Shown here: in pieces, positions 1-64,000 of the stretch
How positions within the stretch are numbered: the first letter of the stretch is position 1
How the letters are laid out: every line of letters starts with the position of its first letter
NCBI GenBank assembly: GCA_041671565.1
Contig: JBAZBH010000003.1
Span: 572-64,571, forward strand
Source: Patescibacteria group bacterium
Lineage (GTDB): Bacteria; Patescibacteriota; Patescibacteriia; JACRDY01
Direction of reading: 5' to 3'
DNA length: 64,000 nt
The notes under the pieces: generated by a model
Databases searched by the model: none
What the model saw: only the letters and a program-made list of their open reading frames with translations
What the model was told of the DNA's origin: nothing
Program-made: the position numbers and the translations under genes

Positions 1-208
1 TTTGAAATACGCGGTTGAGCCTTTCACCGGCACCGAGACTTTTTGGGGCGTTTTCTCTCAGGGGTTAATAGCCGGTTTGGGTGGGCTCCTGATTTTCGTT
101 CTAGTCAGCCTAGCCTTGAAATCCGAAGAAATGTTGGATTTCGCGGCATCGCTGAAACGGCGGTTTTTGAAAAAAGAGAAGGTGGTGGAGCTGGAGGAAG
201 GAGTTTAA
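1..208 (+). CDS. C-terminal fragment of a membrane protein, 5' end outside the window
   Basis: ORF runs from the window edge; hydrophobic segment GLIAGLGGLLIFVLVSLAL; no family recognised. Confidence 0.3.
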   Translation, partial: LKYAVEPFTGTETFWGVFSQGLIAGLGGLLIFVLVSLALKSEEMLDFAASLKRRFLKKEKVVELEEGV

Positions 209-407
209 AGGAGAATTAAAAATTAATAATTAATAATTAAGAATTAAAAGACGCGGTAAAGAAGGTCGGTTAAAAAAAGCAAAAAGGTCTTGTAGGGGCG
301 GACCTATGTGTCCGCCCGGAATTAGTAAAAAGCGAGGCTTATAGTCTCGTTTTTATCGTAAATAAGCCAAAATACAGTATTTTAATGGGATAAAATAGGT
401 CAAATGG

Positions 408-436
408 TTGACAAGATTTTAGTCTTATGCTATAGT
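408..436 (+). promoter_or_regulatory. sigma70-like promoter (TTGACA-17-TATAGT)
   Basis: TTGACA at 408-413, 17-nt spacer, TATAGT at 431-436; would drive the no-ORF transcript below. Confidence 0.35.
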
Positions 437-442
437 TTAATT

Positions 443-607
443 GCTGCTAGAGAAACCCGCCATTCCTTAATCTCAGGAAAGAGGGAATTCATTCCCTCTG
501 TTCCATCCCGGAAAGAGTGCCTTGGCATCAATCCTCGCCAAATCCACAATCATTAAGGCCTCTTTCCGGGCCACCCTTCCTCTCCCGAATTGACCAGGGA
601 GTTTTTT
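443..607 (+). ncRNA. candidate small RNA with its own promoter and intrinsic terminator; function unknown
   Basis: No ORF of 60 aa or more; internal hairpin gggaattcattccc; long-range complement ccggaaagag / ctctttccgg; terminal stem CTCCC..GGGAG followed by a run of 7 T. Confidence 0.3.
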
Positions 608-610
608 TAT

Positions 611-639
611 TGAAAAAATGGGGGAAATTTGGTAAGATA
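611..639 (+). promoter_or_regulatory. candidate promoter for lepA (TTGAAA-17-TAAGAT)
   Basis: -35/-10-like hexamers with 17-nt spacing just after the upstream terminator. Confidence 0.3.
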
Positions 640-702
640 GTGGCAAGTTCTTCTCTTTGTTTTTAATTCTTTGTTCTTATTTTAACTGCTAGACATCCAT
701 TT

Positions 703-768
703 AGTATATGGTATGTGGTATATGGTATGTCGAGTTGGCGAAATACCATATACCACATACGACATACC
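703..768. repeat. palindromic repeat tatggtatatggtatgtcg family (second copy at 29753-29826)
   Basis: Imperfect inverted repeat visible in the sequence; related copy after the GT-C gene. Confidence 0.55.
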
Positions 769-776
769 TTCATTCT

Positions 777-2543
777 ATGAACTCCATCATCCGCAATTTC
801 TGCATCATCGCTCACATCGACCACGGCAAGTCAACTCTCGCCGACCGTTTTTTGGAATTGACCGGCACGGTGGAGCGCCGTAAGATGCAGGACCAGCTTC
901 TAGACCAGATGGATTTGGAGCGGGAGAGGGGCATCACCATCAAACTCCAGCCGGTGAAAATGAATTACCAGGGTTACATGCTGAATCTGATCGACACGCC
1001 GGGCCATGTGGATTTTACCTATGAAGTTTCGCGGTCACTCGCCGCGGTGGAAGGCGCCATCCTTCTCGTTGACGCGGCGCAAGGCATTCAGGCGCAGACG
1101 CTTGCTAACCTCTATCTCGCCCTAGAACAAAACCTGGCGATTATCCCGGTGATCAATAAAATTGATCTGCCGGCCGCCGATGTGCCCGCGGTCAGCCGCG
1201 AGATTATTAACCTCCTTGGCTGCCAGCCCGAGGAAATCCTCAAAGTTTCCGCTAAAACCGGCGAGGGCGTCTTGGCGGTCCTCGGCGAAGTGATCAAGAA
1301 AGTGCCGCCGCCAATAATTATTGAGAACGCGCCACTGCAGGCTTTGATTTTTGACAGCAAATTTGATGAATACCGCGGCGTTGTCGCCGATATCCGCGTC
1401 ACTGCCGGCCAAGTCAAAAAAGGCGACCGGGTGCAATACCTCGCGACCGGCGCGGTCGGCGAAGTTTTGGAAGTCGGGGTTTTCCGGCCGCAGTTAATAC
1501 CGCAAAACAGTTTGGCGGCCGGCGAAATTGGTTATCTAGTCACTGGCCTGAAAACCGTGGCGGACTGTCGCGTCGGTGACACCATCGGCGTTAGTGACAG
1601 CCAGGCTTTGCCCGGTTACCGCGAGGTGAAGCCCATGGTCTTTGCCGGCATTTTTTGTAAAGAGGGTGACGACTACGCGCAGCTGCGCGAGGCCATGGAA
1701 AAACTTAAACTGAACGATGCCGCGTTGTCTTACGAGCCGGAAAACTCGCCGGCGCTCGGTTTTGGCTTCCGTTGCGGTTTTCTTGGCATGCTGCACTTAG
1801 ACATTGTCCAAGAGCGCTTGCGGCGGGAATATGATCTCAGCCTGATTATTACTGTGCCGTCGGTTGCTTACCGCTTATTTAAAACCAATGGGCAGGAGTC
1901 GATTATCAAAAGCCCGCAGGAGCTGCCCGACGGTTCGGCAATCGAGCGGGTAGAGGAGCCGCTGATGAAAGTCGATCTGGTGGCGCCAAAGACTTATTTG
2001 GGCGGGATTATGGAAATTGCCCAGCAAAAACGGGGCGTCTATCTGAACACCGAGTTTCTGGACGACAAAATCGCCATTCTCCATTATCAGATGCCGCTCG
2101 CTTCCTTGATTATTGATTTTTATGATAAACTAAAGAGCGTCTCGCAGGGTTATGCCTCGCTTAATTATGAATTCGCCGGTTATCAAGAGGCGGCGGTGTC
2201 GCGGCTGGATATCTTAGTCGGCGGGGACAAAGTTGAGGCGCTTTCCACCATTGTTTACCGCGACGAGGCTTACGCGGTGGGCAAAAAGATCGCCAAAGAA
2301 CTGAAAGAAGTCTTGCCGCGGCAGATGTTTGAGATTAAACTGCAGGCGGCGATTGGCGGCACGGTGATCGCCAGTGAAAGGATCGCGGCGATGCGTAAAG
2401 ATGTGACGGCGAAACTTTACGGCGGCGATGTGACGCGCAAACGGAAGCTCCTGGAAAAGCAGAAAAAAGGCAAGAAAAAGATGCGGACGATGGGCAAGGT
2501 GGATATCCCGCCGGAGGCGTTTATGGCAGTACTTAAAAGATAG
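777..2543 (+). CDS. lepA: elongation factor 4 (LepA)
   Basis: N-terminal NFCIIAHIDHGKSTLADR, DTPGHVDF and NKID G-motifs, characteristic LepA C-terminal region; start placed at the internal Met at 777 to avoid the palindrome-derived extension. Confidence 0.9.
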   Translation: MNSIIRNFCIIAHIDHGKSTLADRFLELTGTVERRKMQDQLLDQMDLERERGITIKLQPVKMNYQGYMLNLIDTPGHVDFTYEVSRSLAAVEGAILLVDAAQGIQAQTLANLYLALEQNLAIIPVINKIDLPAADVPAVSREIINLLGCQPEEILKVSAKTGEGVLAVLGEVIKKVPPPIIIENAPLQALIFDSKFDEYRGVVADIRVTAGQVKKGDRVQYLATGAVGEVLEVGVFRPQLIPQNSLAAGEIGYLVTGLKTVADCRVGDTIGVSDSQALPGYREVKPMVFAGIFCKEGDDYAQLREAMEKLKLNDAALSYEPENSPALGFGFRCGFLGMLHLDIVQERLRREYDLSLIITVPSVAYRLFKTNGQESIIKSPQELPDGSAIERVEEPLMKVDLVAPKTYLGGIMEIAQQKRGVYLNTEFLDDKIAILHYQMPLASLIIDFYDKLKSVSQGYASLNYEFAGYQEAAVSRLDILVGGDKVEALSTIVYRDEAYAVGKKIAKELKEVLPRQMFEIKLQAAIGGTVIASERIAAMRKDVTAKLYGGDVTRKRKLLEKQKKGKKKMRTMGKVDIPPEAFMAVLKR

Positions 2544-2650
2544 TTGAAAGTTATAAAGTTATAAAGTTGAAAGTTTAAAAAGGGATAAAGGGTTAAAAGC
2601 AGCGAAGTAACGAGGCCTTTGGCCTCGTTGGTTGAATGGTTAATGAGGAA

Positions 2651-2678
2651 TAAAAAAATCCCGCCGGTGGACGGCGGG
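2651..2678 (-). terminator. intrinsic terminator hairpin cccgccg-gtgga-cggcggg for the minus-strand gene 2712-3050
   Basis: GC hairpin plus an A-run on the plus strand, which is a T-run on the minus strand; near-identical copy at 3134-3171. Confidence 0.45.
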
Positions 2679-2711
2679 TTGAAGAATCGGCTGAATGTGA
2701 TGTGAGTAGGT

Positions 2712-3050
2712 TTATATCCCCTCGGACATCGGTACGGCGCCATCGCTCAGTCGTTCGCGGGCCCAAGGCCGGCCCGCCTGGTCCCAAAATTTACGGACCA
2801 GCTCGGCTTGCGCGATTGTTATGTTGGGCGAGCAGAGAATAGCGAGCAAGAGGATCTCCACCGGGGTGGCGGGAAAAAGTTTTTCCGAAACACTCATGCC
2901 CTTTACATTCTCAACGAGAGCCAAGGTGATCAGTGTTCGCTGATCATCGGGACCGTGGCGGTCGCAAGCTGCCGTTATTTCTTCTTCAGTCGGGCGGAAT
3001 TTTAACGGCAGATCCGCCAACATGGCATGGACTTGGTTCGAACTCGGCAT
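2712..3050 (-). CDS. hypothetical protein, tandem paralog A
   Basis: 112-aa ORF; shares an identical ~65-nt 5' flanking block with the next gene. Confidence 0.45.
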   Translation of the reverse strand: MPSSNQVHAMLADLPLKFRPTEEEITAACDRHGPDDQRTLITLALVENVKGMSVSEKLFPATPVEILLLAILCSPNITIAQAELVRKFWDQAGRPWARERLSDGAVPMSEGI

Positions 3051-3112
3051 TTGGATCTCCTCCCGGGTTGGTTGTGTGCTAGTATTTAAGTCTATTTTTA
3101 AAATAATGTCAA
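3040..3112. repeat. duplicated 5'-flank or promoter block ggttgtgtgctagtatttaagtctatttttaaaataatgtcaag (copy 1)
   Basis: Near-identical copy at 3711-3775, each immediately upstream (minus strand) of one of the two paralogous genes. Confidence 0.6.
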
Positions 3113-3133
3113 GCGGTGGTAAGTTGGTTTTAG

Positions 3134-3171
3134 TTGTTTTTTTAAAAAAACCCCGCCGGTGGACGGCGGGA
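3134..3171. terminator. hairpin terminator cccgccggtggacggcggg, possibly bidirectional
   Basis: Same GC hairpin as 2659-2677, flanked by a T-run upstream and an A-run. Confidence 0.4.
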
Positions 3172-3200
3172 AAGATTGGGTGGAAGAAAGCGGATGATGG

Positions 3201-3710
3201 TCAGTCGGGGCGGCGGTCGGCAATCCAGGGGCTGAAGACTTCCGCCATGAATTTCATAGAAATTGCGAGTTGTTCGTTTGTCAATATACTCTGCCAGGCA
3301 AGAGTATAAATGACACCGAAGATGAGACCGAGTAATTGAGGGAAGTCCATCACTTGGTCGGATTTGTTCTGTGAATCCTGTTTGGTTGTCGGCAGGTGTT
3401 TTATATGACTATACCAAGCCCGGCCGACTTTGTTCAGAAATTCATTGGCAACGGCGCCTTGTTCGGGTGTCAGTTTGTGCCAACAGGCGATGGCGAATAA
3501 GATCACTTCTACGGGGTTGGTTTGTGCGTCATCATCCAACGCATGTATTCCGATGGCGTCTTCACTGCAATAAAGGAAGAGCCTGACTCGCGGGTCGTCG
3601 ATAGAGCCGAGATCATTTACTGCCGTTATTTCGGCGCTCGTCGGTTGACAAAACGGTGGCAAATCTTTCAGTTGGAAATGAGTTGGTATCTCGTACATTT
3701 GGGCCTCCAA
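3201..3710 (-). CDS. hypothetical protein, tandem paralog B
   Basis: 169-aa ORF; same 5' block as paralog A at 3711-3775. Confidence 0.45.
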   Translation of the reverse strand: MEAQMYEIPTHFQLKDLPPFCQPTSAEITAVNDLGSIDDPRVRLFLYCSEDAIGIHALDDDAQTNPVEVILFAIACWHKLTPEQGAVANEFLNKVGRAWYSHIKHLPTTKQDSQNKSDQVMDFPQLLGLIFGVIYTLAWQSILTNEQLAISMKFMAEVFSPWIADRRPD

Positions 3711-3890
3711 TGGTTGTGTGCTAGTATTTAAGTCTATTTTTAAAATAATGTCAAGTGATGGTTACTAATTTTAATTCTATAATATGCATACCAAAGCCAA
3801 AAGAAAAATCATGAAAACCGTCTGGCTGGTGATTAATATCCTGGTGGTGGTTAGTATGGTTGCTTGGACCATGAGTTTTGCATTTTAATT

Positions 3891-3920
3891 TGTAGGGGCA
3901 ATTCATGAATTGCCCCTACC
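3891..3920. repeat. palindrome gtaggggcaattcatgaattgcccctac (family also at 18078-18103 and 24319-24345)
   Basis: Perfect hairpin; three copies in the window, each in an intergenic leader. Confidence 0.6.
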
Positions 3921-3931
3921 GTGGTTATACT

Positions 3932-5725
3932 ATGTCCAAAGTTTGGCAAATCCTGCCGCCCGCGCCGGCGGAGTTTAAAGAGAAATTTCCGGAACAAAAC
4001 CCGGTGGTTTTGCAGTTGTTGTATAACCGCGGGCTGGACACCCAAGGCAAAATCGACGAGTTTTTTAACCCGGACTACGAGACGGATATTCATGATCCGT
4101 TTATTTTCCAGGATATGCAGAAGGCGGTTGACCGGATTTTCCAAGCCGTGGAAAAGGGCGAGAAAATTGTGGTTCATGGCGACTACGACGCTGACGGCGT
4201 CAGCAGTTCAGCTCTAATGATGACGGTTTTAGGCCGGCTGATTGAGGTTTTCGGAGAGAAAGATAGGTTAAACGAGCTATTGAGTATTTATATCCCGCAC
4301 CGGGAAAAAGAAGGTTATGGCCTGAAATTGCCGACAGTTGAGAAGTTGGCAAAAGACAAGGTTAATCTTCTGATTACCGTGGACTGCGGCGTCGCTAACG
4401 CGGCCGAAGTGGTGGCGGCGACCGCGGCCGGGATTGAAGTGATTATCACCGACCACCACCAAGAGCCGCTAATTTTGCCAAAAGCTTTTGCTATTATCAA
4501 TCCGCAGTTAGCTCGCGAGAAATATCCGTTCCGGCCGCTCGCCGGTGTCGGGGTGGCGTTTAAAGTGGCGCAAGCGCTGGCCCGCGAAGCTGAGAAAAGA
4601 AAGCCGGAGGAAAATTGGGAAGGGTTTGTTAAGTGGTTACTCGACTTGGTGGCAATCGGCACGGTCGCTGATGTCATGCCGCTCCTTGGCGAGAATCGGA
4701 CGCTGGTTAAATACGGCCTGGTGGTTTTAAATAAAACGCCGCGTCTCGGCCTGCAGGCCTTGCTCTTCAAGGCCGGCATCAACGGCAACGGCAAGATGTC
4801 AGGTGCCGCGCGCGACGCTTTGCCTAAAAAAGGGCTAAACGCTTATTCCATCGCTTTTCAGATCGCGCCTCGGCTCAATGCCGCCGGCCGGATGGAGCAC
4901 GCCAACACCGCTTACGGCCTCTTGATGGCGACGGATATGGAGACCGCCGAACAACTCTCCGACCAAATTCAAGAAAGCAATGTGGCGCGTCAGAGTCTGA
5001 CCGAGACGATTGTGGAACAAGCGCAAGCTGAGTTTAGCCGCCAAGCCGCCGCCGGCCAAAAGCTCTTGATGGTTTTGGGTGAGGGCTGGCCGACCGGCAT
5101 TCTTGGTTTAGTCTCCGGCAAGTTGACGGACAAGTTTTGCCGGCCGTCGATTGTGGCTTCGGTTTTTGACGGTAAGGTGGTGGCGTCGGGCCGTTCAGTC
5201 GCCGAATTCAATATCTTCCGGGCGCTCCAGAAAGTCGATAAATATTTTGCCAATTACGGCGGCCATCCGGCGGCTTGCGGTTTTACGCTGAAAAATAACG
5301 CCGACTTTTCGGCTTTGCAGGCGGAACTGCAGGCGCTGGCCGCCACCGAACTTAAAACCGCTGATCTCAGTCCGGTTTTGGAGATCGCCGCGGCGGTTAA
5401 ACTCGACGAAATCAGCTGGGGCCTACTCGACGAACTGGAAAAAATGGAACCGTTCGGCGAGGAAAACCCGCGGCCGGTTTTAGCGGTTACCGGCGTGACC
5501 GTCAGCGGGGTGGAGAAAATGGGCCGTGACGGCGCGCATTTGAAAATTCTCGTTAAGCAAGACAACGGCCTGGTCCGCAAACTCATCGGCTTTAGCCTGA
5601 CCAACGGTTTTGGCAATTTACAGCCAGGTGCTAAAATAGATGTGGCGGTGGAGGTGGGGGTAAATGAGTGGAACGGGAATAGGGAACTGCAGTTGAAGAT
5701 AGTGGATATGAAGGTGAGTAGTTAG
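3932..5725 (+). CDS. recJ: single-stranded-DNA-specific exonuclease RecJ
   Basis: DHH motif VVHGDYDADGVSS, DHH/DHHA1 architecture, length about 600 aa; start moved to the Met at 3932, outside the palindrome. Confidence 0.85.
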   Translation: MSKVWQILPPAPAEFKEKFPEQNPVVLQLLYNRGLDTQGKIDEFFNPDYETDIHDPFIFQDMQKAVDRIFQAVEKGEKIVVHGDYDADGVSSSALMMTVLGRLIEVFGEKDRLNELLSIYIPHREKEGYGLKLPTVEKLAKDKVNLLITVDCGVANAAEVVAATAAGIEVIITDHHQEPLILPKAFAIINPQLAREKYPFRPLAGVGVAFKVAQALAREAEKRKPEENWEGFVKWLLDLVAIGTVADVMPLLGENRTLVKYGLVVLNKTPRLGLQALLFKAGINGNGKMSGAARDALPKKGLNAYSIAFQIAPRLNAAGRMEHANTAYGLLMATDMETAEQLSDQIQESNVARQSLTETIVEQAQAEFSRQAAAGQKLLMVLGEGWPTGILGLVSGKLTDKFCRPSIVASVFDGKVVASGRSVAEFNIFRALQKVDKYFANYGGHPAACGFTLKNNADFSALQAELQALAATELKTADLSPVLEIAAAVKLDEISWGLLDELEKMEPFGEENPRPVLAVTGVTVSGVEKMGRDGAHLKILVKQDNGLVRKLIGFSLTNGFGNLQPGAKIDVAVEVGVNEWNGNRELQLKIVDMKVSS

Positions 5726-5740
5726 TAGGCGGAGTTTTAA

Positions 5741-5875
5741 CCAATAACCGCGGTTAAAATGACAAAATCCAAATGACAAATGACAAATCAATACCAAATG
5801 CCAAAAGTCGGTTATTGGATATTGGTCATTTAGTCCGCCAACCGGCGGATGGACATTTGAGCTTTGGCATTTATT
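5741..5875. repeat. intergenic palindromic repeat, ccaatgacc / tggtcattgg family
   Basis: Related copies at 39645-39772 and 43219-43355; contains a gtccgccaaccggcggatggac hairpin. Confidence 0.5.
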
Positions 5876-5894
5876 TATTCTTAATTCTAAAAAT

Positions 5895-6278
5895 ATGAGC
5901 GAAAACGGCGAAAAGAACGGCATAGTTCTTCCATTTCCTAAAAAAGATCAGTCACTTCAAGAAAATGTTGACAGTCAGCAAAGACTTTTAAATAACCAAG
6001 CTTTTTATGTTAGGGTGGAGGAAAAAATTACGAAAGGCGACTATCAATTTTTTGAAAAAATCGATCAATTGCCGGCTGACGCGGAACAGCTTGGACAACA
6101 TGAAAGGTGGTTTTTTGGCAATATTAAGAATAGAAGCAAGGGTGAATTTGATTTATTTCGTTATAGCGGTTTATCTTGGGAAGAATTGGAGAAATTGGAG
6201 GCAGAATTAGCCGCTAGAGAAAAAGAAGTAAAGGTAGTAGAAATTGATTTTAAGAATAAAGGTGAAGCCAATGAATAA
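5895..6278 (+). CDS. hypothetical protein (AT-rich, charged)
   Basis: 127-aa ORF; no recognisable motif. Confidence 0.35.
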   Translation: MSENGEKNGIVLPFPKKDQSLQENVDSQQRLLNNQAFYVRVEEKITKGDYQFFEKIDQLPADAEQLGQHERWFFGNIKNRSKGEFDLFRYSGLSWEELEKLEAELAAREKEVKVVEIDFKNKGEANE

Positions 6279-6690
6279 AAAACTCATCATCTACACCGAC
6301 GGCGGGGCGCGCGGCAATCCGGGGCCGAGCGGCATTGGCGTGGTGATTTATGACGCCCATAAAAAGCCGGTCAAGGAATTCGGCCGGTATATCGGCGAAG
6401 GGACAAATAATCAGGCGGAGTATCAGGCGGTGATTGACGCGCTCGCCGCGGCCGAGAAACTGGGCGCCGAGGAGATTGATTTTTATCTGGACAGTGAGCT
6501 GGTGGTGATGCAACTCCGCGGCGAGTATAAAGTCAAAAACAAGGATCTCGGCTCGCTCTTTGTTAAAGTTTATAATTTAACCGGTAAATTTAAGAAAATC
6601 ACTTACCGCCACATCCGCCGCGAGGAGAACCGCGCGGCCGACCGGCTGGTCAATCAGGCCTTGGACGCGGCGATGACTTCGGGGAAGTAG
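6271..6690 (+). CDS. rnhA: ribonuclease HI
   Basis: IYTDGGARGNPGPSG and NNQAEYQAVIDAL catalytic motifs. Confidence 0.85.
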   Translation: MNKKLIIYTDGGARGNPGPSGIGVVIYDAHKKPVKEFGRYIGEGTNNQAEYQAVIDALAAAEKLGAEEIDFYLDSELVVMQLRGEYKVKNKDLGSLFVKVYNLTGKFKKITYRHIRREENRAADRLVNQALDAAMTSGK

Positions 6691-6724
6691 TCAATTTAGT
6701 CGAAATATTTATCAAAATTATTAA

Positions 6725-7468
6725 TTGTTAATGGATCTATTATTTATCAGTCTATTGGGTCTAGTGATGGGAATAGTAACCTCCATTTCTGGCGGGGCCG
6801 GAGTTTTTGCTGTTCCGACGATGCTGGCTTTTGGCATCCCACCCATTAATGTTTTAGCCCTTAATCGAACTTCTGATGTTGGGGTTGTGCTTGGGGCTTT
6901 AAAAAATTATCATCGCTCCAAAAACATCCAATGGCGGCTCGGTTTAATCGCCGCTTTGCCGATGGGGGTTGGGTCTTTTCTGGGTTCAAATTTTGTCGTC
7001 AATATATCGGAAAGATTTTTGAATTATATAATTTTATTGGGTGTGGTTGTGGGCATATTTTTTCTGCTAAAGCCGATAAAGCCATCCGAGAATTCTGAGA
7101 AGAAATCATTTAGTGTTTTAGGTTTATTTTTTCTGCTGTTGGTGGGATTCTGGAGTGGCGCTCTGGGAATGGCCGGAGCAACCTTTGCAGTGCTGGTATT
7201 AGTTTATTTCTTTAAACTATCTTTTCTTGAGGCGCGAAGCACTCATATCGCGGCGGCGATCCCAGAAACACTTATCTCGACGGCGGTTCTTTATCTAGGA
7301 TCAACGGTTTCCATTATTTTAATGCTGGTTATGTTTATTTCTAGCTTTGTTGGCGCTTGGATTGGCTCTCATCTGGCAGTCAAACACGGTAGTAGCTTCA
7401 TTAAAAGGGCCATGGTTGGCATTGCTATAATTATGATGATTAAGGTCGTTGTTAATTTATTGGCATAG
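6725..7468 (+). CDS. integral membrane protein, TauE/SafE (TSUP)-like
   Basis: 247 aa, about 8 hydrophobic helices, two-fold internal repeat with Gly-rich helices. Confidence 0.45.
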   Translation: MLMDLLFISLLGLVMGIVTSISGGAGVFAVPTMLAFGIPPINVLALNRTSDVGVVLGALKNYHRSKNIQWRLGLIAALPMGVGSFLGSNFVVNISERFLNYIILLGVVVGIFFLLKPIKPSENSEKKSFSVLGLFFLLLVGFWSGALGMAGATFAVLVLVYFFKLSFLEARSTHIAAAIPETLISTAVLYLGSTVSIILMLVMFISSFVGAWIGSHLAVKHGSSFIKRAMVGIAIIMMIKVVVNLLA

Positions 7469-7525
7469 AAAGGCGAATAGTCATTTGGCTAAACGGCGGT
7501 TTTTTTGGTATAATAAAAAGGCTTT

Positions 7526-8587
7526 ATGGGACTATTAACTAAAGAAACCAATTGCCTGGGGATTGATTTGGGGAGCCATAATGTTAAGGTGGTGGAACTC
7601 AAAAAAGAGGGCGGGCGGCCGAAGTTGGTCACCTATGGCTTTTCTGACCGGCAGATTGGCGAGAATGAACCAGAGTTGATTAGCGATTTGCCTGCCTGCG
7701 CCAGCGTGATTAACGAGATTTGCCGCGCCGCGGGCGCGACGACTCGGCGGGCGGTGTTCGCCTTGCCTTCCGCCGCGGTTTTTAGTTCGGTGATCACTTT
7801 GTCTGGTTTAGACAAAGCTTCGGGTACTGAGATTGACGCCGCGGTCCGCCATGAAGCCGCTAAAGTCATTCCTTTGCCTTTAGAGCAAACAACTTTGCAT
7901 TATTATCCGATCAACACCGGTACGCCGATTCCGCCGAACGGTCACGGCCAGACCAAAAATTATCTTTTGACCGCTGCGCCGCGGGAGCTGGTGGCTAAGT
8001 ATTTGGAGCTGATTAAACTCTGCCGGTTAGTCAATGTCGGGCTGGAGACCCAAAGCTTTGCCTTGATTCGTTCCTTGGTTGGCGCGGATAAAAGCGCGGT
8101 CATGCTTCTCGATATCGGCGAAGTTTCCTCCGGGCTAGTAATTGTCAAAGACGGCATCCCGATTTTTAAACGCAATTTGGATTTGGGCGGCCACGATTTT
8201 ACCAGAGTGTTCCAGACCACTTTGAAAGTTGATTGGGCGGCGGCCGAGCAGTTCAAGCGCGATTTAACCAGTTTGCCTGAGCTACAGACTTCAGCGCCGG
8301 TAAGGGGGCTCTTAGAAAACCTGGCTAAAGAAATTAACTACTGTTTTAAGCTTTACTTTGATAAAAACGGCGCCACGGGTGAGAAGATCGAGAAGATTAT
8401 TTTAACCGGCGGCGAAGCGGTCTTGCCTCAATTAGACAGCTATTTGTCAGAAATGCTGAAAATTCGGGTGTTTGTTGGTGATCCCTGGGCGCGCCTCCTC
8501 ACGCCGGCAGAATTGCGGCCGGTTTTGGACCGGGTTGGCCCGAAAATGGCCGCGGCGGTAGGACTGGCGCTTAGAGAAATGGACTAG
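7526..8587 (+). CDS. pilM: type IV pilus assembly protein PilM (actin-like ATPase fold)
   Basis: N-terminal GIDLGSHNVKVVEL, FtsA/PilM-like layout, adjacent to pilin and prepilin peptidase. Confidence 0.7.
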   Translation: MGLLTKETNCLGIDLGSHNVKVVELKKEGGRPKLVTYGFSDRQIGENEPELISDLPACASVINEICRAAGATTRRAVFALPSAAVFSSVITLSGLDKASGTEIDAAVRHEAAKVIPLPLEQTTLHYYPINTGTPIPPNGHGQTKNYLLTAAPRELVAKYLELIKLCRLVNVGLETQSFALIRSLVGADKSAVMLLDIGEVSSGLVIVKDGIPIFKRNLDLGGHDFTRVFQTTLKVDWAAAEQFKRDLTSLPELQTSAPVRGLLENLAKEINYCFKLYFDKNGATGEKIEKIILTGGEAVLPQLDSYLSEMLKIRVFVGDPWARLLTPAELRPVLDRVGPKMAAAVGLALREMD

Positions 8588-8621
8588 TTCAATTAATCGG
8601 GTTGATAATTTTCAATGGTTG

Positions 8622-8687
8622 TGTTAGCCGTCTGGTTGGAAGCGATGCGAATGCTACAAATTACATGCGAATGCTGCGAATAATTCG
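8622..8687 (+). promoter_or_regulatory. conserved ~60-nt upstream element (copy 1 of 3) ctggttggaagcgatgcgaatgctacaaattacatgcgaat...cgaataatt
   Basis: About 85-90% identical copies at 10744-10806 and 22921-22980, each upstream of a +strand gene. Confidence 0.45.
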
Positions 8688-8812
8688 TTGCATTCGCATG
8701 TCATTCGCAGATTAGTATCGCCTCCAGCCGGATGGATAAGTTGAATCCCGCGAATTGTTGGCAAATTTCATTAAACAATTAAAATTGGCATAAAAAATAA
8801 TTTTTAATATCT

Positions 8813-9238
8813 ATGGCAAAAGACAACAATCAAGGCACGATTTTACTGGTGGAGGACGACACTTTTTTGGCAGGGATGTATAAAACCAAGTTTGAGATGG
8901 AAGGCTTCACGATTATCACTGCTGAAGACGGGTTGAAGGGCTTTCAGCTGGCTAAAGAAAAAAAGCCGGATATTATCCTTTTGGACATACTCCTGCCTAA
9001 AATGGACGGTTTTGAAGTGCTGGAAAAAGTCCGCGCCAGCAAAGACACCAAAGACATTCCGGTGATCATGTTGACGAATTTGGGCCAAAAAGAAGATGTT
9101 AAAAAAGGCTTGGAGCGGGGCGCCAACGGTTATTTGATCAAGGCCCACTTTATGCCCTCGGAAGTGGTGGAAAAGGTGAAAATGGTGCTGAAAAACTCCG
9201 GCCAGCCGGTAGCCGAAGACCAAGCGGATTTAAAATAA
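8813..9238 (+). CDS. response regulator receiver domain protein (CheY-like, stand-alone)
   Basis: LLVEDD, phosphoacceptor Asp in ILLDILLP, and a conserved Lys region. Confidence 0.8.
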   Translation: MAKDNNQGTILLVEDDTFLAGMYKTKFEMEGFTIITAEDGLKGFQLAKEKKPDIILLDILLPKMDGFEVLEKVRASKDTKDIPVIMLTNLGQKEDVKKGLERGANGYLIKAHFMPSEVVEKVKMVLKNSGQPVAEDQADLK

Positions 9239-9325
9239 AATAAAAAATTATTCCATTTTAGCCCAATTTTTCCTTTAGCCCGGTTTTAGCGGGTTGAGCG
9301 AAAGATGGGCGAATGGCTAAAAACC

Positions 9326-9772
9326 ATGAATAAACAAAAAGGTTTTACTCTCGTCGAGCTTCTGGTGGTAATCGCGGTTATCGGCCTACTCGCCGTTTTG
9401 GCGGTGGCTTCGCTCAACAGCGGTCACAAAAAAGAGCGCGACTCGCGCCGGCTCGACCAGGTCAGCCAGATCAAGGCCGGTCTGGAAATGTATTTTCAAA
9501 AAAATAATGCTTATCCTCTTGCCACCGAGGCGATTGTCCTGGGCCAAGAGAGTTATGCTTGCCTCGGTCAAAAAGGCTTTACCACCGTGGCGGCTTGCGG
9601 CGAGAAACCGTATTTAGACTTGGTGCCAGCGGCGCCGACGCCGCCGTCGGATAGCGCTTATTATTACGGTTCCAGCGACGGCAGCAGTTACAGCGTGGGT
9701 TTTAACTTGGAAACCGGGTTGAATAACTTGAATTCTGGCGCGCATGTGTTGTCACCGGAGGGGATTCAGTAG
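9326..9772 (+). CDS. type IV pilin / pseudopilin with prepilin N-terminal methylation motif
   Basis: KGFTLVELLVVIAVIGLLA class III signal peptide motif. Confidence 0.75.
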   Translation: MNKQKGFTLVELLVVIAVIGLLAVLAVASLNSGHKKERDSRRLDQVSQIKAGLEMYFQKNNAYPLATEAIVLGQESYACLGQKGFTTVAACGEKPYLDLVPAAPTPPSDSAYYYGSSDGSSYSVGFNLETGLNNLNSGAHVLSPEGIQ

Positions 9773-9927
9773 GTGGTTAGAGAGCCAGACAGCCAGAGAG
9801 TTAGAGAGTTAGAAAATTAGAATCACATAACACATAACATGGAACAAGGAGCTAAGTCGGCGTTTTGTTCCATGTTATGTGTTATGTGATTTTTGAATTA
9901 TTTCAATAAAAATGCTAAAATACCCTC

Positions 9928-10686
9928 ATGAATTGGTTGATTTTCGCTTTAATTTTGGCTGCTGGTTTGGCAGTCGGCAGTTTTATTAGTTGCCTGATTT
10001 GGCGGCTTCGCGTTGGCCGAAGTATCTGGGAGCGTCATTCGGTTTGCCCGCGTTGTCTTCACCCTTTGGGTTTTAAGGACTTGTGGCCGATCTTAAGTTA
10101 TGCTCTGCAAAAAGGCCGTTGCCGTTATTGCCAAGAGTTTATTTCCTGGCAGTATCCGGTCGTGGAAGGCGCGACCGCGATTTTGTTCTGGCTCGCTTAT
10201 TGGCGTTTTGGTTTAAGCTGGCAACTGGCCGCCAATTGCTTGTTTCTGGTGATTTTACTGATAATTTTTATTTACGACCTGAAGTATTATCAGATTTTAG
10301 ATAAAGTGGTTTTACCGGCGATCGCGCTGGCTTTAGTTATTAATTTCTGGCTGGGAGCGGATATTTGGCGGTTGCTCCTCGGTGGACTGGTAGGCGGCGC
10401 CTGGTTTCTTTGGCAATGGCTGGTTTCCCGTGGCCGCTGGGTGGGGGATGGCGATATCCGTCTGGGCTTACTTCTTGGTGTGATGCTCGGCTGGCCGCAA
10501 GTTATTTTGGCGCTGTTTCTTGCTTATATTTCTGGCGCGGCGGTGAGCTTGGCTTTGCTGGCCGCCGGCAAGAAAAAACTGAAGTCGCCCATGCCGCTGG
10601 GCGTGTTTCTCGCCGCTGGCGGCGCGGTTGGTTTATTTTTTGGCGAGGAGATAATCAGTTGGTATTTAAAATTAAGCGGTTTTTAA
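9928..10686 (+). CDS. pilD: prepilin peptidase (A24 family, PilD-like)
   Basis: N-terminal CPRC...CRYC zinc motif, polytopic membrane protein, conserved Asp-containing segments. Confidence 0.8.
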   Translation: MNWLIFALILAAGLAVGSFISCLIWRLRVGRSIWERHSVCPRCLHPLGFKDLWPILSYALQKGRCRYCQEFISWQYPVVEGATAILFWLAYWRFGLSWQLAANCLFLVILLIIFIYDLKYYQILDKVVLPAIALALVINFWLGADIWRLLLGGLVGGAWFLWQWLVSRGRWVGDGDIRLGLLLGVMLGWPQVILALFLAYISGAAVSLALLAAGKKKLKSPMPLGVFLAAGGAVGLFFGEEIISWYLKLSGF

Positions 10687-10743
10687 TATACCAAATCGTG
10701 TTAGTCGCCTTTTATTTTTAGTTGGTAATTAGAGATAATCGGA

Positions 10744-10806
10744 TTAGCCAACTGGCTGGAATGCGATGCGAATGCTACAAATTACATACGAATACTACGA
10801 ATAATT
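10744..10806 (+). promoter_or_regulatory. conserved ~60-nt upstream element (copy 2 of 3)
   Basis: See 8622-8687; lies immediately 5' of the NUDIX gene start. Confidence 0.45.
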
Positions 10807-10812
10807 AATATA

Positions 10813-11325
10813 TTGAATATGCTTCCATATCGGTTTTGCCCCAAATGCGGTGGACGGTTAAAAACGGCCAAACCTTCGGCGCCAGAATGTCGGCAGTGCG
10901 GCTTTATTTTTTTTCAGAATTCGGCCTTAGCTTTCGGCGCGTTGATTATTGACGCTCGGGGCCGGATACTTCTCGCTCGGCGGAAGTTCGCGCCGCAGAA
11001 AGGCAAATGGGATCTGCTTGGCGGCTTTTTACTCTACGGCGAAGAAGCCGAAGACGCGGTGGCGCGAGAGCTAAAAGAGGAATTGGGGATTAAAGTTAAA
11101 GAGTCGCGGTTGATCGGCACAGAAGTAGGCGACTATCTTTTTCAGGGAATAAAGTTTAAAACCATGAATTTGTTTTATTTAGTCAGCGACTGGCGGGGAG
11201 AAATCCGGCCGCAGGATGATGTTGCCTCGGTTACTTGGTTTAACCGCAAAGATTTGCCCCGGACCGGCTGGGCTTTTGGCTGGATCACGAAAGCGATTAA
11301 GAAATGGCAGAGGGGCGAGCTTTAG
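10813..11325 (+). CDS. NUDIX hydrolase with N-terminal zinc ribbon
   Basis: CPKCGG...CRQCG zinc ribbon; Nudix box GGFLLYGEEAEDAVARELKEELG. Confidence 0.75.
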   Translation: MNMLPYRFCPKCGGRLKTAKPSAPECRQCGFIFFQNSALAFGALIIDARGRILLARRKFAPQKGKWDLLGGFLLYGEEAEDAVARELKEELGIKVKESRLIGTEVGDYLFQGIKFKTMNLFYLVSDWRGEIRPQDDVASVTWFNRKDLPRTGWAFGWITKAIKKWQRGEL

Positions 11326-11425
11326 ATTAGTTCATTAGTTCATTAGTTCATTAGTTTATTAGTTTATTAGTTCATTAGTTTATTAGTTCATTAGTTCATT
11401 AGTTTTTAGTTAATTAGTTTGTTGG
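11326..11425. repeat. tandem octamer repeat (cattagtt)n, about 11 units
   Basis: Direct tandem repeat between the NUDIX gene and ligA. Confidence 0.7.
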
Positions 11426-11428
11426 TTT

Positions 11429-13468
11429 ATGGCGAAAAATCTAAATAAAACCGAGGTGCAGGAACGGATGAGTAAGCTGGTTAAACAAATTGATGATCTT
11501 CGCTACCGCTACCATGTTTTGAATGACCCGACCGTTTCGGACGAGGTTTATGATTCGCTCCAGCGAGAGCTGAAATCTCTGGAAGCCGAATACCCCGAGT
11601 TGAAGTTAGCTGATTCGCCTTTATCCCGGATTGGCGGCCGGCCGCTCGATAAGTTTGTTAAAGTCCGCCACGCGGTGCGCCAGTGGTCGTTTGATGATAT
11701 TTTTGAAGAGGCGGAACTCGCCGACTGGGAAGAGCGGATTCTCAAGATTCTGGAAAAGGAAACCGGCGGCCGGCCGAGCCTAGAATATTGCTGTGAATTG
11801 AAAATCGACGGCCTGCATTTAGTTTTAACTTATGAAGGCGGCCGGTTGAAACTCGGCGCCACGCGCGGCGACGGGCTGGTGGGCGAGGATGTGACCCAAA
11901 ATGTAAAAACCATCCAAAGTTTGCCCTTAAAACTCAACCGTGAAGCCGATATTATCGTGGAAGGCGAGATTTGGCTCTCTGCCGAAGAGCTGAAAAAGAT
12001 TAATGAGAAAAGGAAGCAGGCGGGCGAGCCGGAGTTTGCCAATCCGCGCAACGCCGCCGCCGGCACCATCCGCCAGTTGGATTCGCAAGTGGTGGCTGAC
12101 CGGCATTTGGATTGCTTTATTTATGACTGGTCGGGCGGCAGGGAAGTGTTGCCGCGGTCGCAAGTGGAGGAGCTGGAAAGTTTAAAAAAACTGGGTTTTA
12201 AAGTTAATCCGTATTATCGTTTGTGTCACAACATCGCCGAAGTGGCGGACTATTGGCGGACTTGGGAAAAGCGGCGCGGCAGTGAGCCGTATTGGCTGGA
12301 TGGCGTAGTGATTAAGGTTAACCAAAAAGAATATCAAGACCGGTTGGGCTATATTGGCAAAGCGCCGCGTTGGGCTGTGGCTTTCAAATTCCCAGCCGAA
12401 AGGGTAACGACGGTGGTGGAAGACATCCAGATTCAGGTCGGGCGGCTGGGCACCATGACGCCGGTCGCTCATTTGCGGCCGGTCAAACTCGCCGGCACCA
12501 CGGTTAAGCGCGCCACCCTCCACAATGAAGACCAGATCAAAAAACTGGGCGTGAAAATCGGCGACACGGTGGTCATCCAAAAAGCCGGCGACATTATCCC
12601 GGAAGTGGTTGAAGTTTTGCCTGATCTGCGGACCGGCAAAGAAAGAAATTTTAAAATGCCGCAGAATTGCCCGATTTGCGGCTCGCCGGTAAAGAAGCAG
12701 GTGAGTAGCGACAAAAAGGCGGCTGAGAGCGTGGCTTATTTCTGTTCCAATAAGCAGTGCCTCGCCCAAGAGCAGGCGGCGGTGATTCATTTGGTTTCGC
12801 GGAAAGCTTTCAATATCGACGGTCTGGGCGAGAAAATCGTGGAGCAACTGATGGCGGCCGGCTTAGTCAAAGACGCGGCTGATATTTTTACTCTGAAAGT
12901 TGAAGATTTGGAGCCGCTGGAAAGGTTTGCCGAGAAGTCAGCTCAAAATCTAGTTGAGGCGATTGCCGTTGCCAAAACCACGACTTTAGCTAAGTTCATT
13001 TATGCCCTCGGCATCCGCCATGTGGGTGAAGAAACCGCGATTAATCTCGCCAGTCACTTTGGCAGTTTGGACAAATTAATTAAAGCCAGCGCGGAAGAGT
13101 TGCAAAAAGCCAAAGACATCGGCGCCGTGGTGGCAAAGTCGCTCCGGGATTACTTTGGCGCGGCGGTGAATTTGAAGTTGGTTGAGCGGCTACTCGGGGC
13201 CGGGGTGGTGATAAAACAGCCAGAAATAAAGAAACAAAGAAATAAAGAAATTGCCGGCAAAAAGTTTGTGGTAACGGGTACGCTCTCTAGTTTAAGCCGG
13301 GAAGAAGCCAAAGAGCGGATTCGGCAGGCCGGCGGGGAAGTGGCGGAGTCGGTGTCGCGGAAGACTGATTTTGTCGTCGTCGGCGAAAACCCGGGGAGTA
13401 AGGCGGAGAAGGCAAGGGAATTAGGGGTGAAGGTGTTGGATGAAAAGGGGTTTTTGGGGCTGTTATAA
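11429..13468 (+). CDS. ligA: NAD-dependent DNA ligase LigA
   Basis: KxDG adenylation motif (ELKIDGLHL), Cys4 zinc finger, HhH and C-terminal BRCT. Confidence 0.9.
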   Translation: MAKNLNKTEVQERMSKLVKQIDDLRYRYHVLNDPTVSDEVYDSLQRELKSLEAEYPELKLADSPLSRIGGRPLDKFVKVRHAVRQWSFDDIFEEAELADWEERILKILEKETGGRPSLEYCCELKIDGLHLVLTYEGGRLKLGATRGDGLVGEDVTQNVKTIQSLPLKLNREADIIVEGEIWLSAEELKKINEKRKQAGEPEFANPRNAAAGTIRQLDSQVVADRHLDCFIYDWSGGREVLPRSQVEELESLKKLGFKVNPYYRLCHNIAEVADYWRTWEKRRGSEPYWLDGVVIKVNQKEYQDRLGYIGKAPRWAVAFKFPAERVTTVVEDIQIQVGRLGTMTPVAHLRPVKLAGTTVKRATLHNEDQIKKLGVKIGDTVVIQKAGDIIPEVVEVLPDLRTGKERNFKMPQNCPICGSPVKKQVSSDKKAAESVAYFCSNKQCLAQEQAAVIHLVSRKAFNIDGLGEKIVEQLMAAGLVKDAADIFTLKVEDLEPLERFAEKSAQNLVEAIAVAKTTTLAKFIYALGIRHVGEETAINLASHFGSLDKLIKASAEELQKAKDIGAVVAKSLRDYFGAAVNLKLVERLLGAGVVIKQPEIKKQRNKEIAGKKFVVTGTLSSLSREEAKERIRQAGGEVAESVSRKTDFVVVGENPGSKAEKARELGVKVLDEKGFLGLL

Positions 13469-13477
13469 AGAGAATCA

Positions 13478-13612
13478 AAAAAATAATTCAAAATTCAAAA
13501 GGCAAAATTCAAAATTACAAGTAAAAAGTCAAAAGCGGTACCAACTACGACTTTTTACTTTTGACCTGTACTTTTGCCTTTTGAATTTTGACTTTTGACT
13601 TTATTCTTGGTT
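13478..13612. repeat. long AT-rich palindrome, likely a bidirectional terminator
   Basis: aaaattcaaaaggcaaa...tttgccttttgaatttt inverted repeat. Confidence 0.55.
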
Positions 13613-13670
13613 TGTCAATTAGTCGGCCTAGCTGGTATAATAAGGCTGCCTAAATTCAGGCATTTTTCCT

Positions 13671-13961
13671 ATGAAAATCAGCCAAAAAGAAATTGAACAT
13701 ATCGCTAGGCTTGCTCGGTTGGAGCTAACTTCGGCGGACAAGAAAAAATATGCCGGGCAACTCTCGGAGATTTTGGATTATATTGACCAATTAAAAACCG
13801 TTGATACTGCCGGCGTAACGCCGACTTATCAAGTCACCGGCCTCGGCGATGTGTCTCGCGCTGACGAAATTCAGCCGCTTGAAGCGGTTAAAGCGATTAA
13901 AGATAATTGGCCGGATCGGCAGGGTGATTATTTGAAGGTGCCGGGAGTTTTTGATAAATAA
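13671..13961 (+). CDS. gatC: Glu/Asp-tRNA amidotransferase subunit C
   Basis: 96 aa; ARLARLEL...IDQL motif typical of GatC; directly upstream of gatA. Confidence 0.8.
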   Translation: MKISQKEIEHIARLARLELTSADKKKYAGQLSEILDYIDQLKTVDTAGVTPTYQVTGLGDVSRADEIQPLEAVKAIKDNWPDRQGDYLKVPGVFDK

Positions 13962-13964
13962 AAT

Positions 13965-14060
13965 GAGTATTCAGGGAACAGTATGCAGTATTCAGGGGTT
14001 CAGATTAGCCGTTCGGGGATATAGTTCCCTGAATACTGCATACTGTTCCCCGAATACTCA
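13965..14060. repeat. palindromic repeat, gaatactgttccctgaatact family (copy 1 of 3)
   Basis: Inverted repeat cagggaacagtatgcagtattcagggg / cccctgaatactg...; related copies at 40268-40395 and 46271-46372. Confidence 0.65.
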
Positions 14061-14064
14061 AAAT

Positions 14065-15525
14065 ATGGATTTAAATCAACTGACAATCAAAGCAGCCCAT
14101 GAGGGCCTACGGAAAAAGGAATTTTCCGCGAGCGAACTTTTGGCGACTTGTTTTCAGCAACTGCAAAAATGGGAGCCGAAATTGAATGCTTATATTACTC
14201 TGAACGAAGCCGGCGCGGAAAAGGCGGCCCAGGCGGTTGACCGGCGGATTGCCAGTGGCGAAGAAATTTCTTATCTCGCCGGACTGCCGTTCGGGGTCAA
14301 AGACGCGATTTGTACTGAAGGGCTCCGTTCGACCGGTGGGGCGAAAATTTTGGATAATTATTTGCCGCCGTATGACGCGACGGTGATTCGGAAAATCAGA
14401 GCCAGCGGGGGAGTGATAATCGGCAAAAACAATTGTGATGCTTTTGGCCACGGCGCGTCGAACGAAAACAGCGATTACGGCCCGGTGAAAAACCCTTGGG
14501 ATCAGACTAAAGTGCCTGGCGGTTCGTCCGGCGGCTCAGCCGCGGCGGTGGCGACCGATTCTTGCTTTTACGCTGTGGCCGAAGACACCGGCGGTTCCAT
14601 TCGCCAACCGGCGTCATTTTGCGGCGTCACCGGCCTGAAACCGAGCTACGGCCGCAATTCCCGTTATGGTATTATGCCCATGGCTTCATCCCTGGACACC
14701 GTCGGCCCGATTGCCAAAACCGCTTGGGACGCGGCCGCGATTATGGAAACCATGGCGGGTTTTGATCCCCGTGACAGTACGACTTTTAACCAGCCGGCGC
14801 CGCGCTATACCAAGGAAATTGAACGACCGGTTAAAGGCTTGAAACTCGGACTGCCCAAAGAATACTTTGCCGCCGGCCTAGACGCCGAGCACGAGCGGGC
14901 GATTCGCGCCGCGATTAGCGAACTGGAAAGTTTGGGCGTTGAAGTCAAAGAAGTCAGCTTGCCGCACACCCGTTATGCCGTGGCGACTTATTATATTATT
15001 GTGCCGAGTGAAGACAGCGCCAATCTCGCGCGGCTGGACGGCATCCGTTATGGCGTCCGCGAGTCTGCCGACAGTTTGTTTGAAGTTTACGCCAATTCGC
15101 GCCAGAGCGGCCTGCCGGCGGAAGTGAAACGCCGGATTATGATTGGCACTTTTGCTTTGTCGCATGGTTATTATGATGCTTATTACACCCAGGCGGCCAA
15201 AGTCCGGACGCTCATCAAACGAGATTTTACCGAAGTATTTAAAGAAGTTGACGCTTTAGTTACGCCGGTTTCGCCGTTTTCACCCTTTCCGTTAGGCGCC
15301 AAAGCTGATGACCCGCTAGCCATGTACCTGGCTGATATTTATTTGATTCCGGCTAGCCTCTCCGGTGTGTGCGGTTTGTCCGTGCCTTGCGGCTTTACTG
15401 CCCGGAATCTGCCGATTGGTTTGCAGTTGATTGGTCCCTCGCTGGGCGAAGAAGTGGTTTTGCGCCTGGGCCACCAATATCAGGCGGTGACGGATTGGCA
15501 TCAACAGAAGCCCAAATTAAATTGA
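14065..15525 (+). CDS. gatA: Glu/Asp-tRNA amidotransferase subunit A (amidase signature family)
   Basis: Amidase signature GGSSGGSAAAVA...; start moved to the Met at 14065, beyond the repeat. Confidence 0.9.
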   Translation: MDLNQLTIKAAHEGLRKKEFSASELLATCFQQLQKWEPKLNAYITLNEAGAEKAAQAVDRRIASGEEISYLAGLPFGVKDAICTEGLRSTGGAKILDNYLPPYDATVIRKIRASGGVIIGKNNCDAFGHGASNENSDYGPVKNPWDQTKVPGGSSGGSAAAVATDSCFYAVAEDTGGSIRQPASFCGVTGLKPSYGRNSRYGIMPMASSLDTVGPIAKTAWDAAAIMETMAGFDPRDSTTFNQPAPRYTKEIERPVKGLKLGLPKEYFAAGLDAEHERAIRAAISELESLGVEVKEVSLPHTRYAVATYYIIVPSEDSANLARLDGIRYGVRESADSLFEVYANSRQSGLPAEVKRRIMIGTFALSHGYYDAYYTQAAKVRTLIKRDFTEVFKEVDALVTPVSPFSPFPLGAKADDPLAMYLADIYLIPASLSGVCGLSVPCGFTARNLPIGLQLIGPSLGEEVVLRLGHQYQAVTDWHQQKPKLN

Positions 15526-15526
15526 A

Positions 15527-15660
15527 ATGCAAAAATCAAAAATTAAAATGACAATTCAAAATTAAAAATGTCTGGTAGACTAGTTTATAGCTATAAACCG
15601 TTAAACAGCCACTAATTTTACATTTTTTCATTGTCATTTTCCATTTTGATTTTTAATTTT
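15527..15660. repeat. AT-rich palindrome family gtcattttccattttgatttttaatttt
   Basis: Related copy at 44445-44600 upstream of Cys-rich paralog 1. Confidence 0.5.
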
Positions 15661-15665
15661 TACAT

Positions 15666-16103
15666 TTGGTTATGTCCATTACCCTTGCCCCAATTGATTA
15701 TTTCTGGCTAATTTTACTGGTTGCCGTGGTTCTAGGTTTAGCCGTTTTTTTGGTTCGCCGCCGTCGGGCGGTTGAGCCGGAAACTTTAGCCGAGATTAAG
15801 CGGCAATGGCAGGGGATTGAGGATTTATTAAAACAGCCGGGTGGCAGTTCTTGGCAGGTGGCGGTAATGGAAGCGGATAAGCTGGTTGACTACGGTTTTA
15901 AGACTTTAGGCATTCCGGGCAAAGATTTTGGCGAACGGGTGCGGTTTTTCAGCTACCAGAATTCTAGCATCCGCGCGGTTTGGCCGGCGCATCAAATTCG
16001 CAACCGCCTAGTGCATGAGCCGAATTTTAAGCTGGATCAAAAGACGGCAGCGCGGGCGATTAGCCAGTTTAAAGCGGCGTTGAAGGTGATGAAGGTTTTA
16101 TAG
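15666..16103 (+). CDS. hypothetical membrane-anchored protein
   Basis: N-terminal transmembrane helix then a soluble domain; no family recognised. Confidence 0.4.
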   Translation: MVMSITLAPIDYFWLILLVAVVLGLAVFLVRRRRAVEPETLAEIKRQWQGIEDLLKQPGGSSWQVAVMEADKLVDYGFKTLGIPGKDFGERVRFFSYQNSSIRAVWPAHQIRNRLVHEPNFKLDQKTAARAISQFKAALKVMKVL

Positions 16104-16145
16104 CAATAAGCTTTAAGCTATAAGCAATAAGCAAATTCAAAAGTT

Positions 16146-16187
16146 ACAGCTTACAGCTTACAGCTTACAGCTTACAGCTTACAGCTT
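16146..16187. repeat. tandem heptamer repeat (cagctta)x6 inside a palindromic frame
   Basis: Direct repeats flanked by ataagcaataagc / gcttattgcttat. Confidence 0.7.
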
Positions 16188-16199
16188 ATTGCTTATAAC

Positions 16200-17387
16200 T
16201 TGTTTATGTTTAAAAAACTAGCCATCTTATTAGTTATTGCTTGTTTATTTCTACCGACCGTGGTGGCGGCCGCTTTTAAATATGACCTCGGCGTCCACCA
16301 TGAGGATATTAGAATCGTCGGTGGCCAGCTCATCGCTGGCAAAACCATGAACGCCGTGGCGCGAATCCATAATTACGGCTCCGAGGATGCCAAGGGTTAT
16401 TGCTCGTTTTATTTGGGCGAGGCGCTACTCAGCGATTCGCAGGTGATTTCCATTTTGTCTGGCACTTACGACGACGTCTGGGTGGAGTTGCCAGTGCCCA
16501 AAGCCGCTTTTAATATTCGGGTGGTAATCAACATTCAAGGCCAGACCGATGAACGGCCGGAAAATAACCAAGATCAAACTGGCATGCTTTATCCGGATAT
16601 TGATACTGACGGTGACGGCTCGGGCAACCAACAAGACACTGACGATGACAATGATGGCCTGATTGACACTGAAGAAACCAGAATTGGCACCAATCCGCTA
16701 CTTGCCGATACTGACGGCGACGGGCGGCCGGACGGGCAAGACGCTTTTCCGCTCGATCCGGCTCGCTGGCAAGTAGTGGTGGTTCCGCCGCCGGTCGTAA
16801 AACCGGTCGTGGCGCCGGTGGTTCCGGTAGTTGCCAAAACTCCGGCGGCAACTGTTGCCGCTAGTGAATCGGCGCCAAAGCCGGCCGAGCCAGCGCCGCT
16901 GGCTGAGGATAATTTACTTAGTAAAATCAAGCCGACAGTTTTGGGGCTAGAAACCGGTGAGAAAGTTAATATAATTTATCAGCCGCTCGGCTGGGGCAAG
17001 TACAAATTTCAAGCTGATTTGCCGGCCGCCGCAACGGGAGAGGCCAGTTATTTTTGGGATTTTGGCGATGGCGGCCAATCGGCCGACAGCCTCGCTGTCC
17101 ACCATTTTTGGCATGCCGGCCATTTTCAAGTTAAATTAAAGGTGATTGACCAGGCGGGCGCGGTTAAAACCGGAGACTTAAATTTAAGCATTTCTTGGTT
17201 TAATCCGGGCAATTACCAATTGTGGTTGATTGTCTTTTTGCTTTGTGCTATTATTTTTGGACTGCTCTTTAGCTTGCGGTTGGGGCATTTATCCCGCCCG
17301 GTAGAAGTTTTACCCGCGGAACCTGATAAATTAGACGATTTTAATAAATTAATAAATAAAAAATCATATGTCCGAAGAAAAAAATAA
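16200..17387 (+). CDS. secreted/membrane protein with thrombospondin-type-3-like Ca-binding Asp repeats, a PKD-like domain and a C-terminal transmembrane anchor
   Basis: Signal peptide; DTDGDGSGNQQDTDDDNDG and DTDGDGRPDGQD repeats; WDFGDGG PKD-like motif; Pro/Val-rich linker. Confidence 0.5.
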   Translation: MFMFKKLAILLVIACLFLPTVVAAAFKYDLGVHHEDIRIVGGQLIAGKTMNAVARIHNYGSEDAKGYCSFYLGEALLSDSQVISILSGTYDDVWVELPVPKAAFNIRVVINIQGQTDERPENNQDQTGMLYPDIDTDGDGSGNQQDTDDDNDGLIDTEETRIGTNPLLADTDGDGRPDGQDAFPLDPARWQVVVVPPPVVKPVVAPVVPVVAKTPAATVAASESAPKPAEPAPLAEDNLLSKIKPTVLGLETGEKVNIIYQPLGWGKYKFQADLPAAATGEASYFWDFGDGGQSADSLAVHHFWHAGHFQVKLKVIDQAGAVKTGDLNLSISWFNPGNYQLWLIVFLLCAIIFGLLFSLRLGHLSRPVEVLPAEPDKLDDFNKLINKKSYVRRKK

Positions 17388-17973
17388 GTGGTATCAAGAG
17401 GGCGGCTTTATGGCCGGACTGGCGGTCGGCGCGGCAGTAATCGCCGTGGCGGCGTTCGTCGGCATTTTTGTCATGCTCTCGGGTGACGACCAGGGAACAG
17501 TGAACACCAATCAGGCAGTCAATCAGCCAGCAGTCAATCAGCCAGCGGCGGCTATAACCACAGAAGCGCCGACAGCGGCTGGTATCAGCACTTTTTCCGT
17601 CAAAGCCGGAGCCGAAGTTTGTAAGCAAGATGGCAAGCCGGTGATCTACCTTTTCTCCACCACTTGGTGCCCTCATTGCCAGTGGATTAAAGAGACTTTT
17701 GACACCCTAGTGAAAAAATATGTCGCTGAAGGCAAAATTGTCGCTTATCACTGGGAACTGGACACTGGCGATGATACCTTGACCAGCGCGGTGGAAACTG
17801 CCGTCCCAGCCGAGATGGAAGCGGTTTATAAAGAATTTAATCCCAAAGGCTCAATCCCGACCTATGTCCTTGGTTGCAAGTATTTCCGCGTCGGTAATGG
17901 TTATGAGAGCCAGCAGGACCTCAAGGCCGAAGCCGCCGAAATCGAAGCGGCAATTGCGGATTTGTTGAAGTAA
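17368..17973 (+). CDS. thioredoxin-fold thiol-disulfide oxidoreductase, membrane anchored
   Basis: N-terminal transmembrane helix; WCPHC active-site motif. Confidence 0.6.
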   Translation: MSEEKNKWYQEGGFMAGLAVGAAVIAVAAFVGIFVMLSGDDQGTVNTNQAVNQPAVNQPAAAITTEAPTAAGISTFSVKAGAEVCKQDGKPVIYLFSTTWCPHCQWIKETFDTLVKKYVAEGKIVAYHWELDTGDDTLTSAVETAVPAEMEAVYKEFNPKGSIPTYVLGCKYFRVGNGYESQQDLKAEAAEIEAAIADLLK

Positions 17974-18149
17974 GACAAGAAGTTAAGATATCGTAATGAC
18001 CCCGTCGCGGCGGGGTCATTTAGTTTAATTAGATAGGCTTATTTAGCCATGAATGAGCGAGATTTAGTAGAACGATGTGTAGGGGCAATTCACGAATTGC
18101 CCCAAACAAATCATCTTAATTCTACTAATATGTTTTTTCATCGCCTGCG

Positions 18150-18410
18150 GCGGGCTTGTCACTTTTGTGACCAAAAGTAACCAAAAGTCCCGGGGTGGCA
18201 AAAAGCCCGAGCTCGTGGCTTCTACCTACTTCTCGCTCCGCCTCACCTCGCAGTCGCTATCTTTGGTTCTATTCCTAGATATATCGCTTTGCGGCAACAT
18301 ATACCTACTTGATACTCGGGCAGGTCGGCTCGTCTCGGGGCTTTGCCACCCCGGACCCCGATTCTGGTTGGCTTATGTCTTTGTAGCGGTTCTGTCTAGT
18401 AGTTATGGGA
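18150..18410 (+). ncRNA. candidate structured non-coding element, copy 1 of 2; the ORF called across it is probably spurious
   Basis: Shares conserved ends with 33265-33560: 5' ttttgtgaccaaaagtaaccaaaagtcccgg..ggggtggcaaaaagcccg, 3' cggggctttgccaccccggaccccgattctggttgg; long-range complementarity between the ends. Confidence 0.35.
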
Positions 18411-18555
18411 TCTTAAAAACTTATAACTTGTTGTCGGGTTGAAATTAAATCGGAAATCAGCTAGAATAGGGGGTGCCGATTAAAATCGGAATTTTTGTGT
18501 ATTTAAGGGGTTTTTGGAAGGTTGAGGGTTAGTTTAAAAAAATAATGCTGTCTAG

Positions 18556-18638
18556 CGCAGGGAGACCACATAGTGGTCGAGTGCGCTCGCTTGGCCACCG
18601 CCTCCGGCGGGGTCCCGCCGCAGGCGGGAAAAGCGAGA
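18556..18638 (+). repeat. partial tRNA-Ser-like copy with a 34-nt GC-rich insertion (direct repeat of 19033-19115)
   Basis: gcagggagaccacatagtggtcgagtgcgctcgcttgg[ccaccgcc..gcaggcggg]aaagcgag; lacks the T-arm and acceptor 3' strand. Confidence 0.6.
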
Positions 18639-18679
18639 CGATATCATGACATTTTAAAAAATAAGGAATGAGTCCAAAG

Positions 18680-18766
18680 CGGAGAGATCGCATAGTGGTC
18701 TAGTGCGCTCGCTTGGAAAGCGAGTGTGGGGAAACCCACCGGGGGTTCGAATCCCCCCCTCTCCGC
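18680..18766 (+). tRNA. tRNA-Ser (anticodon GGA), long variable arm
   Basis: Cloverleaf by eye: anticodon loop cTTGGAAa, variable arm GTGTGGGGAAACCCACC, T-loop GGTTCGAATCC. Confidence 0.7.
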
Positions 18767-18791
18767 TGTGGACTTATTAAGATGTGTGTTT

Positions 18792-19049
18792 ATGTACACA
18801 GTTTATATAATTGAAAGTTTGTCGAACGGTAGGCATTATATCGGCGTTACTTCTGATCTGGCTCAGCGTTTACGGCACCATAACAGTGGCGCCAACAGGT
18901 CAACTAAGAACAGGGGACCATGGAAAATAGTTTATTCTGAAGTTTTTCCCGATCAAAAAACGGCTTGGTTAAGAGAACGGCAAATTAAGAAATATAAAGG
19001 TGGCGAGGCGTTTAAAAAACTTTTGATAAAAAGCAGGGAGACCACATAG
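18792..19049 (+). CDS. small GIY-YIG nuclease family protein (YhbQ / COG2827-like)
   Basis: YTVYIIES..GRHYIGVT..L..RL..HN...WKIVYSE.F....A..RERQIKK; about 85 aa; stop codon lies inside the downstream tRNA-like repeat. Confidence 0.7.
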   Translation: MYTVYIIESLSNGRHYIGVTSDLAQRLRHHNSGANRSTKNRGPWKIVYSEVFPDQKTAWLRERQIKKYKGGEAFKKLLIKSRETT

Positions 19050-19153
19050 TGGTCGAGTGCGCTCGCTTGGCCACCGCCTCCGGCGGGGTCCCGCCGCAGG
19101 CGGGAAAAGCGAGTATATCGAAAGGTATCGGGGGTTCGAATCCCCCCTCTCTC
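19033..19153 (+). pseudogene. tRNA-Ser-like copy carrying a 34-nt insertion in the anticodon loop and an altered variable arm
   Basis: Complete cloverleaf-length copy ...gcttgg[34 nt]aaagcgag tatatcgaaaggtatc gggggttcgaatcccccctctctccgcc; direct repeat of 18556-18638. Confidence 0.45.
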
Positions 19154-19187
19154 CGCCATGGACTTATTGGGATTTAAAATAGCGACG

Positions 19188-19877
19188 ATGAATCTAAAGG
19201 ATAAAGTAATTGTAATAACTGGTGGTAGCCAGGGTTTTGGAAAAGCTCTTGCGGAGTCTTTTGTTGCCGAAAGATGCCGAGTGGTTATAAGTAGTCACGA
19301 TAAAGAGAATGTCGAGATTGCCTCAAAAAAATTATCTGCCGATTGTTTTTTAGCAGATGTTACTTCTTTTGAAGATGTACAAAAGCTTGGTAAATATGTC
19401 TATGAAAAATACGGAGCGATTGATATCTGGATTAACAACGCCGGAATTCAAATTGCACCGAGCTTGGTTGAGGAGGTTGATATCCAAAAATTGCATCATT
19501 TGTTTGATGTTAACTTCTTCGGGTATTTTTATGGATGCCAAGTCGCACTTTTCTATATGAAAAAGCGGGGCGAGGGCTTGATTATTAATATTAATTCCAC
19601 GGCTGGTCTTGACGGTAAGCCTGAAATTTCGGCATATTCTTCTTCGAAATTTGCAATAAAAGGCCTGACCGAATCGATCCGTAAGGAAATTAAGAACCTG
19701 AATATAAAAGTTTTTGAAATATTTCCCGGAGGCATGAGGACCGAAATATATAAAGAAAAATACCCTGCTGATTTAGATGAATACATGGAAGTAACCTCTG
19801 TCGCGAAAAAAGTAGTTGAAAATTTGAAAGTTGAAAATCCAGAAATAGACTTAGTGATTAAAAGACCAATTAAATAA
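19188..19877 (+). CDS. short-chain dehydrogenase/reductase (SDR) family oxidoreductase
   Basis: TGGSQGFGKALA NAD(P)-binding motif, NNAG, YSSSK catalytic motif; AT-richer than its neighbours. Confidence 0.8.
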   Translation: MNLKDKVIVITGGSQGFGKALAESFVAERCRVVISSHDKENVEIASKKLSADCFLADVTSFEDVQKLGKYVYEKYGAIDIWINNAGIQIAPSLVEEVDIQKLHHLFDVNFFGYFYGCQVALFYMKKRGEGLIININSTAGLDGKPEISAYSSSKFAIKGLTESIRKEIKNLNIKVFEIFPGGMRTEIYKEKYPADLDEYMEVTSVAKKVVENLKVENPEIDLVIKRPIK

Positions 19878-19939
19878 TATTTCAAGTCGTGTTCCTGGAT
19901 TGGAAAGTCTCCTAAAATCATTAAAACACCTTCAAATAA

Positions 19940-20878
19940 GTGGCACTTAACCCGATTTATTCACCAAATTTTATGAAACTAACCTTTAAAATCTTCCTCC
20001 TTACCGCCCTACTTTTAGCCCTAATTTTGGGCCTGCGCTTGGTTTTCGGCGGGCCGGAGGATGGTTGGCTGTGCCAAGACGGCAACTGGGTCAAACACGG
20101 TAATCCGAGCGCGCCGGCGCCGACGAGCGGTTGCGGGGCGGCAGTAAAGGGTTTAATAACCGACGAGCGGGTAAAGGTTGACGAACCGGCGATTAACGCC
20201 GAGGTCACTTCGCCTTTGACCGTCAAAGGTGAGGCGCGCGGCGTTTGGTTTTTTGAAGCTTCGTTTCCGGTCAAACTTCTCGCTGAAAATGGCGAGGTGC
20301 TCGCTAGCGGTATCGCCACGGCGGGCAGTAATTGGATGACTGAAGATTTTGTGCCGTTTGCGGCGTCACTAGAATTTACCGCGCCAGCCGGGACGGCCGG
20401 CAGTTTAGTGTTAGAGCGCGATAACCCGTCTGATTTGCCAGAGAATGACGCGCAGGTGGTGATTCCGGTGAAGTTTGGCGCCGCGGCTGAAACCACGGCG
20501 GTGAAAGTTTATTTTAATAATAACCAACTTGACCCGGAAGTTTCTTGCAATAAGGTTTTCAGTGTGGAAAGAAAAGTAGCCAAGACCGAAGCGATTGCCC
20601 GCGCGGCGTTGGAAGAGCTGTTAAAAGGACCGAGCGCGGCTGATCTCAGCGCCGGGTTCACCACCAGCCTGAATTTCGGGGTGAAAATCCAGCAGTTAAC
20701 TATTGTCGACGGTGTGGCAACAATTGATTTTGATAAAACCCTGGACCAAGCGGTTGGCGGCTCCTGCCGCGTCGGCGCCATCCGCGCCCAGATCACGGAA
20801 ACGCTGAAGCAATTTCCCACGGTTAAAAATGTAATAATTTCCATTGATGGCCGGACCGAAGACATTTTACAACCATAA
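19940..20878 (+). CDS. secreted protein with a GerMN-like C-terminal domain
   Basis: Signal peptide/transmembrane start; C-terminal region resembles the sporulation/germination GerMN domain (EELLKGP...TIDFD...). Confidence 0.45.
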   Translation: MALNPIYSPNFMKLTFKIFLLTALLLALILGLRLVFGGPEDGWLCQDGNWVKHGNPSAPAPTSGCGAAVKGLITDERVKVDEPAINAEVTSPLTVKGEARGVWFFEASFPVKLLAENGEVLASGIATAGSNWMTEDFVPFAASLEFTAPAGTAGSLVLERDNPSDLPENDAQVVIPVKFGAAAETTAVKVYFNNNQLDPEVSCNKVFSVERKVAKTEAIARAALEELLKGPSAADLSAGFTTSLNFGVKIQQLTIVDGVATIDFDKTLDQAVGGSCRVGAIRAQITETLKQFPTVKNVIISIDGRTEDILQP

Positions 20879-21040
20879 ATAAAAGAATTTTTAATTTAAA
20901 ATTTCTAATTTTTAATCAATTTTTAAGGACTAATTTCTAATTTTAAAGGCTACAATAGAGTTCGTGGTTATTTAAAATTAAAAATTATAAATTCATTAAA
21001 AATTAAGAATTTTAAATTAAAAATTGCAATTCTCCCTGTT

Positions 21041-22858
21041 ATGTTAACTCCCGTTGAAGAAATCAAATCCCGCCTCGACATCGTTGACCTACTCCAGGAA
21101 TACATCAAGGTCGCGCAGGCCGGCGCCAATTGGAAAGCGCGGTGCCCTTTTCATAATGAAAAAACGCCGTCGTTTATGATTTCGCGGGAAAAGCAAATTT
21201 GGCATTGTTTTGGTTGTGGCGAGGGCGGTGACATTTTTACTTTTGTGCAGAAAATAGAGGGCTTGGATTTTCCCGAAGCTCTGCGGCTCCTGGCTGACAA
21301 GGCCGGCGTGGTGGTGCAAAAGCAAGATCCCCAGATGTTGAGCCAGCGGGCGCGGCTGATTGATCTTAATGAACTGGCCGCCAAATACTATCAGCGGGTG
21401 CTTCATGATTCGTCGGTTGCCAAAGCCGCGCGGGATTATCTGGCGGGCCGCGGCGTGGACCAGCTGACGATCGATAACTGGCAACTGGGTTACGCGCCGG
21501 ACAGCTGGGACGAGACCGCTAATTTCCTCAAGAAAAAAGGCTACGGCGAGCAAGAAATTTTCCTCGCCGGTTTAACTGTTAAAAAAGACCCCGCCTCTTC
21601 AGGCGGGGCGAGCCGCGGCAGTGGTTTTTATGACCGTTTTCGCGGCCGACTGTCGTTTCCGATCCGCGACCAGCATGGTCAAGTGGTGGGATTCTCCGCT
21701 CGCTGCCTGGAGGCGGACGCCAAAACCGCTAAATATATCAATTCGCCACAGACCGCGATTTTTAACAAAGGCCAAATACTTTTTGGCCTGGACCGCGCCA
21801 AGCAGGAAATTCGTATAGCCAAGATGGCCGTTTTAGTTGAAGGCAATCTGGATGTGATCACTTCCCACCAGTATGGCGTCAAAAATGTGGTCGCCAGTTG
21901 CGGCACGGCGATGACCATTGACCAGGTAAAACTCCTTAAGCGTTACTCGGATAATTTGGCGCTTTGTTTTGACCCGGATGCGGCCGGCCGGCTCGCGGCG
22001 GACCGGGGGATTGAGGTGGCGCTTTCGGCCGGGATGAATGTTAAAGTGATTAAACTGCCGGCGGGCGAAGATCCTGATAAGTTTATTAAAAATCATTCGG
22101 CCGCGGTTTGGCAAGAAAAAATTAAAGCAGCGCGGCCGGTGATGGAGTATTATTTTTCGGAACAGCTGGACAACGCCGATCTCCGCGACCCGCAGGTCAA
22201 AAAAGCGGCCGCCCAGAAACTCCTGCCGGCGATTGCCCGGCTGACCGACTCGGTGGAGCAAACCCATTGGCTGCAAAAATTAGCCGAAAGCCTCTCGGTG
22301 CCGGAGAACATCTTGCGGGAAACGATCATCAAGCTCTTTAAAAAACCGGGCGCGCGCGAAGCGGAAAAGCCGGCTTTGCACGCTTCTTTAAACCGGCCGG
22401 CGGCGGAAAGCGAGCGGTTTTTGGCGATTTTATTTAAATATCCGGAAAATCTGCCTTACGCCATCGAGCAACTCTTGCCGGAAATGCTTTGGGGCGAGAA
22501 AGTGGTCAGGCTTTACACAGATTTGATTATTTATTATAATAGGGCCAAAGCCAATTGGCAGTCTGACAACCGCCTGTGGTGGCAGGATTTCAGCGCCACA
22601 CTGGACAAAGAACTGATCGATTACGCTAACCAGCTGGCTTTATTGATTGAACAGGAAGAAGACGAACTACCGGCTGACAAGGTCAAAGAAGAAATTATTA
22701 CTATCGTGAGAGACTTGAAGAAAGATTATTACACCTCTCAACTAAGAAAAATAGGCACAGAACTCAAACAAGCGGAAAGCGCCGGGCAGGCTGAGGCAGT
22801 GAAAGCCTTGGCGGGAAAATTTTCCCAAGTGGCCGGCCAGCTTTATAATTTGGGTTAA
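21041..22858 (+). CDS. dnaG: DNA primase DnaG
   Basis: CPFHNEKTPSF...CFGCG zinc-binding domain; TOPRIM region (EGNLDV, DPDAAG). Confidence 0.85.
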   Translation: MLTPVEEIKSRLDIVDLLQEYIKVAQAGANWKARCPFHNEKTPSFMISREKQIWHCFGCGEGGDIFTFVQKIEGLDFPEALRLLADKAGVVVQKQDPQMLSQRARLIDLNELAAKYYQRVLHDSSVAKAARDYLAGRGVDQLTIDNWQLGYAPDSWDETANFLKKKGYGEQEIFLAGLTVKKDPASSGGASRGSGFYDRFRGRLSFPIRDQHGQVVGFSARCLEADAKTAKYINSPQTAIFNKGQILFGLDRAKQEIRIAKMAVLVEGNLDVITSHQYGVKNVVASCGTAMTIDQVKLLKRYSDNLALCFDPDAAGRLAADRGIEVALSAGMNVKVIKLPAGEDPDKFIKNHSAAVWQEKIKAARPVMEYYFSEQLDNADLRDPQVKKAAAQKLLPAIARLTDSVEQTHWLQKLAESLSVPENILRETIIKLFKKPGAREAEKPALHASLNRPAAESERFLAILFKYPENLPYAIEQLLPEMLWGEKVVRLYTDLIIYYNRAKANWQSDNRLWWQDFSATLDKELIDYANQLALLIEQEEDELPADKVKEEIITIVRDLKKDYYTSQLRKIGTELKQAESAGQAEAVKALAGKFSQVAGQLYNLG

Positions 22859-22920
22859 TTTTTTGTTCAATCAATTGCGCTAATTATTTATTGTCTGTCA
22901 ATTATTCACGGAATTTGGTC

Positions 22921-22980
22921 TAACCATCTGGCTGGAAGCAATGCGAATGCTACAAATTACATGCGAATCTACGAATAATC
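22921..22980 (+). promoter_or_regulatory. conserved ~60-nt upstream element (copy 3 of 3)
   Basis: See 8622-8687; about 55 nt upstream of the rpoD start. Confidence 0.45.
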
Positions 22981-23038
22981 AAGCGTTTAATTAGTATAAT
23001 TGGTTTTTATTTATTTAATTTTGCCAACAAGGCAATTT

Positions 23039-24271
23039 ATGCCAAAGAAAGCCAAAAATTTTAAAAAGAAAGGCTTCCGCCGCCCGGCCAGTAAACAACG
23101 AAGGTTGTTTAGTCTGGCGGCTCGGCGGGGGAAGAAAGTCGTAGCCAAAAAGCCGGCTGGGGAAGAAAAAATCATTGAGCCGAGCGAGGCGGAGATGCAG
23201 GGTTTTTTGAAAAAAGGCCGGGCGCGCGGTTTTATCACCGAGGCGGAAGTTTTGCACTATTTTCCCCGGGTGGAGTATTATTTGGATAAATACGAAATGT
23301 TTTTGGATTGGCTCGACAAAAACGGCATTCAAATGATTGAAGTCAAGGGCGGCCTTTTAGGCAACCGCGGGCCGGCGGTTAAAGAAAAAAACAATAAAGA
23401 CGGCAAAACTTCGCTGGAAGAATCGCTCCATATTGATCTCAGCGAGATTTCCGCTGACTCGATTCAGATGTATTTGCGGGAGATCGGCAAGGTGCCGCTC
23501 CTGACCGCCGAAGAAGAGGTGTCACTCGCTAAACGAAAAGAAAAAAACGACAAAGAAGCCTCGATGCGGCTGATTGAAGCGAATTTGCGGTTGGTGGTTT
23601 CGATTGCCAAAAAATTCGTAGGCAAAAGCTTATCGCTTGCCGACTTGATCCAAGAAGGCAATATCGGCCTTTTCCGCGCGGTCGAAAAGTTTGAATACCG
23701 CAAAGGCTATAAATTTTCCACTTACGCCACTTGGTGGGTGCGCCAGGCGATTACCCGCGCGCTCGCCGACCAGTCGCGGACAATCCGCATTCCGGTGCAT
23801 ATGGTGGAGACGATTAACAAGTTCCAGCAGATTGAACGGCAGTTGATTCAGGACCTCGGTCGCGAGCCTCTGCCTGAGGAAATTTCGGCGGAAATGGGGG
23901 AAGACCTTGACAAAGTCCGCCATATCATTAAAATATCCCAAGATACCATCTCGCTTGAGACTTCGGTGGGCGAGGATGACGAGGACAGTACGCTCGAAGA
24001 CTTTATTGAGGATGTCCGTTCGGTCACGCCTGACCGCTCGGCCGCCCTCCAGCTCCTCCGCGACTATGTCAAAGATATTATTCGCGATTTGTCGCCTCGC
24101 GAACAGAAAATCCTGGAAATGCGTTTTGGTCTGGGCGACGGCGTCTCCCACACTTTGGAAGAGGTGGGCAAGGAATTTGATGTCACGCGCGAACGGATCC
24201 GGCAGATTGAAGCTAAGGCCCTGGAAAAAATGCGCCATAGCCAGGGGATAGAGAAGTTGATGGACTATTAG
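23039..24271 (+). CDS. rpoD: RNA polymerase sigma factor RpoD (sigma-70, group 1)
   Basis: Region 2 ([24 protein letters not shown]), 2.4/3.0 and region 4 ([20 protein letters not shown]) motifs. Confidence 0.85.
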
Positions 24272-24318
24272 AAAGAATTAAGAATTAAAAATTAATAATT
24301 AAGAATTGAAAGACCGTG

Positions 24319-24345
24319 TTGTAGGGGCAATTCATGAATTGCCCT
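24319..24345. repeat. palindrome gtaggggcaattcatgaattgccc (family copy)
   Basis: See 3891-3920. Confidence 0.6.
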
Positions 24346-24428
24346 CAAGGATTGAAAGTAGCGGAGTGACACAGCCTCTGGCTGTGTTATAGTAAAGGCA
24401 GTAATTTTCTAAAAATAATTTTGAGTAT

Positions 24429-24500
24429 TCGGGGGTAGCTCAGTGGTAGAGCAGGTGGCTGTTAACCACCTTGTCGCAGGTTCGATCCCTGTCCCCCGAG
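24429..24500 (+). tRNA. tRNA-Asn (anticodon GTT)
   Basis: Cloverleaf by eye: acceptor TCGGGGG/CCCCCGA, D-arm GCTCAGTGGTAGAGC, anticodon loop CTGTTAA, T-loop GGTTCGATCC. Confidence 0.7.
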
Positions 24501-24524
24501 TTCTCAGAATTATTTTTTTTGCTC

Positions 24525-24600
24525 AGTGGTAGAGTCCGCCGCGGCGGATTAACCACCTTGTCGTCCGCCGATTCGGCGGATCCCCCGAGTTCTATCGCGG
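24525..24600 (+). repeat. degenerate tRNA-Asn fragment in which arms are replaced by tccgccgcggcgga and tccgccgattcggcgga hairpins
   Basis: gctcagtggtagag[tccgccgcggcgga]ttaaccaccttgtcg[tccgccgattcggcgga]tcccccgag aligned to the intact tRNA upstream. Confidence 0.6.
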
Positions 24601-24811
24601 ATTTTTTGTTTTGAAAAATATAGCCGGTGGCTGCTTGTCCCGCTTCAGCGAGCGCCAGCGAGCTGAGGCGGGATTAACCATCTGGTTATCTCCTACGGAA
24701 CCTTCTGAGTTTTAATGAAAAACATCAGCAAAACTGGTATTTTATGATGAGAGTTACATTAATAACTTAAAAGTGTTATACTGTTTATATAATTCATAAC
24801 TATAAATCACT

Positions 24812-25285
24812 ATGAAAAACAAAGAAATTGTTTGGCTGGTAGTGGCTATTCTGGTTATCGCGGTAATTGTCGGGGTTGTTTACTATGAGCTAAACAAAGA
24901 ACAATTGCCACCGTCGCCAATTAACATGGCTGATAATCAAGTGGAGATTTTGGTTGGTACTGAAAAAACCGGTGTGGTACTAGCGCCAAAGACAGAGGCG
25001 GGTTTGAGCTATCAACAAGTAGTTGATAAATATAAAGGTTACCGCTTCCAATTTAACGACCAGTGCGCCACCATTCCTAGCACTCAGACTTTTAAAAATG
25101 GAACGCGGGTGATGTTTGACAATCGAACAGCAGAACAAAAAACCATTGCTCTTGATGGTAAAGGCTATACCATCGGGTCGTATGGATTTATTATCTTGCC
25201 TTTGTCTGCTAGAACTCTACCCCATACCATCAAAGTGGATTGCGACCAACAATATAACACCGCTCAAATTTACTTACAAAAATAA
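24812..25285 (+). CDS. hypothetical secreted/membrane-anchored protein
   Basis: N-terminal transmembrane/signal segment; no family recognised. Confidence 0.4.
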   Translation: MKNKEIVWLVVAILVIAVIVGVVYYELNKEQLPPSPINMADNQVEILVGTEKTGVVLAPKTEAGLSYQQVVDKYKGYRFQFNDQCATIPSTQTFKNGTRVMFDNRTAEQKTIALDGKGYTIGSYGFIILPLSARTLPHTIKVDCDQQYNTAQIYLQK

Positions 25286-25359
25286 TTTCGAGCCTTGAGT
25301 ATTAGTTTAAATAAAAAATCGTTCAAAAGGCGATTTTTTATTTTTTATCAACCTAGTTT

Positions 25360-25445
25360 GTTGGTGGTCGTACCCCGCTAGGGAGAGTTAGTGAACTGTA
25401 CTGGATTAGCCACCTTGTCGCCCGCCGCGGTGAATCCCCCGAGCC
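25360..25445 (+). repeat. second degenerate tRNA-like fragment with a GC hairpin substitution
   Basis: ...ttagccaccttgtcg[cccgccgcggtga]atcccccgag; followed by hairpin terminators at 25448-25490. Confidence 0.45.
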
Positions 25446-25558
25446 TTGAAAAAAGCCAGGTTTAAGCCTGGTCTTTTTCTTTTTTAAGATAAAAAAGACC
25501 GCGGTGCCCAGAGTGTGGGCGCGGCGGTCGGGGGTTAAATGTGAGGATTGAAATGATG

Positions 25559-26878
25559 TCATCCGTCCAGTTTTTCAATCGCTTGTTGTATCAGTGCATA
25601 AGCAATCGGATTTTTTTGCGCCAGAATGTTCAGCGCGAATTGAATGGCATTTTTTTCCGAACAGATGGTGGCCATGGGCACATCTGAAGGCAGGCGGAGG
25701 CTGCTCCAAATGTCTTCGGGGTGGCTGTCCAAAGTTGCCGGCACGCTGATCACCGGCCAGGAGGTGCGGGCAGCGAGCATGGGCCCGAGGCCGTTGCTCA
25801 TGCCGACTTGGGCGATAATGACGCCACCGTCCGGGTATTGGCCGAGCAGTTTTTCCAGAGTTTCCAGGCAATGGGCGGGTGATTTGTGACCTGAGGCGAC
25901 GATGTCGTTGACCGAGATCCCGTTTATCTTCGGCAATTCGCCCCACTTGTCTTTATCCGAACCGCGCCAGAAAATCAGCGCTTGCTGGGGCAGGCGGAAG
26001 CGGCTGATGAGATCCGCCACGAGCTGGTAATTTTTTTCCACTTCGGCCGTCAGGCCGTTTTGCCGAAAGACTTCTTTGCTCAGCTCTTTCCAGGGGAAAT
26101 TGCGCAGGCGCCAGCTGTCGTTGTCAATGACATCAGCGAGCCGTAATTTGCCATCGGCGTCCAATCCGAATTCGATTTTGAAGTCGATCAGGCGGCAACC
26201 GAGTATTGCCCAGACGCCCTCCAGCACCAAGAAGGTCTGGCGCAGGTATTGTTCCAGTTGATTGAGATTGATTCCGCGGAGGACAGTATTGGCCGGGTTG
26301 ATGCCGACGCTCAGTATTGACGCGCCATCCCAGTGCGGTTTTTTGGAGTGCAACAGCGTCCACTTCGGCGCATATGGATTTAGGATGAGGGGATCTTCCT
26401 CACCTTTTTCCGGATCCAGCCCTTCAATTACGATTTGGCCGCCAGCAGTTAGGCGACCTTTAGTGGTTTTGAGGAAAAATTCGGTTACGAGCCGATGAAA
26501 GCGGTGGGGCGGTGAGTCGGTCGGCAGAGTGAGTTCAGGTCGCCGTTTGGTATAGCTACCGACGGCATGGCGGCGCGCCACGACTTCCAGTGGAATCATA
26601 ACGCAATTGTTCGCCACGAATTCGGTCGGCGAAATTTGCTCGATATAGGCCACGGGGATGCCGGCTTGCTGGAGTAATTCGAATACCCGGCAAGTGGTGG
26701 CGGTCGCGCTGGTTGCTTTACTGGCGAATTGTCTGGTCAGTTTGGAATTGTCGTTGGCGGTGATGTCATTTTTATTTTCAACAATCACCAGGTCGGGCTG
26801 ACCGACGACCCCCCAGACCTTTTTCGTTTTTCCTTCAGATAATAGCTGTCCTTTTTCGTATTCCATCGTTTTCTCCAT
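25559..26878 (-). CDS. fusion protein: SAICAR synthetase (PurC) N-terminal domain plus PurE-like (AIR carboxylase / N5-CAIR mutase) C-terminal domain
   Basis: N-terminus GKTKKVW..LVIVENKNDITANDNSKL and C-terminus QVGMSNGLGPMLAARTSWPVISVP recognised by motif; start moved to the internal Met (MEKTMEYEKGQ). Confidence 0.55.
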   Translation of the reverse strand: MEKTMEYEKGQLLSEGKTKKVWGVVGQPDLVIVENKNDITANDNSKLTRQFASKATSATATTCRVFELLQQAGIPVAYIEQISPTEFVANNCVMIPLEVVARRHAVGSYTKRRPELTLPTDSPPHRFHRLVTEFFLKTTKGRLTAGGQIVIEGLDPEKGEEDPLILNPYAPKWTLLHSKKPHWDGASILSVGINPANTVLRGINLNQLEQYLRQTFLVLEGVWAILGCRLIDFKIEFGLDADGKLRLADVIDNDSWRLRNFPWKELSKEVFRQNGLTAEVEKNYQLVADLISRFRLPQQALIFWRGSDKDKWGELPKINGISVNDIVASGHKSPAHCLETLEKLLGQYPDGGVIIAQVGMSNGLGPMLAARTSWPVISVPATLDSHPEDIWSSLRLPSDVPMATICSEKNAIQFALNILAQKNPIAYALIQQAIEKLDG

Positions 26879-27036
26879 TTTCGTAGTGTTTTCAGTTGTC
26901 AATTTGCGGCCTACTGTTGCTGGGTTTATCTTAGATAAAGCCGCGGTTTTAGTCAAGGCGAGCCTAGGCTATCCAGTTCAGGCTATTTTCTGCTATAATT
27001 AGGGTATTATTTATAATTTAACTAAAAAATCATTTT

Positions 27037-27465
27037 ATGGAGAAAAACCACTTAATTCGCACAATTTATTTGTATTTGTTTTCTTTGGTCGGGTTAGTCT
27101 TGTTGGTGATTGGGGGAGTCGGCCTCGTTAATCTGGGGCTAAAAACCTATATTTTTACGGCCGCCTATAGCGACCAGTATTATGGTCGGACCGTGCCAAT
27201 GCCGGCGGTTACCGAGAAAGCCGTTCTTGATAGCCAAACTTCGGGCAAAAAAGTGGAGGTGACGGCGGCGGAGCAGCAGCAGTTGGAATACTGGCTGGTG
27301 GACTATAAAAATTGGCAAGAGACGGATAGTAAAGTTGACTATGCCAAAGCCCAACGCCAGCGCGACGCGGCTAATGACATCGCCATGATCATCATCGGTT
27401 TGCCGCTTTACTTGATCCATTGGTCAATTATCAAGAAAGAAACCAAAAAAGCCAGTTTAGCTTAA
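27037..27465 (+). CDS. hypothetical membrane protein
   Basis: Two transmembrane helices; no family recognised. Confidence 0.4.
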   Translation: MEKNHLIRTIYLYLFSLVGLVLLVIGGVGLVNLGLKTYIFTAAYSDQYYGRTVPMPAVTEKAVLDSQTSGKKVEVTAAEQQQLEYWLVDYKNWQETDSKVDYAKAQRQRDAANDIAMIIIGLPLYLIHWSIIKKETKKASLA

Positions 27466-27561
27466 AAGCAGATAAAACGGTCGCTCGCGGGCGGTCGTTT
27501 TGTTTTATGCCTGACTTGCGGCGAGGAAGGGGAAAGGCTATAATTTTAGCATTAAAACGAT

Positions 27562-28272
27562 ATGCCCAACCGGATTTGCTTAGTTATTCCGACTTATAAC
27601 GAGGCCGCCAATATTAAAACCTTGCTAGCGCGGATTTTTGCTTTAAAGATTAATGAGTTATCGGTGATTATTGTGGATGACGGTTCACCCGACGGCACCG
27701 GTCAGCTGGTTAGCCAGTTGATGATGGAGTGGCCGATTTTTTTAATTTCCCGGCCAGGTAAATTGGGTCTCGGCACGGCTTACATTGTCGGCTTTCAGAA
27801 AGCCTTGGCGCTCGGCGCCGAGCTGATTTTTGGACTGGACGCCGATTTGTCGCACGATCCGGCAGCCATCCCGGAATTTCTCTCGGCCGCCGAAAGCGCT
27901 GATTTGGTGATTGGTTCGCGGCGGGTGGCCGGCGGGCGGATTATCGGCTGGAACGGTTGGCGGCATTTTTGCAGCGCCGGCGCTATGTGGTTCGCTCGGA
28001 CGATGCTAAACCTAAAAACTCGCGATGTCACCAGCGGTTACCGCTGTTACCGCCGAGTCGTCTTGGAAAAAATTGATTTAAACGGCATTCAAAGTAACGG
28101 TTACGCTTTTTTGGAGGAAGTGCTCTATCGCGTCGCCGAAGCCGGTTGGCGGATTAAGGAAATCCCGATTGTCTTCCATGACCGGCGGCAAGGCCAGTCC
28201 AAGCTATCCGGGCGCGAAATCTTCAGTTTTTTTCTGACAATTTTAAGATTAAAGTTTAGCCGCCATGATTAA
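27562..28272 (+). CDS. family 2 glycosyltransferase (dolichol/polyprenol-phosphate mannosyltransferase-like)
   Basis: VIPTYNEAANI, VDDGSPDGT, DADLSHDP motifs. Confidence 0.8.
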   Translation: MPNRICLVIPTYNEAANIKTLLARIFALKINELSVIIVDDGSPDGTGQLVSQLMMEWPIFLISRPGKLGLGTAYIVGFQKALALGAELIFGLDADLSHDPAAIPEFLSAAESADLVIGSRRVAGGRIIGWNGWRHFCSAGAMWFARTMLNLKTRDVTSGYRCYRRVVLEKIDLNGIQSNGYAFLEEVLYRVAEAGWRIKEIPIVFHDRRQGQSKLSGREIFSFFLTILRLKFSRHD

Positions 28273-29752
28273 GCAGTTTTATCAAAAACATCACACTGGC
28301 ATAATCTTGGCGGTTTTAGTTTTGGCCGCTTTGCCGCTGCGGCTCTATCTCCTCCTGCACCGCGGTTCGTTTTGGTTTGACGAGGCGTTTAGTATCCATT
28401 TTGCCGCCCTGGACTGGGGTCGGATTTGGTATTACATGCTCAATGAAAACAACCCGCCCCTGCATATTTTTATTTTGCATTTATTCAGTTTTATTTTTCC
28501 TTTATCCGAGGTGGCGACGCGGCTGCTGTCAATAATCTTTAGCTTGATTTCAATCCCGGTGATTTACGCGCTGGGCAAAAAGATGTTCGCCAGCCGCGAG
28601 GTGGGCTATTGGGCAGCCGGTTTTGTCTCAATTTCGGTTTTACAGCTGCTTTTTAGCGTGGAGGCGAGGCCTTATTCTTTACTATTTCTGCTCTCACTCC
28701 TGTCCACTTACTTCTATTGGGATTTTCTCGGTGGGAAGATAAAATCGAAGTCTTGGTGGCTGTATCTATTTTTTACCCTCGCCTTAGTTTACACCCATCT
28801 TTTCGGCTGGTTGATTGTCGGCACGCAGATTTTAGTTTTAATGATTAATTGGCGCCGTTCGGATTGGCGGAAATTTTTGCCGGCCGTGGCCGCGGTGCTC
28901 GGGGGTTTTCTGATTTGGTATTGGCCGGCCTTTAGCTTAAAAATACAGATGCCTATTAGTCAGGGTTGGTTTTTTAGCACCGATAATTGTTGGTATTTTG
29001 GCTTAAAAAGGATTCAGCAGGCGTTGGTATTTATCGGCGACGGCTGGTGGTATAATCTGATTTTTGGCGGGTTGATTGCCGGGCTCCTGATTTTGGCGCT
29101 ATTTCATTTGCCGCCTAAAAATCAGCGCCCGCCTTTATTTACCGCCGCGATTTGGTATTGTCTGATTCCCTTGATTTTCCCCCTGACTCTTGGTTTTTTG
29201 CCGGCTAAATATTATATTGGCTGTTTTCTCGGCTTATATCTGCTTTTAGCCTTGGGCGCGGTTAATCTGAAATTATCTTGGCGACGACAGCTAATTGCCG
29301 GTGTTTTTCTCTGGCTACTGTTTTTCAACTTTGGTTATAGTATGGCGACTTTTGTCCATCATGACTGGTCGGCCGTCGGCGACTATTTAGCCGAAGAACA
29401 AGCGGTCGGCGCGGAAAAGGTAATTGTCAGCCGGTTTCATTATGGTTTGATGCTGGATTATTACTATCACGGCGATTTGCCGGTGATTGAATTTTTACCG
29501 CTGAAAGGCAAATCAGCCGACGACGATCTGAATTTAATCAAATACAACTGGCTCCATTATTTAAACCAAGATAATATCAATGAACTAACCGCGATTGTTG
29601 GTGACAGTCGGCGAGTGGTGCTGGCGCAAAAAGAAATTAGCACAGAAAAGCTGGTAGAGGAGTGGTTTCGGCAAAACGGCTGGCGGCAATTATCGCGCAA
29701 GAATTTTTTGTTTATGGACGGGTTAGAGGTTTTTCTCTGGGAGAAGCCGTAG
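28265..29752 (+). CDS. GT-C fold membrane glycosyltransferase (ArnT / PMT / GT39-like)
   Basis: Polytopic; first-loop FDEAFSIHFA (DE motif) typical of ArnT/PMT-type transferases; gene overlaps the GT2 gene. Confidence 0.6.
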   Translation: MIKQFYQKHHTGIILAVLVLAALPLRLYLLLHRGSFWFDEAFSIHFAALDWGRIWYYMLNENNPPLHIFILHLFSFIFPLSEVATRLLSIIFSLISIPVIYALGKKMFASREVGYWAAGFVSISVLQLLFSVEARPYSLLFLLSLLSTYFYWDFLGGKIKSKSWWLYLFFTLALVYTHLFGWLIVGTQILVLMINWRRSDWRKFLPAVAAVLGGFLIWYWPAFSLKIQMPISQGWFFSTDNCWYFGLKRIQQALVFIGDGWWYNLIFGGLIAGLLILALFHLPPKNQRPPLFTAAIWYCLIPLIFPLTLGFLPAKYYIGCFLGLYLLLALGAVNLKLSWRRQLIAGVFLWLLFFNFGYSMATFVHHDWSAVGDYLAEEQAVGAEKVIVSRFHYGLMLDYYYHGDLPVIEFLPLKGKSADDDLNLIKYNWLHYLNQDNINELTAIVGDSRRVVLAQKEISTEKLVEEWFRQNGWRQLSRKNFLFMDGLEVFLWEKP

Positions 29753-29826
29753 AATGTGGAATATGGTATATGGTATGTCGTATGCCGCTATATACTATAT
29801 ACCACATGCCATATTCCACATTCCAA
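29753..29826. repeat. palindromic repeat tatggtatatggtatgtcg family (copy 2)
   Basis: See 703-768. Confidence 0.55.
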
Positions 29827-29951
29827 TAGGTTAATAGTAATAAAATTATAAATAAAGCTGATTTTATTAAACAGCAACTGGCTAGATTTTACAAAGGTTT
29901 TATGTTAAACTAAGCTTAAATCCGCCTGTCTGGCGGGATAAATGAAAAATT

Positions 29952-31109
29952 ATGAAAAAGACCTTAATTGGCTTGCTGGTTTTTACCTTATTTTCCTGTT
30001 TAGCGCCAATCAATTCTAGTTTGGCGGCCGTGGATTTAACGCCGGGCGATTTGGTCAAAACGGCTGGCAATTCCACGGTTTATTATTACGGCTATGACGG
30101 CAACCGCCACGCTTTTCCCCTGGAAAAAGTCTTTTATTCCTGGTATGCCGGTTTTGACAGCGTCAGGACGATTAGCGCCAATGATCTAGCTGCTTTGCCT
30201 CTTGGTAAAAGTATTTTAATGAAACCGGGCACTTATTTACTTAAACTAGTGACTGACCCTAAGGTTTACGCAGTGGAACCAGAGGGTAAATTAAGATATA
30301 TCTCGTCGCCGTCTCAAGCCAGCCAGCTTTATGGCGGGTCTTGGGAAAGTTTGATTGTTGATTTACCTGATTCGTTTTACGGTGATTATCAGGACGGCGG
30401 GGCTTTGGAGCTGAACCGCCACCCGACCGGCACGGTTTTTCGCTGGCAAGGCGAGCCGGACAATTATTATTATTTGGTTAATGGCTATGCCCGCAAGTTT
30501 GTTTCTTCGGCTTATTGGCACAGTTACCATTTTAATCCGCGATTTATTAAGGATTTAGCTTATCAGAATTTTCATTACCGCGGTGGCGACAGTATTACTC
30601 AATATCAAGTGGCTTTAGGCGACACAGCCCAGACTCTAATCGGCGCGGAAGCGAAAACCCTAATTAATTATGCCAAGGGTGGCAGTGGCGGCGATGGGTT
30701 GTGGGGTACCTATTATAGCGGCAAAGATTTAACTAATCGGGCCTTTGAACGGCTGGATGGGCAAGTTAATTTTGACTGGGCTAGCGGTTCGCCGGGCAGT
30801 GGACTCGGTAGTGATAATTTCTCTGTCCGCTGGGAAGGCCAAGTAAATGTTAATAGCGACAGCACGGTGACATTTTTTGTCCAGTCCGATGACGGCGCCC
30901 GGCTTTATCTGGATGGCAGTTTGGTGATTGACAGTTGGCAGAATTATCAGCCGAAAGTCAACGGTTGGCATCAGGGCAGTGTTTATTTGACCAGCGGCTC
31001 GCATGATATTAAGCTGGAATATTTTGAAGTGACCGGCGGGGCTTATGTCAAATTATGTTGGAATAAACAAGGCGAGCTAATCCCCCAGGGTAATTTATTC
31101 AGCCGCTAG
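29952..31109 (+). CDS. secreted protein with C-terminal PA14 domain
   Basis: Signal peptide; GLWGTYYSG..FDWASGSPG..FSVRWEGQV..GARLYLDG pattern typical of PA14. Confidence 0.55.
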   Translation: MKKTLIGLLVFTLFSCLAPINSSLAAVDLTPGDLVKTAGNSTVYYYGYDGNRHAFPLEKVFYSWYAGFDSVRTISANDLAALPLGKSILMKPGTYLLKLVTDPKVYAVEPEGKLRYISSPSQASQLYGGSWESLIVDLPDSFYGDYQDGGALELNRHPTGTVFRWQGEPDNYYYLVNGYARKFVSSAYWHSYHFNPRFIKDLAYQNFHYRGGDSITQYQVALGDTAQTLIGAEAKTLINYAKGGSGGDGLWGTYYSGKDLTNRAFERLDGQVNFDWASGSPGSGLGSDNFSVRWEGQVNVNSDSTVTFFVQSDDGARLYLDGSLVIDSWQNYQPKVNGWHQGSVYLTSGSHDIKLEYFEVTGGAYVKLCWNKQGELIPQGNLFSR

Positions 31110-31111
31110 TT

Positions 31112-31528
31112 ATGTATTTACTGATTAATACCACGGTTAATGACCATTTGCTGCTCGGTTTAGCGGACGCCAAAGGTCGCGTCGTCAGCTGGCAAGGCAA
31201 AGAGGTCGGCCGTGAACAAGCGGAAAAGTTGTTGCCGTTCCTTGACCAGTTGCTCCGCGCGCAAAAGTTAAAGCTAAAAAATCTAAAAGGCATAATCGTG
31301 GTCGCCGGTCCGGGCGGCTTTAGCTCGGTGCGACTGGGTCTGGCGCTCGCTAATACCTTGGGTTATAGCTTAAAAATTCCGGTGATAGGTTTAAAAAGCA
31401 GCCAGTTTCCCGATTTAGAAAGTTTATTTCAAGCGGGGATCAAAAAGCTAATTGGCAAGAAATCGTTCGCCTTTGTTCAGCCATTTTACGGCGCTCCACC
31501 ACGGATTACTAAGCCAATTAAGAGATAG
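31112..31528 (+). CDS. tRNA t6A biosynthesis protein TsaB (YeaZ)-like, short form
   Basis: N-terminal LLINTT..LLLGL and VVAGPGGFSSVRLGLALANTL motif. Confidence 0.5.
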   Translation: MYLLINTTVNDHLLLGLADAKGRVVSWQGKEVGREQAEKLLPFLDQLLRAQKLKLKNLKGIIVVAGPGGFSSVRLGLALANTLGYSLKIPVIGLKSSQFPDLESLFQAGIKKLIGKKSFAFVQPFYGAPPRITKPIKR

Positions 31529-31533
31529 TTATT

Positions 31534-33144
31534 ATGGCGCAAGACAAACTATACATTCCTAATTTTATCGTCAAAATGGCGGCGACTTTTAAGGTGGCAG
31601 AAAAGGAAGAGAAAGAGTCATTGGACGACGACACCAAAATTAAAGTCAGCCGGGTGGTCGGCAAGGTTTCGTTGATTTACGAGAAATTACGGAATGTGGT
31701 GGACTATAATGACGAGCATTTACTGCGGAAAAACGCCATTTTTCGGATCCTTAAGCGGTTAATGCTCCTCGAACGCCGGACCGATAAAATCGGCCTGATT
31801 CTTTTGCAAGAGCTGATCCGGATTAATTATCTGCCCAATAACACCATTCCTGAATCGCGGACCAAAGAAGTCGACACGATTATCAAGAAATATCTGGTTC
31901 TGGACGAGATTGGCCACCGGGCCTACAAGTCGCAGGCCGCTTACAAACTGAATGTTTGGTTTTTGCACATTGCCGCTTGCGAGATTGAAGACCTGCTGTT
32001 TGACTTCCATCAGCGCCAGGCGTTGACCCTGGCGATGGTCAAAGTCTTGCGCCAAGATGTCGGCCTGCCGGAGACGATCAATGAAAAAGACCAGCAATTG
32101 CTGTTTAATTTGGCGGTTCTGCGGAGCCTTTTGAAGTCCGACGAAGTGATTTTGTATTATTATCTTTTGTCCGAGCTTTACCCTAATTTTTTGTCGGTCG
32201 AGCCCAATCGCGAAGAATTGACTAAAATGGTTTGTAGCTGGCAGGCGGTGAAGGGGAAAATGGACTATTACCTCAATCACCCTTTCCGTAACAAGCTGGG
32301 CCGGATTGCCAGAAAATACGCCGTGTACTTTTTAATTTTGCGGGATGTCCTGCAGGATGATCCCAAGCAGATTGACCAGATTTTAACCCACCCCAAAGTG
32401 CTGGAAGCTAAAGTCGCCGAGATTTGCCAGCGCCGGTACAAAGAGATCCGCGCCAAAGTGGTGCGCTCGGTGTTTCGCAGTATCGTTTATATTTTTATCA
32501 CCAAAATGGCTTTAGCTTTAGTCTTGGAGGTCCCGGTCGATTACTTTTTGGAGCAGAGCCTAAATTATACGGCCTTGCTGGTGAACATCACTTTTCCGCC
32601 GTTTTTGATGCTGGCGATCAGTTTGTTTATCGTTTTGCCTAAAAAGAAAAACACCGAAAAAATTGCCCAAAAAATCAATGAAATCGTTTACCAATCGGGT
32701 AGCGGCGAGCAAAAATATCAGCTGAAGCCGAAAGAAGGCCGGGGCTCGGTACTCAATCTTTTTTTCCACCTTTTTTACTTTTTGGTTTACGGCCTGACTT
32801 TTGGCGCCGTGGTTTGGTTCTTGCGGTTAATTAATTTTAATTACCTTTCCGGCGCGATTTTCATTTTTTTCCTCTGCGTGGTCAGCTTTTTTGCCGTCAA
32901 TATTCGTTACAAAGCCCGTGAGCTGATTGTCTTGGACCGGAAAGAGGGTTTGATTAACTTTCTTTTCGACCTGTTTTCCTTGCCGATTGTCCGCATCGGC
33001 CAGTGGCTGTCGATTAAAATTTCCAAGATCAATATTTTTGTTTATTTTCTGGATTTCATCGTCGAGGCGCCGTTGAAGATAATTTTGGAGGTGATTGAAC
33101 GGTGGTTTTCGTTTATCAGGGAGAAGAAAGAAGAGATTTACTAA
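31534..33144 (+). CDS. hypothetical polytopic membrane protein (536 aa)
   Basis: Large soluble N-terminal region followed by 4 or more transmembrane helices; no family recognised. Confidence 0.4.
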   Translation: MAQDKLYIPNFIVKMAATFKVAEKEEKESLDDDTKIKVSRVVGKVSLIYEKLRNVVDYNDEHLLRKNAIFRILKRLMLLERRTDKIGLILLQELIRINYLPNNTIPESRTKEVDTIIKKYLVLDEIGHRAYKSQAAYKLNVWFLHIAACEIEDLLFDFHQRQALTLAMVKVLRQDVGLPETINEKDQQLLFNLAVLRSLLKSDEVILYYYLLSELYPNFLSVEPNREELTKMVCSWQAVKGKMDYYLNHPFRNKLGRIARKYAVYFLILRDVLQDDPKQIDQILTHPKVLEAKVAEICQRRYKEIRAKVVRSVFRSIVYIFITKMALALVLEVPVDYFLEQSLNYTALLVNITFPPFLMLAISLFIVLPKKKNTEKIAQKINEIVYQSGSGEQKYQLKPKEGRGSVLNLFFHLFYFLVYGLTFGAVVWFLRLINFNYLSGAIFIFFLCVVSFFAVNIRYKARELIVLDRKEGLINFLFDLFSLPIVRIGQWLSIKISKINIFVYFLDFIVEAPLKIILEVIERWFSFIREKKEEIY

Positions 33145-33264
33145 GATTAAGGAAATTAAATAGCGGAGTAACGGGGCATCTGCCCCGTTGTGCTTTTCGG
33201 AATGACACAGCCTCTGGCTGTGTTTTTTAGTTTGGTAGGATAAATTTTCTTTAGCCCTCGCCGG

Positions 33265-33560
33265 GCAGGCGTTACTTTTGTGACCAAAAGTAACCAAAAG
33301 TCCCGGCCTGCCCGCAATGCTTCGCATAGCAAAGCAGGCGGGGGTGGCAAAAAGCCCGATCTTCGTGGCACCTTTCTACTGCTCGCCCCGCTTCATCCCG
33401 CCAGTCGCGACTGGCGGGACGAGCCTCGCAGTCGCTACCTTTGGTTCTATTACCCCTATATATCGCTTTGCGGCAACATATATTTACTAGTTAGCCGAAA
33501 GGGTCGGTTCGTCTCGGGGCTTTGCCACCCCGGACCCCGATTCTGGTTGGTTTTGTACTT
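33265..33560 (+). ncRNA. candidate structured non-coding element, copy 2 of 2
   Basis: See 18150-18410; differs by internal insertions while the 5' and 3' conserved blocks are near-identical. Confidence 0.35.
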
Positions 33561-33770
33561 TTGAAGGAAAGACACTGTAGAGGAGTGCTCTAATAAAAGT
33601 CACCTTACAGCCTAACCGGCTGTTTTTTTGTTAGCTTTAGCCTAATTTAATTGTGGATAAATCCGAGTGGTTGCTTTTTATAGTTTGGTGGTGTATAATG
33701 GTATGTAGTGGAGGAATGTGGATAAAGGTGGGGAGAACTTAGACAAAGGGGGATAATAAAAATAAGGCTT

Positions 33771-34199
33771 ATGTTTATTGGGGAATATCAGCACAGTTTG
33801 GATGAAAAGGGCCGTTTAGCCATACCGGTTAAGTTTCGCCGCGAACTGGCTAAAGCGGTGGTGACCAAAGGCCTGGACGACTGCTTGGTGATTTATCCGG
33901 CGGCGGAGTGGAAGAAGCTCGCCGATAAACTTGCTTCCTTGCCAATTTCCCAAGCCAATACCCGGGCGTTCTCGCGGCTAATGCTCGCCGGCGCCATGGA
34001 TGTGGCAGTTGACGGCCAGGGGAGAGTCGGCCTGCCGGATTATCTGCGCGAATTTGCCGGCTTAAACAAAAAAGTGATTATTACCGGCCTATATAATCGG
34101 GTGGAAATCTGGGATCAAGCCAAATGGGAGAAATATCGCCAGGGCGTGGAAGGCCAGAGCGGCGAGATTGCCGAGAAACTGGGCGAACTAGGGGTTTAA
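33771..34199 (+). CDS. mraZ: transcriptional regulator MraZ
   Basis: MFIGEYQHSLDEKGRLAIP and a second SpoVT/AbrB-like repeat. Confidence 0.85.
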   Translation: MFIGEYQHSLDEKGRLAIPVKFRRELAKAVVTKGLDDCLVIYPAAEWKKLADKLASLPISQANTRAFSRLMLAGAMDVAVDGQGRVGLPDYLREFAGLNKKVIITGLYNRVEIWDQAKWEKYRQGVEGQSGEIAEKLGELGV

Positions 34200-34219
34200 G
34201 ATCTTTTAAACAAGTTTTT

Positions 34220-35158
34220 ATGCCTAATGTGCATGTGCCGGTGCTTTTGCAGGAGGTAATGGCAGGGTTAGGGCCCCAGGCTGGCCAGTTAATCGTTGAC
34301 GGCACTTTGGGCGGCGGCGGTTACACTCTTGCCATAGCGGCGGCCGGCGCCAAGGTGCTAGCGATTGACCTGGACCAGAGCGCGATTGAAGAATTTAAAA
34401 TCAATAAAGAATATCAAAAGTTTAAAAAACAAATCACACTAGCAAGCGGCAATTTTGCCGATTTAAAAAGCCTTTGCCATGAAAACGGATTTAATCCAAT
34501 CAACGGGTTGGTTCTTGACCTGGGCCTATCATCTAATCAACTGGCAGATCCAGAGCGGGGATTTTCTTTCCAAAGTGAAGGATCTCTGGACTTAAGGTTT
34601 AATCCGGCGGCGAGCCCTTTAACCGCGTTTGAGATAATCAACAGTTATAAAACCGAAGAGTTACAGCAGATTTTTGCGGAATTTGGCGAGGAAACCTTGG
34701 CCCGACCTATCTCCCAGAAAATCGACGAGATGAGGCAATCGGCCAAGATTTCAACGCCAAAAGAGCTAGCCGAGATTGTCAGCGGTGTTTACCACCGGCA
34801 CTTTAAAAAACCGAGCCGCCTGCATCCCGCCACCAAGGTTTTCCAAGCCTTGCGGATTGCGGTCAACGGCGAACTGGACAATTTAATGGCGGTGTTGCCG
34901 GCCGCGCTGGAGCTGTTAACTCCGGGCGGACGGCTGGCAGTTGTCAGTTTTCATTCGTTGGAAGACCGGATCGTGAAAAACTTCTTTCGGACCGCGGCGC
35001 GCGACTGTATATGTCCGGTGGAAGCGCCGGTCTGCCAATGCCACCATACGCCGGAGCTGAAAATATTAACCAAACGACCATTGACTGCCAGCGCTGAAGA
35101 GATCCAGGCCAATCCGCGGGCGCGGAGCGCCAAACTCCGAGTCGCCGAGAAAATTTAG
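34220..35158 (+). CDS. rsmH: 16S rRNA m4C1402 methyltransferase RsmH (MraW)
   Basis: HVPVLLQEV, DGTLGGGGY, LDLGLSSNQL motifs; follows mraZ. Confidence 0.85.
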   Translation: MPNVHVPVLLQEVMAGLGPQAGQLIVDGTLGGGGYTLAIAAAGAKVLAIDLDQSAIEEFKINKEYQKFKKQITLASGNFADLKSLCHENGFNPINGLVLDLGLSSNQLADPERGFSFQSEGSLDLRFNPAASPLTAFEIINSYKTEELQQIFAEFGEETLARPISQKIDEMRQSAKISTPKELAEIVSGVYHRHFKKPSRLHPATKVFQALRIAVNGELDNLMAVLPAALELLTPGGRLAVVSFHSLEDRIVKNFFRTAARDCICPVEAPVCQCHHTPELKILTKRPLTASAEEIQANPRARSAKLRVAEKI

Positions 35159-35185
35159 TCCTAGGGTAACGGGAACTGTCACTTA

Positions 35186-35605
35186 GTGAGAATTCCCGTT
35201 ACTTTGGGCCTAACTATGACCACCTACATCCAAAACAAAAAAACCCACCTTCTCCGCCAAATCGGCGGATTCGGCGGGCAAGCAAAACAAAAAGACAACG
35301 GGCGCGAGACAAGTCGGGTTTTTAGTTATCGGCATTTAAATATCGGTTTAATCTGCCTGATAATTTTGACCGGATTTTTTTATTTAACCCAAGTCAACGC
35401 TTCGGCGGTCAAAGGCTATATTATTGCTGACCTAGGCGCGAAACTGGAAGCGGCCCAGACCGAGAACCGGAAACTGGAGTTAACCAGCCAGTCTTTGCAG
35501 TCAGTTGGTGATTTGGCAGAGAAAACCAAGGAGCTCGGTTTAGTGGACGCCGGTCAGGTGGAATATCTGCAAGCGCCGGGCGGGGTGGTGGCGGTGGCGA
35601 GGTAG
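35186..35605 (+). CDS. FtsL-like cell division protein (single transmembrane helix plus coiled coil)
   Basis: Position after mraZ-rsmH, single transmembrane helix, periplasmic coiled coil. Confidence 0.5.
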   Translation: MRIPVTLGLTMTTYIQNKKTHLLRQIGGFGGQAKQKDNGRETSRVFSYRHLNIGLICLIILTGFFYLTQVNASAVKGYIIADLGAKLEAAQTENRKLELTSQSLQSVGDLAEKTKELGLVDAGQVEYLQAPGGVVAVAR

Positions 35606-35608
35606 GGG

Positions 35609-35690
35609 GTAGCTTGTAGCTTGTAGCTTGTAGCTTGTAGCTTGTAGGTGGTAGGTGGTAGACGGACTAGGTCCGTTTTTTTGTTTGGTA
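35609..35690 (+). terminator. tandem (gtagctt)x5 repeat followed by hairpin acggactaggtccgt plus a T-run
   Basis: Direct repeat then stem-loop and TTTTTTT after ftsL. Confidence 0.5.
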
Positions 35691-35746
35691 AAATAATCAA
35701 AATTGTTATAAAATGTCTAAAATTAGAGTAAAAATAGCTAAAATCA

Positions 35747-35775
35747 TTGACAGAAATATAGTTTTACGCTATGAT
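35747..35775 (+). promoter_or_regulatory. near-consensus promoter TTGACA-17-TATGAT upstream of the DGR target gene
   Basis: Hexamers at 35747-35752 and 35770-35775; AGGAGG ribosome-binding site at 35957-35962 before the ATG at 35970. Confidence 0.5.
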
Positions 35776-35969
35776 AACCAGTTAGTACTTTCAACAAAGA
35801 CAAATTGGTCCTGGCTTTCTTTTGGTTATATTTATACAATAAGTTAATCAAAAGAAGGCCAAGGACAACCCTTTGGCCATTTGTCGTGTCTGTCTGTTAT
35901 TGGCAGTAATATGCTCGGCAATGGGGTCGAGTGTAAAACTGTTTGACAGCAGATGCAGGAGGAAGTCAG

Positions 35970-36584
35970 ATGTCCGATATCACTGTGGAACAGTTGGGCG
36001 AACTTATCGCCCAGGCAAAGTCTAAGGACGGGAAGCCGCCGCGAGTTACTCGCGAAAATCTGCAAACCTTCTTGCGCAATCCAGACGGATTCGTCGCGGG
36101 CGGCACGCAGTATCTCCGTCTCCTCCCAGGCCAGCCGCTCACCATCGGTCCGACCAGCGGTTCCCGAATCATCGCCAATGCGGTCGATGTGTTCAAGGCT
36201 GGTATTGACGGCGATTTCAACAACTGGGGAGTTAACCGACCGGCGAAAGAGACCGAAGAAATGGTGATCAGCCCTCCCTACGAGCTGGTGACCAACGGCA
36301 AATTCGCCGAGATTTTTGGCTCGTTGTCGGCAGACCCGCGCCGACTGTGCTGGACGCAGGACCAGATCATTAAATATGTGGTCACGCACCCTGACCAACT
36401 CGGCGCCAACAGGAACTTTTTTCTGACCGAATCGGGTGGGGAGTTCTTCGTGGTCGATGTGTATGTGTACGACGACGGTCGGCTCAACGCCGATGTCGGC
36501 CGGTTCGACCTTGCCCGTGTCTGGCGCGCCGAGGACCGGCATCGGTTCTTCGCTCCGCAACTGGCGAATCCTTTGGCCGTTTAG
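35970..36584 (+). CDS. DGR target (variable) protein; the variable repeat encodes its C-terminal ~40 residues
   Basis: Last 122 nt of the coding sequence form the VR; good ribosome-binding site; C-terminal FFVVDVYVYDDGRLNADVGRFDLARVWRAEDRHRFFAPQL is the diversified segment. Confidence 0.7.
   Translation: MSDITVEQLGELIAQAKSKDGKPPRVTRENLQTFLRNPDGFVAGGTQYLRLLPGQPLTIGPTSGSRIIANAVDVFKAGIDGDFNNWGVNRPAKETEEMVISPPYELVTNGKFAEIFGSLSADPRRLCWTQDQIIKYVVTHPDQLGANRNFFLTESGGEFFVVDVYVYDDGRLNADVGRFDLARVWRAEDRHRFFAPQLANPLAV
36444..36565 (+). repeat. DGR variable repeat (VR)
   Basis: 122-nt match to 36908-37029 with 16 mismatches, each at a TR adenine (11 A->G, 3 A->C, 2 A->T). Confidence 0.85.
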
Positions 36585-36907
36585 GCCCCTGGACGCTTTG
36601 TCACTCTTTCCCTTGGGCTCTCAAGATGCACATGCACTTGAAGTCCAAGGGATTTTTTTATACAATAACTATGCAGTTTGGAAAATTTGCGGCTACGGCT
36701 TCAAATCAAAACTGTTGAAGATCATTATTCCAGAATTTCGTTGGATATGTCTTGCGAAAGAGTGAAAATGCTTTCCATAATAAAAAACAGCCAGTTGGTG
36801 CCAGCAGCTAGTGGACTTCTATGTCCCAAATAAAATTCAACCCTAAGTCCGTCCGCCAACCGGCGGACGGACAAGGGGCGGTGACTAAAGACGGCTGGTG
36901 GCACATT

Positions 36908-37029
36908 TTCTTCGTGGTCAATGTGAATGTGTACGACGACGGTCAGCTCAACGCCAATGTCAACCGGTTCGACAATGCCAATGTCTGGAACGCCGAGAAC
37001 CGGCATCGGTTCTTCGCTCCACAACTAAC
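36908..37029 (+). repeat. DGR template repeat (TR), rich in AAC/AAT codons in the VR frame
   Basis: Invariant non-A positions and adenine-only differences versus the VR; not inside a credible gene. Confidence 0.85.
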
Positions 37030-37038
37030 TGTTTTCTC

Positions 37039-37422
37039 TCATCTATTATTAGGGGTGGGAGTTTTTTGTAAAAGACCTTTCTTCCACCCGCCCAGCATCC
37101 GACCGATCTCATCTAGTTTTTGAGACAACTCCGTATATTTATCGGTATGGATACATTTGTTTTCCCAAGCCAATTGGATGAAAAATTTCAGAATATCCAG
37201 TCGCGGTATAACCTTACCCAGTCCGACTATTTTTTGTTCTGGCGGCAAGTAGGAAGTGGCATAAGTTAATTCCAGTAAATTAAGAAAAACCGAGTCAATT
37301 TTTTGACCCAGGCCGAAACGCTCTACCTTGGGAAAATTACGATGTAAGACCTGCCAATATTGATAAGCTTCTTTTTCCTTGGTTATTACCACGGGTAATC
37401 CCCGGTTAGTACTAAAAGTCAT
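37039..37422 (-). CDS. avd: Avd-like accessory variability determinant (four-helix-bundle / 23S rRNA IVS protein family)
   Basis: 127 aa; ..YQYWQVLHRNFPKVERFGLGQKIDSVF..LAWENKCI..LSQKLDEIGRMLGGW matches the four-helix-bundle family pattern; lies between the TR and the RT. Confidence 0.6.
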   Translation of the reverse strand: MTFSTNRGLPVVITKEKEAYQYWQVLHRNFPKVERFGLGQKIDSVFLNLLELTYATSYLPPEQKIVGLGKVIPRLDILKFFIQLAWENKCIHTDKYTELSQKLDEIGRMLGGWKKGLLQKTPTPNNR

Positions 37423-38474
37423 ATGAATAAACAGTTAGTTAATTATGATCAAATTATCTCAATAGATAACCTCCTAGCTGCTTGGCGAGGATTTATTACT
37501 GATAAGAAATCACGGCCGGATGTTCAAGAGTTCTCCTTAAAACTGATGGATAATATTTTTCAGCTCCACGACGAATTGTCATCCGGCCGTTATCGCCACG
37601 GCCCTTATTCAACTTTCCATATTTATGACCCTAAACATAGGGTTATCAGCAAGGCATTGGTTAGAGATAGGTTAGTCCACCATGTAGTTTTTAATGAGCT
37701 TTATCGCATTTTTGATCCCGTATTCATTTACCATTCCTATTCTTCCCGGGTCGCTAAGGGCACACATTTGGCGGTTCTTAACTTATTCCATTGCCTGCGC
37801 CAAGTCAGCCATAATTACACCCAGACCGTCTATATCCTCAAATGCGATGTTAAAAAGTTCTTCTGGAGTGTGAATCACCAGAAGCTTTTGGCCATAATCC
37901 AAAACAAAATTAAAGACGAGAAGTTCTTTTGGCTAATCAACGAGATAATAGGTAGTTTTTCGTCGGCAGGTGAAATTGCTAAGGGGGGGGGGGATTAAAG
38001 GGACTGCCCATTGGCAATGCTACTTCGCAGATTTTTGCTAACATATATTTAAATCAACTAGATCAATTTATTAAGCATCGACTTAAAGCCCAGCACTATT
38101 TTCGCTACGCCGATGACTTTGTTATTGTTAATAAAAGTTCGGATGATTTAAACTCCACCTTAACACAAATTAGAGAGTTTTTACAGCGGGAATTATTACT
38201 CGAGCTTCATCCCGGCAAGGTTTCCATTCAAAAGTTTAGGCAAGGCGTAGATTTCCTTGGCTATGTTATTTTGCCGCGTTATCTTGTCCTGCGGACTAAA
38301 ACCAAAAAACGGATGCTAAAGAAAATTCCTTTGAGAAAGTTGGCGTTAGAGCAGGGTTTAATTACCCCAGAATCATTTAACCAATCTTTGCAGTCATATT
38401 TGGGAATTTTAAAGCACTGCCGGGGACGCAAGATAGAGCAAATAATACGGAGAATTATTGATTTACAGCCATAG
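37423..38474 (+). CDS. DGR reverse transcriptase, reading frame interrupted by a +1 shift at an 11-G tract
   Basis: RT motifs across two frames: RHGPY..FHIYDPKHRVIS..RDRLVHH (frame 1) then GLPIGNATSQIFANIYLNQLD and YFRYADDFVIV (frame 0, to 38474); the two frames join at the G11 run at 37983-37993. Confidence 0.75.
37983..37993 (+). repeat. poly-G homopolymer (11 nt) inside the RT gene
   Basis: 9 or 12 G would give a continuous ~350-aa RT; 11 G truncates it after ...IAKGGGD. Confidence 0.9.
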
Positions 38475-39617
<1,143 letters not shown>

Positions 39618-39644
39618 GAATGTCGGTATCCGGTGTTTAAACCT

Positions 39645-39772
39645 CTAACCACGGTTAAAATGCCCAATGACCAAATCCCAATGTCCAATCAATGCCCAAT
39701 GACCAAAGGTGGTAATTGGACATTGGTCATTGAAATTTGATTGGTCATTGGAGCTTGGGCATTGGGCATTAT
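39645..39772. repeat. intergenic palindromic repeat, ccaatgacc family
   Basis: See 5741-5875. Confidence 0.5.
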
Positions 39773-39896
39773 TCTTAAATTTTTTCTATAAAAAAACCGC
39801 CCTACGGCCATCCGCGGGGTATTTTTAGTTAGTCCGCCAAGTTACCGCCGGTCGGCTATTTAAAGTTCGCTCTTTTTGTGTTAAAATAAAATCGCC

Positions 39897-40265
39897 ATGA
39901 AAAGTCAAAATCTACTCTTACTTTCAGGTAAATTTATCGCCAAAGACATCGTTGGTAATGTTTTATATTGGCCAGTTTGGTGGTATTCCGCCGGACTGGC
40001 GATTTTTGTTAAAGAGCGCTGGCAGAGCCTGCGGGATTTTGAAGGTGAAGTGGGGCTGACAGTTTGGATTGTTAACTGGTTCAAGCCAATGTATGGCGAG
40101 TCAGATCTGGTTGGCAAGGCGATCAGTTTTGTCATGCGGACGGTGATGATTGTTTTTAAGGCTTGGCAAATCGCGCTTTATTTCTTTTGCCAGGTGGCGG
40201 TGGTGGCTATCTGGCTACTTTTGCCGCCGGTCGCGGTTTGGCAGGTGGTTAAAGGGTTGATTTAA
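39897..40265 (+). CDS. hypothetical small membrane protein
   Basis: Three hydrophobic segments; no family recognised. Confidence 0.35.
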   Translation: MKSQNLLLLSGKFIAKDIVGNVLYWPVWWYSAGLAIFVKERWQSLRDFEGEVGLTVWIVNWFKPMYGESDLVGKAISFVMRTVMIVFKAWQIALYFFCQVAVVAIWLLLPPVAVWQVVKGLI

Positions 40266-40267
40266 AT

Positions 40268-40395
40268 AAGTATTCAGGGATCAGTATTCAGTATTCAGGG
40301 AACTATATCCGCGAACGGTGAATTTGAATCCCTCCCTGATCCCCGAATACTGTTCCCTGAATACTAATGCTTGAATACTGTTCCCTGAATACTCA
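40268..40395. repeat. palindromic repeat, gaatactgttccctgaatact family (copy 2)
   Basis: See 13965-14060; immediately upstream of the clpC-like gene. Confidence 0.65.
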
Positions 40396-40401
40396 TTCAA
40401 T

Positions 40402-43188
40402 ATGGTTGATAAAATTCAAAAATCCAACTTCTTCCCCGTGGTCTGCCCCGACTGCGGCGGGCGCGGTTGTCCCGGTTGCCATGAACTGGGCCTGCTTTAC
40501 TGGTATTCTGACCTGGACCCGGACCAGCCGGAGCAGTATATTCTGGCTTGGCATAAAGCGATTGACTGGCAGCATATCGCAGGGCGCCAGATCGAGTTTT
40601 GGTTTATCAAAATTGTCAGTTTTTTACTCTTGGTTTTTGGCGCTCTGGGGCTGATCGCCGGCCTCTGGTGGCTCGGTGAAATAATTATCTCGCCGGGTTT
40701 AAGTTTATCCGACCAGCTGGATTTTTGGGGCAAGAGGGAATTCGGCGGTGACGGCCGAGTGGAGTTTTTTTGGCTCAGTATTCTCATTGATTTATATTCA
40801 TATTATCGCTATGCCCGAGCGAGCCGAGTCAGAAGCCAGGTGATTAAAAAAGTTTGGCATGAGGGCGCGCCGGCGGTTGAGGGCGCGGCGCTGGCGGCGC
40901 CGGCTTGGTCCACGGTGGTTGATTCTCCAGCCGAGAAGATTGATATTAGTTTAAGTTATGATCCGGAAGCGCTGAAAGCCGTGGAGCAAGCTTGGCGGAT
41001 TGCCAAAAACTGGCATCACGCCGAAGTTTTGCCGATTCACCTTTTGGCCGGATCTTTTAGCAGTAAAAAGCTGGGGGTGATTTTTGGCCGGTTGGGCGCG
41101 GACTGGGAAAAGTTGGCAAGTGGAGTTAAAACCACTTTAAGCAAAATTCCCCGCGGAGCGGCTAGCCCGGTCCTCTCACTTAGCTTTAAAAAAGTTTTGT
41201 TTGCCGCTTATCAAGAAGCCTACCTGGGGCGCCAAGCTAAGGTGACGATCGCCGAACTTTTGATGGCGATTGACAGCGAGAAAAGCTCGGCCGCGAGCCT
41301 GCTTTATAATCTGGAAATCGAAAACGACCAAATCCGCAATGTCGTGGTTTGGCTGCAGATTAATGATAAATTGCGTCGCCAGTGGCAGAAATATCATCGC
41401 CTGGGCCATCGGCGGCCGCGGGGCGAGGTCAACAAGTCCTATACCGCCGTGATGACCCAGTATTTGGACAAATTTGCCGTTGATTTGACGCGCCAGGCCG
41501 CTTACGGGCTGTTTCCGGCGAGCATCGGCCAGGAAGAGGAAATTGATGAAGTTTTCCGGGTTTTACAGGGCAGCAGCGAGAGTGTGATTTTGATTGGTTG
41601 GGCGGGCGTGGGCAAGACGACAATTCTCGAAGAAATTGCCCAGCGGATGATTGCCGACGAAGTGCCAAAAATTCTGCAAGATAAAAGGCTAGTGTCGCTG
41701 AGTGTGCCGAAATTGACGGCCGGCGCCACGCCGGCGGAAGCCAATCAGCGGCTCCTGCGGATTTTCGATGAAATCCAGCGCGCCGGCAATGTGATTTTGG
41801 TGATCGAAGAAGTGCATGATTTGGTCGGCATCTCCACCGGCACCGAAGAAAGCTTGGATCTCGCCGAAGCGTTAATCAATTATTTAGCCAAATACCGAGT
41901 TTCCGCCATTACCACCACCACACCCAAAGATTACAGTTATTTGGAAGCGAAAACCAGCCTCGGCAATTATTTACATAAAATCACTGTTGACGAACCGCAG
42001 GGCAATGAGGCGATTCAGATTGTGGAGAGCCGGATCGGGCCGATTGAATACACCAATAAAGTTTTCTTTTCTTATGCCGCGGTAGCCGCCTCAGTCACTC
42101 TTTCCACCCGCTATATCCATGAGCGGTATCTGCCGGCAAAAGCGATTGATCTTCTGAAAGAAGCGGCCGTCCAAACCGCCGGCAGCCGTGGCCGTGGCGC
42201 GACCGTCATGCCCGAAGATGTGGCTTTGGTAGTTTCACAGAAAACCAAAATTCCCCTGACTAAAATCGGCGCCGCGGAGTCCAAAAAACTGGTTAACCTG
42301 GAAGCGGAAATCCATGAGCGGATGGTGGACCAAGCCGAGTCAGTCAAAGAAGTGGCGGCGGCGCTCCGCCGGGCGCGCGCCGGTCTCCGCGACCAGAAGC
42401 GGCCGATTGCCAATTTTCTGTTCCTCGGCCCCACCGGCGTCGGCAAAACCGAGCTCGCCAAAACCATTGCCGAAGTCTATTTTGGCAGTGAAACCAACAT
42501 GGTCCGTTTAGACATGTCCGAATATCAAACCAAAGAAAGCCTTTACCGCTTGATCGGCGCGCCCACCGGCGAGCAGGCCGGCGGTTATCTGACCGAGGCG
42601 ATTCGCCGCCAGCCCTTTGCTTTGGTGCTTTTTGACGAAGTAGAAAAGGCGCACCCGGATATTCTTAACTTGTTTCTCCAAGTCATGGATGACGGCCGCC
42701 TGACTGACAACGCTGGGCGGACGGTGGACTTTACCAACGCGATTATTATCATGACCTCGAATGCCGGCACCAAATATATTCAGGAGCAAGTTAAGGCCGG
42801 CGTGGATATGGCAGCGATCAGAGCCGAGATGATCAATAACCGCCTCGGCGAGTTCTTCCGGCCGGAGTTTCTCAACCGTTTTGACGCCATCAATGTCTTT
42901 AAACCGTTAACCATCGCCGAGGTCAATCAAATTGCCAGTCTAATGATCAAAAAAGCCGCCAAGAATCTCCTGCAAGACGGGGTGGAGTTAGAGGTGACTC
43001 CAGCCGCGGTCGCTGAGCTCGCCGCCGCCGGCTTTGACCCGCAATTCGGCGCCCGGCCGCTCCGCCGCGTGATTCAGGAGCGGATTGACAATACGCTTGC
43101 CAATTTGAAATTGGAAAATAAGTTTAAAAGGGGGGACAAGGTGGTGTTTGATGTTGGGGGGAAGGTGGAGGTGGTGGGAGGGAATTAA
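40402..43188 (+). CDS. Clp/Hsp100 AAA+ chaperone (ClpC/ClpB-like, two nucleotide-binding domains) with an N-terminal zinc ribbon and transmembrane segments
   Basis: CPDCGGRGCPGC; two hydrophobic helices; Clp-N repeats; Walker A GWAGVGKTT and GPTGVGKTELAK; sensor and C-terminal D2-small domain. Confidence 0.75.
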   Translation: MVDKIQKSNFFPVVCPDCGGRGCPGCHELGLLYWYSDLDPDQPEQYILAWHKAIDWQHIAGRQIEFWFIKIVSFLLLVFGALGLIAGLWWLGEIIISPGLSLSDQLDFWGKREFGGDGRVEFFWLSILIDLYSYYRYARASRVRSQVIKKVWHEGAPAVEGAALAAPAWSTVVDSPAEKIDISLSYDPEALKAVEQAWRIAKNWHHAEVLPIHLLAGSFSSKKLGVIFGRLGADWEKLASGVKTTLSKIPRGAASPVLSLSFKKVLFAAYQEAYLGRQAKVTIAELLMAIDSEKSSAASLLYNLEIENDQIRNVVVWLQINDKLRRQWQKYHRLGHRRPRGEVNKSYTAVMTQYLDKFAVDLTRQAAYGLFPASIGQEEEIDEVFRVLQGSSESVILIGWAGVGKTTILEEIAQRMIADEVPKILQDKRLVSLSVPKLTAGATPAEANQRLLRIFDEIQRAGNVILVIEEVHDLVGISTGTEESLDLAEALINYLAKYRVSAITTTTPKDYSYLEAKTSLGNYLHKITVDEPQGNEAIQIVESRIGPIEYTNKVFFSYAAVAASVTLSTRYIHERYLPAKAIDLLKEAAVQTAGSRGRGATVMPEDVALVVSQKTKIPLTKIGAAESKKLVNLEAEIHERMVDQAESVKEVAAALRRARAGLRDQKRPIANFLFLGPTGVGKTELAKTIAEVYFGSETNMVRLDMSEYQTKESLYRLIGAPTGEQAGGYLTEAIRRQPFALVLFDEVEKAHPDILNLFLQVMDDGRLTDNAGRTVDFTNAIIIMTSNAGTKYIQEQVKAGVDMAAIRAEMINNRLGEFFRPEFLNRFDAINVFKPLTIAEVNQIASLMIKKAAKNLLQDGVELEVTPAAVAELAAAGFDPQFGARPLRRVIQERIDNTLANLKLENKFKRGDKVVFDVGGKVEVVGGN

Positions 43189-43218
43189 TAATTAAAAATT
43201 AAGAATTAAGAATTAAAA

Positions 43219-43355
43219 TGTCCAATATCCAAGCCCCAATGACCAATAACTCCCTGGTTCGGGTTTTAAACTTTTAACTTTTGAACTTGATTGGGATTTG
43301 AAAATTGGTCATTGATTGGTTATTGGGATTTGGTCATTGGTCATTAATCACAAGA
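43219..43355. repeat. intergenic palindromic repeat, ccaatgacc family
   Basis: See 5741-5875; overlaps the 5' end of the ORF called at 43305, which argues for the later start. Confidence 0.5.
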
Positions 43356-43361
43356 TTATTC

Positions 43362-44486
43362 ATGCTTGGTTTATATATTAATTATTTCCTCGCCTTCTCC
43401 GCCGCGTTCATCCTGGCGGTTGTTTTTACTTGGGCGGCGCGGGCTTTGGCGCTTCACTGGGGAGTCGTTGACCGGCCGGACGGCGGGCGGAAGTTGCACT
43501 TGGAGCCGGTGCCGCTGCTCGGCGGACTCGGAGTTTTTTTGGCTTTTTTCGCGGTGGTGTTTTATTTTGCCTATGGCACTGACATGCTGGTCGGCCAGAA
43601 TATTTTGCTGAAATACCTTTGGGCTTTGCTGGCGGCCGGCGGGCTCCTGATGATCGGCGGCGTTCTGGATGACAAGTTTAATCTCAAGCCGAAGTGGCAG
43701 ATCGTTTGGCCGATACTCGCGATTCTCGCGGTCATCGCCGGCGGCATCGGCGTCAGCAAAATCACCAATCCGTTTGGCGGTTTATTGTATTTGGACCAAT
43801 ATCAGTGGATTTTCTTTTGGCATAACGGCATTGCTTACAAGTTGACATTATTCGCCGATTTGTTAACCTTTTTTTGGCTCCTCGGCATGATGTACACGGT
43901 GAAACTCCTCGACGGGTTGGACGGCCTGGTGTCGGGTTTTGGCGCGATTGGCGCTTTGATTATTTTTCTTCTGTCCACGGCGACCCGTTGGTGGCAGCCG
44001 GACACGGCGCTCCTCGCGATCATTCTTTGCGGGGCAGCCTCCGGGTTTCTGGTCTGGAACCGCCATCCGGCTAAGATTTTCCTAGGCGAAGGCGGGCCGC
44101 TCTTTATTGGTTTTATGCTGGGAGTTTTGTCAATCATCGCCGGCGGCAAAATCGCCACCGCGCTACTGATCATGGGCGTGCCGATCTTGGATGTTCTCTG
44201 GGTGATTTTGCGGCGGCTGTTCTGGGAAAAGAAAAATCCTTTCCGCTCCGCCGACCGCGGCCATTTGCATTTCCGCCTTCTGGATATCGGCCTATCGCAC
44301 CGCCAAGCAGTCTGGGTGCTCTACCTTTTTGCCGCCGGGTTTGGCTCACTCGCGCTTTTTCTCCAAAGCCAGGACAAATTGATCGCGCTGGGCGCGGTGG
44401 CGGGGGTGATGATAGTACTCGGTGGAACTTTAGCAGTCGTTAGTCGTGAAAAAAATGTAAAAATAAAAAATCAAAATGGAAAATGA
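43362..44486 (+). CDS. polyprenol-phosphate N-acetylhexosamine-1-phosphate transferase (MraY/WecA family)
   Basis: DRPDGGRKLH..P.LGG, DDKFNLKP, VKLLDGLDGL, NRHPAKIFLGEGG motifs; start uncertain (43305 or 43362). Confidence 0.7.
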   Translation: MLGLYINYFLAFSAAFILAVVFTWAARALALHWGVVDRPDGGRKLHLEPVPLLGGLGVFLAFFAVVFYFAYGTDMLVGQNILLKYLWALLAAGGLLMIGGVLDDKFNLKPKWQIVWPILAILAVIAGGIGVSKITNPFGGLLYLDQYQWIFFWHNGIAYKLTLFADLLTFFWLLGMMYTVKLLDGLDGLVSGFGAIGALIIFLLSTATRWWQPDTALLAIILCGAASGFLVWNRHPAKIFLGEGGPLFIGFMLGVLSIIAGGKIATALLIMGVPILDVLWVILRRLFWEKKNPFRSADRGHLHFRLLDIGLSHRQAVWVLYLFAAGFGSLALFLQSQDKLIALGAVAGVMIVLGGTLAVVSREKNVKIKNQNGK

Positions 44487-44600
44487 CAATGAAAAATGTA
44501 AAATTAGTTCTTTACCCCTGATACCCCGGCTTATAGTAAGTAGTCAATCTACTAGACATTTTTAATTTTAAATTGTCATTTTCCATTTTGATTTTTCCAT
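44445..44600. repeat. AT-rich palindrome family gtcattttccattttgattttt
   Basis: See 15527-15660. Confidence 0.5.
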
Positions 44601-44614
44601 TTTCAATTATTTCT

Positions 44615-46270
44615 ATGCCTGCCTGTAAAAACTGCCAATCCGCCTTCACTATCTATCCCGAGGATATTAAGTTCTACGGCCGGATTGGCGTGCCCGAGCC
44701 GACACTCTGTCCGGATTGCCGAGCGCAAGAACGGCTGGCTTGGCGCTCGGAGCGGAGCTTACACTATCGGCAGTGCGATCTCTGCGGCCGCGATCATATG
44801 TCCAGTTACGCTGAGAGTGCGCCGTTCCCGGTATATTGTTTGGATTGCTGGTATTCGGATAAATGGGACCAACTGCAAAACGGCCGGGAGTTTGATTTTA
44901 ATCGGCCATTTTTTCCGCAATTTCACGAGCTACAACTACTTTCTCCGCGCGGCAGCCTATTTGTCAGCCAAGGCACGATTTTTAACAGCGATTACACCAA
45001 TACTGTCACCAATGTCAAAAATTGTTATCTGATTTTTGGCAGCAATGATTGCGAGGATTGCTATTATTCCAGTTTTCTCAAGAAATGTTTCAGCGTTAGC
45101 GATTGCACCGAAGTCTATCAATCGGAAAAATGTTATGACTCGGTTAATTGCGAGCAGTGTTATAATGTCGTCGGTTCCAATAATTCCCGCGGTTGCCGCG
45201 ACAGCGCTTTCCTCGAAGATTGTTCCGGCTGTTCTGACTGCTTTGGTTGCGTTAACCTCCGCAACCAGAAATTTTGCCTCTGGAATGAGCAACTGTCAGA
45301 ATCGGAATATCGCCGCCAGGTAGGGGAAATAGACTTGCATTCCCGTAAAGCGTATGAAAGGAATTGGGATATCTTCAATCAGTTGAGAATCGCCAAAGGC
45401 GTGTATAAATATTATCACGGCGTGCAAAATATCAATTCAACCGGGGATTATCTCTCGCGTTGTAAAAATGCCTTTCATGCTTTTGATTGCTACGATGTCG
45501 AAGATTGCCGCTATGTTACCCGGTTAACCGGCTCAAAGGATTGTTTTGATGTCGACCATTTCGGCTGGGCCGGGCTGGAGTCAGTTTATTACAGCGCCAG
45601 TTGTGGCAACAGCGCCAGTAATTTAAAGTTTGTCAGCCAAGTTTGGGGTAGTTGCCGTAATATAGAGTATTCTAATCTTTGCCTTAACAATTGCCACGAC
45701 TGCTTTGGTTGTGTGGCACTGACGCATAAACAATTCTGTATTTTTAACCGGCAATATGAGGAAGAAGAATACCTAAAATTAAAAGAGAAGATTATTGAGC
45801 ACATGAAAAAGTCCGGCGAGTACGGCCAGTTTTTTCCGAAAAGCTTTTCTCATGTGCCATACCACGATTCACTGGCTCAAGATTATTATCCGTTGACCGC
45901 CGAACAGGCGCAAGAGCAGGGTTGGCGCTGGGAAGAAGAGGATAAGAAATATCAACCGGCCACGGTGCAACTGCTGGATAATTTAGCTGAAGTTAAAGAC
46001 GAGATTATTAAAGAGGTTTTAGTTTGTGCCGAGTGCGGGCGGAATTATAAGATTGTTAGCCAGGAGTTAAAAGTTTATCGGGCAATGGACCTGCCCTTGC
46101 CAGCCAAATGTTTTGATTGCCGCCTGCGAACCAGACTAAACCGAAAGAATCCACGGCGATTTTATAATCGGCAATGCGCCAAATGCGGCACGGAAATCAA
46201 AACCACCTACGCTCCCGACCGGCCGGAGAAGGTTTATTGCGAGGAGTGCTACCGCAAGGAAATATACTAA
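44615..46270 (+). CDS. Cys-rich paralog 1 (about 550 aa): conserved zinc-ribbon-like N and C termini, variable CxxC-rich centre
   Basis: N-terminus MPACKNCQSAFTIYPEDIKFYGRIGVPEPTLCPDCR; C-terminus ...RPEKVYCEECYRKEIY; both shared with the genes at 58922 and 60673. Confidence 0.6.
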   Translation: MPACKNCQSAFTIYPEDIKFYGRIGVPEPTLCPDCRAQERLAWRSERSLHYRQCDLCGRDHMSSYAESAPFPVYCLDCWYSDKWDQLQNGREFDFNRPFFPQFHELQLLSPRGSLFVSQGTIFNSDYTNTVTNVKNCYLIFGSNDCEDCYYSSFLKKCFSVSDCTEVYQSEKCYDSVNCEQCYNVVGSNNSRGCRDSAFLEDCSGCSDCFGCVNLRNQKFCLWNEQLSESEYRRQVGEIDLHSRKAYERNWDIFNQLRIAKGVYKYYHGVQNINSTGDYLSRCKNAFHAFDCYDVEDCRYVTRLTGSKDCFDVDHFGWAGLESVYYSASCGNSASNLKFVSQVWGSCRNIEYSNLCLNNCHDCFGCVALTHKQFCIFNRQYEEEEYLKLKEKIIEHMKKSGEYGQFFPKSFSHVPYHDSLAQDYYPLTAEQAQEQGWRWEEEDKKYQPATVQLLDNLAEVKDEIIKEVLVCAECGRNYKIVSQELKVYRAMDLPLPAKCFDCRLRTRLNRKNPRRFYNRQCAKCGTEIKTTYAPDRPEKVYCEECYRKEIY

Positions 46271-46372
46271 GGGATCAGGGAACAGTATGCAGTATTCAGG
46301 GGTTCTTATTTGCCGTCCGTGGATATAGCCCCTGAATACTGAATACTGTTCCCTGAATACTAATTATTAAAA
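46271..46372. repeat. palindromic repeat, gaatactgttccctgaatact family (copy 3)
   Basis: See 13965-14060; directly 3' of Cys-rich paralog 1. Confidence 0.65.
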
Positions 46373-46378
46373 ATATCT

Positions 46379-47626
46379 ATGTACAATAAACGAACTCTAC
46401 CCAGCGGCCTCACCGTCCTCACCGCGCCGCTCCGCGAGACCCAGACCGTCACGGTTTTGCTTTTAGTCAAAGTCGGCTCGCGCTATGAGGAGAAGACGAG
46501 CAACGGCTACTCGCATTTTCTGGAGCATTTGATGTTTAAGGGCACGACGAAACGGCCATCAACTTTGGTTCTCAGCCGCGAGTTGGATGCCGTTGGCGCG
46601 GATTACAACGCCTTTACCGGCAAGGACCACACCGGCTATTACATTAAAGTTAACGCCGCCAAGTTGGAGCTGGCTTTAGATCTACTTGCCGACATGATTT
46701 TTAATTCGCTCTACGACGGGGCGGAGATTGAACGCGAAAAAGGCGTGATTGGCGAGGAAATCAATATGTACCAGGATAATCCGCTGATGTTTGTGGAAGA
46801 CATGGCCGAGGAAATGATTTTTAGCGGCAACCACTTGGGCTGGTTGATTAGTGGCAGTAAACAGACAGTTCAGGCCGCCAGCCGGCAGAAACTGCTCGCT
46901 TATCGCAGCCAGTTTTACCAGCCGGCGAATATGGTTTTGACGCTCGCGGGTAAAGTGAATCCCGGCGCAAATAAACTGATTAACAAATACTTTGGCGGCG
47001 AAACGGAAAAACACCAGCCGAAAAAGTTTGAGGCTTTTAAAACCAAGCAAACCGCGCCGCGGATTAAAAACTTAAACAAAAAAACCGATCAAGTGCAGGC
47101 GGTTATAGGTTGGCCCGGGATCGGTTACGACCACCCGGATGTCTACGCCGCTTATCTTCTCGCAATAATTCTCGGCGGCAATATGAGCTCGCGGCTGTTT
47201 ATTGAGGTGCGGGAACGGCGAGGGCTGTGTTACTACATTCGGGCGATGAATAATGTTTATCAAGACACCGGCTGTTTTCTGATCCAGGCTGGCCTCGACA
47301 AAAAGCGCGTGCCTGAGGCGGTTAAAGTTATTCTTGGTGAAGTGGAAAAATTGAAAAACCAAGCCGTCAAGCCGGACGAACTGAAACGGGCGCAGGAGTT
47401 TCTCCGCGGCAAGCTGGCAATTGAGCTGGAAGACTCGGAAAAGCTGGCTGACTGGTATGGCAAGCAAGAGTTGCTCTCCGGCGAGGCGCTGGCGCCGGAA
47501 GAAAAGATTAAAAAGATTTTGGCGGTTAAGCCCGGTGATATCAGCCGCCTTGCCAAAAAACTGCTGGTAAAATCAAGATTAAATATCGCGACGATTGGCG
47601 GACCGCAACGGTTGCGGCTAAGCTAG
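46379..47626 (+). CDS. M16 family zinc metallopeptidase (pitrilysin/insulinase-like)
   Basis: Inverted zincin motif HFLEHLMFKGT (HxxEH). Confidence 0.75.
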   Translation: MYNKRTLPSGLTVLTAPLRETQTVTVLLLVKVGSRYEEKTSNGYSHFLEHLMFKGTTKRPSTLVLSRELDAVGADYNAFTGKDHTGYYIKVNAAKLELALDLLADMIFNSLYDGAEIEREKGVIGEEINMYQDNPLMFVEDMAEEMIFSGNHLGWLISGSKQTVQAASRQKLLAYRSQFYQPANMVLTLAGKVNPGANKLINKYFGGETEKHQPKKFEAFKTKQTAPRIKNLNKKTDQVQAVIGWPGIGYDHPDVYAAYLLAIILGGNMSSRLFIEVRERRGLCYYIRAMNNVYQDTGCFLIQAGLDKKRVPEAVKVILGEVEKLKNQAVKPDELKRAQEFLRGKLAIELEDSEKLADWYGKQELLSGEALAPEEKIKKILAVKPGDISRLAKKLLVKSRLNIATIGGPQRLRLS

Positions 47627-47654
47627 CCATTTGCTATACTAGTGTGGAATTATT

Positions 47655-48416
47655 ATGGTGCAAAAATTAGTAATTTTAGCTAATTGGAAGATGAATCTAA
47701 CGCTCCGAGAAAGCGCTCTGTTGGCGCAACAGTTCAGAGCTATCAAGCCAGTTAAACCGGCAGAATTAGCGATCTGCCCGTCATTTATTGCGTTAGAAGC
47801 GGTCGTTAAAGCCTTGAAAGGCAGCGCCATCAAACTCGGCGCGCAGAATTGCGCGGTTAAAGAGTCTGGCGCCTTGACCGGCGAAGTTTCGGCGCGGTCG
47901 TTGAAGGCGCTCGGTTGTCAATATGTTATCCTTGGCCACTCAGAACGGCGGCAGATATTAGGCGAAGGTATGGCAACGGTTGGGCAAAAAGCGGCGCTGG
48001 TGCTGGCGGCCGGCTTAACTCCGGTTATTTGTGTCGGCGAGAGCTTCCGCGAACGGCAAAAAGGGGAGACCGTGAAAATTATTGCCAGACAGTTAGCCGA
48101 AGCTTTAAAGACGATAAAAAAATTGCCTGCCCGGCGGATATTAATCGCTTACGAGCCGGTTTGGGCCATCAGTACCGCCGGTCGACGGCCGGCAACCGGC
48201 GTTGAAGCCGAAGCGGTGTGTCGTCAGATTCAAAAGATGCTGGTTAAAATCTTTGGCCCGAAGGCGGCGGCAAAGCATTTTCAAATCATTTACGGCGGCA
48301 CGGTGAATGGCCAAAATATCAAAGAGTTCGCCGGTTCAGCTGTGATTAGCGGCTTTCTAGTTGGCGCGGCGTCATTGACTGTCAAGGCTTGGCGGGCACT
48401 AGTTAACAATATTTAA
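47655..48416 (+). CDS. tpiA: triosephosphate isomerase
   Basis: ANWKMN, GHSERR, YEPVWAIGTG-like YEPVWAISTAG, IIYGGTV motifs. Confidence 0.85.
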   Translation: MVQKLVILANWKMNLTLRESALLAQQFRAIKPVKPAELAICPSFIALEAVVKALKGSAIKLGAQNCAVKESGALTGEVSARSLKALGCQYVILGHSERRQILGEGMATVGQKAALVLAAGLTPVICVGESFRERQKGETVKIIARQLAEALKTIKKLPARRILIAYEPVWAISTAGRRPATGVEAEAVCRQIQKMLVKIFGPKAAAKHFQIIYGGTVNGQNIKEFAGSAVISGFLVGAASLTVKAWRALVNNI

Positions 48417-48417
48417 T

Positions 48418-49305
48418 ATGACTCTATTTAATATTATAATCTTCGGGATAATTATTGTTTGTCTTTTGGTGATTATTTTTATTGTCGGGCGGAAGTTTTC
48501 CAAATTAGCCCAAATTAATCTAGAAACTTTACCGGAAGTAAAGGCGAGCGCGACCAAAGAAAGAATTGTCCGGGCGAAGTTGGAAAGAAATATCTTAATT
48601 CCTTTTAGGCATTTTCTGAAAAAAGCCAAACCGGCGGCGGTGGTGGCAGGGGAGATTGTGCGGCGGTTAGTGGAGAAGACATTAGAATGGGAAAAGAAAT
48701 ACAGCCGACCGCTTAAAACCGGCGGGAAAACCGCCGAAACATCAGCGCAGAAAGTTGCCTTGGTGGCGGCGGGTTATGACCTGCTGGCGGCGGGTAAAGA
48801 AGCCGAGGCGGAAAAGAAGTTTATTGACGCCATTGCTCTGGATCCGCAGGCGGTTGAAGCCTACCATGGCCTGGGCGAGCTTTATTGGGAACAAGGCAAG
48901 TTAGCCGAAGCGCAAGAAACTTTTGAATATATTATTAAACTTAACGCCGATAATTACGACGCTCATTCGCACCTGGGCAATATCGCCGCGGCCAAAGGCG
49001 ACTGGGCGAAAGCGCGTGATTATCACCAGAAATCAATTAGCCTAGACTCTCAAGCGGCGGTGCATTATTTGGATATCGCCCGGGTTTATCAAGAAATGGG
49101 GGAGCCGGCTAAAGCCTATGAATCCCTGGAAAAAGCGGTTGGCCTGGAGCCGAATAACCCGCGAAACCTTGACGCTTTATTAAATTTGAGTATAATGATG
49201 AACAAGAAAAAGGAAGCTCGCGATCTTTTAAAAAAGTTGAGAGAAGTTAATCCGGAAAACCAGAAATTGGACGAGTTTGAAGGAATGATTCGGAAGATGA
49301 AATAA
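48418..49305 (+). CDS. membrane-anchored TPR-repeat protein
   Basis: N-terminal transmembrane helix; several 34-residue TPR-like repeats (AEA..KF..A..LDP, A...LG..Y). Confidence 0.55.
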   Translation: MTLFNIIIFGIIIVCLLVIIFIVGRKFSKLAQINLETLPEVKASATKERIVRAKLERNILIPFRHFLKKAKPAAVVAGEIVRRLVEKTLEWEKKYSRPLKTGGKTAETSAQKVALVAAGYDLLAAGKEAEAEKKFIDAIALDPQAVEAYHGLGELYWEQGKLAEAQETFEYIIKLNADNYDAHSHLGNIAAAKGDWAKARDYHQKSISLDSQAAVHYLDIARVYQEMGEPAKAYESLEKAVGLEPNNPRNLDALLNLSIMMNKKKEARDLLKKLREVNPENQKLDEFEGMIRKMK

Positions 49306-49306
49306 T

Positions 49307-49375
49307 GCCGTCGTAGCTCAGACCCGGCCCTAGCGGGCCGTAGGCCCGGGGCTGGTAGAGCAATCCCATGGCTCG
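49307..49375 (+). repeat. tRNA-Thr 5'-half pseudo-copy with a GC-rich insertion in the D-loop
   Basis: gccgtcgtagctcag[acccggccctagcgggccgtaggcccggggc]tggtagagcaatcccatgg aligned to the intact tRNA-Thr at 49413. Confidence 0.55.
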
Positions 49376-49412
49376 TTTCGTCTTTTAAGTAGTAAGTATA
49401 ATTTATAATTAC

Positions 49413-49488
49413 GCCGTCGTAGCTCAGTTGGTAGAGCAATTCCATGGTAAGGAATAGGTCCGCGGTTCAATTCCGCGCGACGGCTCCA
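49413..49488 (+). tRNA. tRNA-Thr (anticodon GGT), CCA encoded
   Basis: Acceptor GCCGTCG/CGACGGC, D-arm GCTCAGTTGGTAGAGC, anticodon loop ATGGTAA, T-arm CGCGGTTCAATTCCGCG, CCA at the 3' end. Confidence 0.75.
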
Positions 49489-49527
49489 GTTTTAATAACT
49501 GGTATTAGCAGTTGCAGTAAATAACTT

Positions 49528-49785
49528 ATGTATAATGTTTATATCTTAAAATTAGCCAATGCCGATTTGTATGTTGGGTCAACCGGTAACATTAAAAATA
49601 GAATAAAACAACATCAGGCGGGGCAGAGCCAATATACTAAGAAATGTTTGCCGGTTAAGTTAATATACTTCGAATGTTATTGTAGTAAGAAAGACGCTTT
49701 AATTAGAGAAAAGTTTTTAAAAAGCGGCAGAGGCAGGGAAGTAATCAAAAAACAATTAGAAAACACCCTTAAGGTCAAAAGATAA
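49528..49785 (+). CDS. small GIY-YIG nuclease family protein (YhbQ/COG2827-like), second copy
   Basis: MYNVYILKLANADLYVGSTGN..NR..QH; same family and length as 18792-19049; embedded between tRNAs. Confidence 0.65.
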   Translation: MYNVYILKLANADLYVGSTGNIKNRIKQHQAGQSQYTKKCLPVKLIYFECYCSKKDALIREKFLKSGRGREVIKKQLENTLKVKR

Positions 49786-49884
49786 TTTGAGGTAGTGCCA
49801 GTTTGTCAACTGGGGCTGATCCGCCGAATCGGCGGACTGGCTTTGCCTTCGGGGCCGACGAATGATATTTTAATAGTTATATAA

Positions 49885-49966
49885 GGGTCGGTACCAAAGC
49901 GGTCAACTGGGGCTGACTGTAAATCAGCTGGCTTTGCCTTCGGGGGTTCGAATCCCTCCCGGCCCA
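49885..49966 (+). tRNA. tRNA-Tyr (anticodon GTA), long variable arm
   Basis: Acceptor GGGTCGG/CCGGCCC, anticodon loop CTGTAAA, variable arm TGGCTTTGCCTTCG, T-loop GGTTCGAATCC. Confidence 0.7.
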
Positions 49967-50342
49967 TATCAGAGAGAACGAATTAGTTAGTTCGTTCTTT
50001 TTGATTTATAACTGGGGCTGATCCGCCGAATCGGCGGACTGGCTTTGCCTTCGGGGGTTCGAATCCCTCCCGGCCCATATCAGAGAGAACGAATTAGTTA
50101 GTTCGTTCTTTTTGATTTATAACTGGGGCTGATCCGCCGAATCGGCGGACTGGCTTTGCCTTCGGGGGTTCGAATCCCTCCCGGCCCATATCAGAGAGAA
50201 CGAATTAGTTAGTTCGTTCTTTTTGATTTATAACTGGGGCTGATCCGCCGAATCGGCGGACTGGCTTTGCCTTCGGGGGTTCGGACCTGTCCGCCGTAGC
50301 ATCCGCCAGCAGGCGGAGCGGTGGCGGATCCCTCCCGGCCCA
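49967..50342 (+). repeat. three tandem ~111-nt units: terminator-like hairpin plus a tRNA-Tyr 3' fragment with the anticodon arm replaced by tccgccgaatcggcgga; the last unit has a 44-nt T-loop insertion
   Basis: Units at 49967-50077, 50078-50188 and 50189-50342; a partial unit also at 49806-49856 upstream of tRNA-Tyr. Confidence 0.8.
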
Positions 50343-50867
50343 AATTAAAAACATCTCAAACAGTCAGAGGTGTTTTTTTGTAACATTCTTAGTTAACCCG
50401 CGTCTAATTAGTTAGTAGACACTTTTTTTATGACAATTAATGGCCAAAATTTATCCAGCCTCGCGGCCGGTCTGCGGCCGAGCCGTTTTAGCCCCCGCGC
50501 CAAATATGCCTTGGCCGCGGCGACTTGCCTTAAGTTCGGCGGGCTGATTTTTTGGCTAATAATCAGGGGTTAAGCTAAAAAATAGCAAATTATTTTTAAA
50601 TGCCTGGTTTTAAAACAGCCGGGTTTTTTAACTGTCATAATTCGCTAGAAAATGCCCGTCTTGGCCGGCAAACGGTTAAAATAAGGCATTAATCCATTTA
50701 TCCACAATTTCCTTGACGGCAGCCGTTAAACTGCTATACTACAGCCAGTTTACCGCAGACCACGGGCAATCAATAAGCCCCGTGCAGGTAAAAGAGCCAG
50801 ATTTTGGCTAAATTTATGTCTGCGGCTAGATCCGCAGATTTTTATTTTATATTGAAACATTATATTT

Positions 50868-51395
50868 ATGCCAAAATCTAAACAACAGAAGGAAGTAGAA
50901 GTTAAGGAATTAACTGAGAAATTCAGTAAAGTTAAGTCCGTGGTTTTTGCCGATTTGCAAAAACTTCGCGTCGCGGAAAACACCGAGCTTCGCCGGCTCT
51001 GCCGCAACGAAAAAATTGACTGCGTGGTCGCCAAAAAAACTTTATTGAAGCGGGTTTTGGACAGCCATGGCTTGGGTGAAGTCGACACCAGCGTGCTTAC
51101 CGGCAGTGTGGCGACCGTCATCAGTTATGGCGATGAAGTGGCGCCAGCCAAAATTTTGAGCAAGTTTAATAAAGAACATGAAAAACTGCTCATTTTGGGC
51201 GGTATTTTGGAAAAGAAATTTGTCGGTCTGGATGTCATCAAAAGCTTGGCGCAATTGCCGTCTAAAGACGAATTGATCGCCAAAGTCGTGGGCAGTATTG
51301 CCGCGCCGCTTTCCGGCTTCGTCAATGTTTTGCAGGGTAATCTCCGGGGTTTGGTCTATACCTTACAAGCGATCAAAGACAAAAAAAGCAATTAG
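50868..51395 (+). CDS. rplJ: 50S ribosomal protein L10
   Basis: Length, sequence pattern and position directly upstream of rplL. Confidence 0.85.
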   Translation: MPKSKQQKEVEVKELTEKFSKVKSVVFADLQKLRVAENTELRRLCRNEKIDCVVAKKTLLKRVLDSHGLGEVDTSVLTGSVATVISYGDEVAPAKILSKFNKEHEKLLILGGILEKKFVGLDVIKSLAQLPSKDELIAKVVGSIAAPLSGFVNVLQGNLRGLVYTLQAIKDKKSN

Positions 51396-51621
51396 AACCC
51401 ATCTCAAAAAATAATTTATGGCTCATTTTCATCCGGTTTTGGCTGCAAAAAGTTCAGATTTCGTCGTCATAACACCGTTATACCTCCTCAATCTTCACTT
51501 TTTTCGCTCAAAACCGTTCTGAAACTGACTCAAAATTATTTTTAAGATGGATTCTAATAATTTAAATAATCAAAATTTGGTTCTTTGGCCAAACGGCCTT
51601 GAGCCCTAATCAATAAAATCT

Positions 51622-52029
51622 ATGTCAGACGAACAAAAGAAAGAAGTTGAGGTTCCGGCTAAATTCAAAACTTTGGTGGAAACCATCGAACAGTTGTCAG
51701 TTTTGGATCTCGCCGAGTTAGTTAAGATTTTAGAAGAAAAGTTCGGCGTCTCGGCGGCGGCTCCGGTGGCCATGATGGCGGCTGGTCCGGTTGCGGGCGC
51801 GGAAGCGGCGGAAGAAAAAACCAGCTTTGATGTCGAGTTGACTGCCTCTGGCGCCAACAAAATCGCGGTGATCAAAGCGGTTCGCGAAGTGACCGAGATT
51901 GGCCTCAAAGACGCCAAAGACTTGGTTGATGGCGCGCCGAAGATGATCAAAGAAGGTGTGAGCAAGGAAGACGCCGCTAAGATTAAGGCTAAAATTGAAG
52001 AGGCTGGCGGTAAAGTCACCTTGAAGTAA
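51622..52029 (+). CDS. rplL: 50S ribosomal protein L7/L12
   Basis: Ala-rich hinge and C-terminal [32 protein letters not shown]. Confidence 0.9.
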
Positions 52030-52154
52030 GATTAAAACTTTCAGTTATTTTAAAAGCCGTTCTCAACTGAGAGCGGTTTTTGTTTATTAATTTTATGATT
52101 TATTTTAATTATTTTGCTATATAGATAGTAAGTAAGTTTTAAAGAATATAGATA

Positions 52155-52195
52155 AAAAATGTGGCCGTGGTACTAGTACCACGGCCGATGTTCAA
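52155..52195 (-). terminator. perfect palindrome tggccgtggtactagtaccacggcca downstream of the minus-strand gene
   Basis: 26-nt perfect inverted repeat after the stop of 52202-52936 (minus strand). Confidence 0.45.
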
Positions 52196-52201
52196 GCGTG
52201 A

Positions 52202-52936
52202 TTAGTTGGTGCGCCGCGGGCGACAGAAGATGTAGGTGGCATCGTGACCACACGAAGATCCCATGCCTCCGAAATCCGCCGAGAGTCGCAGAATCCGATT
52301 ATTGACGCCGTTGCGCGCGTTTTCGACGACAAACACGGCCGGCCCAACATCGTTATAACGTTGATCTTTGATGGGTCTCATGGCGACATGAAGATACTGT
52401 TCAATGCCAGGTCGTTGGTCTGGCCATTGTAGCCGTAGTTGGGGACCAACTTCGGGAAGGCAAATTTCCAGACCAAACTCTTTGGCGCGGGCGAACATGT
52501 CGCTCAGTCTCGCATCACCGTTCAGAACCAGATCTTTACTTGAGGCCAACACCAAGTCGACTTCACATTCATGATCAGAGATTTGGAAGTCAGCTTGGCA
52601 CATGATGCCACCCGCGGAGGAATCAATAGCGAAACCCCTCTCCTCGAGAACGATGCGGAAGTCATCCTCAATTCGGAGGCCCGTGCCGAGTTTAATCGTC
52701 TTCCACGGTGGACAGGTCGCGAAGTGTTCCTTTGCTCGCCTCATTCTCAGGCTGTCGGCAGGTGCGGCTGAAAATTTATCCAGTCGTGGCCTGGTTCTGA
52801 CCGCCTCGACGAATAGAGCGATCGCCTCCCTTGTGTGTTGAATTACCCACTGGGCGTCCTGGTTTGAAAGAGCGAAGAACGCTTTCTTGCACATCTGCAA
52901 GGCTGCCAAGAAACGGTCAATCTGTTCTGTAGTCAT
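52202..52936 (-). CDS. hypothetical protein in a compositionally atypical, GC-richer segment
   Basis: 244-aa ORF; local GC visibly higher than its neighbours; palindromes on both flanks; no family recognised. Confidence 0.4.
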   Translation of the reverse strand: MTTEQIDRFLAALQMCKKAFFALSNQDAQWVIQHTREAIALFVEAVRTRPRLDKFSAAPADSLRMRRAKEHFATCPPWKTIKLGTGLRIEDDFRIVLEERGFAIDSSAGGIMCQADFQISDHECEVDLVLASSKDLVLNGDARLSDMFARAKEFGLEICLPEVGPQLRLQWPDQRPGIEQYLHVAMRPIKDQRYNDVGPAVFVVENARNGVNNRILRLSADFGGMGSSCGHDATYIFCRPRRTN

Positions 52937-53184
52937 GGCTAACTCCTTTCTGACTATTTGTACAGACTGATACTGTTGGGCTACGCCGTTTTGGCTTTGC
53001 CACAGCAGAAAAAAGCCTTAAAAGGGCTACTTTCTTCTGTGGCAAAATAATTAACCAATCTCATCGCATTGATATCCTTTCTTACCATATCTAAACTAAA
53101 AAATCAACTGGCGGTGAGCCAGTTCAAGAAACTAGAGTAGTTCTGGAAAAACAAAAACCTCTGGCGGGGAGGCGGCGGGCGGTT

Positions 53185-54192
53185 TTAATAGTAATTGGTC
53201 TCCACATTAGGTTGCCAGTATTTTCTATAGGCTTTATCGGTAGCTGCGCGGCAAACGCTGGCAAAAATGCATTGGTCGTGGTGGGGTAAATTAACCACCA
53301 AAGTGAGAGTGCAGGGTTTTTTATTGCAGGTTTGGTCTTGGCAAAGAATTTTTTGGTTGCAGCAACTTCGGCCTAGCGACCAAAAAAGATAGTCCAGTTG
53401 ATTGTAGTCGCGCCCGGAAGCCGGCGCCAGGCTTTTTATCGCCGCGACGGTAGCCGCCCTCAGTTCATAGTCAGATTTAACCTTTTTTCGGTTTTGCAGT
53501 TTGATTTTCAAATTATTATTTAATATCTCAATGCACCCTAGCCGGAGCAATACTCTTTGCAGGTGATAGTCTACCGGGGGAATTATATTTTGCGGGTCTT
53601 TAATTTTTAATAACTTGGCGCTGGCCGCTAATTGGATAAAAACCGTGCTTTTCTTTTTCAGCGGGTCATTATACGGCTTGATCTCTGCCAATAACTCGTA
53701 TAATCCTTGGCCGTTATTAATCAGCCGGTTGCCGCTCTGTTTTACTAGATTGCTGACTTTATTTTGGTATTTTTGATTTAAGACTTTTGCCACCTCTAGA
53801 ATAATTTTTGACCTTTCGGCCAGCCGGTCAAGCGTGCAATGTTTTGGGTTGCCATCTTCAGAAAAAATAATTTTAAGCTCTTTAGCTAAACTGCCGGTTG
53901 ACAGATTAACTAAATAAGCCGGATCGATTAACCGAGAGTTATTTTTAGCTAAACCGGCAAAAGCGGATTCTAAATAATCCCAGCCTTTAAGATTGAGTTT
54001 TTTGTTTATTAGCGTATGGGTTTGATGGCAAATGGCAACGCAAAAAATATAAGCCCTTAATTTTATTTCTCGGTCGGCCGCCAAGGTTATAAACTCGCGG
54101 CGAGAAAAGGTTTTTTTGAAATTAAGACAGCCGATCAATTTACTGACCCGCTGGCATTGCTGACAGTTAATTTTTAAGGCTGTTTTGGTCAT
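53185..54192 (-). CDS. hypothetical Cys-rich protein, possibly metal/Fe-S binding
   Basis: N-terminal CQQCQ..C and C-terminal CCNQKILCQDQTCNKKPC..C clusters; 4-nt overlap with the upstream gene. Confidence 0.4.
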   Translation of the reverse strand: MTKTALKINCQQCQRVSKLIGCLNFKKTFSRREFITLAADREIKLRAYIFCVAICHQTHTLINKKLNLKGWDYLESAFAGLAKNNSRLIDPAYLVNLSTGSLAKELKIIFSEDGNPKHCTLDRLAERSKIILEVAKVLNQKYQNKVSNLVKQSGNRLINNGQGLYELLAEIKPYNDPLKKKSTVFIQLAASAKLLKIKDPQNIIPPVDYHLQRVLLRLGCIEILNNNLKIKLQNRKKVKSDYELRAATVAAIKSLAPASGRDYNQLDYLFWSLGRSCCNQKILCQDQTCNKKPCTLTLVVNLPHHDQCIFASVCRAATDKAYRKYWQPNVETNYY

Positions 54193-56633
54193 TGCAAATC
54201 AATCTGGTAAATCAAATTGCCGCTAAGGAGGTAAGCGGCTTTATTTTTTTCGTTGATGGCAAAATCTTTGAGCTGGCCAAAGCTGTCGGCTGAGTATTGG
54301 GCGGCCAGGCGGCCGTTGGTTTTATTGATGACCACTAAGCGGCGATTTTGCGGGTCAAGGATGTAGAGATAATCGGTCGCGGCATTGGTCCAGATTTTAG
54401 TGGCGGTAGCGAGCGACGGTTCGACAGTGTCATATTGCCAATCGCGATTTTTGCCGCTGGACATTTTTTTGATCTCCGCGGTGTTGGTCAAAAGATAGAC
54501 ATCGCCGTCGGCAGCGATAGCAGTGGCTGTTTTAAGGTCGCTATCGTCTCTGACCCAAGGGCTAGCGGCGCCAAAGCCGCTGCCAGCCGGTTGATAGCGG
54601 TAAATTTGGCTCGCGGCGCTATTCAAAATATACAGCCGATTATTGTAAATCGCCAAATCGTTAATTTTATTTTCTTGCCCGGCTAAGTTAATCGGCGCCT
54701 CGGTCAGCGAATTGGCCGCCGGGTCCAGCCGGACTAGGCCATTGCCGCCGTGATAATAGGTAATGGTTTTTTGATTAATAAAGCTAAATTTAATTTGCGG
54801 GTTAGTTGAGATCAGATTAAGCGGCGTTACTTTTTTGTCCGCCAAATCCAGGCGATAAAAGGCGCCGGTTAAGTCGTTAATCGTATAGAGTTTTTGGTCA
54901 ATCAGGTTTAGAGAATTGGCCGTGAACGGCTGGCCAATTGCTTGCGGCAAGTCGGCCAGAAGCTGGGGGGTAACGGTGACGCGCCGTTGCAGTTTGTTGT
55001 CTAGGGCAAGGAGCTGGGCTTCAAGCGTGGCGGTGTTTTTTTGCCGTTTGGCAGCGGGGGTGAATTGGCTGTCCAAAACTTTCGCGGCGGCCAAAAGCTG
55101 CCCGGCGCGGGCAGTATCGTTATAAATTAGGGCGCTTTCCGCTTCGCTGTATTTTTGTTGAATTTCCGCCGTTAGCCGATTATAAGTTTTTTGTTCCTCG
55201 CCGCTGAGGCGATTTTGCCCGAGCCAGACCAGGCTTTCAGCGAGAATAATAAATAAAATTAAGCAAGCGACCACCAAAATTTGGCTTTGGCGGGGCCAGG
55301 CTTTGACGCGGTTTATGCCTCGGGCGAGAAGCGTTAGGCTGCGGCTGTAAATAATTTTGCCGTTTTCGCGCCACCGCCGTTTTTGATTAATTAACCCGCG
55401 CTGGAAGCCCAAGCCGGCGGCTTTGACAGAGCGGACGCCAGCAATGCCCCGGAGCAGGATTTTTTGTCCCTCGAGTTTAGCTGCCGCCAGCGGTTGGATT
55501 TTGTTAGCCGGGGTTTTGATTCTAGCCGGTTCTTTGGCGGGCTGAATTTGAGGTTTTCTCGCCACTAAGCCAGAAGCCTGGTCAGCCAGCCGAGAAAGCT
55601 CAGACCTTTTTTGGTCAGCCCTTTTCTTTTGCTGATATGCCTGATAGCCGCGGTAAGCGGTTTGGGCCGTGGTTTTGGTCTTAGCCACCAGCCAAGCGGA
55701 GTATTTTTTAACATTAAATTTTAACGGGGGAGAGAGATATTCTTCGGTTGTCTTTTCGGTGACGACCAGATGTTCTAGTGATTTTTGGGGCAGGCGGATC
55801 TCGGATTCGCCGCGGACTTCGGCCGGGCCGGGATTAAGTTTGATAATAATGCTGGAAAAAGTGGTGTTAATGCTGGCTTCCAGGAGCAGGTCTTTAAGGT
55901 GGCGGGTGGCGGCGGCGGGCTCCAAAGTGGTCAGGGTTTGTTTGATTTTATCGAGCGAAAGGTAGTCTAAGAGGCTGTTGGTGCAAAAAAGCAGCGAGTC
56001 GTTTTTGTTAATCTGGCCGTTAACGATATGCGAGAGGATTTTGAACGGGTTGATTTTTTCTTCCCGGCCGCCGGCGGTATCCAGGATGTTGACTAAGCGG
56101 TATTCCTGGCTTTTGAGCTGATGAATCAGAAAAGCGCTGGCATTGCCGACAGCGGCAAAGTGGACGGTCTCGTCTTTAAAAACACCCAAAATAATGTTAA
56201 TTTTCTGGAGGAGATTAGCGAGCTTGCCGCCCTTGATCAGTTCAATCAGCCGGTCGTTAAAAACTTGAATGGATTTTTCAAAAGTTTCTTCCACCGAAAT
56301 GGCGCGATTGGGCCGGCCGAGGGTCAACTGAATATTGCTTTCGCCGTAATAATATTTTTCCATTTCTTCGGCGAGGTGGCTGACCGTGTCCCAAAGGGCG
56401 CGATCCGGCGATTCAATCTCAATAATGCCAAAAAGCCGCCCCAAAGTTTGTTCTTTATCCAAACTCGGCGTGGCAATAAAAATTTTGCAAGTAGAATTGT
56501 TTTTATCCGGTGAGTAAATGAAGAGTTGGCTGAATTGAGGAATCATAAGAGTGCAGAGTGCAGAGTGCAGAGTGCAGAGCTGAGAAAGTAATTTTTTCTC
56601 TGTACTCTGCTCTTCGTACTTCGCACTAATCAA
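54189..56633 (-). CDS. PP2C-type Ser/Thr phosphatase fused through a transmembrane segment to a C-terminal beta-propeller
   Basis: N-terminal PP2C/SpoIIE-like motifs (..IEIESPD..FAAVGNASAF..); a hydrophobic helix around residue 440; repeated LYILN/VYLLT/LYILD blades. Confidence 0.55.
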   Translation of the reverse strand: MISAKYEEQSTEKKLLSQLCTLHSALCTLMIPQFSQLFIYSPDKNNSTCKIFIATPSLDKEQTLGRLFGIIEIESPDRALWDTVSHLAEEMEKYYYGESNIQLTLGRPNRAISVEETFEKSIQVFNDRLIELIKGGKLANLLQKINIILGVFKDETVHFAAVGNASAFLIHQLKSQEYRLVNILDTAGGREEKINPFKILSHIVNGQINKNDSLLFCTNSLLDYLSLDKIKQTLTTLEPAAATRHLKDLLLEASINTTFSSIIIKLNPGPAEVRGESEIRLPQKSLEHLVVTEKTTEEYLSPPLKFNVKKYSAWLVAKTKTTAQTAYRGYQAYQQKKRADQKRSELSRLADQASGLVARKPQIQPAKEPARIKTPANKIQPLAAAKLEGQKILLRGIAGVRSVKAAGLGFQRGLINQKRRWRENGKIIYSRSLTLLARGINRVKAWPRQSQILVVACLILFIILAESLVWLGQNRLSGEEQKTYNRLTAEIQQKYSEAESALIYNDTARAGQLLAAAKVLDSQFTPAAKRQKNTATLEAQLLALDNKLQRRVTVTPQLLADLPQAIGQPFTANSLNLIDQKLYTINDLTGAFYRLDLADKKVTPLNLISTNPQIKFSFINQKTITYYHGGNGLVRLDPAANSLTEAPINLAGQENKINDLAIYNNRLYILNSAASQIYRYQPAGSGFGAASPWVRDDSDLKTATAIAADGDVYLLTNTAEIKKMSSGKNRDWQYDTVEPSLATATKIWTNAATDYLYILDPQNRRLVVINKTNGRLAAQYSADSFGQLKDFAINEKNKAAYLLSGNLIYQIDLQ
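56536..56578. repeat. tandem heptamer (cagagtg)x4 with a complementary downstream arm
   Basis: Direct repeat in the leader of the minus-strand operon. Confidence 0.6.
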
Positions 56634-56708
56634 GGAATTGCGATTTTTGCTGGTTTGTATTATACTATAGATAAGGAAAAGATAAAATAGCAGTCAAGAT
56701 TTAAACTT

Positions 56709-57350
56709 ATGCTTGAACACTTATTTGGTTCAGGGGCGCGGGTCAAACTTTTACGGTTGTTTTTGAACCACCCGCAAAGTTCTTATTATGTCCGCGAGTT
56801 GACGCGCCTCGCTAAACTGCAAATTAATGCGGTCCGGCGCGAATTGGAAAACCTGGAAGAGTTGGGGATTATTGTTGGCTCGCAAAAAAATCCCAATCCG
56901 GTTATCAGTGAAGGCGCCAAGGCGCCAGCGAAAGGCCGGCCGGTAAAAGCCGCCAAGGGCTCTGGCGGGCAAGAAAAAAAGTATTATCAAGCCAATGTTA
57001 ATTATGTCCTTTTTCCGGAGCTGAAAGCCTTGATGCTGAAAGCTCAACTGCTTCTGGAGCACGATTTGATCAAAAAAATCGGCAGCCTGGGAGCGGTTAA
57101 GTATTTGGCTTTGACCGGCATCTTCGTCGGCTTTATCGGCGCGCCGACCGACCTGTTTATTGTCGGCAGTGTCAATAAAGACAAACTGACCAAACTCATC
57201 CGCCGGTTTGAGCGCGAGCTGAACTACGAAATTAATTTTACCCTGATGCCGCTCTCGGAGTATCAGTACCGCAAAGATATTACTGACCGTTTTCTTTATA
57301 GTATTTTGGAAAACAAAAAAATTGTGGTGGTTGATAATTTTAAAACTTAA
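56709..57350 (+). CDS. winged-helix transcriptional regulator (ArsR-like N-terminal domain)
   Basis: ARVKLLRLFLNHPQSSYYVRELTRLAKLQINAVRRELENLEELGII HTH region. Confidence 0.5.
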   Translation: MLEHLFGSGARVKLLRLFLNHPQSSYYVRELTRLAKLQINAVRRELENLEELGIIVGSQKNPNPVISEGAKAPAKGRPVKAAKGSGGQEKKYYQANVNYVLFPELKALMLKAQLLLEHDLIKKIGSLGAVKYLALTGIFVGFIGAPTDLFIVGSVNKDKLTKLIRRFERELNYEINFTLMPLSEYQYRKDITDRFLYSILENKKIVVVDNFKT

Positions 57351-57387
57351 GGAGGATTGAAGGAGAGTTAATTCATAACTACAATAT

Positions 57388-57738
57388 ATGGAAATCAAAC
57401 AGCCCAAAGACGGTTCATTTCTCAATGATTTTGAGAAAAAGCATATTCCGGAGGTTAAATTACCTCGGACAATCCGTCTGGGCAAAGAGATTAAAATTAA
57501 GGTTCAAGTCGGCGAAATGGTCCACCCAATGATCCCGGAACACTATATTATTTGGGTAGCGCTTTATCGCGGCGAAGAGTTGATCCAAAAAAATCAGCTG
57601 GCGCCGGGCAATCAACCGGAAACCGTTTTTTTGTATCAAGTGACCGGCGGCGAAGAGTTGCGTTGCCTCGCTGAATGCAATATCCACGGCATTTGGGAAA
57701 AGAAATTTGAGATAAAAATTTCCAAAGTTAAAAAATAA
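57388..57738 (+). CDS. superoxide reductase (neelaredoxin-type 1Fe-SOR domain)
   Basis: [22 protein letters not shown] and CNIHGIWE align with the SOR motifs EKHVPVIE, HP..EHHI.WIEL and CNIHGLW. Confidence 0.65.
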
Positions 57739-57748
57739 GCTAAATTTT

Positions 57749-57871
57749 ATGGCAGTACAAAATGTCGGTGAAAAATATCATTGCAATGTTTGCGGTAACG
57801 AGGTGGAGGTCACCACGGTTGGTGGCGGCACTTTGGTTTGCTGCGGGCAGGAGATGGAACTAAAACAATAG
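57749..57871 (+). CDS. desulforedoxin-like small rubredoxin-type iron protein (40 aa, absent from the ORF track)
   Basis: [40 protein letters not shown]: CxxC...CC pattern and GGGTLVCCG identical in style to desulforedoxin. Confidence 0.55.
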
Positions 57872-57912
57872 TTATAAAGTTATAAAGTTCGCTATCAGCC
57901 AACTTTCAACTT

Positions 57913-58587
57913 ATGTTATATATCGTGGCGACGCCGATTGGCAATTTACAGGATATAACCGCGCGGGCGCTGGAAATACTCGCGGGCGTTGATTTGATTT
58001 TATGCGAAGACACGCGCCAGACACAGAAACTACTTAACCACTATCAAATCAAAGTCCCAACGCTGAGCTACCATCAGCACAGCCAGCTGACCAAGATTGA
58101 TTTGATTCTGAAGCAACTCGCCGACGGCAAAAATCTGGCTTTAGTCAGCGACGCTGGCACGCCCGGTGTTTCCGACCCAGGCAGTTTTTTGGTCAAAAAA
58201 GTAGTGGAACGATTTGGCGCTGAAATAAAAATTATTCCCGTGCCCGGAGCGACAGCTTTGGGCGCTTTGTTTTCAGTTGCGGGTCTGTCGGGTGACGACT
58301 TTTTATTCCTCGGATTTTTGCCGCACAAAAAAGGCCGGCAGACGCTGGTTAAAGAAATTATCGCGAGCGAGCGGACGGTTATCCTGTACGAATCGCCGCA
58401 CCGGATTAAAAAGTTGTTGCAAGAATTAATTGAGTTTGGTCTTGCCGACCGGCCGCTGGTCGTCGGCCGCGAGCTGACCAAGATGTTTGAAACCATTTAC
58501 CGCGGCACCGCGGCGGAGATTGACGGGCAATTGACGGCGGACCAGGTGAGGGGGGAGTTTGTGGTGGCGGTTGGGAGAAGTAATTAA
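57913..58587 (+). CDS. rsmI: 16S rRNA (cytidine1402-2'-O)-methyltransferase RsmI
   Basis: LYIVATPIGNLQDIT, CEDTR, tetrapyrrole-methylase fold motifs. Confidence 0.85.
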   Translation: MLYIVATPIGNLQDITARALEILAGVDLILCEDTRQTQKLLNHYQIKVPTLSYHQHSQLTKIDLILKQLADGKNLALVSDAGTPGVSDPGSFLVKKVVERFGAEIKIIPVPGATALGALFSVAGLSGDDFLFLGFLPHKKGRQTLVKEIIASERTVILYESPHRIKKLLQELIEFGLADRPLVVGRELTKMFETIYRGTAAEIDGQLTADQVRGEFVVAVGRSN

Positions 58588-58846
58588 TAATTAAAAATTA
58601 AGAATTAATAATTAAGGTGCTAGGCCGTCGGAACTGGGATTAAGGATTAGGAGCTAAGATCCGTCAGCTGACGGACTTAATTCTTAATTCTTAATTCTTA
58701 ATTCTTTTTTTGTGCAACCTAATCTCGCTCAAACTTATTATCGGGATGAACAGCAAAAAAACCGTCAGCCGCGGCCGTGGCTGTATTGGCTGATTTTCGC
58801 CGGGGTGGCGGCCGTCGCCGCAATTGCGATTGAATTGGTTTAAAAG

Positions 58847-58918
58847 CACAGATTTACACAGATTAACACAGATTAGCACGGATCTGTGAGTATCTGTGTT
58901 AATTTGTGAAGATTTGTG
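58847..58918. repeat. palindromic hairpin cacagatttacacagattaacacagat... bracketing the 5' side of Cys-rich paralogs 2-3
   Basis: Near-identical element at 62351-62421 on the 3' side of paralog 3. Confidence 0.7.
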
Positions 58919-58921
58919 TTT

Positions 58922-60571
58922 ATGCAATGTAAAAACTGCCAATCCATCTTCACTATCTACCCCGAGGACCAAAAGTTCTACGCTAAAATTGGCGTGCCCG
59001 AGCCGACAAGCTGCCCGGATTGCCGGCAACAAAACCGTTTAGCTTGGCGCAACGAGCGGTTTTTGTATAAAAGAAAATGCGATCTCTGTCAAAAAGATAT
59101 TATTTCTTTTTATTCGCCGGACAAGCCTTATATTCAATATTGCCCGGAATGTTGGTGGAGCGACAAATGGGAAACGCCGGCGTTAGACTACGATCCCAAT
59201 CGGCCATTCTTTGAGCAATGGGCTGAACTTTTACGCCAGACGCCGCACTTAGCATTGATTATTTCCCATGGGGAAAACAGCGATTACTGCCCACACTCGG
59301 TTTATTACAAAAATTGTTATCTCTGTGTTTCCGGAGTGACGGGTGAAAATATTTTTTATTCTTATTGGGTTAATAATTCTTTTGAATGTTTGGATTGTAG
59401 TTTATGTTTTGATTTGCAACAGTGCTATGAATGTCTATATTGTCGGAATCTTTTTTCTTCTTATTATTGTTTAGATTGCGAGAACTCGTCGGAGTTGGCG
59501 TTTTGCCGTGATTGCGTTAGTTGTCATAATTGCCTTGGTTGTGTTGGTCTCCGTCATCAGGAGTATCAAATTTTTAATCAAAAAGTCAGCTCAGAGGAAT
59601 ATCAACGGCAATTGGCCGAGGTCAAAGCTAATCCGCAATTATTTGCCAAAAAATTTCGTGAGTTTAGTCTTAAATTCCCCTGTCTTTTTGCTGACATTCA
59701 ACATAGTGAAAATTCCACCGGTGATCGTTTGACTAGTTGTAAAAATTCCCATAATTGTTTTGACGCGGAAAATTTGGAGGACTGTGCTTATATTTGGAAT
59801 CTACCACAAGGCGCAAGCGCCTGTCAGGATATTAATTACTCACCAAAAGCAGAAATGAGTTATGACGCCATGAGTATTGTGAATAGTAAATACATATTAA
59901 ATAGCGTCAGTTGCTGGGATTGCTCTTTTGTTAGTTATTCTTGGCAATGTTTTTACGGTCAAAATCTTTTTGGTTGCATCGGCTTAAAACACGGCAATTA
60001 TCAGATTTTGAATAAAAAATATTCCGAGGAAGAGTATAACCAGTTGAAGAAAAAAATTATTGACGACATGGTCGCGCAAGGAATTTACGGAAAACTTTTT
60101 TCAATAGAGTATTCGCCGTTTGCTTATAATGAGACCAGCGCGGCGGAGCATTTTCCTTTAACCAAGGAGGGGATTTTGCGGCGCGGCTGGAGTTGGCAGG
60201 ATAATTTACCGGGTACTTTTGGTCAGGGCACGGTTGGCAATCAACATTTAACCTTAGTTGATATTGATGAGAAAATCTTAAACGCGGTTTTCACTTGTAG
60301 TTTATGCCAAAAAAATTATAAACTGATTAAGCCGGAATTAAAATTTTATCGCCTGCATGGCTTAATCTTACCTCATCATTGCCATGATTGCCGTTATGCT
60401 TTAAGAATGAAACTGCGTAATCCGCACCGGCTGTGGCATCGGCAATGTATGTGCGAGAATGCTGAACATAATCATCAAGAGCGGTGTCAGAACGAATTTG
60501 AAACCACCTATTCTCCCGACCGGCCGGAAAAGGTTTATTGCGAGGAGTGCTACCGGAAGGAGATCTATTAA
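58922..60571 (+). CDS. Cys-rich paralog 2
   Basis: MQCKNCQSIFTIYPEDQKFYAKIGVPEPTSCPDCRQQNRLAWRNER...; C-terminus RPEKVYCEECYRKEIY. Confidence 0.6.
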   Translation: MQCKNCQSIFTIYPEDQKFYAKIGVPEPTSCPDCRQQNRLAWRNERFLYKRKCDLCQKDIISFYSPDKPYIQYCPECWWSDKWETPALDYDPNRPFFEQWAELLRQTPHLALIISHGENSDYCPHSVYYKNCYLCVSGVTGENIFYSYWVNNSFECLDCSLCFDLQQCYECLYCRNLFSSYYCLDCENSSELAFCRDCVSCHNCLGCVGLRHQEYQIFNQKVSSEEYQRQLAEVKANPQLFAKKFREFSLKFPCLFADIQHSENSTGDRLTSCKNSHNCFDAENLEDCAYIWNLPQGASACQDINYSPKAEMSYDAMSIVNSKYILNSVSCWDCSFVSYSWQCFYGQNLFGCIGLKHGNYQILNKKYSEEEYNQLKKKIIDDMVAQGIYGKLFSIEYSPFAYNETSAAEHFPLTKEGILRRGWSWQDNLPGTFGQGTVGNQHLTLVDIDEKILNAVFTCSLCQKNYKLIKPELKFYRLHGLILPHHCHDCRYALRMKLRNPHRLWHRQCMCENAEHNHQERCQNEFETTYSPDRPEKVYCEECYRKEIY

Positions 60572-60672
60572 ATATATTAAAAATTAAAAATCAAATAGCA
60601 AAAAGACATAGTAAAAATTAAAAATAGCCATCCAAATTTTTACTATTTGATTTTTAATTTTTTATATATTTC
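60572..60672. repeat. AT-rich palindrome between paralogs 2 and 3
   Basis: aaaaattaaaaatcaaatagcaaaaag..aatttttactatttgatttttaatttt. Confidence 0.55.
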
Positions 60673-62349
60673 ATGCCTAGCTGTAAAAACTGTAATCAAT
60701 TTTTCACCATCTACCCCGAGGACCAAAAGTTCTACGCTAAGATTGGCGTGCCCGAGCCGACCGAATGCCCGGACTGTCGGCAACAACGGCGTATTGGCTG
60801 GCGGAATTTTTTTAATTTGTATGAACGAAAGTGTGAGCTGACTGGCGCGAAAATTATCTCGATGTTCGGCCCGGAGCCGGGGTATAAAGTAATCAACCCG
60901 AAAGACTGGTACTCGGATAAATGGAATCCGCTGGATTACGGTCGCGATTATGATTTTAGTAAATCCTTTTTCAGCCAGTTTGCCGAGCTTTACCGGGCGA
61001 TACCGCATATGGCGCTGATCCAATTAAATTGTTATAACAGCGATTATTGCAATATCATCGGCAACGCTAAAGGTTGTTATATGATGTTTGGTTGTGTGAA
61101 TTCGGAAAACTGCCTTTACGGCCATGTCGTTTGGCAGTGCCACGATTGTTATGATTGCTTGTATTTGCGGAAATGCGAGCTTTGTTATCAGGCGATTGAC
61201 TGCGACGAGTCTTACGGTTTGTTTTACTGTAGCGATTGCGCTGGTTGTAATAACTGCCGCTATACTTACCACTGCAAGGGTTGCCAGGATTGTGTTGGTT
61301 GTTACGGCCTGATCAATCAGCGGAATTATGTCTTGAACCAACCGACGGCCAATGGCGATGATTTCCAGGTTAAGGCGGCGGCATTCATGGCTTTAGGCGA
61401 AAAAGAAAAAGCCGCCAGAATCGCGGAATTAAAACGAACCGTGCCGGTTAAAGAAAGGGAAATGGTGGGCGCAGTGAATTGTAGCGGCAATTATATCTAT
61501 CACAGCAAAAATTGCCACGATGCTTATGATGTTAAAGATTGCGAGGATTGCCGTTATGCCTCTTCGATGGAGTTTCATAAAGACGCTTACGATGTCAGTT
61601 TTACCGCTTGGCGCGGGGAACTAATGTACAATAATCTGACCACTCATGGCCGCAAGATGATCGGCTGCCACCATTGCTTTAGCCAGACGGAAAATTTGTG
61701 TTATTGCCAAGAAACCAACTCGGTTAAAGATTGCTTCGGTTGTATAGGCCTACACAACAAAGAGCAGTATTGCATTTTGAATAAAAAATATTCCGAAGGC
61801 GAATACAATAGTTTGAAAGAAAAGATTATTAAACAAATGACGGCAGCCCCAGCATCCCAGCATGCGCGGGACAAGTCCGCGGGGCAAGTGGGGGAATGGG
61901 GCGAATTTTTTCCGCTCGCTGACTCGCCTTACAGTTATAATGAAAGTATTGTTAATGAATACTTTCCCTTAACTAAAGAGCAGGCGACAGCCAAAGGCTA
62001 CCGCTGGTTGGACCGCAACCAGCGCGAATACCAGCCGCAGAGTTACCAAATGCCGGCCGATATTAAAGAAGTAAAAGACGAAATTTTGCAAGAAGTTTTG
62101 GCTTGCGTTAAATGCGGACGGAATTATAAACTGGTTAAGCCCGAGTTGGATTTTTATCGCCAATATAATCTGCTGGCGCCGACGGAATGCTTCTACTGCC
62201 GGAACGAGGCCAGGCTAGCAAAACGCAACCCGCGCAAGTTATTTATTCGGCAATGCGGTTTTTGCGGCAAAGAAATCAACACCACCTACGCGCCGGACCG
62301 GCCGGAGAAGGTTTATTGCGAGGAGTGCTATCGGAAAGAAATATATTAA
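60673..62349 (+). CDS. Cys-rich paralog 3
   Basis: MPSCKNCNQFFTIYPEDQKFYAKIGVPEPTECPDCRQQRR...; C-terminus identical in style. Confidence 0.6.
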   Translation: MPSCKNCNQFFTIYPEDQKFYAKIGVPEPTECPDCRQQRRIGWRNFFNLYERKCELTGAKIISMFGPEPGYKVINPKDWYSDKWNPLDYGRDYDFSKSFFSQFAELYRAIPHMALIQLNCYNSDYCNIIGNAKGCYMMFGCVNSENCLYGHVVWQCHDCYDCLYLRKCELCYQAIDCDESYGLFYCSDCAGCNNCRYTYHCKGCQDCVGCYGLINQRNYVLNQPTANGDDFQVKAAAFMALGEKEKAARIAELKRTVPVKEREMVGAVNCSGNYIYHSKNCHDAYDVKDCEDCRYASSMEFHKDAYDVSFTAWRGELMYNNLTTHGRKMIGCHHCFSQTENLCYCQETNSVKDCFGCIGLHNKEQYCILNKKYSEGEYNSLKEKIIKQMTAAPASQHARDKSAGQVGEWGEFFPLADSPYSYNESIVNEYFPLTKEQATAKGYRWLDRNQREYQPQSYQMPADIKEVKDEILQEVLACVKCGRNYKLVKPELDFYRQYNLLAPTECFYCRNEARLAKRNPRKLFIRQCGFCGKEINTTYAPDRPEKVYCEECYRKEIY

Positions 62350-62350
62350 A

Positions 62351-62421
62351 CACAGATTTACACAGATTAACACAGATACTCACGGATCTGTGCTGATCTG
62401 TGTAAATCTGTGAAATCTGTG
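62351..62421. repeat. palindromic hairpin cacagattta... (3' bracket)
   Basis: See 58847-58918. Confidence 0.7.
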
Positions 62422-62425
62422 TTTT

Positions 62426-64000
62426 ATGAATGATCCTTTTGTCATCCGCGGGGATAAAATCAAGGGCGCCAGCTTGTCGCGCGATAAGCGGCTAAGTTGG
62501 ACCGAAGGGATTTTTGAAACCGCCGGCTCGGGCCAAATGACGCTCGGTTCGGAACGGAGCCAATTTTTGGGTTCGGCGATTTCGGAAAAGAAGATTAAGT
62601 TGTTTTTAGTTATCAGTTTATTGCTTCTGGCTTCGCTTCTGGGGCGGAGTTTTTATTTGCAGACGGTCAAAGGCGCCTATTACCACAATCTGGCCGAGGG
62701 CAATCGGCTGAGAATTTCTTCGCTACCGGCTTCGCGCGGCGTGATTTTTGACCGGACCGGTCAGCAACTAGTTAAAAATGTTCCGGATTTTAATTTATTA
62801 ATCACCCCGGCCGATTTGCCGGCTGACACCGTGGCGCGCCTCAAAGTTTTGACGGAAGTTTCTAGCTTGGTTAATTTGTCGGTGGCGGAAATCAATAATT
62901 TAATCAGCGAACACGAGCCTTATATTTATCAGCCGATTTTGATCAAATCCGGTTTGGATTATCAAGCGACGCTGCGCGGCAAACTGAAAGAAGCCGAGTG
63001 GCCGGGTGTTAGCCTGACCACCGGTTCGCGGCGCGATTATCTTTTGGCTTCAGGCGAGGAAACGGCTTATTCTTTGGCGCATGTCCTTGGTTATAACGGC
63101 CAACTGTCCAAAACTGAATACGAAAAGCACGCCGGCGAAGGCTATTTTCTTAACGATCAAATCGGCAAAACCGGGCTGGAGTTATATTATGAAAAAGAGC
63201 TCAAGGGTTATAATGGCCAAAAACAAGTGGAAGTTGACGCGCTGGGCCGGGAGAAGGAGATTATCGGCCAAACCGAAGCCATCGCCGGCCAAGATTTAAT
63301 TTTAAATATTGATTACGGTTTGCAAAAGGAAGCCGAGAAGGCTCTCAGCGCCGCTTTAAAATCTTTTAATAAGCGCCGCGGAGCGGTGGTGGCGCTAAAT
63401 CCGCAAAACGGCGAAATTTTGGCTTTAGTGTCACTGCCGGCCTATGACAGCAATAAGTTTTCCGCCGGCATTTCCGTGGCCGATTATAGTCTCTTAAGCA
63501 ATAATCCAGAGCGGCCGCTCTTTAACCGCGTTGTTAGCGGCGCTTATCCGTCCGGTTCCACCATCAAGCCGGTGATGGCGACAGCGGCTTTAGCCGAAGG
63601 TGTAATCACGCCGCAGACGACATTCAATAGCGTGGGCGGGATAAAAATTTTGGATTGGTTTTTTCCGGATTGGAAAGCCGGCGGCCATGGCATTACTAAT
63701 GTTTATAAGGCGATTGCCGAATCAGTCAACACTTTTTTTTACATGATTGGCGGCGGTTATCCGGCAGATGGCAATCCGACGCACCCTTATCAGTTTAATG
63801 GCTTGGGGCCGGAGAAAATTACCGCCTGGCTGAAAAAATTTGGCCTGGGGACGGCGACGGGGATTGATTTGAACGGCGAAGCCGACGGCTTTGTGCCATC
63901 GGTGGAGTGGAAAAATAAAACTACCGGCGAGCAGTGGTATATCGGCGACACTTACAATTTGTCCATTGGCCAGGGCAACTTACTGGTGACGCCTTTGCAA
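62426..64000 (+). CDS. penicillin-binding protein 2 / FtsI-type transpeptidase (3' end outside the window)
   Basis: N-terminal transmembrane helix, dimerisation domain, SxxK-region context (..GSTIKP..), frame open to the window edge. Confidence 0.75.
   Translation, partial: MNDPFVIRGDKIKGASLSRDKRLSWTEGIFETAGSGQMTLGSERSQFLGSAISEKKIKLFLVISLLLLASLLGRSFYLQTVKGAYYHNLAEGNRLRISSLPASRGVIFDRTGQQLVKNVPDFNLLITPADLPADTVARLKVLTEVSSLVNLSVAEINNLISEHEPYIYQPILIKSGLDYQATLRGKLKEAEWPGVSLTTGSRRDYLLASGEETAYSLAHVLGYNGQLSKTEYEKHAGEGYFLNDQIGKTGLELYYEKELKGYNGQKQVEVDALGREKEIIGQTEAIAGQDLILNIDYGLQKEAEKALSAALKSFNKRRGAVVALNPQNGEILALVSLPAYDSNKFSAGISVADYSLLSNNPERPLFNRVVSGAYPSGSTIKPVMATAALAEGVITPQTTFNSVGGIKILDWFFPDWKAGGHGITNVYKAIAESVNTFFYMIGGGYPADGNPTHPYQFNGLGPEKITAWLKKFGLGTATGIDLNGEADGFVPSVEWKNKTTGEQWYIGDTYNLSIGQGNLLVTPLQ

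Follow-up and report, generated by a model that had tools for sequence, protein, structure and literature searches.

What is the sequence that occurs twice in this stretch of Patescibacteria DNA, and do its copies encode proteins? In the window, as we call the whole 64,000-nt stretch analyzed here, two similar segments are each overlapped by a plus-strand open reading frame (ORF; 18167-18442 and 33280-33564). The initial annotation had described a duplicated element with near-identical 5' and 3' blocks, interiors that differ by insertions and ends that can pair, and had favored a non-coding RNA or DNA element over a protein. Both copies were indeed present, with limits refined to 18142-18371 (copy A) and 33254-33550 (copy B); a degenerate extra repeat beside copy B extends to 33567. 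A 33-nt block at the 5' side, ACTTTTGTGACCAAAAGTAACCAAAAGTCCCGG, did not differ between the copies. The 27-nt pattern GTGACCAAAAGTAACCAAAAGTCCCGG inside it occurred exactly twice in the window, as did the 36-nt 3' block CGGGGCTTTGCCACCCCGGACCCCGATTCTGGTTGG, and neither pattern occurred in 100 dinucleotide shuffles. The block GGGGTGGCAAAAAGCCCGA was also common to both copies. The 127-nt 3' parts were 87% identical and ended in the identical 36-mer, and within the element 190 of 214 aligned positions were identical. Relative to copy A, copy B carried a 36-nt hairpin insertion (33305-33340), a 28-nt insertion within a 30-nt perfect palindrome (33393-33422) and two 1-nt indels. There was no third copy in the 64 kb by sensitive self-comparison or by a covariance model. 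The pairing proposed between the two ends was recovered as the helix GGGGTGGCAAA/TTTGCCACCCC, which closes copy A in the minimum-free-energy folds of both strands and copy B in that of the minus strand, and which covaries in relatives; in the plus-strand fold of copy B, other pairings replace it. The blocks, the insertions and the closing helix thus bear out the earlier description, except for its orientation: it had read the element on the plus strand, and the folded strand is most likely the minus strand, that is, the reverse complement.

The reading of the two ORFs as two paralogous small proteins draws on the facts that the ORFs are real and that N- and C-terminal peptide strings are common to both. 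However, the frame is shared at the ends only. Indels between the copies shift 61 of 205 aligned columns, in the middle, into different frames, including the well-conserved CCTCGCAGTCGCTA.CTTTGGTTCTATT. In the parts that share a frame, mismatches at codon positions 1, 2 and 3 numbered 4, 4 and 7, with no third-position bias. Further, the length of a spacer inside the conserved block differs between relatives (2 to 10 nt), and therefore no reading frame can be conserved. No homologue of the product of the ORF in copy A was found among 5.8 billion proteins, and there was no Pfam or NCBIfam match for four translations covering both strands. Neither a protein-family match nor a synonymous bias, which together would have spoken for proteins, was thus found. 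We concluded that the element is non-coding, and we give the two small proteins practically no chance.

The search for known RNA families was similarly negative. Rfam 15, run over the whole window at the gathering score, reported four tRNAs and nothing else, and no family matched copy A or copy B even at E<=10. When 33 related loci (described below) were scanned as well, the sole relevant matches were to TwoAYGGAY RNA in gammaproteobacterial relatives; RNase P, 6S, SRP and tmRNA, HEARO/IS605, known ribozymes and drum were absent from the Rfam scans. The initial annotation had noted a faint likeness of the 5' end to the P4 strand of RNase P RNA. This hint did not hold: RNase P RNA gave no Rfam match even at E<=10, and 'AAAGTCCCGG' is not retained in relatives, where AAAGTTTTGGGG, AAAGTCTTGGGG and others stand in its place (the bases after AAAAGT being TTTGGGG, CTTGGGG, CGCCGGGG and others). 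A divergent housekeeping RNA (RNase P RNA, 6S, SRP or tmRNA), for which the 9-nt likeness of AAAGTCCCGG to the P4 strand is the only argument, is scarcely credible, given that the element is also multi-copy. The drum motif (PMC5737381) proved unrelated on checking. The Hin/hix, dif/Xer, CTnDOT core, attC, parS, boxA and Ter sites, compared by reading, did not fit in sequence or in their fixed spacings; those with fixed spacing were set aside because the spacer here is 2-10 nt.

The element was not confined to this genome. In a scan of one genome per species for the exact 19-mer ACCAAAAGTAACCAAAAGT, at least 119 loci were found among the species-representative genomes. The hosts among the matches listed included Pseudomonas, Granulosicoccaceae, Kangiellaceae, Alphaproteobacteria, Bacteroidales, Sphingobacteriales, Cytophagales, Oscillospiraceae, Gemmatimonadales, Glassbacteria, several Patescibacteria and Gracilibacteria. 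A further 72 loci came from metagenomes, scanned for the continuation typical of Patescibacteria, and the module surrounding the 19-mer is thereby known from more than 190 loci in Pseudomonadota, Bacteroidota, Bacillota, Gemmatimonadota, Patescibacteria and others. Some single genomes contained tens of copies and many matches lay at contig ends. In the Logan contigs of the source organism, two short ones end inside or beside the repeats, as expected of a multi-copy sequence. Judged by these sequence matches, the element is a member of a very large many-phylum family and not a private duplication, a point that the initial annotation had overlooked. Text searches of the literature for the module sequence gave only unrelated primer and SARS-CoV-2 strings.

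The module is about 45 nt long, forms a hairpin/pseudoknot and has almost the same sequence across many phyla. Read on the plus strand, all family members have the same order: a short hairpin (H0), GTTACTTTTG, a spacer of 2-10 nt, the 19-mer ACCAAAAGTAACCAAAAGT and the complement of the spacer end. Both window copies show the pattern hairpin-GUUACUUUUG-spacer-ACCAAAAGUAACCAAAAGU (plus-strand notation), whose spacer is the complement of the bases following the 19-mer. Each copy matches the module exactly, and stem S2 is G-A-C/G-U-C in each. What follows the module differs by lineage. In the Patescibacteria type, the module continues for about 110 nt as YYY-GGGG..P1..CCCC-RRA-CCCC(C), compared with about 260 nt in Pseudomonas and more than 330 nt in Gemmatimonadales; in gut Alphaproteobacteria, the units lie in mosaic and tandem arrays with other palindromes. 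Both copies read CCC-GGGGTGGC...GCCACCCC-GGA-CCCC and are long variants of the Patescibacteria type, with L166, L159 and L194 as their closest relatives. Degenerate direct repeats of the CAAAAGUAAY type flank many units, and in several lineages a U run follows the module on the plus strand. The features of the two copies are as follows.

18142..18152, minus strand: hairpin H0 of copy A, read from the sequence; CGCCTGCGGCG on the plus strand, with a GNA-type triloop on the minus strand.
18158..18188, minus strand: universal module of copy A; GTCACTTTTG (18158-18167), spacer TG and the 19-mer ACCAAAAGTAACCAAAAGT (18170-18188).
18189..18359, minus strand: body of copy A, from folds and P1 covariation in relatives.
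18192-18202 with 18342-18352, minus strand: closing helix P1 of copy A, with an inward extension to GCCCGAG/CTCGGGGC.
18280-18303, minus strand: hairpin in the variable interior of copy A, with two G-U pairs that exist on the minus strand only.
18355-18359, minus strand: conserved ACCCC of copy A, part of the body.
18360..18371, minus strand: tail of copy A, GATTCTGGTTGG, where homology with copy B ends.
33254..33266, minus strand: hairpin H0 of copy B, GCCCTCGCCGGGC, of a type unlike that of copy A and shared with L134 and L146.
33271..33301, minus strand: universal module of copy B, GTTACTTTTG-TG-ACCAAAAGTAACCAAAAGT.
33302..33538, minus strand: body of copy B, from alignment and folds.
33305-33340, minus strand: 36-nt hairpin insertion of copy B, absent from copy A.
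33341-33351 with 33521-33531, minus strand: helix P1 of copy B, from folds.
33393-33422, minus strand: 30-nt palindrome of copy B, containing its second insertion.
About 33457-33483, minus strand: internal hairpin of copy B, from folds.
33534-33538, minus strand: conserved ACCCC of copy B, part of the body.
33539..33567, minus strand: tail of copy B, GATTCTGGTTGG, followed by the degenerate extra repeat copy TTGTACTTTTGAAGG.

With its inward extension, the P1 stem spans 18192-18210 with 18336-18352 in copy A and 33341-33359 with 33515-33531 in copy B. The tail is weakly conserved in relatives as nUGGUnUUUU. On the minus strand, the module of copy A reads ACUUUUGGUUACUUUUGGU-CA-CAAAAGUGAC and forms a 10-bp hairpin, S1, and the pseudoknot stem S2 (GAC/GUC). 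At the position of H0, most relatives have a short hairpin of widely variable sequence. The H0 type of copy A accompanies the element at L159 and L166, and the loci that share H0 types with copies A and B are not orthologous to them; because an H0 type stays with the element at sites that are not orthologous, H0 is part of the unit. On the plus strand, the H0 of copy A is followed by the U-rich GUCACUUUUG, which gives it a terminator-like look. Small GC palindromes, including the reverse complement of the H0 of copy A, were also seen inserted elsewhere, even in a tRNA-like gene.

The structure was examined in an alignment of 30 Patescibacteria-type relatives, taken as minus-strand RNA. In this alignment 92.8% of the cells were paired and 10 pairs showed double changes; none of 500 shuffles attained the observed values, and sliding the partners abolished the signal. 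Six pairs of P1 had compensatory changes. Bases in the loop of S1 pair with those immediately 5' of the first U-tract; this second stem, S2, makes the fold an H-type pseudoknot, in which loop bases pair outside their hairpin and covary: the pair at columns 130-150 was A-U in 15 sequences and G-C in the other 15, unpaired in none, between invariant flanking pairs. P1 and S2 thus both covary. In other lineages S2 was longer (5-8 bp), and the outer pairs of S1 were swapped in variant copies (GCUAC/GUAGC, CCUAC/GUAGG, CAUAC/GUAUG and TCAC/GTGA). The sample was gathered with the exact 19-mer, so that the invariance of the 19-mer within it is imposed by the search. A covariance model (R1) built from the relatives found copies A and B on the minus strand with E=4e-13 and 2e-13. 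We therefore hold with high confidence that the module hairpin/pseudoknot covaries and defines a dispersed many-phylum non-coding family that includes copies A and B.

The folded strand was judged from several features. Columns 140-161 of S1 were U-A in 17 sequences and U-G in 13, the latter being A.C on the plus strand, and the tally of pair types favored G-U on the minus strand over A.C by about 25 to 3; the fixed 19-mer makes the opportunity for G-U in S1 unequal between the strands, and G-T pairs and hairpins are also compatible with a single-stranded DNA intermediate. The internal hairpin of copy A, too, has its two G-U pairs on the minus strand alone. The minus strand gave the better fold in 39 of 54 elements, and the alignment fold was -22.5 kcal/mol on the minus strand versus -17.3 kcal/mol on the plus strand. 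The conserved ACCCC has no partner on the plus strand; as minus-strand GGGGU it can pair with ACUUU. Tandem G.A pairs were apparent in the stem of the aligned elements. Further, the loop lengths would make the pseudoknot sterically plausible on the minus strand alone: its U-rich loop of 5 nt would span the deep groove of the 10-bp stem, whereas the plus-strand fold would need 5 nt to span the shallow groove of the same stem. Because the G-U pairs, the loop lengths and the strand of the Rfam match agree, we take the minus strand as the functional strand with moderate confidence.

That Rfam match links the family to TwoAYGGAY RNA (RF01731). When 17 related loci were scanned at the Rfam gathering score (43 bits for this family), a locus of Pseudomonas petrae (L042) matched TwoAYGGAY with 43.1 bits, on the strand opposite to the ACCAAAAGT orientation and 60 nt 5' of ACUUUUGGUUACUUUUGGU. 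Two sub-threshold matches had the same geometry, one in Granulosicoccaceae (L018; 37.9 bits over the full model length) and the other in P. abietaniphila (L081; 36.5 bits). The Pseudomonas body contains two hairpins with AUGGAU loops, and AYGGAY loops also occur in the Granulosicoccaceae elements. Conversely, the flanks in the 2010 TwoAYGGAY alignment contain CUUUUGGUUACUUUU...AAAAGUAAC and a GC hairpin 3' of the motif; here the module was present in several Psychromonas ingrahamii copies and one metagenome contig (PMC2864571 Additional file 4). The original description of TwoAYGGAY (PMC2864571) was of a probable RNA, not cis-regulatory and not a riboswitch, whose P1 is often very long. Binding by CsrA has been proposed and tandem G.A pairs have been noted (PMC4333381), and in 2025 the RNA was still called relatively unexplored. 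The module is absent from the Rfam TwoAYGGAY model and, as far as we searched, undescribed. It is thus an unmodeled 3' extension of TwoAYGGAY and of many other payloads, by which we mean the lineage-specific bodies.

The window copies themselves were rejected as TwoAYGGAY members: they did not match the Rfam model even at E<=10, and their minus-strand sequence and folds contained no AYGGAY hairpin loops. Several likenesses hold nevertheless. In Pseudomonas and Granulosicoccaceae, the TwoAYGGAY core lies on the same strand as the module and directly 5' of it. A long closing P1 stem is found in copies A and B as in TwoAYGGAY, neither is associated with cis-regulated genes, both have apparent tandem G.A pairs in the stem, and TwoAYGGAY has several copies in at least one genome, that of Psychromonas ingrahamii. 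The difference lies in the payload, which in the window copies is another one and has no AYGGAY loops.

The order of parts in the module suggests a further level of structure. Telomerase and SAM-II triple-helix pseudoknots have the layout stem, U-rich loop, U4/A4 stem, short loop. On the minus strand, the module has a stem, a UUUUG loop, a second stem with a U4/A4 junction end, and a short loop. The lengths of its three tracts (upstream U, paired U and A) co-vary, being (3,3,3) in L009, (4,4,4) in most copies and (5,5,5) in L036 and L056. We propose with low confidence that the first U-tract may form U.A-U triples with the A-U tract of S1; a switch between alternative pairings would account for the tract lengths as well. 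The Psychromonas loop UUCUUUU can be read as matching, in parallel register, the purine strand AAGAAAA. The module resembles telomerase P2b-P3, SAM-II, preQ1-II and the PAN/MALAT1 ENE in the order of its parts, in having two U-tracts and one A-tract and in its position at the RNA 3' end; the resemblance would be one of working, not homology. It differs in that H0 follows the A-tract, which is thus not at the very 3' end, and in that no reverse transcriptase, ligand or poly(A) is associated with it. With the proposed triple helix, conservation of the letters themselves, beyond that of the pairing, would be explained. If the small-RNA reading holds, the near letter-for-letter conservation from Pseudomonas to Patescibacteria would point to a constraint beyond ordinary base pairing, either a triple helix or a universal binding partner.

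The genomic surroundings of the units were examined as well. Exact look-ups of neighboring proteins returned only identical DNA of the source organism and were useless for covariation. The flanking genes of the family are unrelated housekeeping genes, and neither clustering nor a Pfam scan of 150 flanking ORFs revealed a recurrent neighbor family. No transposase, integrase or reverse transcriptase lay within about 2.5 kb of roughly 200 copies, and only 5 of 205 copies had a tRNA within 700 nt. Collections of plasmids, phages and E. coli gave partial module matches at chance level or none, and viral contigs gave no module match in one scan and one in another. Among Patescibacteria-type units, the H0-side gene was oriented toward H0 in 51 of 62 cases (median distance about 60 nt); genes on the opposite (tail) side had no orientation bias (38 versus 35). 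In other lineages, it is the gene on the body side that converges on the unit (Bacteroidales 9:1, Alphaproteobacteria 9:1, Gemmatimonadales 6:2). These biases place the units at the 3' ends of genes, like REP-like repeats. In the window, the genes upstream of both copies have their own terminators before the element, at 17995-18020 and 33204-33224; terminator-like sites on the plus strand bracket copies A and B, and there are further ones after each copy. No convincing conserved sigma-70 promoter was found on either strand, and no U-tract terminator past the 3' end of the element on the minus strand. A weak A/T-rich, -10-like stretch was all that was seen upstream on the minus strand.

We consider the best explanation, to which we would give about an even chance, to be a dispersed small-RNA gene of a TwoAYGGAY-related superfamily that ends in a pseudoknot which may form a triple helix. 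Its main rival takes the element for a selfish repeat that works purely as DNA, of the MITE, REP or PATE kind; the single-stranded hairpins would be recognized by an enzyme acting in trans (for instance a Y1/HUH transposase or a recombinase), and any RNA would be incidental. The high and patchy copy number, the breaking of contigs at the element and the random housekeeping neighbors are in accord with such a repeat, as are the tandem or mosaic arrays with other palindromes in alphaproteobacterial loci, the degenerate CAAAAGUAAY direct repeats beside many units and the small GC palindromes inserted elsewhere, even in a tRNA-like gene. On the minus strand, H0 has GNA triloops, a loop type known to give stable mini-hairpins in DNA. 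However, no transposase, integrase or reverse transcriptase was found near about 200 copies, and hardly any plasmid, phage or viral contig carries the module. In the unit, the inverted repeats (S1 and P1) lie inside and not at the ends, and no target-site duplication was detected at the boundaries of copies A and B. Conservation of 40 nt across phyla would be unusual for transposon ends. Further, the gammaproteobacterial payload is a covarying RNA motif with loops of a protein-binding type, and tandem G.A pairs and enrichment in G-U are typical of RNA. We regard the selfish repeat as unlikely, if a rival of real weight. Like REP/BIME/REPIN, ERIC, Correia/NEMIS, RUP and BOX sequences, the element is short, non-coding, palindromic and multi-copy, lies preferentially just downstream of genes, takes internal insertions and breaks assemblies. 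Such repeats can serve as terminators or RNA stabilizers; REPs have associated RAYT genes, and terminal inverted repeats are found in Correia and ERIC elements. To our knowledge, each of these families is restricted to one genus or family and lacks sequence conservation between phyla. In contrast, our element has a core of about 45 nt that spans many phyla, a pseudoknot that covaries and no detected terminal inverted repeats or target-site duplications. No GTAG-type REP architecture was noted in the sequences that we read, and no RAYT gene lay nearby. The ends of IS200/IS605 elements and PATEs are alike in their strand-specific subterminal hairpins, a terminator-like hairpin at one end, the lack of terminal inverted repeats and target-site duplications, and the occurrence of non-autonomous copies. 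They differ in that no TnpA or TnpB gene lay near any copy examined here, and the IS605, HEARO and omega-RNA families of Rfam had no match in the window, the copies or the scanned relatives. We know of no IS200/IS605 hairpin sequence that is conserved across phyla.

The gene orientations bear on a different reading, in which the element acts on the plus strand as a 3'-end element: H0 and the U-rich GUUACUUUUG would terminate and stabilize the upstream mRNA, and the rest would be a back-to-back convergent terminator. The co-oriented gene on the H0 side (51 of 62, median about 60 nt) speaks for this in the Patescibacteria type, the U run after the module recurs in several lineages, and terminator-like sites bracket both window copies; the same H0-side bias counts against the small-RNA model in that it also fits a plus-strand terminator or targeted insertion. 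However, both upstream genes in the window terminate earlier, at the sites given above, and the context bias is opposite in other lineages. The covarying P1, S1 and S2 favor the minus strand, the pseudoknot loop would be too short on the plus strand, and the TwoAYGGAY payload lies on the other strand. This reading is in our view quite improbable; a terminator role on the plus strand may coexist with either the small RNA or the selfish repeat. Less likely still by far is a cis-regulatory leader or riboswitch for the downstream tRNA-Ser cluster and mraZ. Both copies do lie upstream of plus-strand genes, and the pseudoknot would resemble small riboswitch aptamers in architecture, but the 150 flanking ORFs had no gene-family association, tail-side genes point either way (38 to 35), single genomes have tens of copies and a plus-strand terminator separates copy B from mraZ.

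Returning to the small-RNA gene, we propose with moderate confidence that the unit is one, architecturally related to TwoAYGGAY. Read 5' to 3' on the minus strand, it would consist of an irregular long P1 hairpin bearing the lineage-specific payload, then the module ACUUUUGGUUACUUUUGGU-(loop)-CAAAAGU(A/G)AC, and then the short GC hairpin H0, and its transcription would yield a small RNA of about 210-280 nt. P1 would serve as a platform for protein binding, comparable to what the CsrA proposal implies for the two GGA loops of TwoAYGGAY. The first U-tract would dock into the major groove that the A-U tract of S1 forms, and the resulting telomerase- or ENE-like triple helix would lock the RNA's 3' end and protect it. 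As for the opposite strand, H0 and the U-rich GUUACUUUUG would work there as a terminator and shield the unit from the gene upstream. The units would spread as non-autonomous copies through a mechanism acting in trans. Our confidence is low for the 3'-end protection, the protein-binding payload and the mode of spread. A broader idea, which we find possible though doubtful, is that the module is an ancient triple-helix pseudoknot that caps the 3' ends of a multi-copy small-RNA superfamily with exchangeable payloads, and maybe also serves as a handle for copying. The payloads may then be TwoAYGGAY in gammaproteobacteria and Clostridia, and others in Patescibacteria, Bacteroidota, Gemmatimonadota and Alphaproteobacteria.

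If the small-RNA reading holds, two spurious 'hypothetical proteins' are removed from this genome and the assembly breaks at these sites in the source organism are explained. It would also supply small-RNA candidates for Patescibacteria, a group with almost no known ones, and would tie the orphan TwoAYGGAY, whose function has been unexplained since 2010, to a far larger set that spans many phyla; the shared module would open a new route to the function and multiplication of these RNAs. Should the broader idea be true, the module would be a bacterial analogue of ENE- and telomerase-type triple helices and TwoAYGGAY would be one branch of a larger class.

Each unit of the element family carries, beside the common hairpin/pseudoknot core of about 45 nt (the module), a short GC hairpin of variable sequence (H0). 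Modules occur in tandem at Oscillospiraceae loci, where the H0 of the full module has a second, degenerate one (GTACTTTTG-AC-ACCAAAAGTAC-CAAAAGA) immediately upstream of it:

L083, about 6460-6532: degenerate second module
L105, about 3222-3295: degenerate second module
L122, about 1764-1835: degenerate second module

In the Sphingobacterium suaedae locus (L025), about 450 nt separate one copy of the module from a domain of a group II intron (5932-6006, minus strand; 55.5 bits, Rfam RF00029); this proximity is probably a coincidence. Further, one 3' flank of Flavobacterium origin (genome NC_009613 or NC_009441) contains AUUACUUUUGG...CAAAAGUAAAU, and another 3' flank has CUACUUUUGGUCUUUGCUUUUGGU (Weinberg et al., 2010; PMC2864571, Additional file 4). 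Both flanks belong to supplementary file 29, a Flavobacterium alignment whose motif name was not confirmed. To judge from these flanks, the module or a variant of it may also follow another candidate RNA of 2010.

Within the window, both stretches present only in copy B (33254-33550) of the element are themselves hairpins. The stretch at 33393-33422 is a perfect 15+15 palindrome and that at 33305-33340 is complementary to the flank of copy B's H0, suggesting that small palindromes were inserted secondarily into loops of the element.

A GC-rich insert was also found downstream of copy A (18142-18371), where the anticodon loop of a tRNA-Ser-like gene holds a double hairpin of 34 nt. Neither ARAGORN nor Rfam called this gene (about 19036-19158). 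The first 81 nt of the gene, including the insert, are exactly duplicated upstream:

18557-18637: exact 81-nt duplicate
18614-18626 and 19090-19102, minus strand: recurrences of the 13-mer of copy A's H0
18681-18766: intact tRNA-Ser(GGA)
18792-19049: small GIY-YIG ORF
19033-19158: stretch with the tRNA-Ser-like gene (about 19036-19158)

The intact tRNA and the ORF lie between the duplicate and the tRNA-Ser-like gene; judging by this layout, a GIY-YIG/tRNA cassette looks to have been put into, or in place of, the disrupted tRNA gene.

Between copy A and the upstream terminator is a perfect 20-nt palindrome (18089-18108; GGGGCAATTCACGAATTGCCCC-like, translation '...GAIHELP...'), which resembles a repeat type of other uncultivated bacteria. 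Elsewhere, the adjacent plus-strand ORFs 35943-36584 and 36821-37123 have a common C-terminal motif (...VYVYDDGRLNADVGRFDLARVWRAEDRHRFFAPQL and ...VNVYDDGQLNANVNRFDNANVWNAENRHRFFAPQL, respectively) and may form a small paralogous family.

The tRNA insert contains the reverse complement of the 13-mer CGCCTGCGGCGGG from copy A's H0 (18142-18154), together with the hairpin CGCCTCCGGCG, the H0 type of other Patescibacteria elements (L032 and L059). The small GC mini-hairpins therefore seem to constitute a separate class of mobile repeat in these genomes.

Follow-up and report, generated by a model that had tools for sequence, protein, structure and literature searches.

Within the 64-kb stretch of Patescibacteria DNA that was analysed (hereafter the window), a compact cassette is found on the forward strand, in which a pseudo-tRNA carrying a hairpin module is followed by an intact tRNA-Ser(GGA), a small GIY-YIG nuclease gene and a second hairpin-bearing pseudo-tRNA (Table 1). 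The intact tRNA, presumably a functional gene, and the 85-aa nuclease gene had both been recognized from the sequence alone, and both were confirmed by ARAGORN, Rfam and Pfam. They lie between the two copies of an exact direct repeat (family D2, 100% identity), which yields a repeat unit of 476 bp with an inter-repeat segment of ~400 bp. The bracketing repeat claimed by the sequence-only reading is therefore real, as is the location of the nuclease stop codon within its downstream copy, but the 83 nt given for it overshot by one base at either end, the exact pair measuring 81 nt. The 34-nt core of the repeat occurs exactly twice in the window, where shuffled sequences lead one to expect no occurrence. 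Since the 3' end of the intact tRNA is duplicated together with its trailer, the duplication reaches past the tRNA itself. A promoter-like site precedes the cassette and possibly drives co-transcription of its parts. An independent assembly (L001) from the same organism shows 100% identity across 6.5 kb, so that the cassette is not an artefact of the assembly of this record.

Table 1 Features of the nuclease cassette, in coordinates of the window
Feature	Position	Strand	Remarks
Candidate promoter, TTGAAA-17-TAGAAT	18439..18467	+	Consensus match only, 10/12 positions; upstream of the entire cassette
Repeat copy 1, truncated tRNA-Ser pseudo-copy	18557..18637	+	Repeats D1, D2
Copy 1, tRNA 5' half to anticodon position 35	18557-18594		
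Hairpin module, copy 1 (35 nt)	18595..18629	+	Hairpin 1 18595-18612, hairpin 2 18613-18629; pairing kept via compensatory changes in 33 related modules
Copy 1, end: 8 nt of anticodon loop and stem, AAAGCGAG	18630-18637		tRNA homology stops after 18637
Intact tRNA-Ser(GGA)	18681..18766	+	ARAGORN; Rfam tRNA, 52.9 bits
Intact tRNA 3' end and trailer	18753..18783	+	84% duplicate at 19143-19173 behind the pseudo-copy (D4; inverted repeats I1, I2)
GIY-YIG nuclease gene, 85 aa, Ssn-like / UPF0213-like	18792..19049	+	Pfam GIY-YIG PF01541, E=1.7e-18; stop TAG 19047-19049, within repeat copy 2
Repeat copy 2, 5' part of the downstream pseudo-tRNA	19033..19113	+	Same as copy 1 over 81 nt
Defective full-length tRNA-Ser-like copy	19036..19158	+	Hairpin module at 35/36; no tRNA recognition at threshold
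Hairpin module, copy 2	19071..19105	+	Hairpin 1 19071-19088, hairpin 2 19089-19105

The anticodon loop reads TTGGAAA in the intact tRNA and TTGG + 34 nt + AAAA in the interrupted copies, and the GC-rich insertion noted earlier as 34 nt long is therefore present but measures 35 nt and lies between positions 35 and 36. The downstream copy, as had been described, is completed by a tRNA-Ser-like 3' half whose variable arm differs (TATATCGAAAGGTATC, which is typical of the lineage). Its position 8 is occupied by C, its acceptor stem is imperfect and its 3' end reads TCTCTCCGCCA. Neither interrupted copy reached the threshold of the tRNA models with which a scan had been proposed; the downstream copy gave a sub-threshold tRNA-Sec match of 19 bits, and a 'tRNA-Ala(GGC)' call on an interrupted copy by ARAGORN in intron mode is implausible and was rejected as spurious.

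Position 35/36 is the site at which group I introns have been reported in tRNA genes of Patescibacteria (PMC13011429). Given this shared phylum and anticodon-loop position, together with the full length of the downstream copy in the window, the interrupted copies might be taken for functional tRNA genes with a small novel spliced intron, and the repeats for ordinary duplicated tRNAs. This is very improbable. A bacterial tRNA group I intron comprises a ribozyme core of at least ~200 nt between intact exons, whereas the insert comprises 35 nt, gave no relevant match and no group I core or intron family in Rfam at E values up to 10, and is carried by what are usually truncated pseudogenes. In most genomes the 3' half or the 5' part is missing from the interrupted copy, at other loci the same hairpin takes the place of the D arm or T arm or lies within it, the full-length copy in the window combines C8 with a defective acceptor stem, and an intact tRNA-Ser(GGA) is always there where the contig allows. 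As to the proposal that the insert might fold or splice, it folds as two hairpins in a three-way arrangement, and no BHB motif was seen in this fold. An archaeal split or BHB-intron tRNA, prompted by the TTTAAAAAA boxes upstream of each copy, was rejected as well: BHB motifs are lacking, the host genome is bacterial by gene content (DnaG, sigma-70, NAD-dependent ligase), and one of the boxes consists of codons of the conserved peptide AFKKL. Comparison across loci instead indicates that the 35-nt 'insertion' is a family-specific double GC-rich hairpin module and not an intron.

Hairpin 1 of this module, CC[A]CCGCC-TCC-GGCGGGG, has seven pairs and a bulged A, and hairpin 2, TCCCGCC-GCA-GGCGGGA, has seven pairs. 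Across 33 modules, all 231 of the 231 cells of hairpin 1 are paired and the bulged A is invariant, while the loop-closing pair is CG (27), UA (4), AU (1) or GC (1) and the terminal pair CG (26) or UA (7); hairpin 2 likewise has the compensatory variants TA and AT. The minimum-free-energy fold of the window copy is one long hairpin, a form that was dismissed because the cross-locus comparison favours two separate hairpins. Furthermore, the invariance of the bulged A makes a double-stranded palindrome bound by a dimer unlikely for hairpin 1, an argument that does not extend to the type-2 hairpin (TCCGCCGAATCGGCGGA), which is a perfect palindrome. Modules of the D-loop type consist of one hairpin followed by its reverse complement, and the second nuclease gene of the window, together with its relatives, is accompanied by the hairpin TCCGCCGAWTCGGCGGA instead. 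The hairpin type is specific to each nuclease subfamily.

The association of nuclease, hairpin and tRNA extends throughout the family. In 75 of 83 related GIY-YIG loci a tRNA gene is located on the same strand within 130 nt (<=130 nt), compared to a background tRNA density of 0.064 per kb, and the gap between the two is usually 0-30 nt. The hosting tRNA genes include those for Ser, Tyr, Pro, Glu, Cys and Gly, and nearly all tRNA-linked loci contain a hairpin-disrupted partial copy of the tRNA concerned. A GC-rich hairpin of one sequence family adjoins 82 of the 83 genes, with 9.2 hairpins per kb in the 150 nt upstream of the gene, 2.9 per kb over the same distance downstream and 0.05-0.3 per kb farther away, a 30-100-fold enrichment near the gene. 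The architecture is conserved as a cassette in different phyla, and tandem arrays are present at some loci. Several of the surveyed contigs end inside a repeated hairpin copy. A phage origin was considered and rejected, as no relatives were found among the 2.9 million viral contigs of IMG/VR and none of the distant phage homologues examined (tblastn) is located next to tRNAs. No description of a GIY-YIG/tRNA/hairpin arrangement was found in the literature searched, and the embedding of nuclease hairpins in tRNA sequence appears to be undescribed so far.

The catalytic Tyr, Tyr, Arg and Glu of the nuclease (Y5, Y16, R26 and E62) do not vary among the 33 sequences compared. Besides GIY-YIG, Pfam returned only a borderline overlapping match to T5orf172, presumably another family of GIY-YIG-type nucleases. 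The AF2 model (pLDDT 88) shows the GIY-YIG core fold plus one helix, and the 85-aa protein, as modelled, is a stand-alone catalytic domain without a DNA-binding domain. The best matches among solved structures, by both sequence and fold, are 1zg2 (UPF0213) and SLX1, whereas the match to I-TevI is weak (E 0.005; TM 0.5). It had been asked whether the protein groups with homing endonucleases or with YhbQ housekeeping proteins; its closest relations are with UPF0213 (YhbQ-YazA), SLX1 and Ssn, and not with the I-TevI homing group. With UPF0213 it also has the minimal size in common, although UPF0213 proteins are not known to have a tRNA or hairpin context, and SLX1 depends on SLX4 and has branched DNA as its substrate. 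With respect to the CDD clades cd10448 (Ssn) and cd10456 (UPF0213), the family HMM is equally close to both, with 45.2 bits for SsnA and 45.1 bits for the UPF0213 protein BH0048. The Neisseria gonorrhoeae ssnA orthologue is matched by tblastn with E 2e-5 in a 7.3-Gb library, and the two proteins share 41% identity over 79 aa (pairwise E 1e-13; hhalign probability 97.9%) as well as the motif RE[KR]Q[IL]KK, which is common to the family and SsnA. By sequence, the protein is most readily assigned to the stand-alone GIY-YIG nucleases of the Ssn / UPF0213 kind.

Ssn nucleases were described in 2025 for Neisseria meningitidis SsnA and its NTS/SRM hairpin repeats (Chenal et al. 2025, PMC11893778). 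These are single-domain proteins of ~94 aa whose gene is flanked by hairpin repeats and which cut only single-stranded DNA, upstream of the hairpin; cleavage is also observed when two DNA strands together form the hairpin, RNA is not bound by SsnA, and tRNA is not mentioned (PMC11893778). The cassette resembles this system in several respects. A single-domain GIY-YIG protein of ~90 aa is again encoded next to its own flanking hairpin repeats of 20-50 nt, which in the window occupy both sides of the gene, nuclease subfamily and hairpin type are again paired, and the N. gonorrhoeae ssnA orthologue likewise sits amid at least 10 NTS copies. Together with the homology to SsnA, these similarities link the locus to the Ssn nuclease/hairpin-repeat systems (PMC11893778), and by analogy the hairpins would be the cognate repeat of the nuclease, like the NTS/SRM hairpins that flank ssnA genes. 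There are, however, clear differences. The module described here is a double hairpin with a bulged A that does not fit the published SRM pattern (HGTCWY..RNCYNB), of which there were no matches in the window or the 83 loci while the NTS positive control matched. Furthermore, tRNA pseudo-copies house the hairpins and a tRNA directly adjoins the gene, whereas no adjacent tRNA was seen at the canonical Neisseria ssnA locus or the phage-borne relatives examined. The orientation also differs: the modules in the window are direct, while in Neisseria the nearest copy upstream of ssnA fits the consensus on the minus strand and the copy directly downstream lies on the plus strand.

Another system in which a nuclease gene is flanked by cognate imperfect palindromes that also occur elsewhere in the genome is that of REP/REPIN sequences and RAYTs, and inverted hairpin doublets, as in the D-loop-type module, are found there as well. 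RAYTs, however, are HUH/Y1 enzymes, whereas the associated protein here belongs to the GIY-YIG nucleases, and tRNA copies are not typically known as places in which REPs occur.

The hairpins could also act in RNA. The nuclease is encoded on the tRNA strand in all 75 loci with a tRNA within 130 nt, no locus having a tRNA on the opposite strand only, and many of the ORFs end within the 5' end of the tRNA, resulting in the C-terminus 'GEVA*'. Together with the short distance to the tRNA, the stable RNA fold (z-scores -3.4 to -4.0) and the bulged A, a feature frequent in protein-binding RNA hairpins, this would agree with the pseudo-tRNA and hairpins serving the mRNA of the nuclease as a structured leader or trailer (for stability, RNase P processing or autoregulation), with the tRNA linkage being due to co-transcription from the tRNA promoter. 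An RNA-level element is nonetheless improbable, as it leaves the duplications, the arrays and the perfect 81-nt repeat unexplained, the same hairpin types are also present at sites without a nuclease gene (in a pseudo-tRNA-Asn and in a second copy of an intergenic repeat), and SsnA lacks RNA binding (PMC11893778).

The sequence-only reading had offered two views of the cassette as a mobile element. According to one of these, it is an integrative element with duplicated tRNA attachment sites, and direct repeats of tRNA sequence do flank a segment. The gene content already contradicts it: no integrase lies between the repeats of the 476-bp unit, which enclose only the tRNA and the 85-aa nuclease. 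The repeat, moreover, corresponds to the 5' half of the tRNA and not to its 3' end, and the recurrence of one conserved architecture across phyla also counts against such an element, to which hardly any probability can be given.

According to the other, it is a homing-type selfish element. The empty site that this view called for was seen in distant relatives (L089, L090, L091 and L105, ~55% neighbour identity), in which one plain tRNA-Ser(GGA) comes after the same neighbour gene, and nuclease, pseudo-copy and hairpin are all absent from the site. The cassette is therefore polymorphic, and the order of its parts also differs among close relatives at one syntenic site, contrary to the invariant arrangement that would have made a mobile element unnecessary. 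The nuclease, in contrast, is under strong purifying selection (dN/dS 0.04-0.09, about 0.05, with dS >1.3 between syntenic orthologues). Despite this divergence of the nuclease, the 5' halves of pseudo-copy and tRNA share 97-100% identity in several genomes and form mosaics in others. The empty sites, the variable order of the parts and the many tRNA types involved support a cassette that behaves as a selfish or semi-selfish element, with a nuclease and an association with a tRNA gene, but not one built on a classical homing endonuclease: the catalytic Tyr/Tyr/Arg/Glu residues and the presence/absence polymorphism of GIY-YIG homing endonucleases are found, while the DNA-binding domain for a long double-stranded target site is not, the entire protein being 85 aa long.

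A precedent for homing is SegB of phages T4/T6, a much larger protein with a DNA-binding domain. SegB reportedly recognises a 27-bp double-stranded site (PMC2330249), and its cleavage in tRNA genes results in homing and in homologous-recombination-dependent segmental amplification of tRNA-plus-nuclease units (PMC2330249, PMC13096335). Its GIY-YIG gene likewise lies among tRNA genes and its amplified units resemble the arrays described here, but SegB is phage-borne and has neither hairpin repeats nor hairpin-disrupted pseudo-tRNAs. A free-standing homing endonuclease of this type would cut the double-stranded tRNA-Ser gene of cassette-free genomes, with repair from the cassette copy via tRNA homology and the hairpin as a scar or blocker that destroys the target in the leftover copy. 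By analogy, such cleavage would account for much of the same pattern, including the empty and filled syntenic sites, the hairpin at a fixed tRNA position (35/36 or D loop) in pseudo-copies whose end point varies, the mosaic pairs of pseudo-copy and tRNA, which fit co-conversion, and the observation that the 3' part of the pseudo-copy is closer to the tRNA at the empty site of a relative than the intact neighbour is. However, the protein has only the catalytic core fold, is nearer to UPF0213, SLX1 and Ssn than to I-TevI and lacks relatives in the viral contigs, the intact tRNA beside the gene would still be open to cutting, conservation, covariation and subfamily specificity would not be expected of a hairpin that is no more than a scar, and a gene that only homes is not usually kept under purifying selection at a syntenic site over long periods. 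Homing of the SegB type is therefore considered unlikely.

The explanation we consider the most probable, if with some reservation, is that of an Ssn-like nuclease with cognate hairpins inside tRNA pseudo-copies, in which recombination triggered by the nuclease gives rise to the duplications and perfect repeats. If it acts as SsnA does, the nuclease would bind to the hairpin as folded in single-stranded DNA and cleave a short distance (a few nucleotides) upstream of it, which in this cassette would be inside tRNA-derived sequence. Recombination with the second tRNA copy would then mend the break, and this may lead to gene conversion (and with it the perfect 81-nt repeat), to duplications, both partial and tandem, and to a changed order of the parts, while the tRNA sequence would provide conserved homology for entry of the cassette into, or its loss from, a tRNA locus. 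This explanation covers the duplications, but not the first entry of hairpins into tRNA loops. More speculatively, and with considerable doubt, the tRNA-embedded Ssn-like nuclease/hairpin cassettes could form a distinct class of elements, in which hairpins enter or replace the loops and arms of tRNA copies, perhaps when a strand of the tRNA gene folds as single-stranded DNA, and in which the tRNA sequence serves the minimal nuclease as a portable homology or targeting segment. Such elements could drive tRNA duplication, replacement and concerted evolution in Patescibacteria and Bacteroidota.

Small stand-alone GIY-YIG genes are very common in bacteria of the candidate phyla radiation and in Bacteroidota, where they are annotated merely as 'GIY-YIG nuclease family protein'. 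The present locus and its ~80 relatives connect such genes with tRNA genes as well as with a specific hairpin repeat, thereby linking Ssn-type nucleases to tRNA gene duplication across many uncultured bacteria. The hairpin is a concrete candidate substrate for a class of enzymes of which the Ssn nucleases of 2025 are the only characterised members, and the locus may offer new sequence specificities for single-stranded-DNA tools. The pattern also suggests how tRNA genes may be duplicated and evolve in concert where genomes are very small. In addition, it accounts for a class of odd pseudo-tRNAs, and some contig breaks may come from the repeated hairpin copies.

The tRNA-Ser cassette of the window is organized around an exact direct repeat (see table), whose GC-rich core of 34 nt occurs at just two sites in the window, where none would be expected by chance. 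The stop codon (TAG) of the nuclease ORF falls within the downstream repeat, which runs on into a tRNA-Ser-like 3' half that is complete but differs in its variable arm. Relative to the intact anticodon loop, an insert of 35 nt separates positions 35 and 36 in the interrupted copies. The sequence-only reading had described this arrangement correctly, apart from one-base shifts and an insert of 34 instead of 35 nt. The locus has an identical sequence in another assembly of this organism. The window itself is bacterial, encoding DnaG, a sigma-70 factor, NAD-dependent ligase and GatA, and its nuclease carries an annotation in a Patescibacteria metagenome-assembled genome.

Features of the two nuclease cassettes and of other repeats, in window positions
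Feature	Position	Remarks
Exact 81-nt direct repeat	18557-18637 and 19033-19113	Found by repeat search
Intact tRNA-Ser(GGA)	18681-18766	Lies between both repeats
ORF for 85-aa GIY-YIG protein	18792-19049	Between the repeats; Pfam PF01541, E=1.7e-18
Second cassette of the same kind	49413-50340	
tRNA-Thr(GGU)	49413-49488	First part of second cassette
Divergent 85-aa GIY-YIG gene	49528-49785	Second nuclease
Pseudo-tRNA-Tyr	about 49790-49870	Anticodon loop replaced by TCCGCCGAATCGGCGGA
Intact tRNA-Tyr	49885-49966	
Tandem array		3' of intact tRNA-Tyr; 3 or 4 copies of 111 nt (tRNA-Tyr 3' part and terminator)
Pseudo-tRNA-Asn	24502-24600	Directly 3' of tRNA-Asn(GUU), 24428-24501
Intergenic repeat, about 240-310 nt	18120-18400 and 33240-33580	First copy just upstream of tRNA-Ser cassette

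The interrupted copies are pseudogenes rather than tRNAs with introns, and the intron reading of the insert proved wrong. In a tRNA-model scan neither window copy reaches threshold, and the intron mode of ARAGORN returns an implausible call. The upstream copy ends 8 nt past the insert; in the downstream copy position 8 is a C and the acceptor stem is defective. Among syntenic relatives, the interrupted copy lacks its 3' half in L003, its 3' acceptor strand in L004 and its 5' part in L002. The 35-nt insert folds as GC hairpins, and a search of it for a BHB motif and for ribozyme similarity found neither.

Related loci were surveyed in a sample of 83, comprising 80 species-level loci encoding relatives and three from an exact-protein look-up. 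A same-strand tRNA lies within 130 nt of the nuclease in 75 of the 83, against a background density of 0.064 tRNAs per kb; five of the remaining eight end at a contig edge. The neighbour is tRNA-Ser(GGA) in 42 loci, and elsewhere Ser(CGA/UGA/GCU), Tyr, Glu, Cys, Gly or, in Bacteroidota, Pro. Almost all loci contain a partial copy of this tRNA broken by a GC-rich hairpin. In most Patescibacteria this pseudo-copy precedes the nuclease and the tRNA follows it; the reverse order is found in the Bacteroidota tRNA-Pro loci, the window, L002, L073 and L080. Syntenic sisters disagree, the window and L002 having the latter order and L003 and L004 the former. The window pattern of truncated pseudo-copy, tRNA, nuclease and full pseudo-copy recurs in L063, L068, L071 and L078. 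Many nuclease ORFs (L005, L008, L009, L011 and many others) overlap the start of the tRNA that follows and terminate at its D-arm TAG, giving the C-terminus GEVA* or GRVA*. RNase P cleavage would leave such an mRNA without a stop codon, and the overlap could couple nuclease expression to tRNA processing. At four loci (L013, L033, L048 and L056) the contig ends in or just past a repeated hairpin pseudo-tRNA copy, so cassettes may break short-read assemblies and hence be under-represented in metagenome-assembled genomes.

The hairpin module is found at 35/36 in Ser(GGA) loci, in the D loop in another clade and at both positions in some loci; in Bacteroidota the D arm has given way to a single hairpin. 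Hairpins of the module family are 30-100 times denser at up to 150 nt from the nuclease gene than at a distance of 0.5-3 kb. An alignment of 33 modules was used to assess pairing and covariation. Hairpin 1 follows the pattern Y-C-[A]-CCGC-N, a loop of 3-4 nt and N-GCGG-G-R; pairing holds in 231 of 231 cells, and the bulged A never varies. Its loop-closing pair varies (CG 27, UA 4, AU 1, GC 1), as does its terminal pair (CG 26, UA 7), and hairpin 2 has compensatory TA and AT variants. The observed covariation score was reached by no shuffle. In modules of the D-loop type, hairpin 2 reads as hairpin 1 in reverse complement. The bulged A in hairpin 1 argues for folding as a single strand rather than for a symmetric double-stranded site.

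The second nuclease and its relatives have a hairpin of their own, TCCGCCGAWTCGGCGGA, which is found in tRNA-Tyr, tRNA-Gly and tRNA-Trp pseudo-copies and in one unassigned tRNA-like copy. Hairpin type thus goes with nuclease subfamily. Each 111-nt unit of its tandem array bears the TCCGCCGAATCGGCGGA hairpin, and the last unit also has T-arm hairpins. At L131 (757-2065), a gene related to the second nuclease lies beside a tRNA-Gly with a hairpin pseudo-copy; it also adjoins a gene for a large serine recombinase, encoded on the opposite strand.

The window protein is a bare catalytic domain (AF2 model pLDDT 88). Among solved structures, the best matches by sequence are UPF0213 BH0048 (E 9e-11) and EF2693, followed by SLX1, with I-TevI at just E 0.005; by fold, 1zg2 ranks first, SLX1 second (TM about 0.63) and I-TevI third (TM 0.5). 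The catalytic Tyr, Tyr, Arg and Glu are invariant across 33 family members. With dN/dS of 0.04-0.09 among syntenic orthologues and saturated synonymous sites, the gene is both old and functional.

This pairing of nuclease and hairpins matches a kind described in 2025. Ssn proteins are nucleases of about 94 aa with GIY-YIG as their single domain; they bind NTS/SRM hairpin repeats flanking their own genes and cleave single-stranded DNA a few nt upstream of the hairpin, without acting on double-stranded DNA or RNA (Chenal et al. 2025, PMC11893778). An N. gonorrhoeae ssnA orthologue, located with tblastn on a chromosome that is catalogued as a plasmid, is set among at least 10 NTS copies, and its residues agree with the published Y6, Y17 and E64. 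The window protein shares 41% identity with it over 79 aa (hhalign probability 97.9%), and the family profile scores SsnA and UPF0213 equally. From this comparison, the window locus probably works as an Ssn-like system of nuclease and hairpin repeats. However, the published SRM pattern had no match in the window or at any of the 83 surveyed loci, the Neisseria ssnA locus is without a tRNA, and the Ssn paper never mentions tRNA (PMC11893778), whereas the window hairpins sit in tRNA copies. No published description of the nuclease/tRNA arrangement was found in the literature searched. Relative to that literature, what appears new is the placing of the system inside tRNA pseudo-copies, the presence of a neighbouring tRNA at nearly every locus and the occurrence in both Patescibacteria and Bacteroidota. 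The plasmid collection contains two N. gonorrhoeae chromosomes, both complete, that were entered as plasmids. In L133 (NZ_CP119142.1, 1880216-1883446) the ATG of the ssnA orthologue is one base out of the conserved reading frame; this copy may be a pseudogene or use another start.

In L089, L090, L091 and L105 a relative of the upstream thioredoxin-like gene has just one plain tRNA-Ser(GGA) after it, so the cassette is gained or lost. These empty sites bear out in part the earlier intuition of a mobile element; its reading of the flanking repeats as att sites was wrong. In several genomes the pseudo-copy matches the neighbouring tRNA at 97-100% identity over its 5' half; in others this half is mosaic, coming from another type of tRNA-Ser that has just the anticodon stem in common. 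Over 81 nt the two window pseudo-copies match each other perfectly, but identity of their 5' parts to the intact tRNA is only 82%. In its 3' part, the pseudo-copy of L002, and to some extent that of the window, is closer to the L091 empty-site tRNA than its own intact neighbour is. Tandem arrays are formed by 111-nt pseudo-tRNA-Tyr units in the window and by ~360-nt units of nuclease and pseudo-tRNA-Pro in L059 and L082. Taken together, such patterns indicate that recombination and gene conversion among tRNA copies are still going on.

By analogy with SsnA, the nuclease may bind its own hairpins in the single-stranded state and nick the adjoining tRNA-derived sequence. GC skew is positive along nearly the whole window, which usually means that the plus strand has the leading-strand sequence; if this rule holds, the plus strand, which bears all hairpins, would be the lagging-strand template. 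Repair from a paralogous tRNA copy could then yield conversion tracts, duplications and order switches, and tRNA homology would permit gain and loss of the cassette. For SegB, experiments demonstrated that a GIY-YIG nuclease which cuts within tRNA genes drives homing, and also an amplification, dependent on recombination, of units made up of tRNA and nuclease (PMC2330249, PMC13096335).

Across the whole window, 22 CCGCC-N3-12-GGCGG hairpins were observed against 1.6 expected, about half of them in pseudo-tRNAs. Those at 2660 and 3152 look like terminators of minus-strand genes, those at 5834 and 36847 have the appearance of long intergenic palindromes, and one (21589-21608) lies within the dnaG reading frame. 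In the pseudo-tRNA-Asn, which no nuclease gene adjoins, the anticodon arm region and the T arm are each swapped for a TCCGCC...GGCGGA hairpin. The two intergenic repeat copies, for which Rfam holds no family, have 81% mean column identity over the gapped alignment and 86% identity over the best-aligned 139 nt. Copy 2 has two extra insertions, both GC-rich hairpins, one of which is of the nuclease-associated type TCCCGCC...GGCGGGA (TCCCGCCAGTCGCGACTGGCGGGA, 33396-33419), a hint of hairpin mobility.

Follow-up and report, generated by a model that had tools for sequence, protein, structure and literature searches.

Short GC-rich hairpins of the form TCCGCC-N(2-6)-GGCGGA recur in a 64,000-nucleotide stretch of patescibacterial DNA (the window), where they take the place of stems in fragments that resemble tRNA genes, raising the question of what puts such a palindrome inside a tRNA copy. 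The initial annotation described fragments of tRNA-Asn and tRNA-Tyr of this kind and attributed them to a free palindrome that invades tRNA-shaped repeats. A random distribution of the motif is contradicted by its frequency: 10 copies are present in the 64-kb window against 0.05 expected, and none of 100 shuffled sequences reached 10. Seven of the 10 copies lie within tRNA-like fragments, indicating that the hairpins are a real, non-random family, nearly all in such fragments. Partial copies accompany all four of the window's tRNA genes (Ser, Asn, Thr and Tyr), and GC hairpins break these copies in the D-, anticodon- or T-loop; two 85-aa GIY-YIG nuclease genes, g1 and g2, are found among these tRNA genes and copies, all of them on the forward (+) strand. 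The initial account thus holds for the Asn and Tyr fragments but was too narrow, as tRNA-Ser, tRNA-Thr and a third Asn-like fragment are also affected.

Independent assemblies from three samples agree on the sequence of the window, which excludes an assembly artefact. Strain-level polymorphism was absent, the comparison loci L001-L005 being identical to the window save that L004 lacks tRNA-Tyr and its repeats, most likely through short-read collapse.

A Probable tRNA-Asn Relic without a Nuclease Gene

The functional tRNA-Asn(GTT) gene (24428-24501; ARAGORN; Rfam tRNA, 68 bits) is followed by a relic duplicate that lacks a nuclease gene (24521-24593) and whose blocks are 100% identical to the tRNA. 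A D-arm block (24521-24534, tRNA-Asn positions 11-24, 14/14 identical) leads into a hairpin, H1, which is followed by an anticodon 3' block (24549-24563, positions 35-49, 15/15 identical), a further hairpin, H2, and the acceptor 3' strand, that is, the tRNA-Asn 3' end together with 'ttct' (24581-24593). H1 (TCCGCCGCGGCGGA, 24535-24548) is a perfect 14-bp palindrome in place of the anticodon-stem 5' strand and CTG. H2 (TCCGCCGATTCGGCGGA, 24564-24580) stands in place of the whole T-arm and is of the palindrome type that characterises the g1 nuclease clade; its core, CCGCCGAWTCGGCGG, is common to L205-L208, with a one-base variant in L209. The relic combines one Asn-lineage hairpin with one g1-type hairpin. 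Since its tRNA-Asn blocks align exactly around TCCGCCGCGGCGGA and TCCGCCGATTCGGCGGA, the initial description of this fragment, and of hairpins that precisely replace or interrupt tRNA arms, is borne out. The preservation of a tRNA-like L-shape in the chimeric fragments, raised at the same time, is not, because the 5' acceptor strand is missing and the anticodon is deleted.

The design of this relic, with one hairpin in the anticodon region and one in the T-loop, recurs after GIY-YIG genes in L143, L133, L135 and L091. The interval from sigma-70 to tRNA-Asn is empty in L070, L073 and L074, which carry a plain tRNA-Asn there, and holds the relic in the window. At an occupied site in Falkowbacteria (L075), a GIY-YIG gene has the identical TCCGCCGCGGCGGA on either side, each time at the tRNA position that it holds in the window. 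We infer that the fragment at 24521-24593 is a relic whose nuclease gene was lost. The third Asn-like fragment (24626-24685) is more decayed; it retains the anticodon stem and carries a hairpin in the anticodon loop after CTG, and its 40-nt GC hairpin (24634-24673) has a predicted RNA fold of -42.3 kcal/mol (z = -4.45).

Hairpin-Interrupted tRNA Copies Beside Two GIY-YIG Genes

At the tRNA-Ser locus, a 5' pseudo-tRNA-Ser fragment (18560-18637) with a 34-nt double-hairpin module (18595-18628) in its anticodon loop precedes the intact tRNA-Ser(GGA) gene (18681-18766; ARAGORN; Rfam), and a homologous module occupies the same loop position in L034, L040 and L043. The g2 gene follows (18792-19049; Pfam PF01541, E = 3.2e-18) and groups with tRNA-Ser-linked CPR homologues. 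Its stop codon falls in the D-arm of a downstream full-length pseudo-tRNA-Ser (19036-19157), whose anticodon loop holds the same double-hairpin module (19071-19104) and whose variable arm is different, with a GAAA hairpin retained and every stem pair altered.

The tRNA-Thr/tRNA-Tyr locus is more elaborate. A 5' pseudo-tRNA-Thr (49307-49371) carries a GC hairpin (49334-49348) inserted in its D-loop, a position at which the syntenic relative L206 has another hairpin. The intact tRNA-Thr(GGT) gene (49413-49488; ARAGORN; Rfam) is followed by g1 (49528-49785; Pfam PF01541, E = 1.4e-13) and then by a 5' pseudo-tRNA-Tyr (49789-49854) with a diverged acceptor and D-arm, in which TCCGCCGAATCGGCGGA (49820-49836) stands in place of the anticodon loop and 3' stem; L205 and L206 have the same hairpin at the same position. 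Downstream of the intact tRNA-Tyr(GTA) gene (49885-49966; ARAGORN; Rfam) lie three tandem tRNA-Tyr units without a nuclease gene (49967-50342), each made up of a 43-nt trailer with a terminator, then 'aactggggctga', a hairpin (at 50022, 50133 and 50244) and the tRNA-Tyr 3' part. In all four tRNA-Tyr fragments (49820, 50022, 50133, 50244), 'ctgtaaatcag' is replaced by TCCGCCGAATCGGCGGA. That the Asn and Tyr fragments contain the same hairpin, as had been stated, is correct insofar as a near-perfect palindrome is common to both, but their 17-mers differ, in the central base only. The T-loop of the last Tyr unit is interrupted by a 44-nt insertion of nested GC hairpins (50284-50327), and the unit is followed by the native tRNA-Tyr trailer and terminator, now on the last displaced 3' half (50343-50379); this segment aligns with L206, where the matching trailer directly follows the intact tRNA-Tyr. 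The arrangement of the Thr-Tyr locus differs between L206 and the window. The 111-nt repeats, we infer, are gene-less units that came to lie in front of the original 3' half by insertion or amplification.

Outside tRNA-like sequence, the window contains a one-base variant of the g1-type palindrome (TCCGCCAAATCGGCGGA, 35253-35269), with no significant tRNA similarity in its surroundings. The hairpins at 5830-5852 and 36847-36872, which had been placed in the same family, have the 23-nt hairpin alone in common, and neither is in a tRNA-like context. The latter lies about 285 nt after a VR-like repeat (36444-36562) and 36 nt before a TR-like repeat (36908-37026; 88% identity between the two). In DGRs, a hairpin that forms part of the target recognition signal directly follows the variable repeat. 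A link between the DGR and the tRNA-fragment hairpins was rejected; the DGR-side hairpins are unrelated to them.

Minimal Slx1-like GIY-YIG Proteins

Enzymes of the Seg and I-TevI type carry a separate DNA-binding domain. Such a sequence-reading domain is absent from g1, g2 and their relatives, which are 79-97 residues long; the GIY-YIG domain takes up residues 1-67 of 85 and has the conserved Tyr/Tyr/Arg/Glu core, with Y2, Y5, Y15, G17, R25, H29 and E61 unchanged from g1 to g2. The sole sequence match in the PDB is 1ZG2, the UPF0213 protein BH0048 (E = 1.5e-7), classed as bacterial Slx1-like (PMC1564403). In NCBIfam, group I intron endonucleases matched the N-terminal part weakly, far under the cut-off, and searches of PADLOC, PHROGs and NCBIfam returned generic GIY-YIG similarity and nothing more specific. 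Judged by their sequences, proteins of the g1/g2 type are minimal prokaryotic Slx1-like GIY-YIG enzymes reduced to the bare catalytic core. They resemble the UPF0213/Slx1-like proteins (1ZG2 BH0048, 1YWL; PMC1564403) in fold family, in standing alone at about 80-100 residues and in lacking an auxiliary domain. Members of the Slx1-like/UPF0213 family have been taken for vertically inherited repair nucleases without an established role. In the present sample, the branch drawn mainly from Firmicutes shows neither tRNA adjacency nor hairpins, whereas the tRNA-adjacent branch behaves as a selfish element would.

Recurrence in Public Genomes and Metagenomes

The tRNA-adjacent GIY-YIG branch is found in Patescibacteria, Bacteroidota and others, and dozens of independent genomes and metagenomes repeat both its architecture and its hairpins. 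Among loci scanned in a genome sample taken without bias, a same-strand tRNA abuts the nuclease gene at 19 of 28 from tRNA-associated clades, compared with 1 of 32 from the other clade. Where the two adjoin, the nuclease gene is always on the strand of the tRNA; the intact tRNA lies on one flank of the gene, and the opposite flank carries a copy of it that a hairpin interrupts. Wherever a duplicate could be recognised (14 loci), its blocks match the neighbouring tRNA at 100% identity and one or more GC hairpins break it at a loop position; L009, L024 and L064 have a tRNA-adjacent GIY-YIG gene with neither duplicate nor hairpin. Hairpins of these types have a density of 0.93 per kb at distances of up to 300 nt from the gene and 0.10 per kb farther off, and the 104 kb that surround genes of the non-tRNA branch contain none. 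This association with small GIY-YIG genes abutting tRNA genes speaks against the free palindrome that was initially proposed. Full-length hairpin-bearing copies without an intact tRNA nearby occur in L075, L161 and L025, and large serine recombinase genes adjoin L075 and L207, outside the repeat pair.

The type of hairpin follows the nuclease clade and not the tRNA. In the g1 clade, CCGCCGAWTCGGCGG is found on both tRNA-Tyr and tRNA-Gly, and the consensus CCGCCGA(W/G)TCGGCGG accompanies this clade at tRNA-Tyr in three genomes and at tRNA-Gly in three. Similarly, CCTGCCTGCCGGCAGGCAGG sits between D-loop positions 21 and 22 at Bacteroidota tRNA-Arg loci and at a Peribacteria tRNA-Phe locus, while a variant of it breaks the T-stem of a Bacteroidota tRNA-Ala duplicate; a double TCCCGC module is found with tRNA-Ser in four CPR genomes. 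In the Asn lineage, known from metagenomes, the order is intact tRNA-Asn, terminator, nuclease gene, D-arm-like block, hairpin and tRNA 3' part. Of its 13 reading frames, 11 cross the hairpin and stop at the TAA of the anticodon-loop TTAA, so that in this lineage the hairpin belongs to the gene unit. At many loci a short local tRNA stretch separates the hairpin from the nuclease gene, which shows that the hairpin is not simply the physical end of one contiguous insert.

A Putative Selfish Cassette at tRNA Genes

The explanation that we favour on comparative evidence, with somewhat more confidence than doubt, is that the hairpins belong, as its signature modules, to a selfish cassette that settles at tRNA genes and has a minimal Slx1-like GIY-YIG gene of about 85 codons at its core. 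The nuclease would cut tRNA-gene DNA at conserved loop regions, as phage SegB does, and homologous recombination between tRNA sequences would copy the cassette and yield the duplicates. The tRNA-shaped repeats, initially taken to have an independent origin, would then be products of the settling of the cassette at a tRNA gene. The hairpin would mark where the cassette meets the displaced tRNA piece and, by removing loop sequence, would leave a copy that is neither a working tRNA nor a long uninterrupted substrate for recombination or cleavage. Later recombination among the repeats could delete the nuclease gene and amplify or truncate the fragments. The intact tRNA beside the nuclease gene retains the presumed target sequence, and the matter of occupied-allele immunity therefore counts against this model.

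Because the palindrome is kept with its nuclease clade across different tRNAs, it is probably the nuclease's own recognition structure as well, although plain co-inheritance could produce the same association of hairpin type and clade. The same 15-17-nt palindrome is present in unrelated contexts, namely the Tyr anticodon arm, the Asn T-arm and, in relatives, positions 22-31 of tRNA-Gly, which rules out simple vertical decay. As these sites have no flanks in common, homologous gene conversion alone is insufficient and an additional insertion step is needed. A doubtful, though conceivable, extension is that the nuclease and its clade-specific palindrome form a mobile unit, in which the enzyme would cut the extruded palindrome or tRNA-gene loops and the palindrome would be inserted at loops of redundant copies, bracketing a cassette able to carry a replacement tRNA. 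Were this so, it would be the first GIY-YIG-driven mobile system of a nuclease plus a mini-palindrome, comparable to RAYT/REP, and would assign a selfish function to a widespread group of 'repair' proteins with no established role. Two further origins of the palindromes were rejected: excision footprints, as the same sequence is found at different loci, and quasi-palindrome correction, as the hairpins are unrelated in sequence to the arms that they replace.

Comparison with Known Systems

The closest parallel is with the GIY-YIG homing genes of T-even phages, of which SegB cuts within tRNA genes and causes tandem amplification of tRNA-Tyr and its own gene via homologous recombination, involving microhomology between the tRNA and the gene 3' end (PMC13096335). 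Its reported motif, RAWTSGAAC (PMC13096335), is by our reading the complement of the T-loop box. In both cases a nuclease gene lies between same-strand tRNA genes and moves, or here would move, horizontally; the presence/absence polymorphism at a conserved site that characterises homing genes is found here at the sigma-70 to tRNA-Asn site and at the Thr-Tyr locus. SegB is, however, larger than the 85-aa enzymes, and its toxicity is abolished by truncation of 28 C-terminal residues (PMC13096335). It is a phage gene, whereas the cassettes are chromosomal (in Patescibacteria, Bacteroidota and others), and no clade-specific GC palindromes have been described in the tRNA copies that it duplicates.

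Islands and phages that target tRNA genes with tyrosine integrases likewise insert at loop sublocations, keep an intact tRNA by means of a replacement part and leave a partial direct repeat. They differ in having an integrase and a clean attachment-site repeat, whereas here no tyrosine or serine integrase lies between the intact tRNA and the duplicate, the payload is about 260 bp, duplicates occur on both the 5' and 3' sides and the displaced copy is broken by a GC hairpin. Collaborative homing, as in cyanophage psbA, combines a free-standing endonuclease with an intron that protects the occupied allele, and it shares with the present loci an insertion at the presumed cleavage site, separate from the neighbouring endonuclease gene. 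Such introns are spliced and leave the host gene functional; the hairpins are not removable and thus can sit in a redundant copy only. Short GC palindromes in AT-richer DNA, with variable centres and occasional nesting, are also typical of REP/REPIN sequences and of the GC clusters and double-hairpin elements of fungal mitochondria, where GC palindromes co-occur with free-standing endonuclease genes. REPs, however, number tens to hundreds of copies, scattered through intergenic DNA, and have a Y1 HUH partner, whereas the palindromes described here are confined to cloverleaf loop positions of tRNA duplicates beside a GIY-YIG gene; the many dispersed extragenic copies expected of REPs are not seen, as the motif's restriction to tRNA fragments and the two densities given above indicate, and the window's tRNA loci contain no Y1 HUH transposase gene.

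Alternative Explanations

An unlikely alternative is that the hairpins are maintained by selection for expression, acting in RNA as stem-loops that protect the 5' or 3' end of a nuclease message cotranscribed with the tRNA, and that block tRNA-like folding and processing of the leftover piece. Consistent with such a role, hairpins are found 17-90 nt upstream of the start codon (L013, L205-L209) and others at the stop codon or in the 3' region, 11 of the 13 Asn-lineage genes ending 1 nt past the hairpin; the invariable placement of the gene beside a tRNA, on the same strand, agrees with cotranscription. The Asn lineage varies loops and keeps stems, L099 has a compensatory stem variant (TACGCC...GGCGTA), and the predicted hairpins dominate the RNA folds. 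An RNA hairpin, however, needs neither the perfect palindromy through the centre that several of them have (TCCGCCGCGGCGGA, TCCGCCTAGGCGGA, CCTGCCTGCCGGCAGGCAGG) nor the conservation of the g1-clade 15-mer, 'loop' included, at 56-72% protein identity, and any GC hairpin would do, yet the same sequence recurs across tRNAs. Moreover, hairpins also lie far from nuclease genes, in upstream arrays and in the Asn and Tyr relics of the window, and a terminator often separates the tRNA from the nuclease gene (L143). Stem mismatches, in which G-T versus A-C would distinguish selection on RNA from selection on DNA, come from 5 informative hairpins, too few for a strand bias. Decidedly unlikely is the notion, not far from the initial proposal, that the palindromes are autonomous or trans-mobilised mini elements, 14-20 bp long, which an Slx1-like nuclease pastes into single-stranded or cruciform tRNA-like loops, in the manner of REP and RAYT. 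Slx1-Slx4 is a structure-specific nuclease, and within a single genome the 17-mer does occur at a non-tRNA site as well as in the anticodon arm of Tyr copies and the T-arm of the Asn copy. The mixture of hairpin lineages in the Asn relic, the nested hairpins at 50284-50327, the g1-type 15-mer on tRNA-Tyr and tRNA-Gly without shared flanks and the pure 20-nt insertion between D-loop positions 21 and 22 in L011, L013 and L039 (a shortened variant in L016) point the same way. Structure specificity is a property of Slx1-family nucleases (PMC1564403). Against mobility of this kind, the palindromes show no dispersal, being nearly confined to tRNA duplicates beside GIY-YIG genes; many cases are replacements with variable deletions instead of clean insertions; there is no target-site duplication and no strain-level gain; and viral contigs scanned with the 17-mer gave chance matches only, in GC-rich coding DNA. 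GIY-YIG enzymes are also not known to act as transposases.

It is very improbable that the fragments are ordinary decaying tRNA pseudogenes or attachment-site remnants of integrase islands, with hairpins that are terminators or chance, or that they are assembly artefacts. Genes for tRNAs are classic integration sites at which partial 3' duplicates are expected at island borders, the serine recombinase genes beside L075 and L207 fit an island, and the short-read assembly L004 does collapse the Tyr array. The excess of the motif over chance, its recurrence in dozens of independent genomes and metagenomes and the threefold independent assembly of the window all contradict this reading, as does the presence between the repeats of about 260 bp of GIY-YIG gene alone, with no integrase; T-runs are absent after the hairpins. 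Scarcely credible is a function of the copies as RNAs, either as tRNAs with removable mini-introns or as decoy or antitoxin RNAs in the manner of a type III toxin-antitoxin array. The full-length copies that lack an intact tRNA nearby (L075, L161, L025), the ToxI-ToxN-like repeat arrays upstream of a terminator and nuclease gene (L143, L162) and the pseudo-tRNA-Ser variable arm, with its retained GAAA hairpin and changed stem pairs, would suit such a function. Removal of the hairpin, however, gives no anticodon, as the Asn copy is without CTG and the Tyr copy without the loop and 3' stem; the acceptor strand is absent in most copies, the hairpin loop has C and not U at position 33, and most loci are without arrays. 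Rfam, at gathering and permissive thresholds, matched only the four real tRNAs and placed the fragments in no family, and neither it nor ARAGORN accepts the hairpin-bearing copies as tRNAs, spurious calls aside. Group I and bulge-helix-bulge tRNA introns were rejected likewise, since the inserts of 14-44 nt are too short for a group I core and excision restores no anticodon.

Significance

Literature searches yielded no description of GIY-YIG genes with hairpin-interrupted tRNA duplicates, in agreement with the initial judgement that the phenomenon is undescribed, and the selfish cassette proposed here, though apparently undescribed, is widespread. It would account for the spurious 'tRNA-Stop', 'tRNA-Ser' and 'tRNA-Arg' calls, the broken contigs and the tandem tRNA-like repeats that are found by tRNA genes in Patescibacteria, Bacteroidota and other phyla. 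Should the palindromes be the nuclease's own substrate, they would make up, together with the enzyme, a very small programmable pair of structure and nuclease. The cassette would give a concrete and testable role to the tRNA-adjacent branch of the large family of tiny GIY-YIG proteins (UPF0213, Slx1-like), and it suggests that bacterial chromosomes, too, undergo rearrangement and amplification of tRNA genes driven by nucleases, a process demonstrated not long ago for phage SegB.

Hairpin-Interrupted tRNA Copies in the Window

The palindromic motif TCCGCC-N(2-6)-GGCGGA occurs ten times in the 64-kb window, compared to a mean of 0.05 (maximum 1) in dinucleotide-preserving shuffles of the window, indicating that its occurrence is not random. 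Downstream of the intact tRNA-Asn (24428-24501) lies a 73-nt fragment (24521-24593) consisting of three blocks that are 100% identical to tRNA-Asn (positions 11-24, 35-49, and 65-74 with the trailing 'ttct'), in which 'caggtggctg' is swapped for TCCGCCGCGGCGGA and the entire T-arm for TCCGCCGATTCGGCGGA, the composition that the initial annotation had described. In four tRNA-Tyr fragments, 'ctgtaaatcag' is swapped for TCCGCCGAATCGGCGGA. The claim that the Asn and Tyr fragments carry the same hairpin holds for the near-perfect palindrome, but the two 17-mers differ in the central base. The Asn locus was assembled identically from three other samples, and is thus not an artefact.

Such copies reach beyond the initial annotation, as all four tRNA genes of the window have hairpin-interrupted copies nearby. 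A 34-nt double GC hairpin sits in the anticodon loop of both a 5' fragment upstream of tRNA-Ser(GGA) (18560-18637) and a full-length pseudo-tRNA-Ser downstream of it (19036-19157). A 5' fragment preceding tRNA-Thr (49307-49371) has a GC hairpin in its D-loop, a third tRNA-Asn fragment (24626-24685) keeps the anticodon stem with a 40-nt hairpin in the loop, and the last tRNA-Tyr unit harbors a nested 44-nt hairpin in the T-loop (50284-50327).

The hairpin-bearing fragments do not specify a tRNA-shaped RNA. They are without a 5' acceptor strand and hairpins dominate the predicted folds, so that the L-shape the initial annotation had considered is not preserved. Nor are the hairpins introns, as their removal leaves no restored anticodon. 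They are not phage-borne either: a scan of viral contigs with the 17-mer yielded only chance matches in GC-rich coding DNA. The hairpin family does not appear to be linked to the diversity-generating retroelement (DGR). Two hairpins at 5830-5852 and 36847-36872 had been listed as relatives, but these have 23 nt in common with each other only and no similarity to tRNA, and we treat them as unrelated to the tRNA family. The second (26 nt) is located between the VR-like (36444-36562) and TR-like (36908-37026) copies of a 119-nt repeat pair (88% identity) resembling DGR variable and template repeats, 36 nt before the TR-like copy.

Other structured sequences were encountered in the window. The intergenic region 33145-33770 (~600 nt) is rich in GC stems, includes a 24-bp perfect palindrome, TCCCGCCAGTCGCGACTGGCGGGA (33396-33419), has no match in Rfam, and may be an undescribed structured RNA. 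A motif, 'agcggagt[g]a...cacagcctctggctgtgtt', is found both at its start (33161-33225) and upstream of tRNA-Asn (24363-24391). An identical 19-nt hairpin, CCCGCCGGTGGACGGCGGG, present at 2660-2678 and 3152-3170 (about 490 nt apart) with an A-rich run before each, may be a terminator. The gene junction at 13948-14074 has a long inverted repeat, near-perfect, that matches several models of plant microRNA precursors on either strand, with E-values down to 4e-6 and scores far below gathering scores.

GIY-YIG Nuclease Genes Beside tRNA Genes

Two 85-aa open reading frames, g1 (49528-49785, between tRNA-Thr and pseudo-tRNA-Tyr) and g2 (18792-19049, between tRNA-Ser and pseudo-tRNA-Ser), are GIY-YIG nucleases according to Pfam (E = 1e-13 and 3e-18, respectively). 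The g2 stop codon falls within the D-arm of pseudo-tRNA-Ser. Among proteins of solved structure, only 1ZG2 (UPF0213 BH0048) is related to them; it has been placed among the prokaryotic Slx1-like minimal GIY-YIG domains (PMC1564403).

A protein-guided scan for relatives, using one genome per species, yielded 64 loci that split into two groups. In the tRNA-adjacent clades (Bacteroidota, Patescibacteria, and others) a same-strand tRNA abuts the gene in 19 of the 28 scanned loci, versus 1/32 in the other clade (Firmicutes and others). In the tRNA-adjacent clades, the density of GC hairpins of TCC(C/G)(G/C)N or CCTG(C/T)C type is 0.93 per kb within 300 nt of the gene and 0.10 per kb farther off, so they are not general dispersed repeats. 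The other clade has none at either distance over 104 kb in total. The link between hairpins, tRNAs, and these genes is thus general, and the architecture recurs across phyla. A duplicate of the adjacent tRNA is recognisable at 14 loci. In every case it contains blocks 100% identical to that tRNA and is broken by one or more GC hairpins, located in the D-loop, the anticodon loop, or the T-loop; no uninterrupted duplicate was seen among them. Five tRNA-adjacent loci without a duplicate are also without hairpins, and the hairpins are almost entirely restricted to duplicates, at loop positions.

The hairpin type varies with the nuclease clade rather than with the tRNA or the host. Bacteroidota tRNA-Arg duplicates and a Peribacteria tRNA-Phe duplicate have CCTGCCTGCCGGCAGGCAGG as a clean insert between positions 21 and 22 of the D-loop. 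A variant breaks the T-stem of a Bacteroidota tRNA-Ala duplicate, and the nucleases of these loci form one cluster. In the window and three other CPR genomes, tRNA-Ser copies beside g2-like proteins carry the double TCCCGC module in the anticodon loop, between positions 35 and 36. Five relatives of g1 (56-72% protein identity) have one common layout: a 5' portion of the local tRNA, CCGCCGA(W/G)TCGGCGG, a short local tRNA piece, the nuclease gene, and the intact tRNA, which is tRNA-Tyr in two and tRNA-Gly in three. In the Asn fragment of the window, the T-arm hairpin is of the g1 type and the anticodon hairpin of the Asn-lineage type.

Empty and Occupied Sites

The window belongs to a Patescibacteria genome, and the closest relatives of its sigma-70 protein (at most 84% identity) are named Falkowbacteria or Uhrbacteria. 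Downstream of the sigma-70 gene, three relatives (L070, L073, L074) carry a plain tRNA-Asn that has neither duplicate nor hairpin. In the Falkowbacteria locus L075 the same site is occupied, with a 75-nt direct repeat on either side of a GIY-YIG gene. The repeat unit is made up of 13 flanking nt, positions 1-24 of a tRNA-Asn-like sequence, TCCGCCGCGGCGGA exactly as in the window, and 'ttaaccgcttgg', and its second copy runs on into a T-arm and an acceptor strand. The 3' half of the palindrome, GGCGG, fits the anticodon stem expected in L075 and mismatches 'ccacc' of the window, which suggests that the Asn hairpin did not form locally but was inherited or transferred. As L075 has the identical hairpin with a GIY-YIG gene at the same site, the Asn fragment is probably what remains of such a cassette after loss of the nuclease gene.

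The Asn lineage, units of a GIY-YIG gene and tRNA-Asn with TCCGCC-type hairpins, is widespread. In metagenomes, at least 120 stretches match the hairpin with TTAACC after it, and about half of the 95 matches listed (80 loci) have the context '..tagctcagtYggYagag - hairpin - ttaaccRct..'. Among the loci listed, contigs of sufficient length have zero to four upstream units of flank, tRNA 5' part, and hairpin, then the intact tRNA-Asn with a terminator, the GIY-YIG gene, and finally a D-arm-like block, a hairpin, and the 3' part of the tRNA, whose T-loop is often replaced by another TCCGCC hairpin. The Asn fragment of the window has the design of this 3' end. In 11 of 13 listed loci a reading frame crosses the D-arm-like block and the hairpin to end at the TAA of the anticodon-loop TTAA (e.g., ..GRASPPQAD*), indicating that the hairpin is part of the gene unit. 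One locus (L098) has tandem units, each of tRNA 3' part, spacer, gene, and hairpin.

In the tRNA-Tyr array, one 43-nt trailer with a terminator follows the intact tRNA-Tyr and each of the first two 111-nt units. The last unit has a different trailer, which aligns with the terminator directly 3' of tRNA-Tyr in the syntenic locus L206. On the simplest reading, the last 3' half would be the original one, pushed away by three gene-less units of tRNA 3' part, trailer, short D-arm/anticodon-stem piece, and hairpin that may have arisen by repeated insertion or unequal recombination. In a short-read assembly of the same organism (L004) the upstream pseudo-tRNA-Tyr is joined straight to the last unit, without the intact tRNA-Tyr and repeats (compare 49806-50231); this is probably a repeat collapse, or alternatively a deletion variant.

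Several observations concern neighboring or similar loci. Two of the GIY-YIG/tRNA loci have large serine recombinase genes directly beside them on the opposite strand (L075 3533-5230; L207 757-2136), and such sites may also be used by other mobile DNA. A conserved non-tRNA metagenome family, '..ttcaagttcaaggaaggcga TCCGCCTCAGGCGGA ttaaccacaggaatacattgagtattttgaggat..' (L087, L090, L097, L105, L115, L124, L140, L154; similar: L095, L101, L163, L164), has the same hairpin type and may represent structured RNA belonging to a different mobile element. At L205 (1480-1760) a pseudo-tRNA with a tRNA-Val-like 5' part and matching acceptor halves (gggcaat/attgccc) has its D-loop split by an intact tRNA-Val. 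Both junctions carry GC-rich arms, and a nuclease gene is absent.

A Possible Mechanism

The nuclease may break tRNA-gene DNA at loop regions, after which homologous recombination between tRNA sequences would copy the cassette and generate the duplicates and arrays. The hairpin would take the place of loop sequence in a redundant tRNA copy, which could then no longer serve as a tRNA or as a long continuous substrate for deletion or re-cutting. Such breakage and recombination has its closest experimental parallel in the phage GIY-YIG enzyme SegB, which cleaves within tRNA genes and causes tRNA-Tyr and segB to be amplified in tandem via homologous recombination (PMC13096335). We read the motif reported for SegB as complementary to the T-loop box. 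This mechanism leaves the sparing of the intact tRNA beside the gene unaccounted for.

A serious rival is a role at the RNA level, in which the hairpin stabilises an mRNA end; its weak point is that several hairpins keep perfect palindromic symmetry through their centre and that the entire g1-clade 15-mer is conserved. We also give a minority chance to mobilisation of the palindrome itself by the structure-specific nuclease, a new nuclease-plus-palindrome mobile system, because the identical palindrome reaches contexts without shared flanks, to which breakage and recombination between tRNA genes alone offers no route.

The hairpin-bearing tRNA-Asn-like copies are a source of false tRNA annotations. 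ARAGORN calls them tRNA-Stop(tta), tRNA-Ser(tga), tRNA-Arg(cct), or tRNA-Ser(aga) (L075 3587-3665; L116 204-277; L119 747-827; L161 432-512), since the hairpin loop or a shortened loop is read as the anticodon. In a full-text literature search of incomplete coverage, no account emerged of small GIY-YIG genes with hairpin-interrupted tRNA duplicates on their flanks, and these cassettes are apparently undescribed. We class them as putative selfish genes that exploit tRNA genes and are of the same general type as free-standing homing-endonuclease genes.
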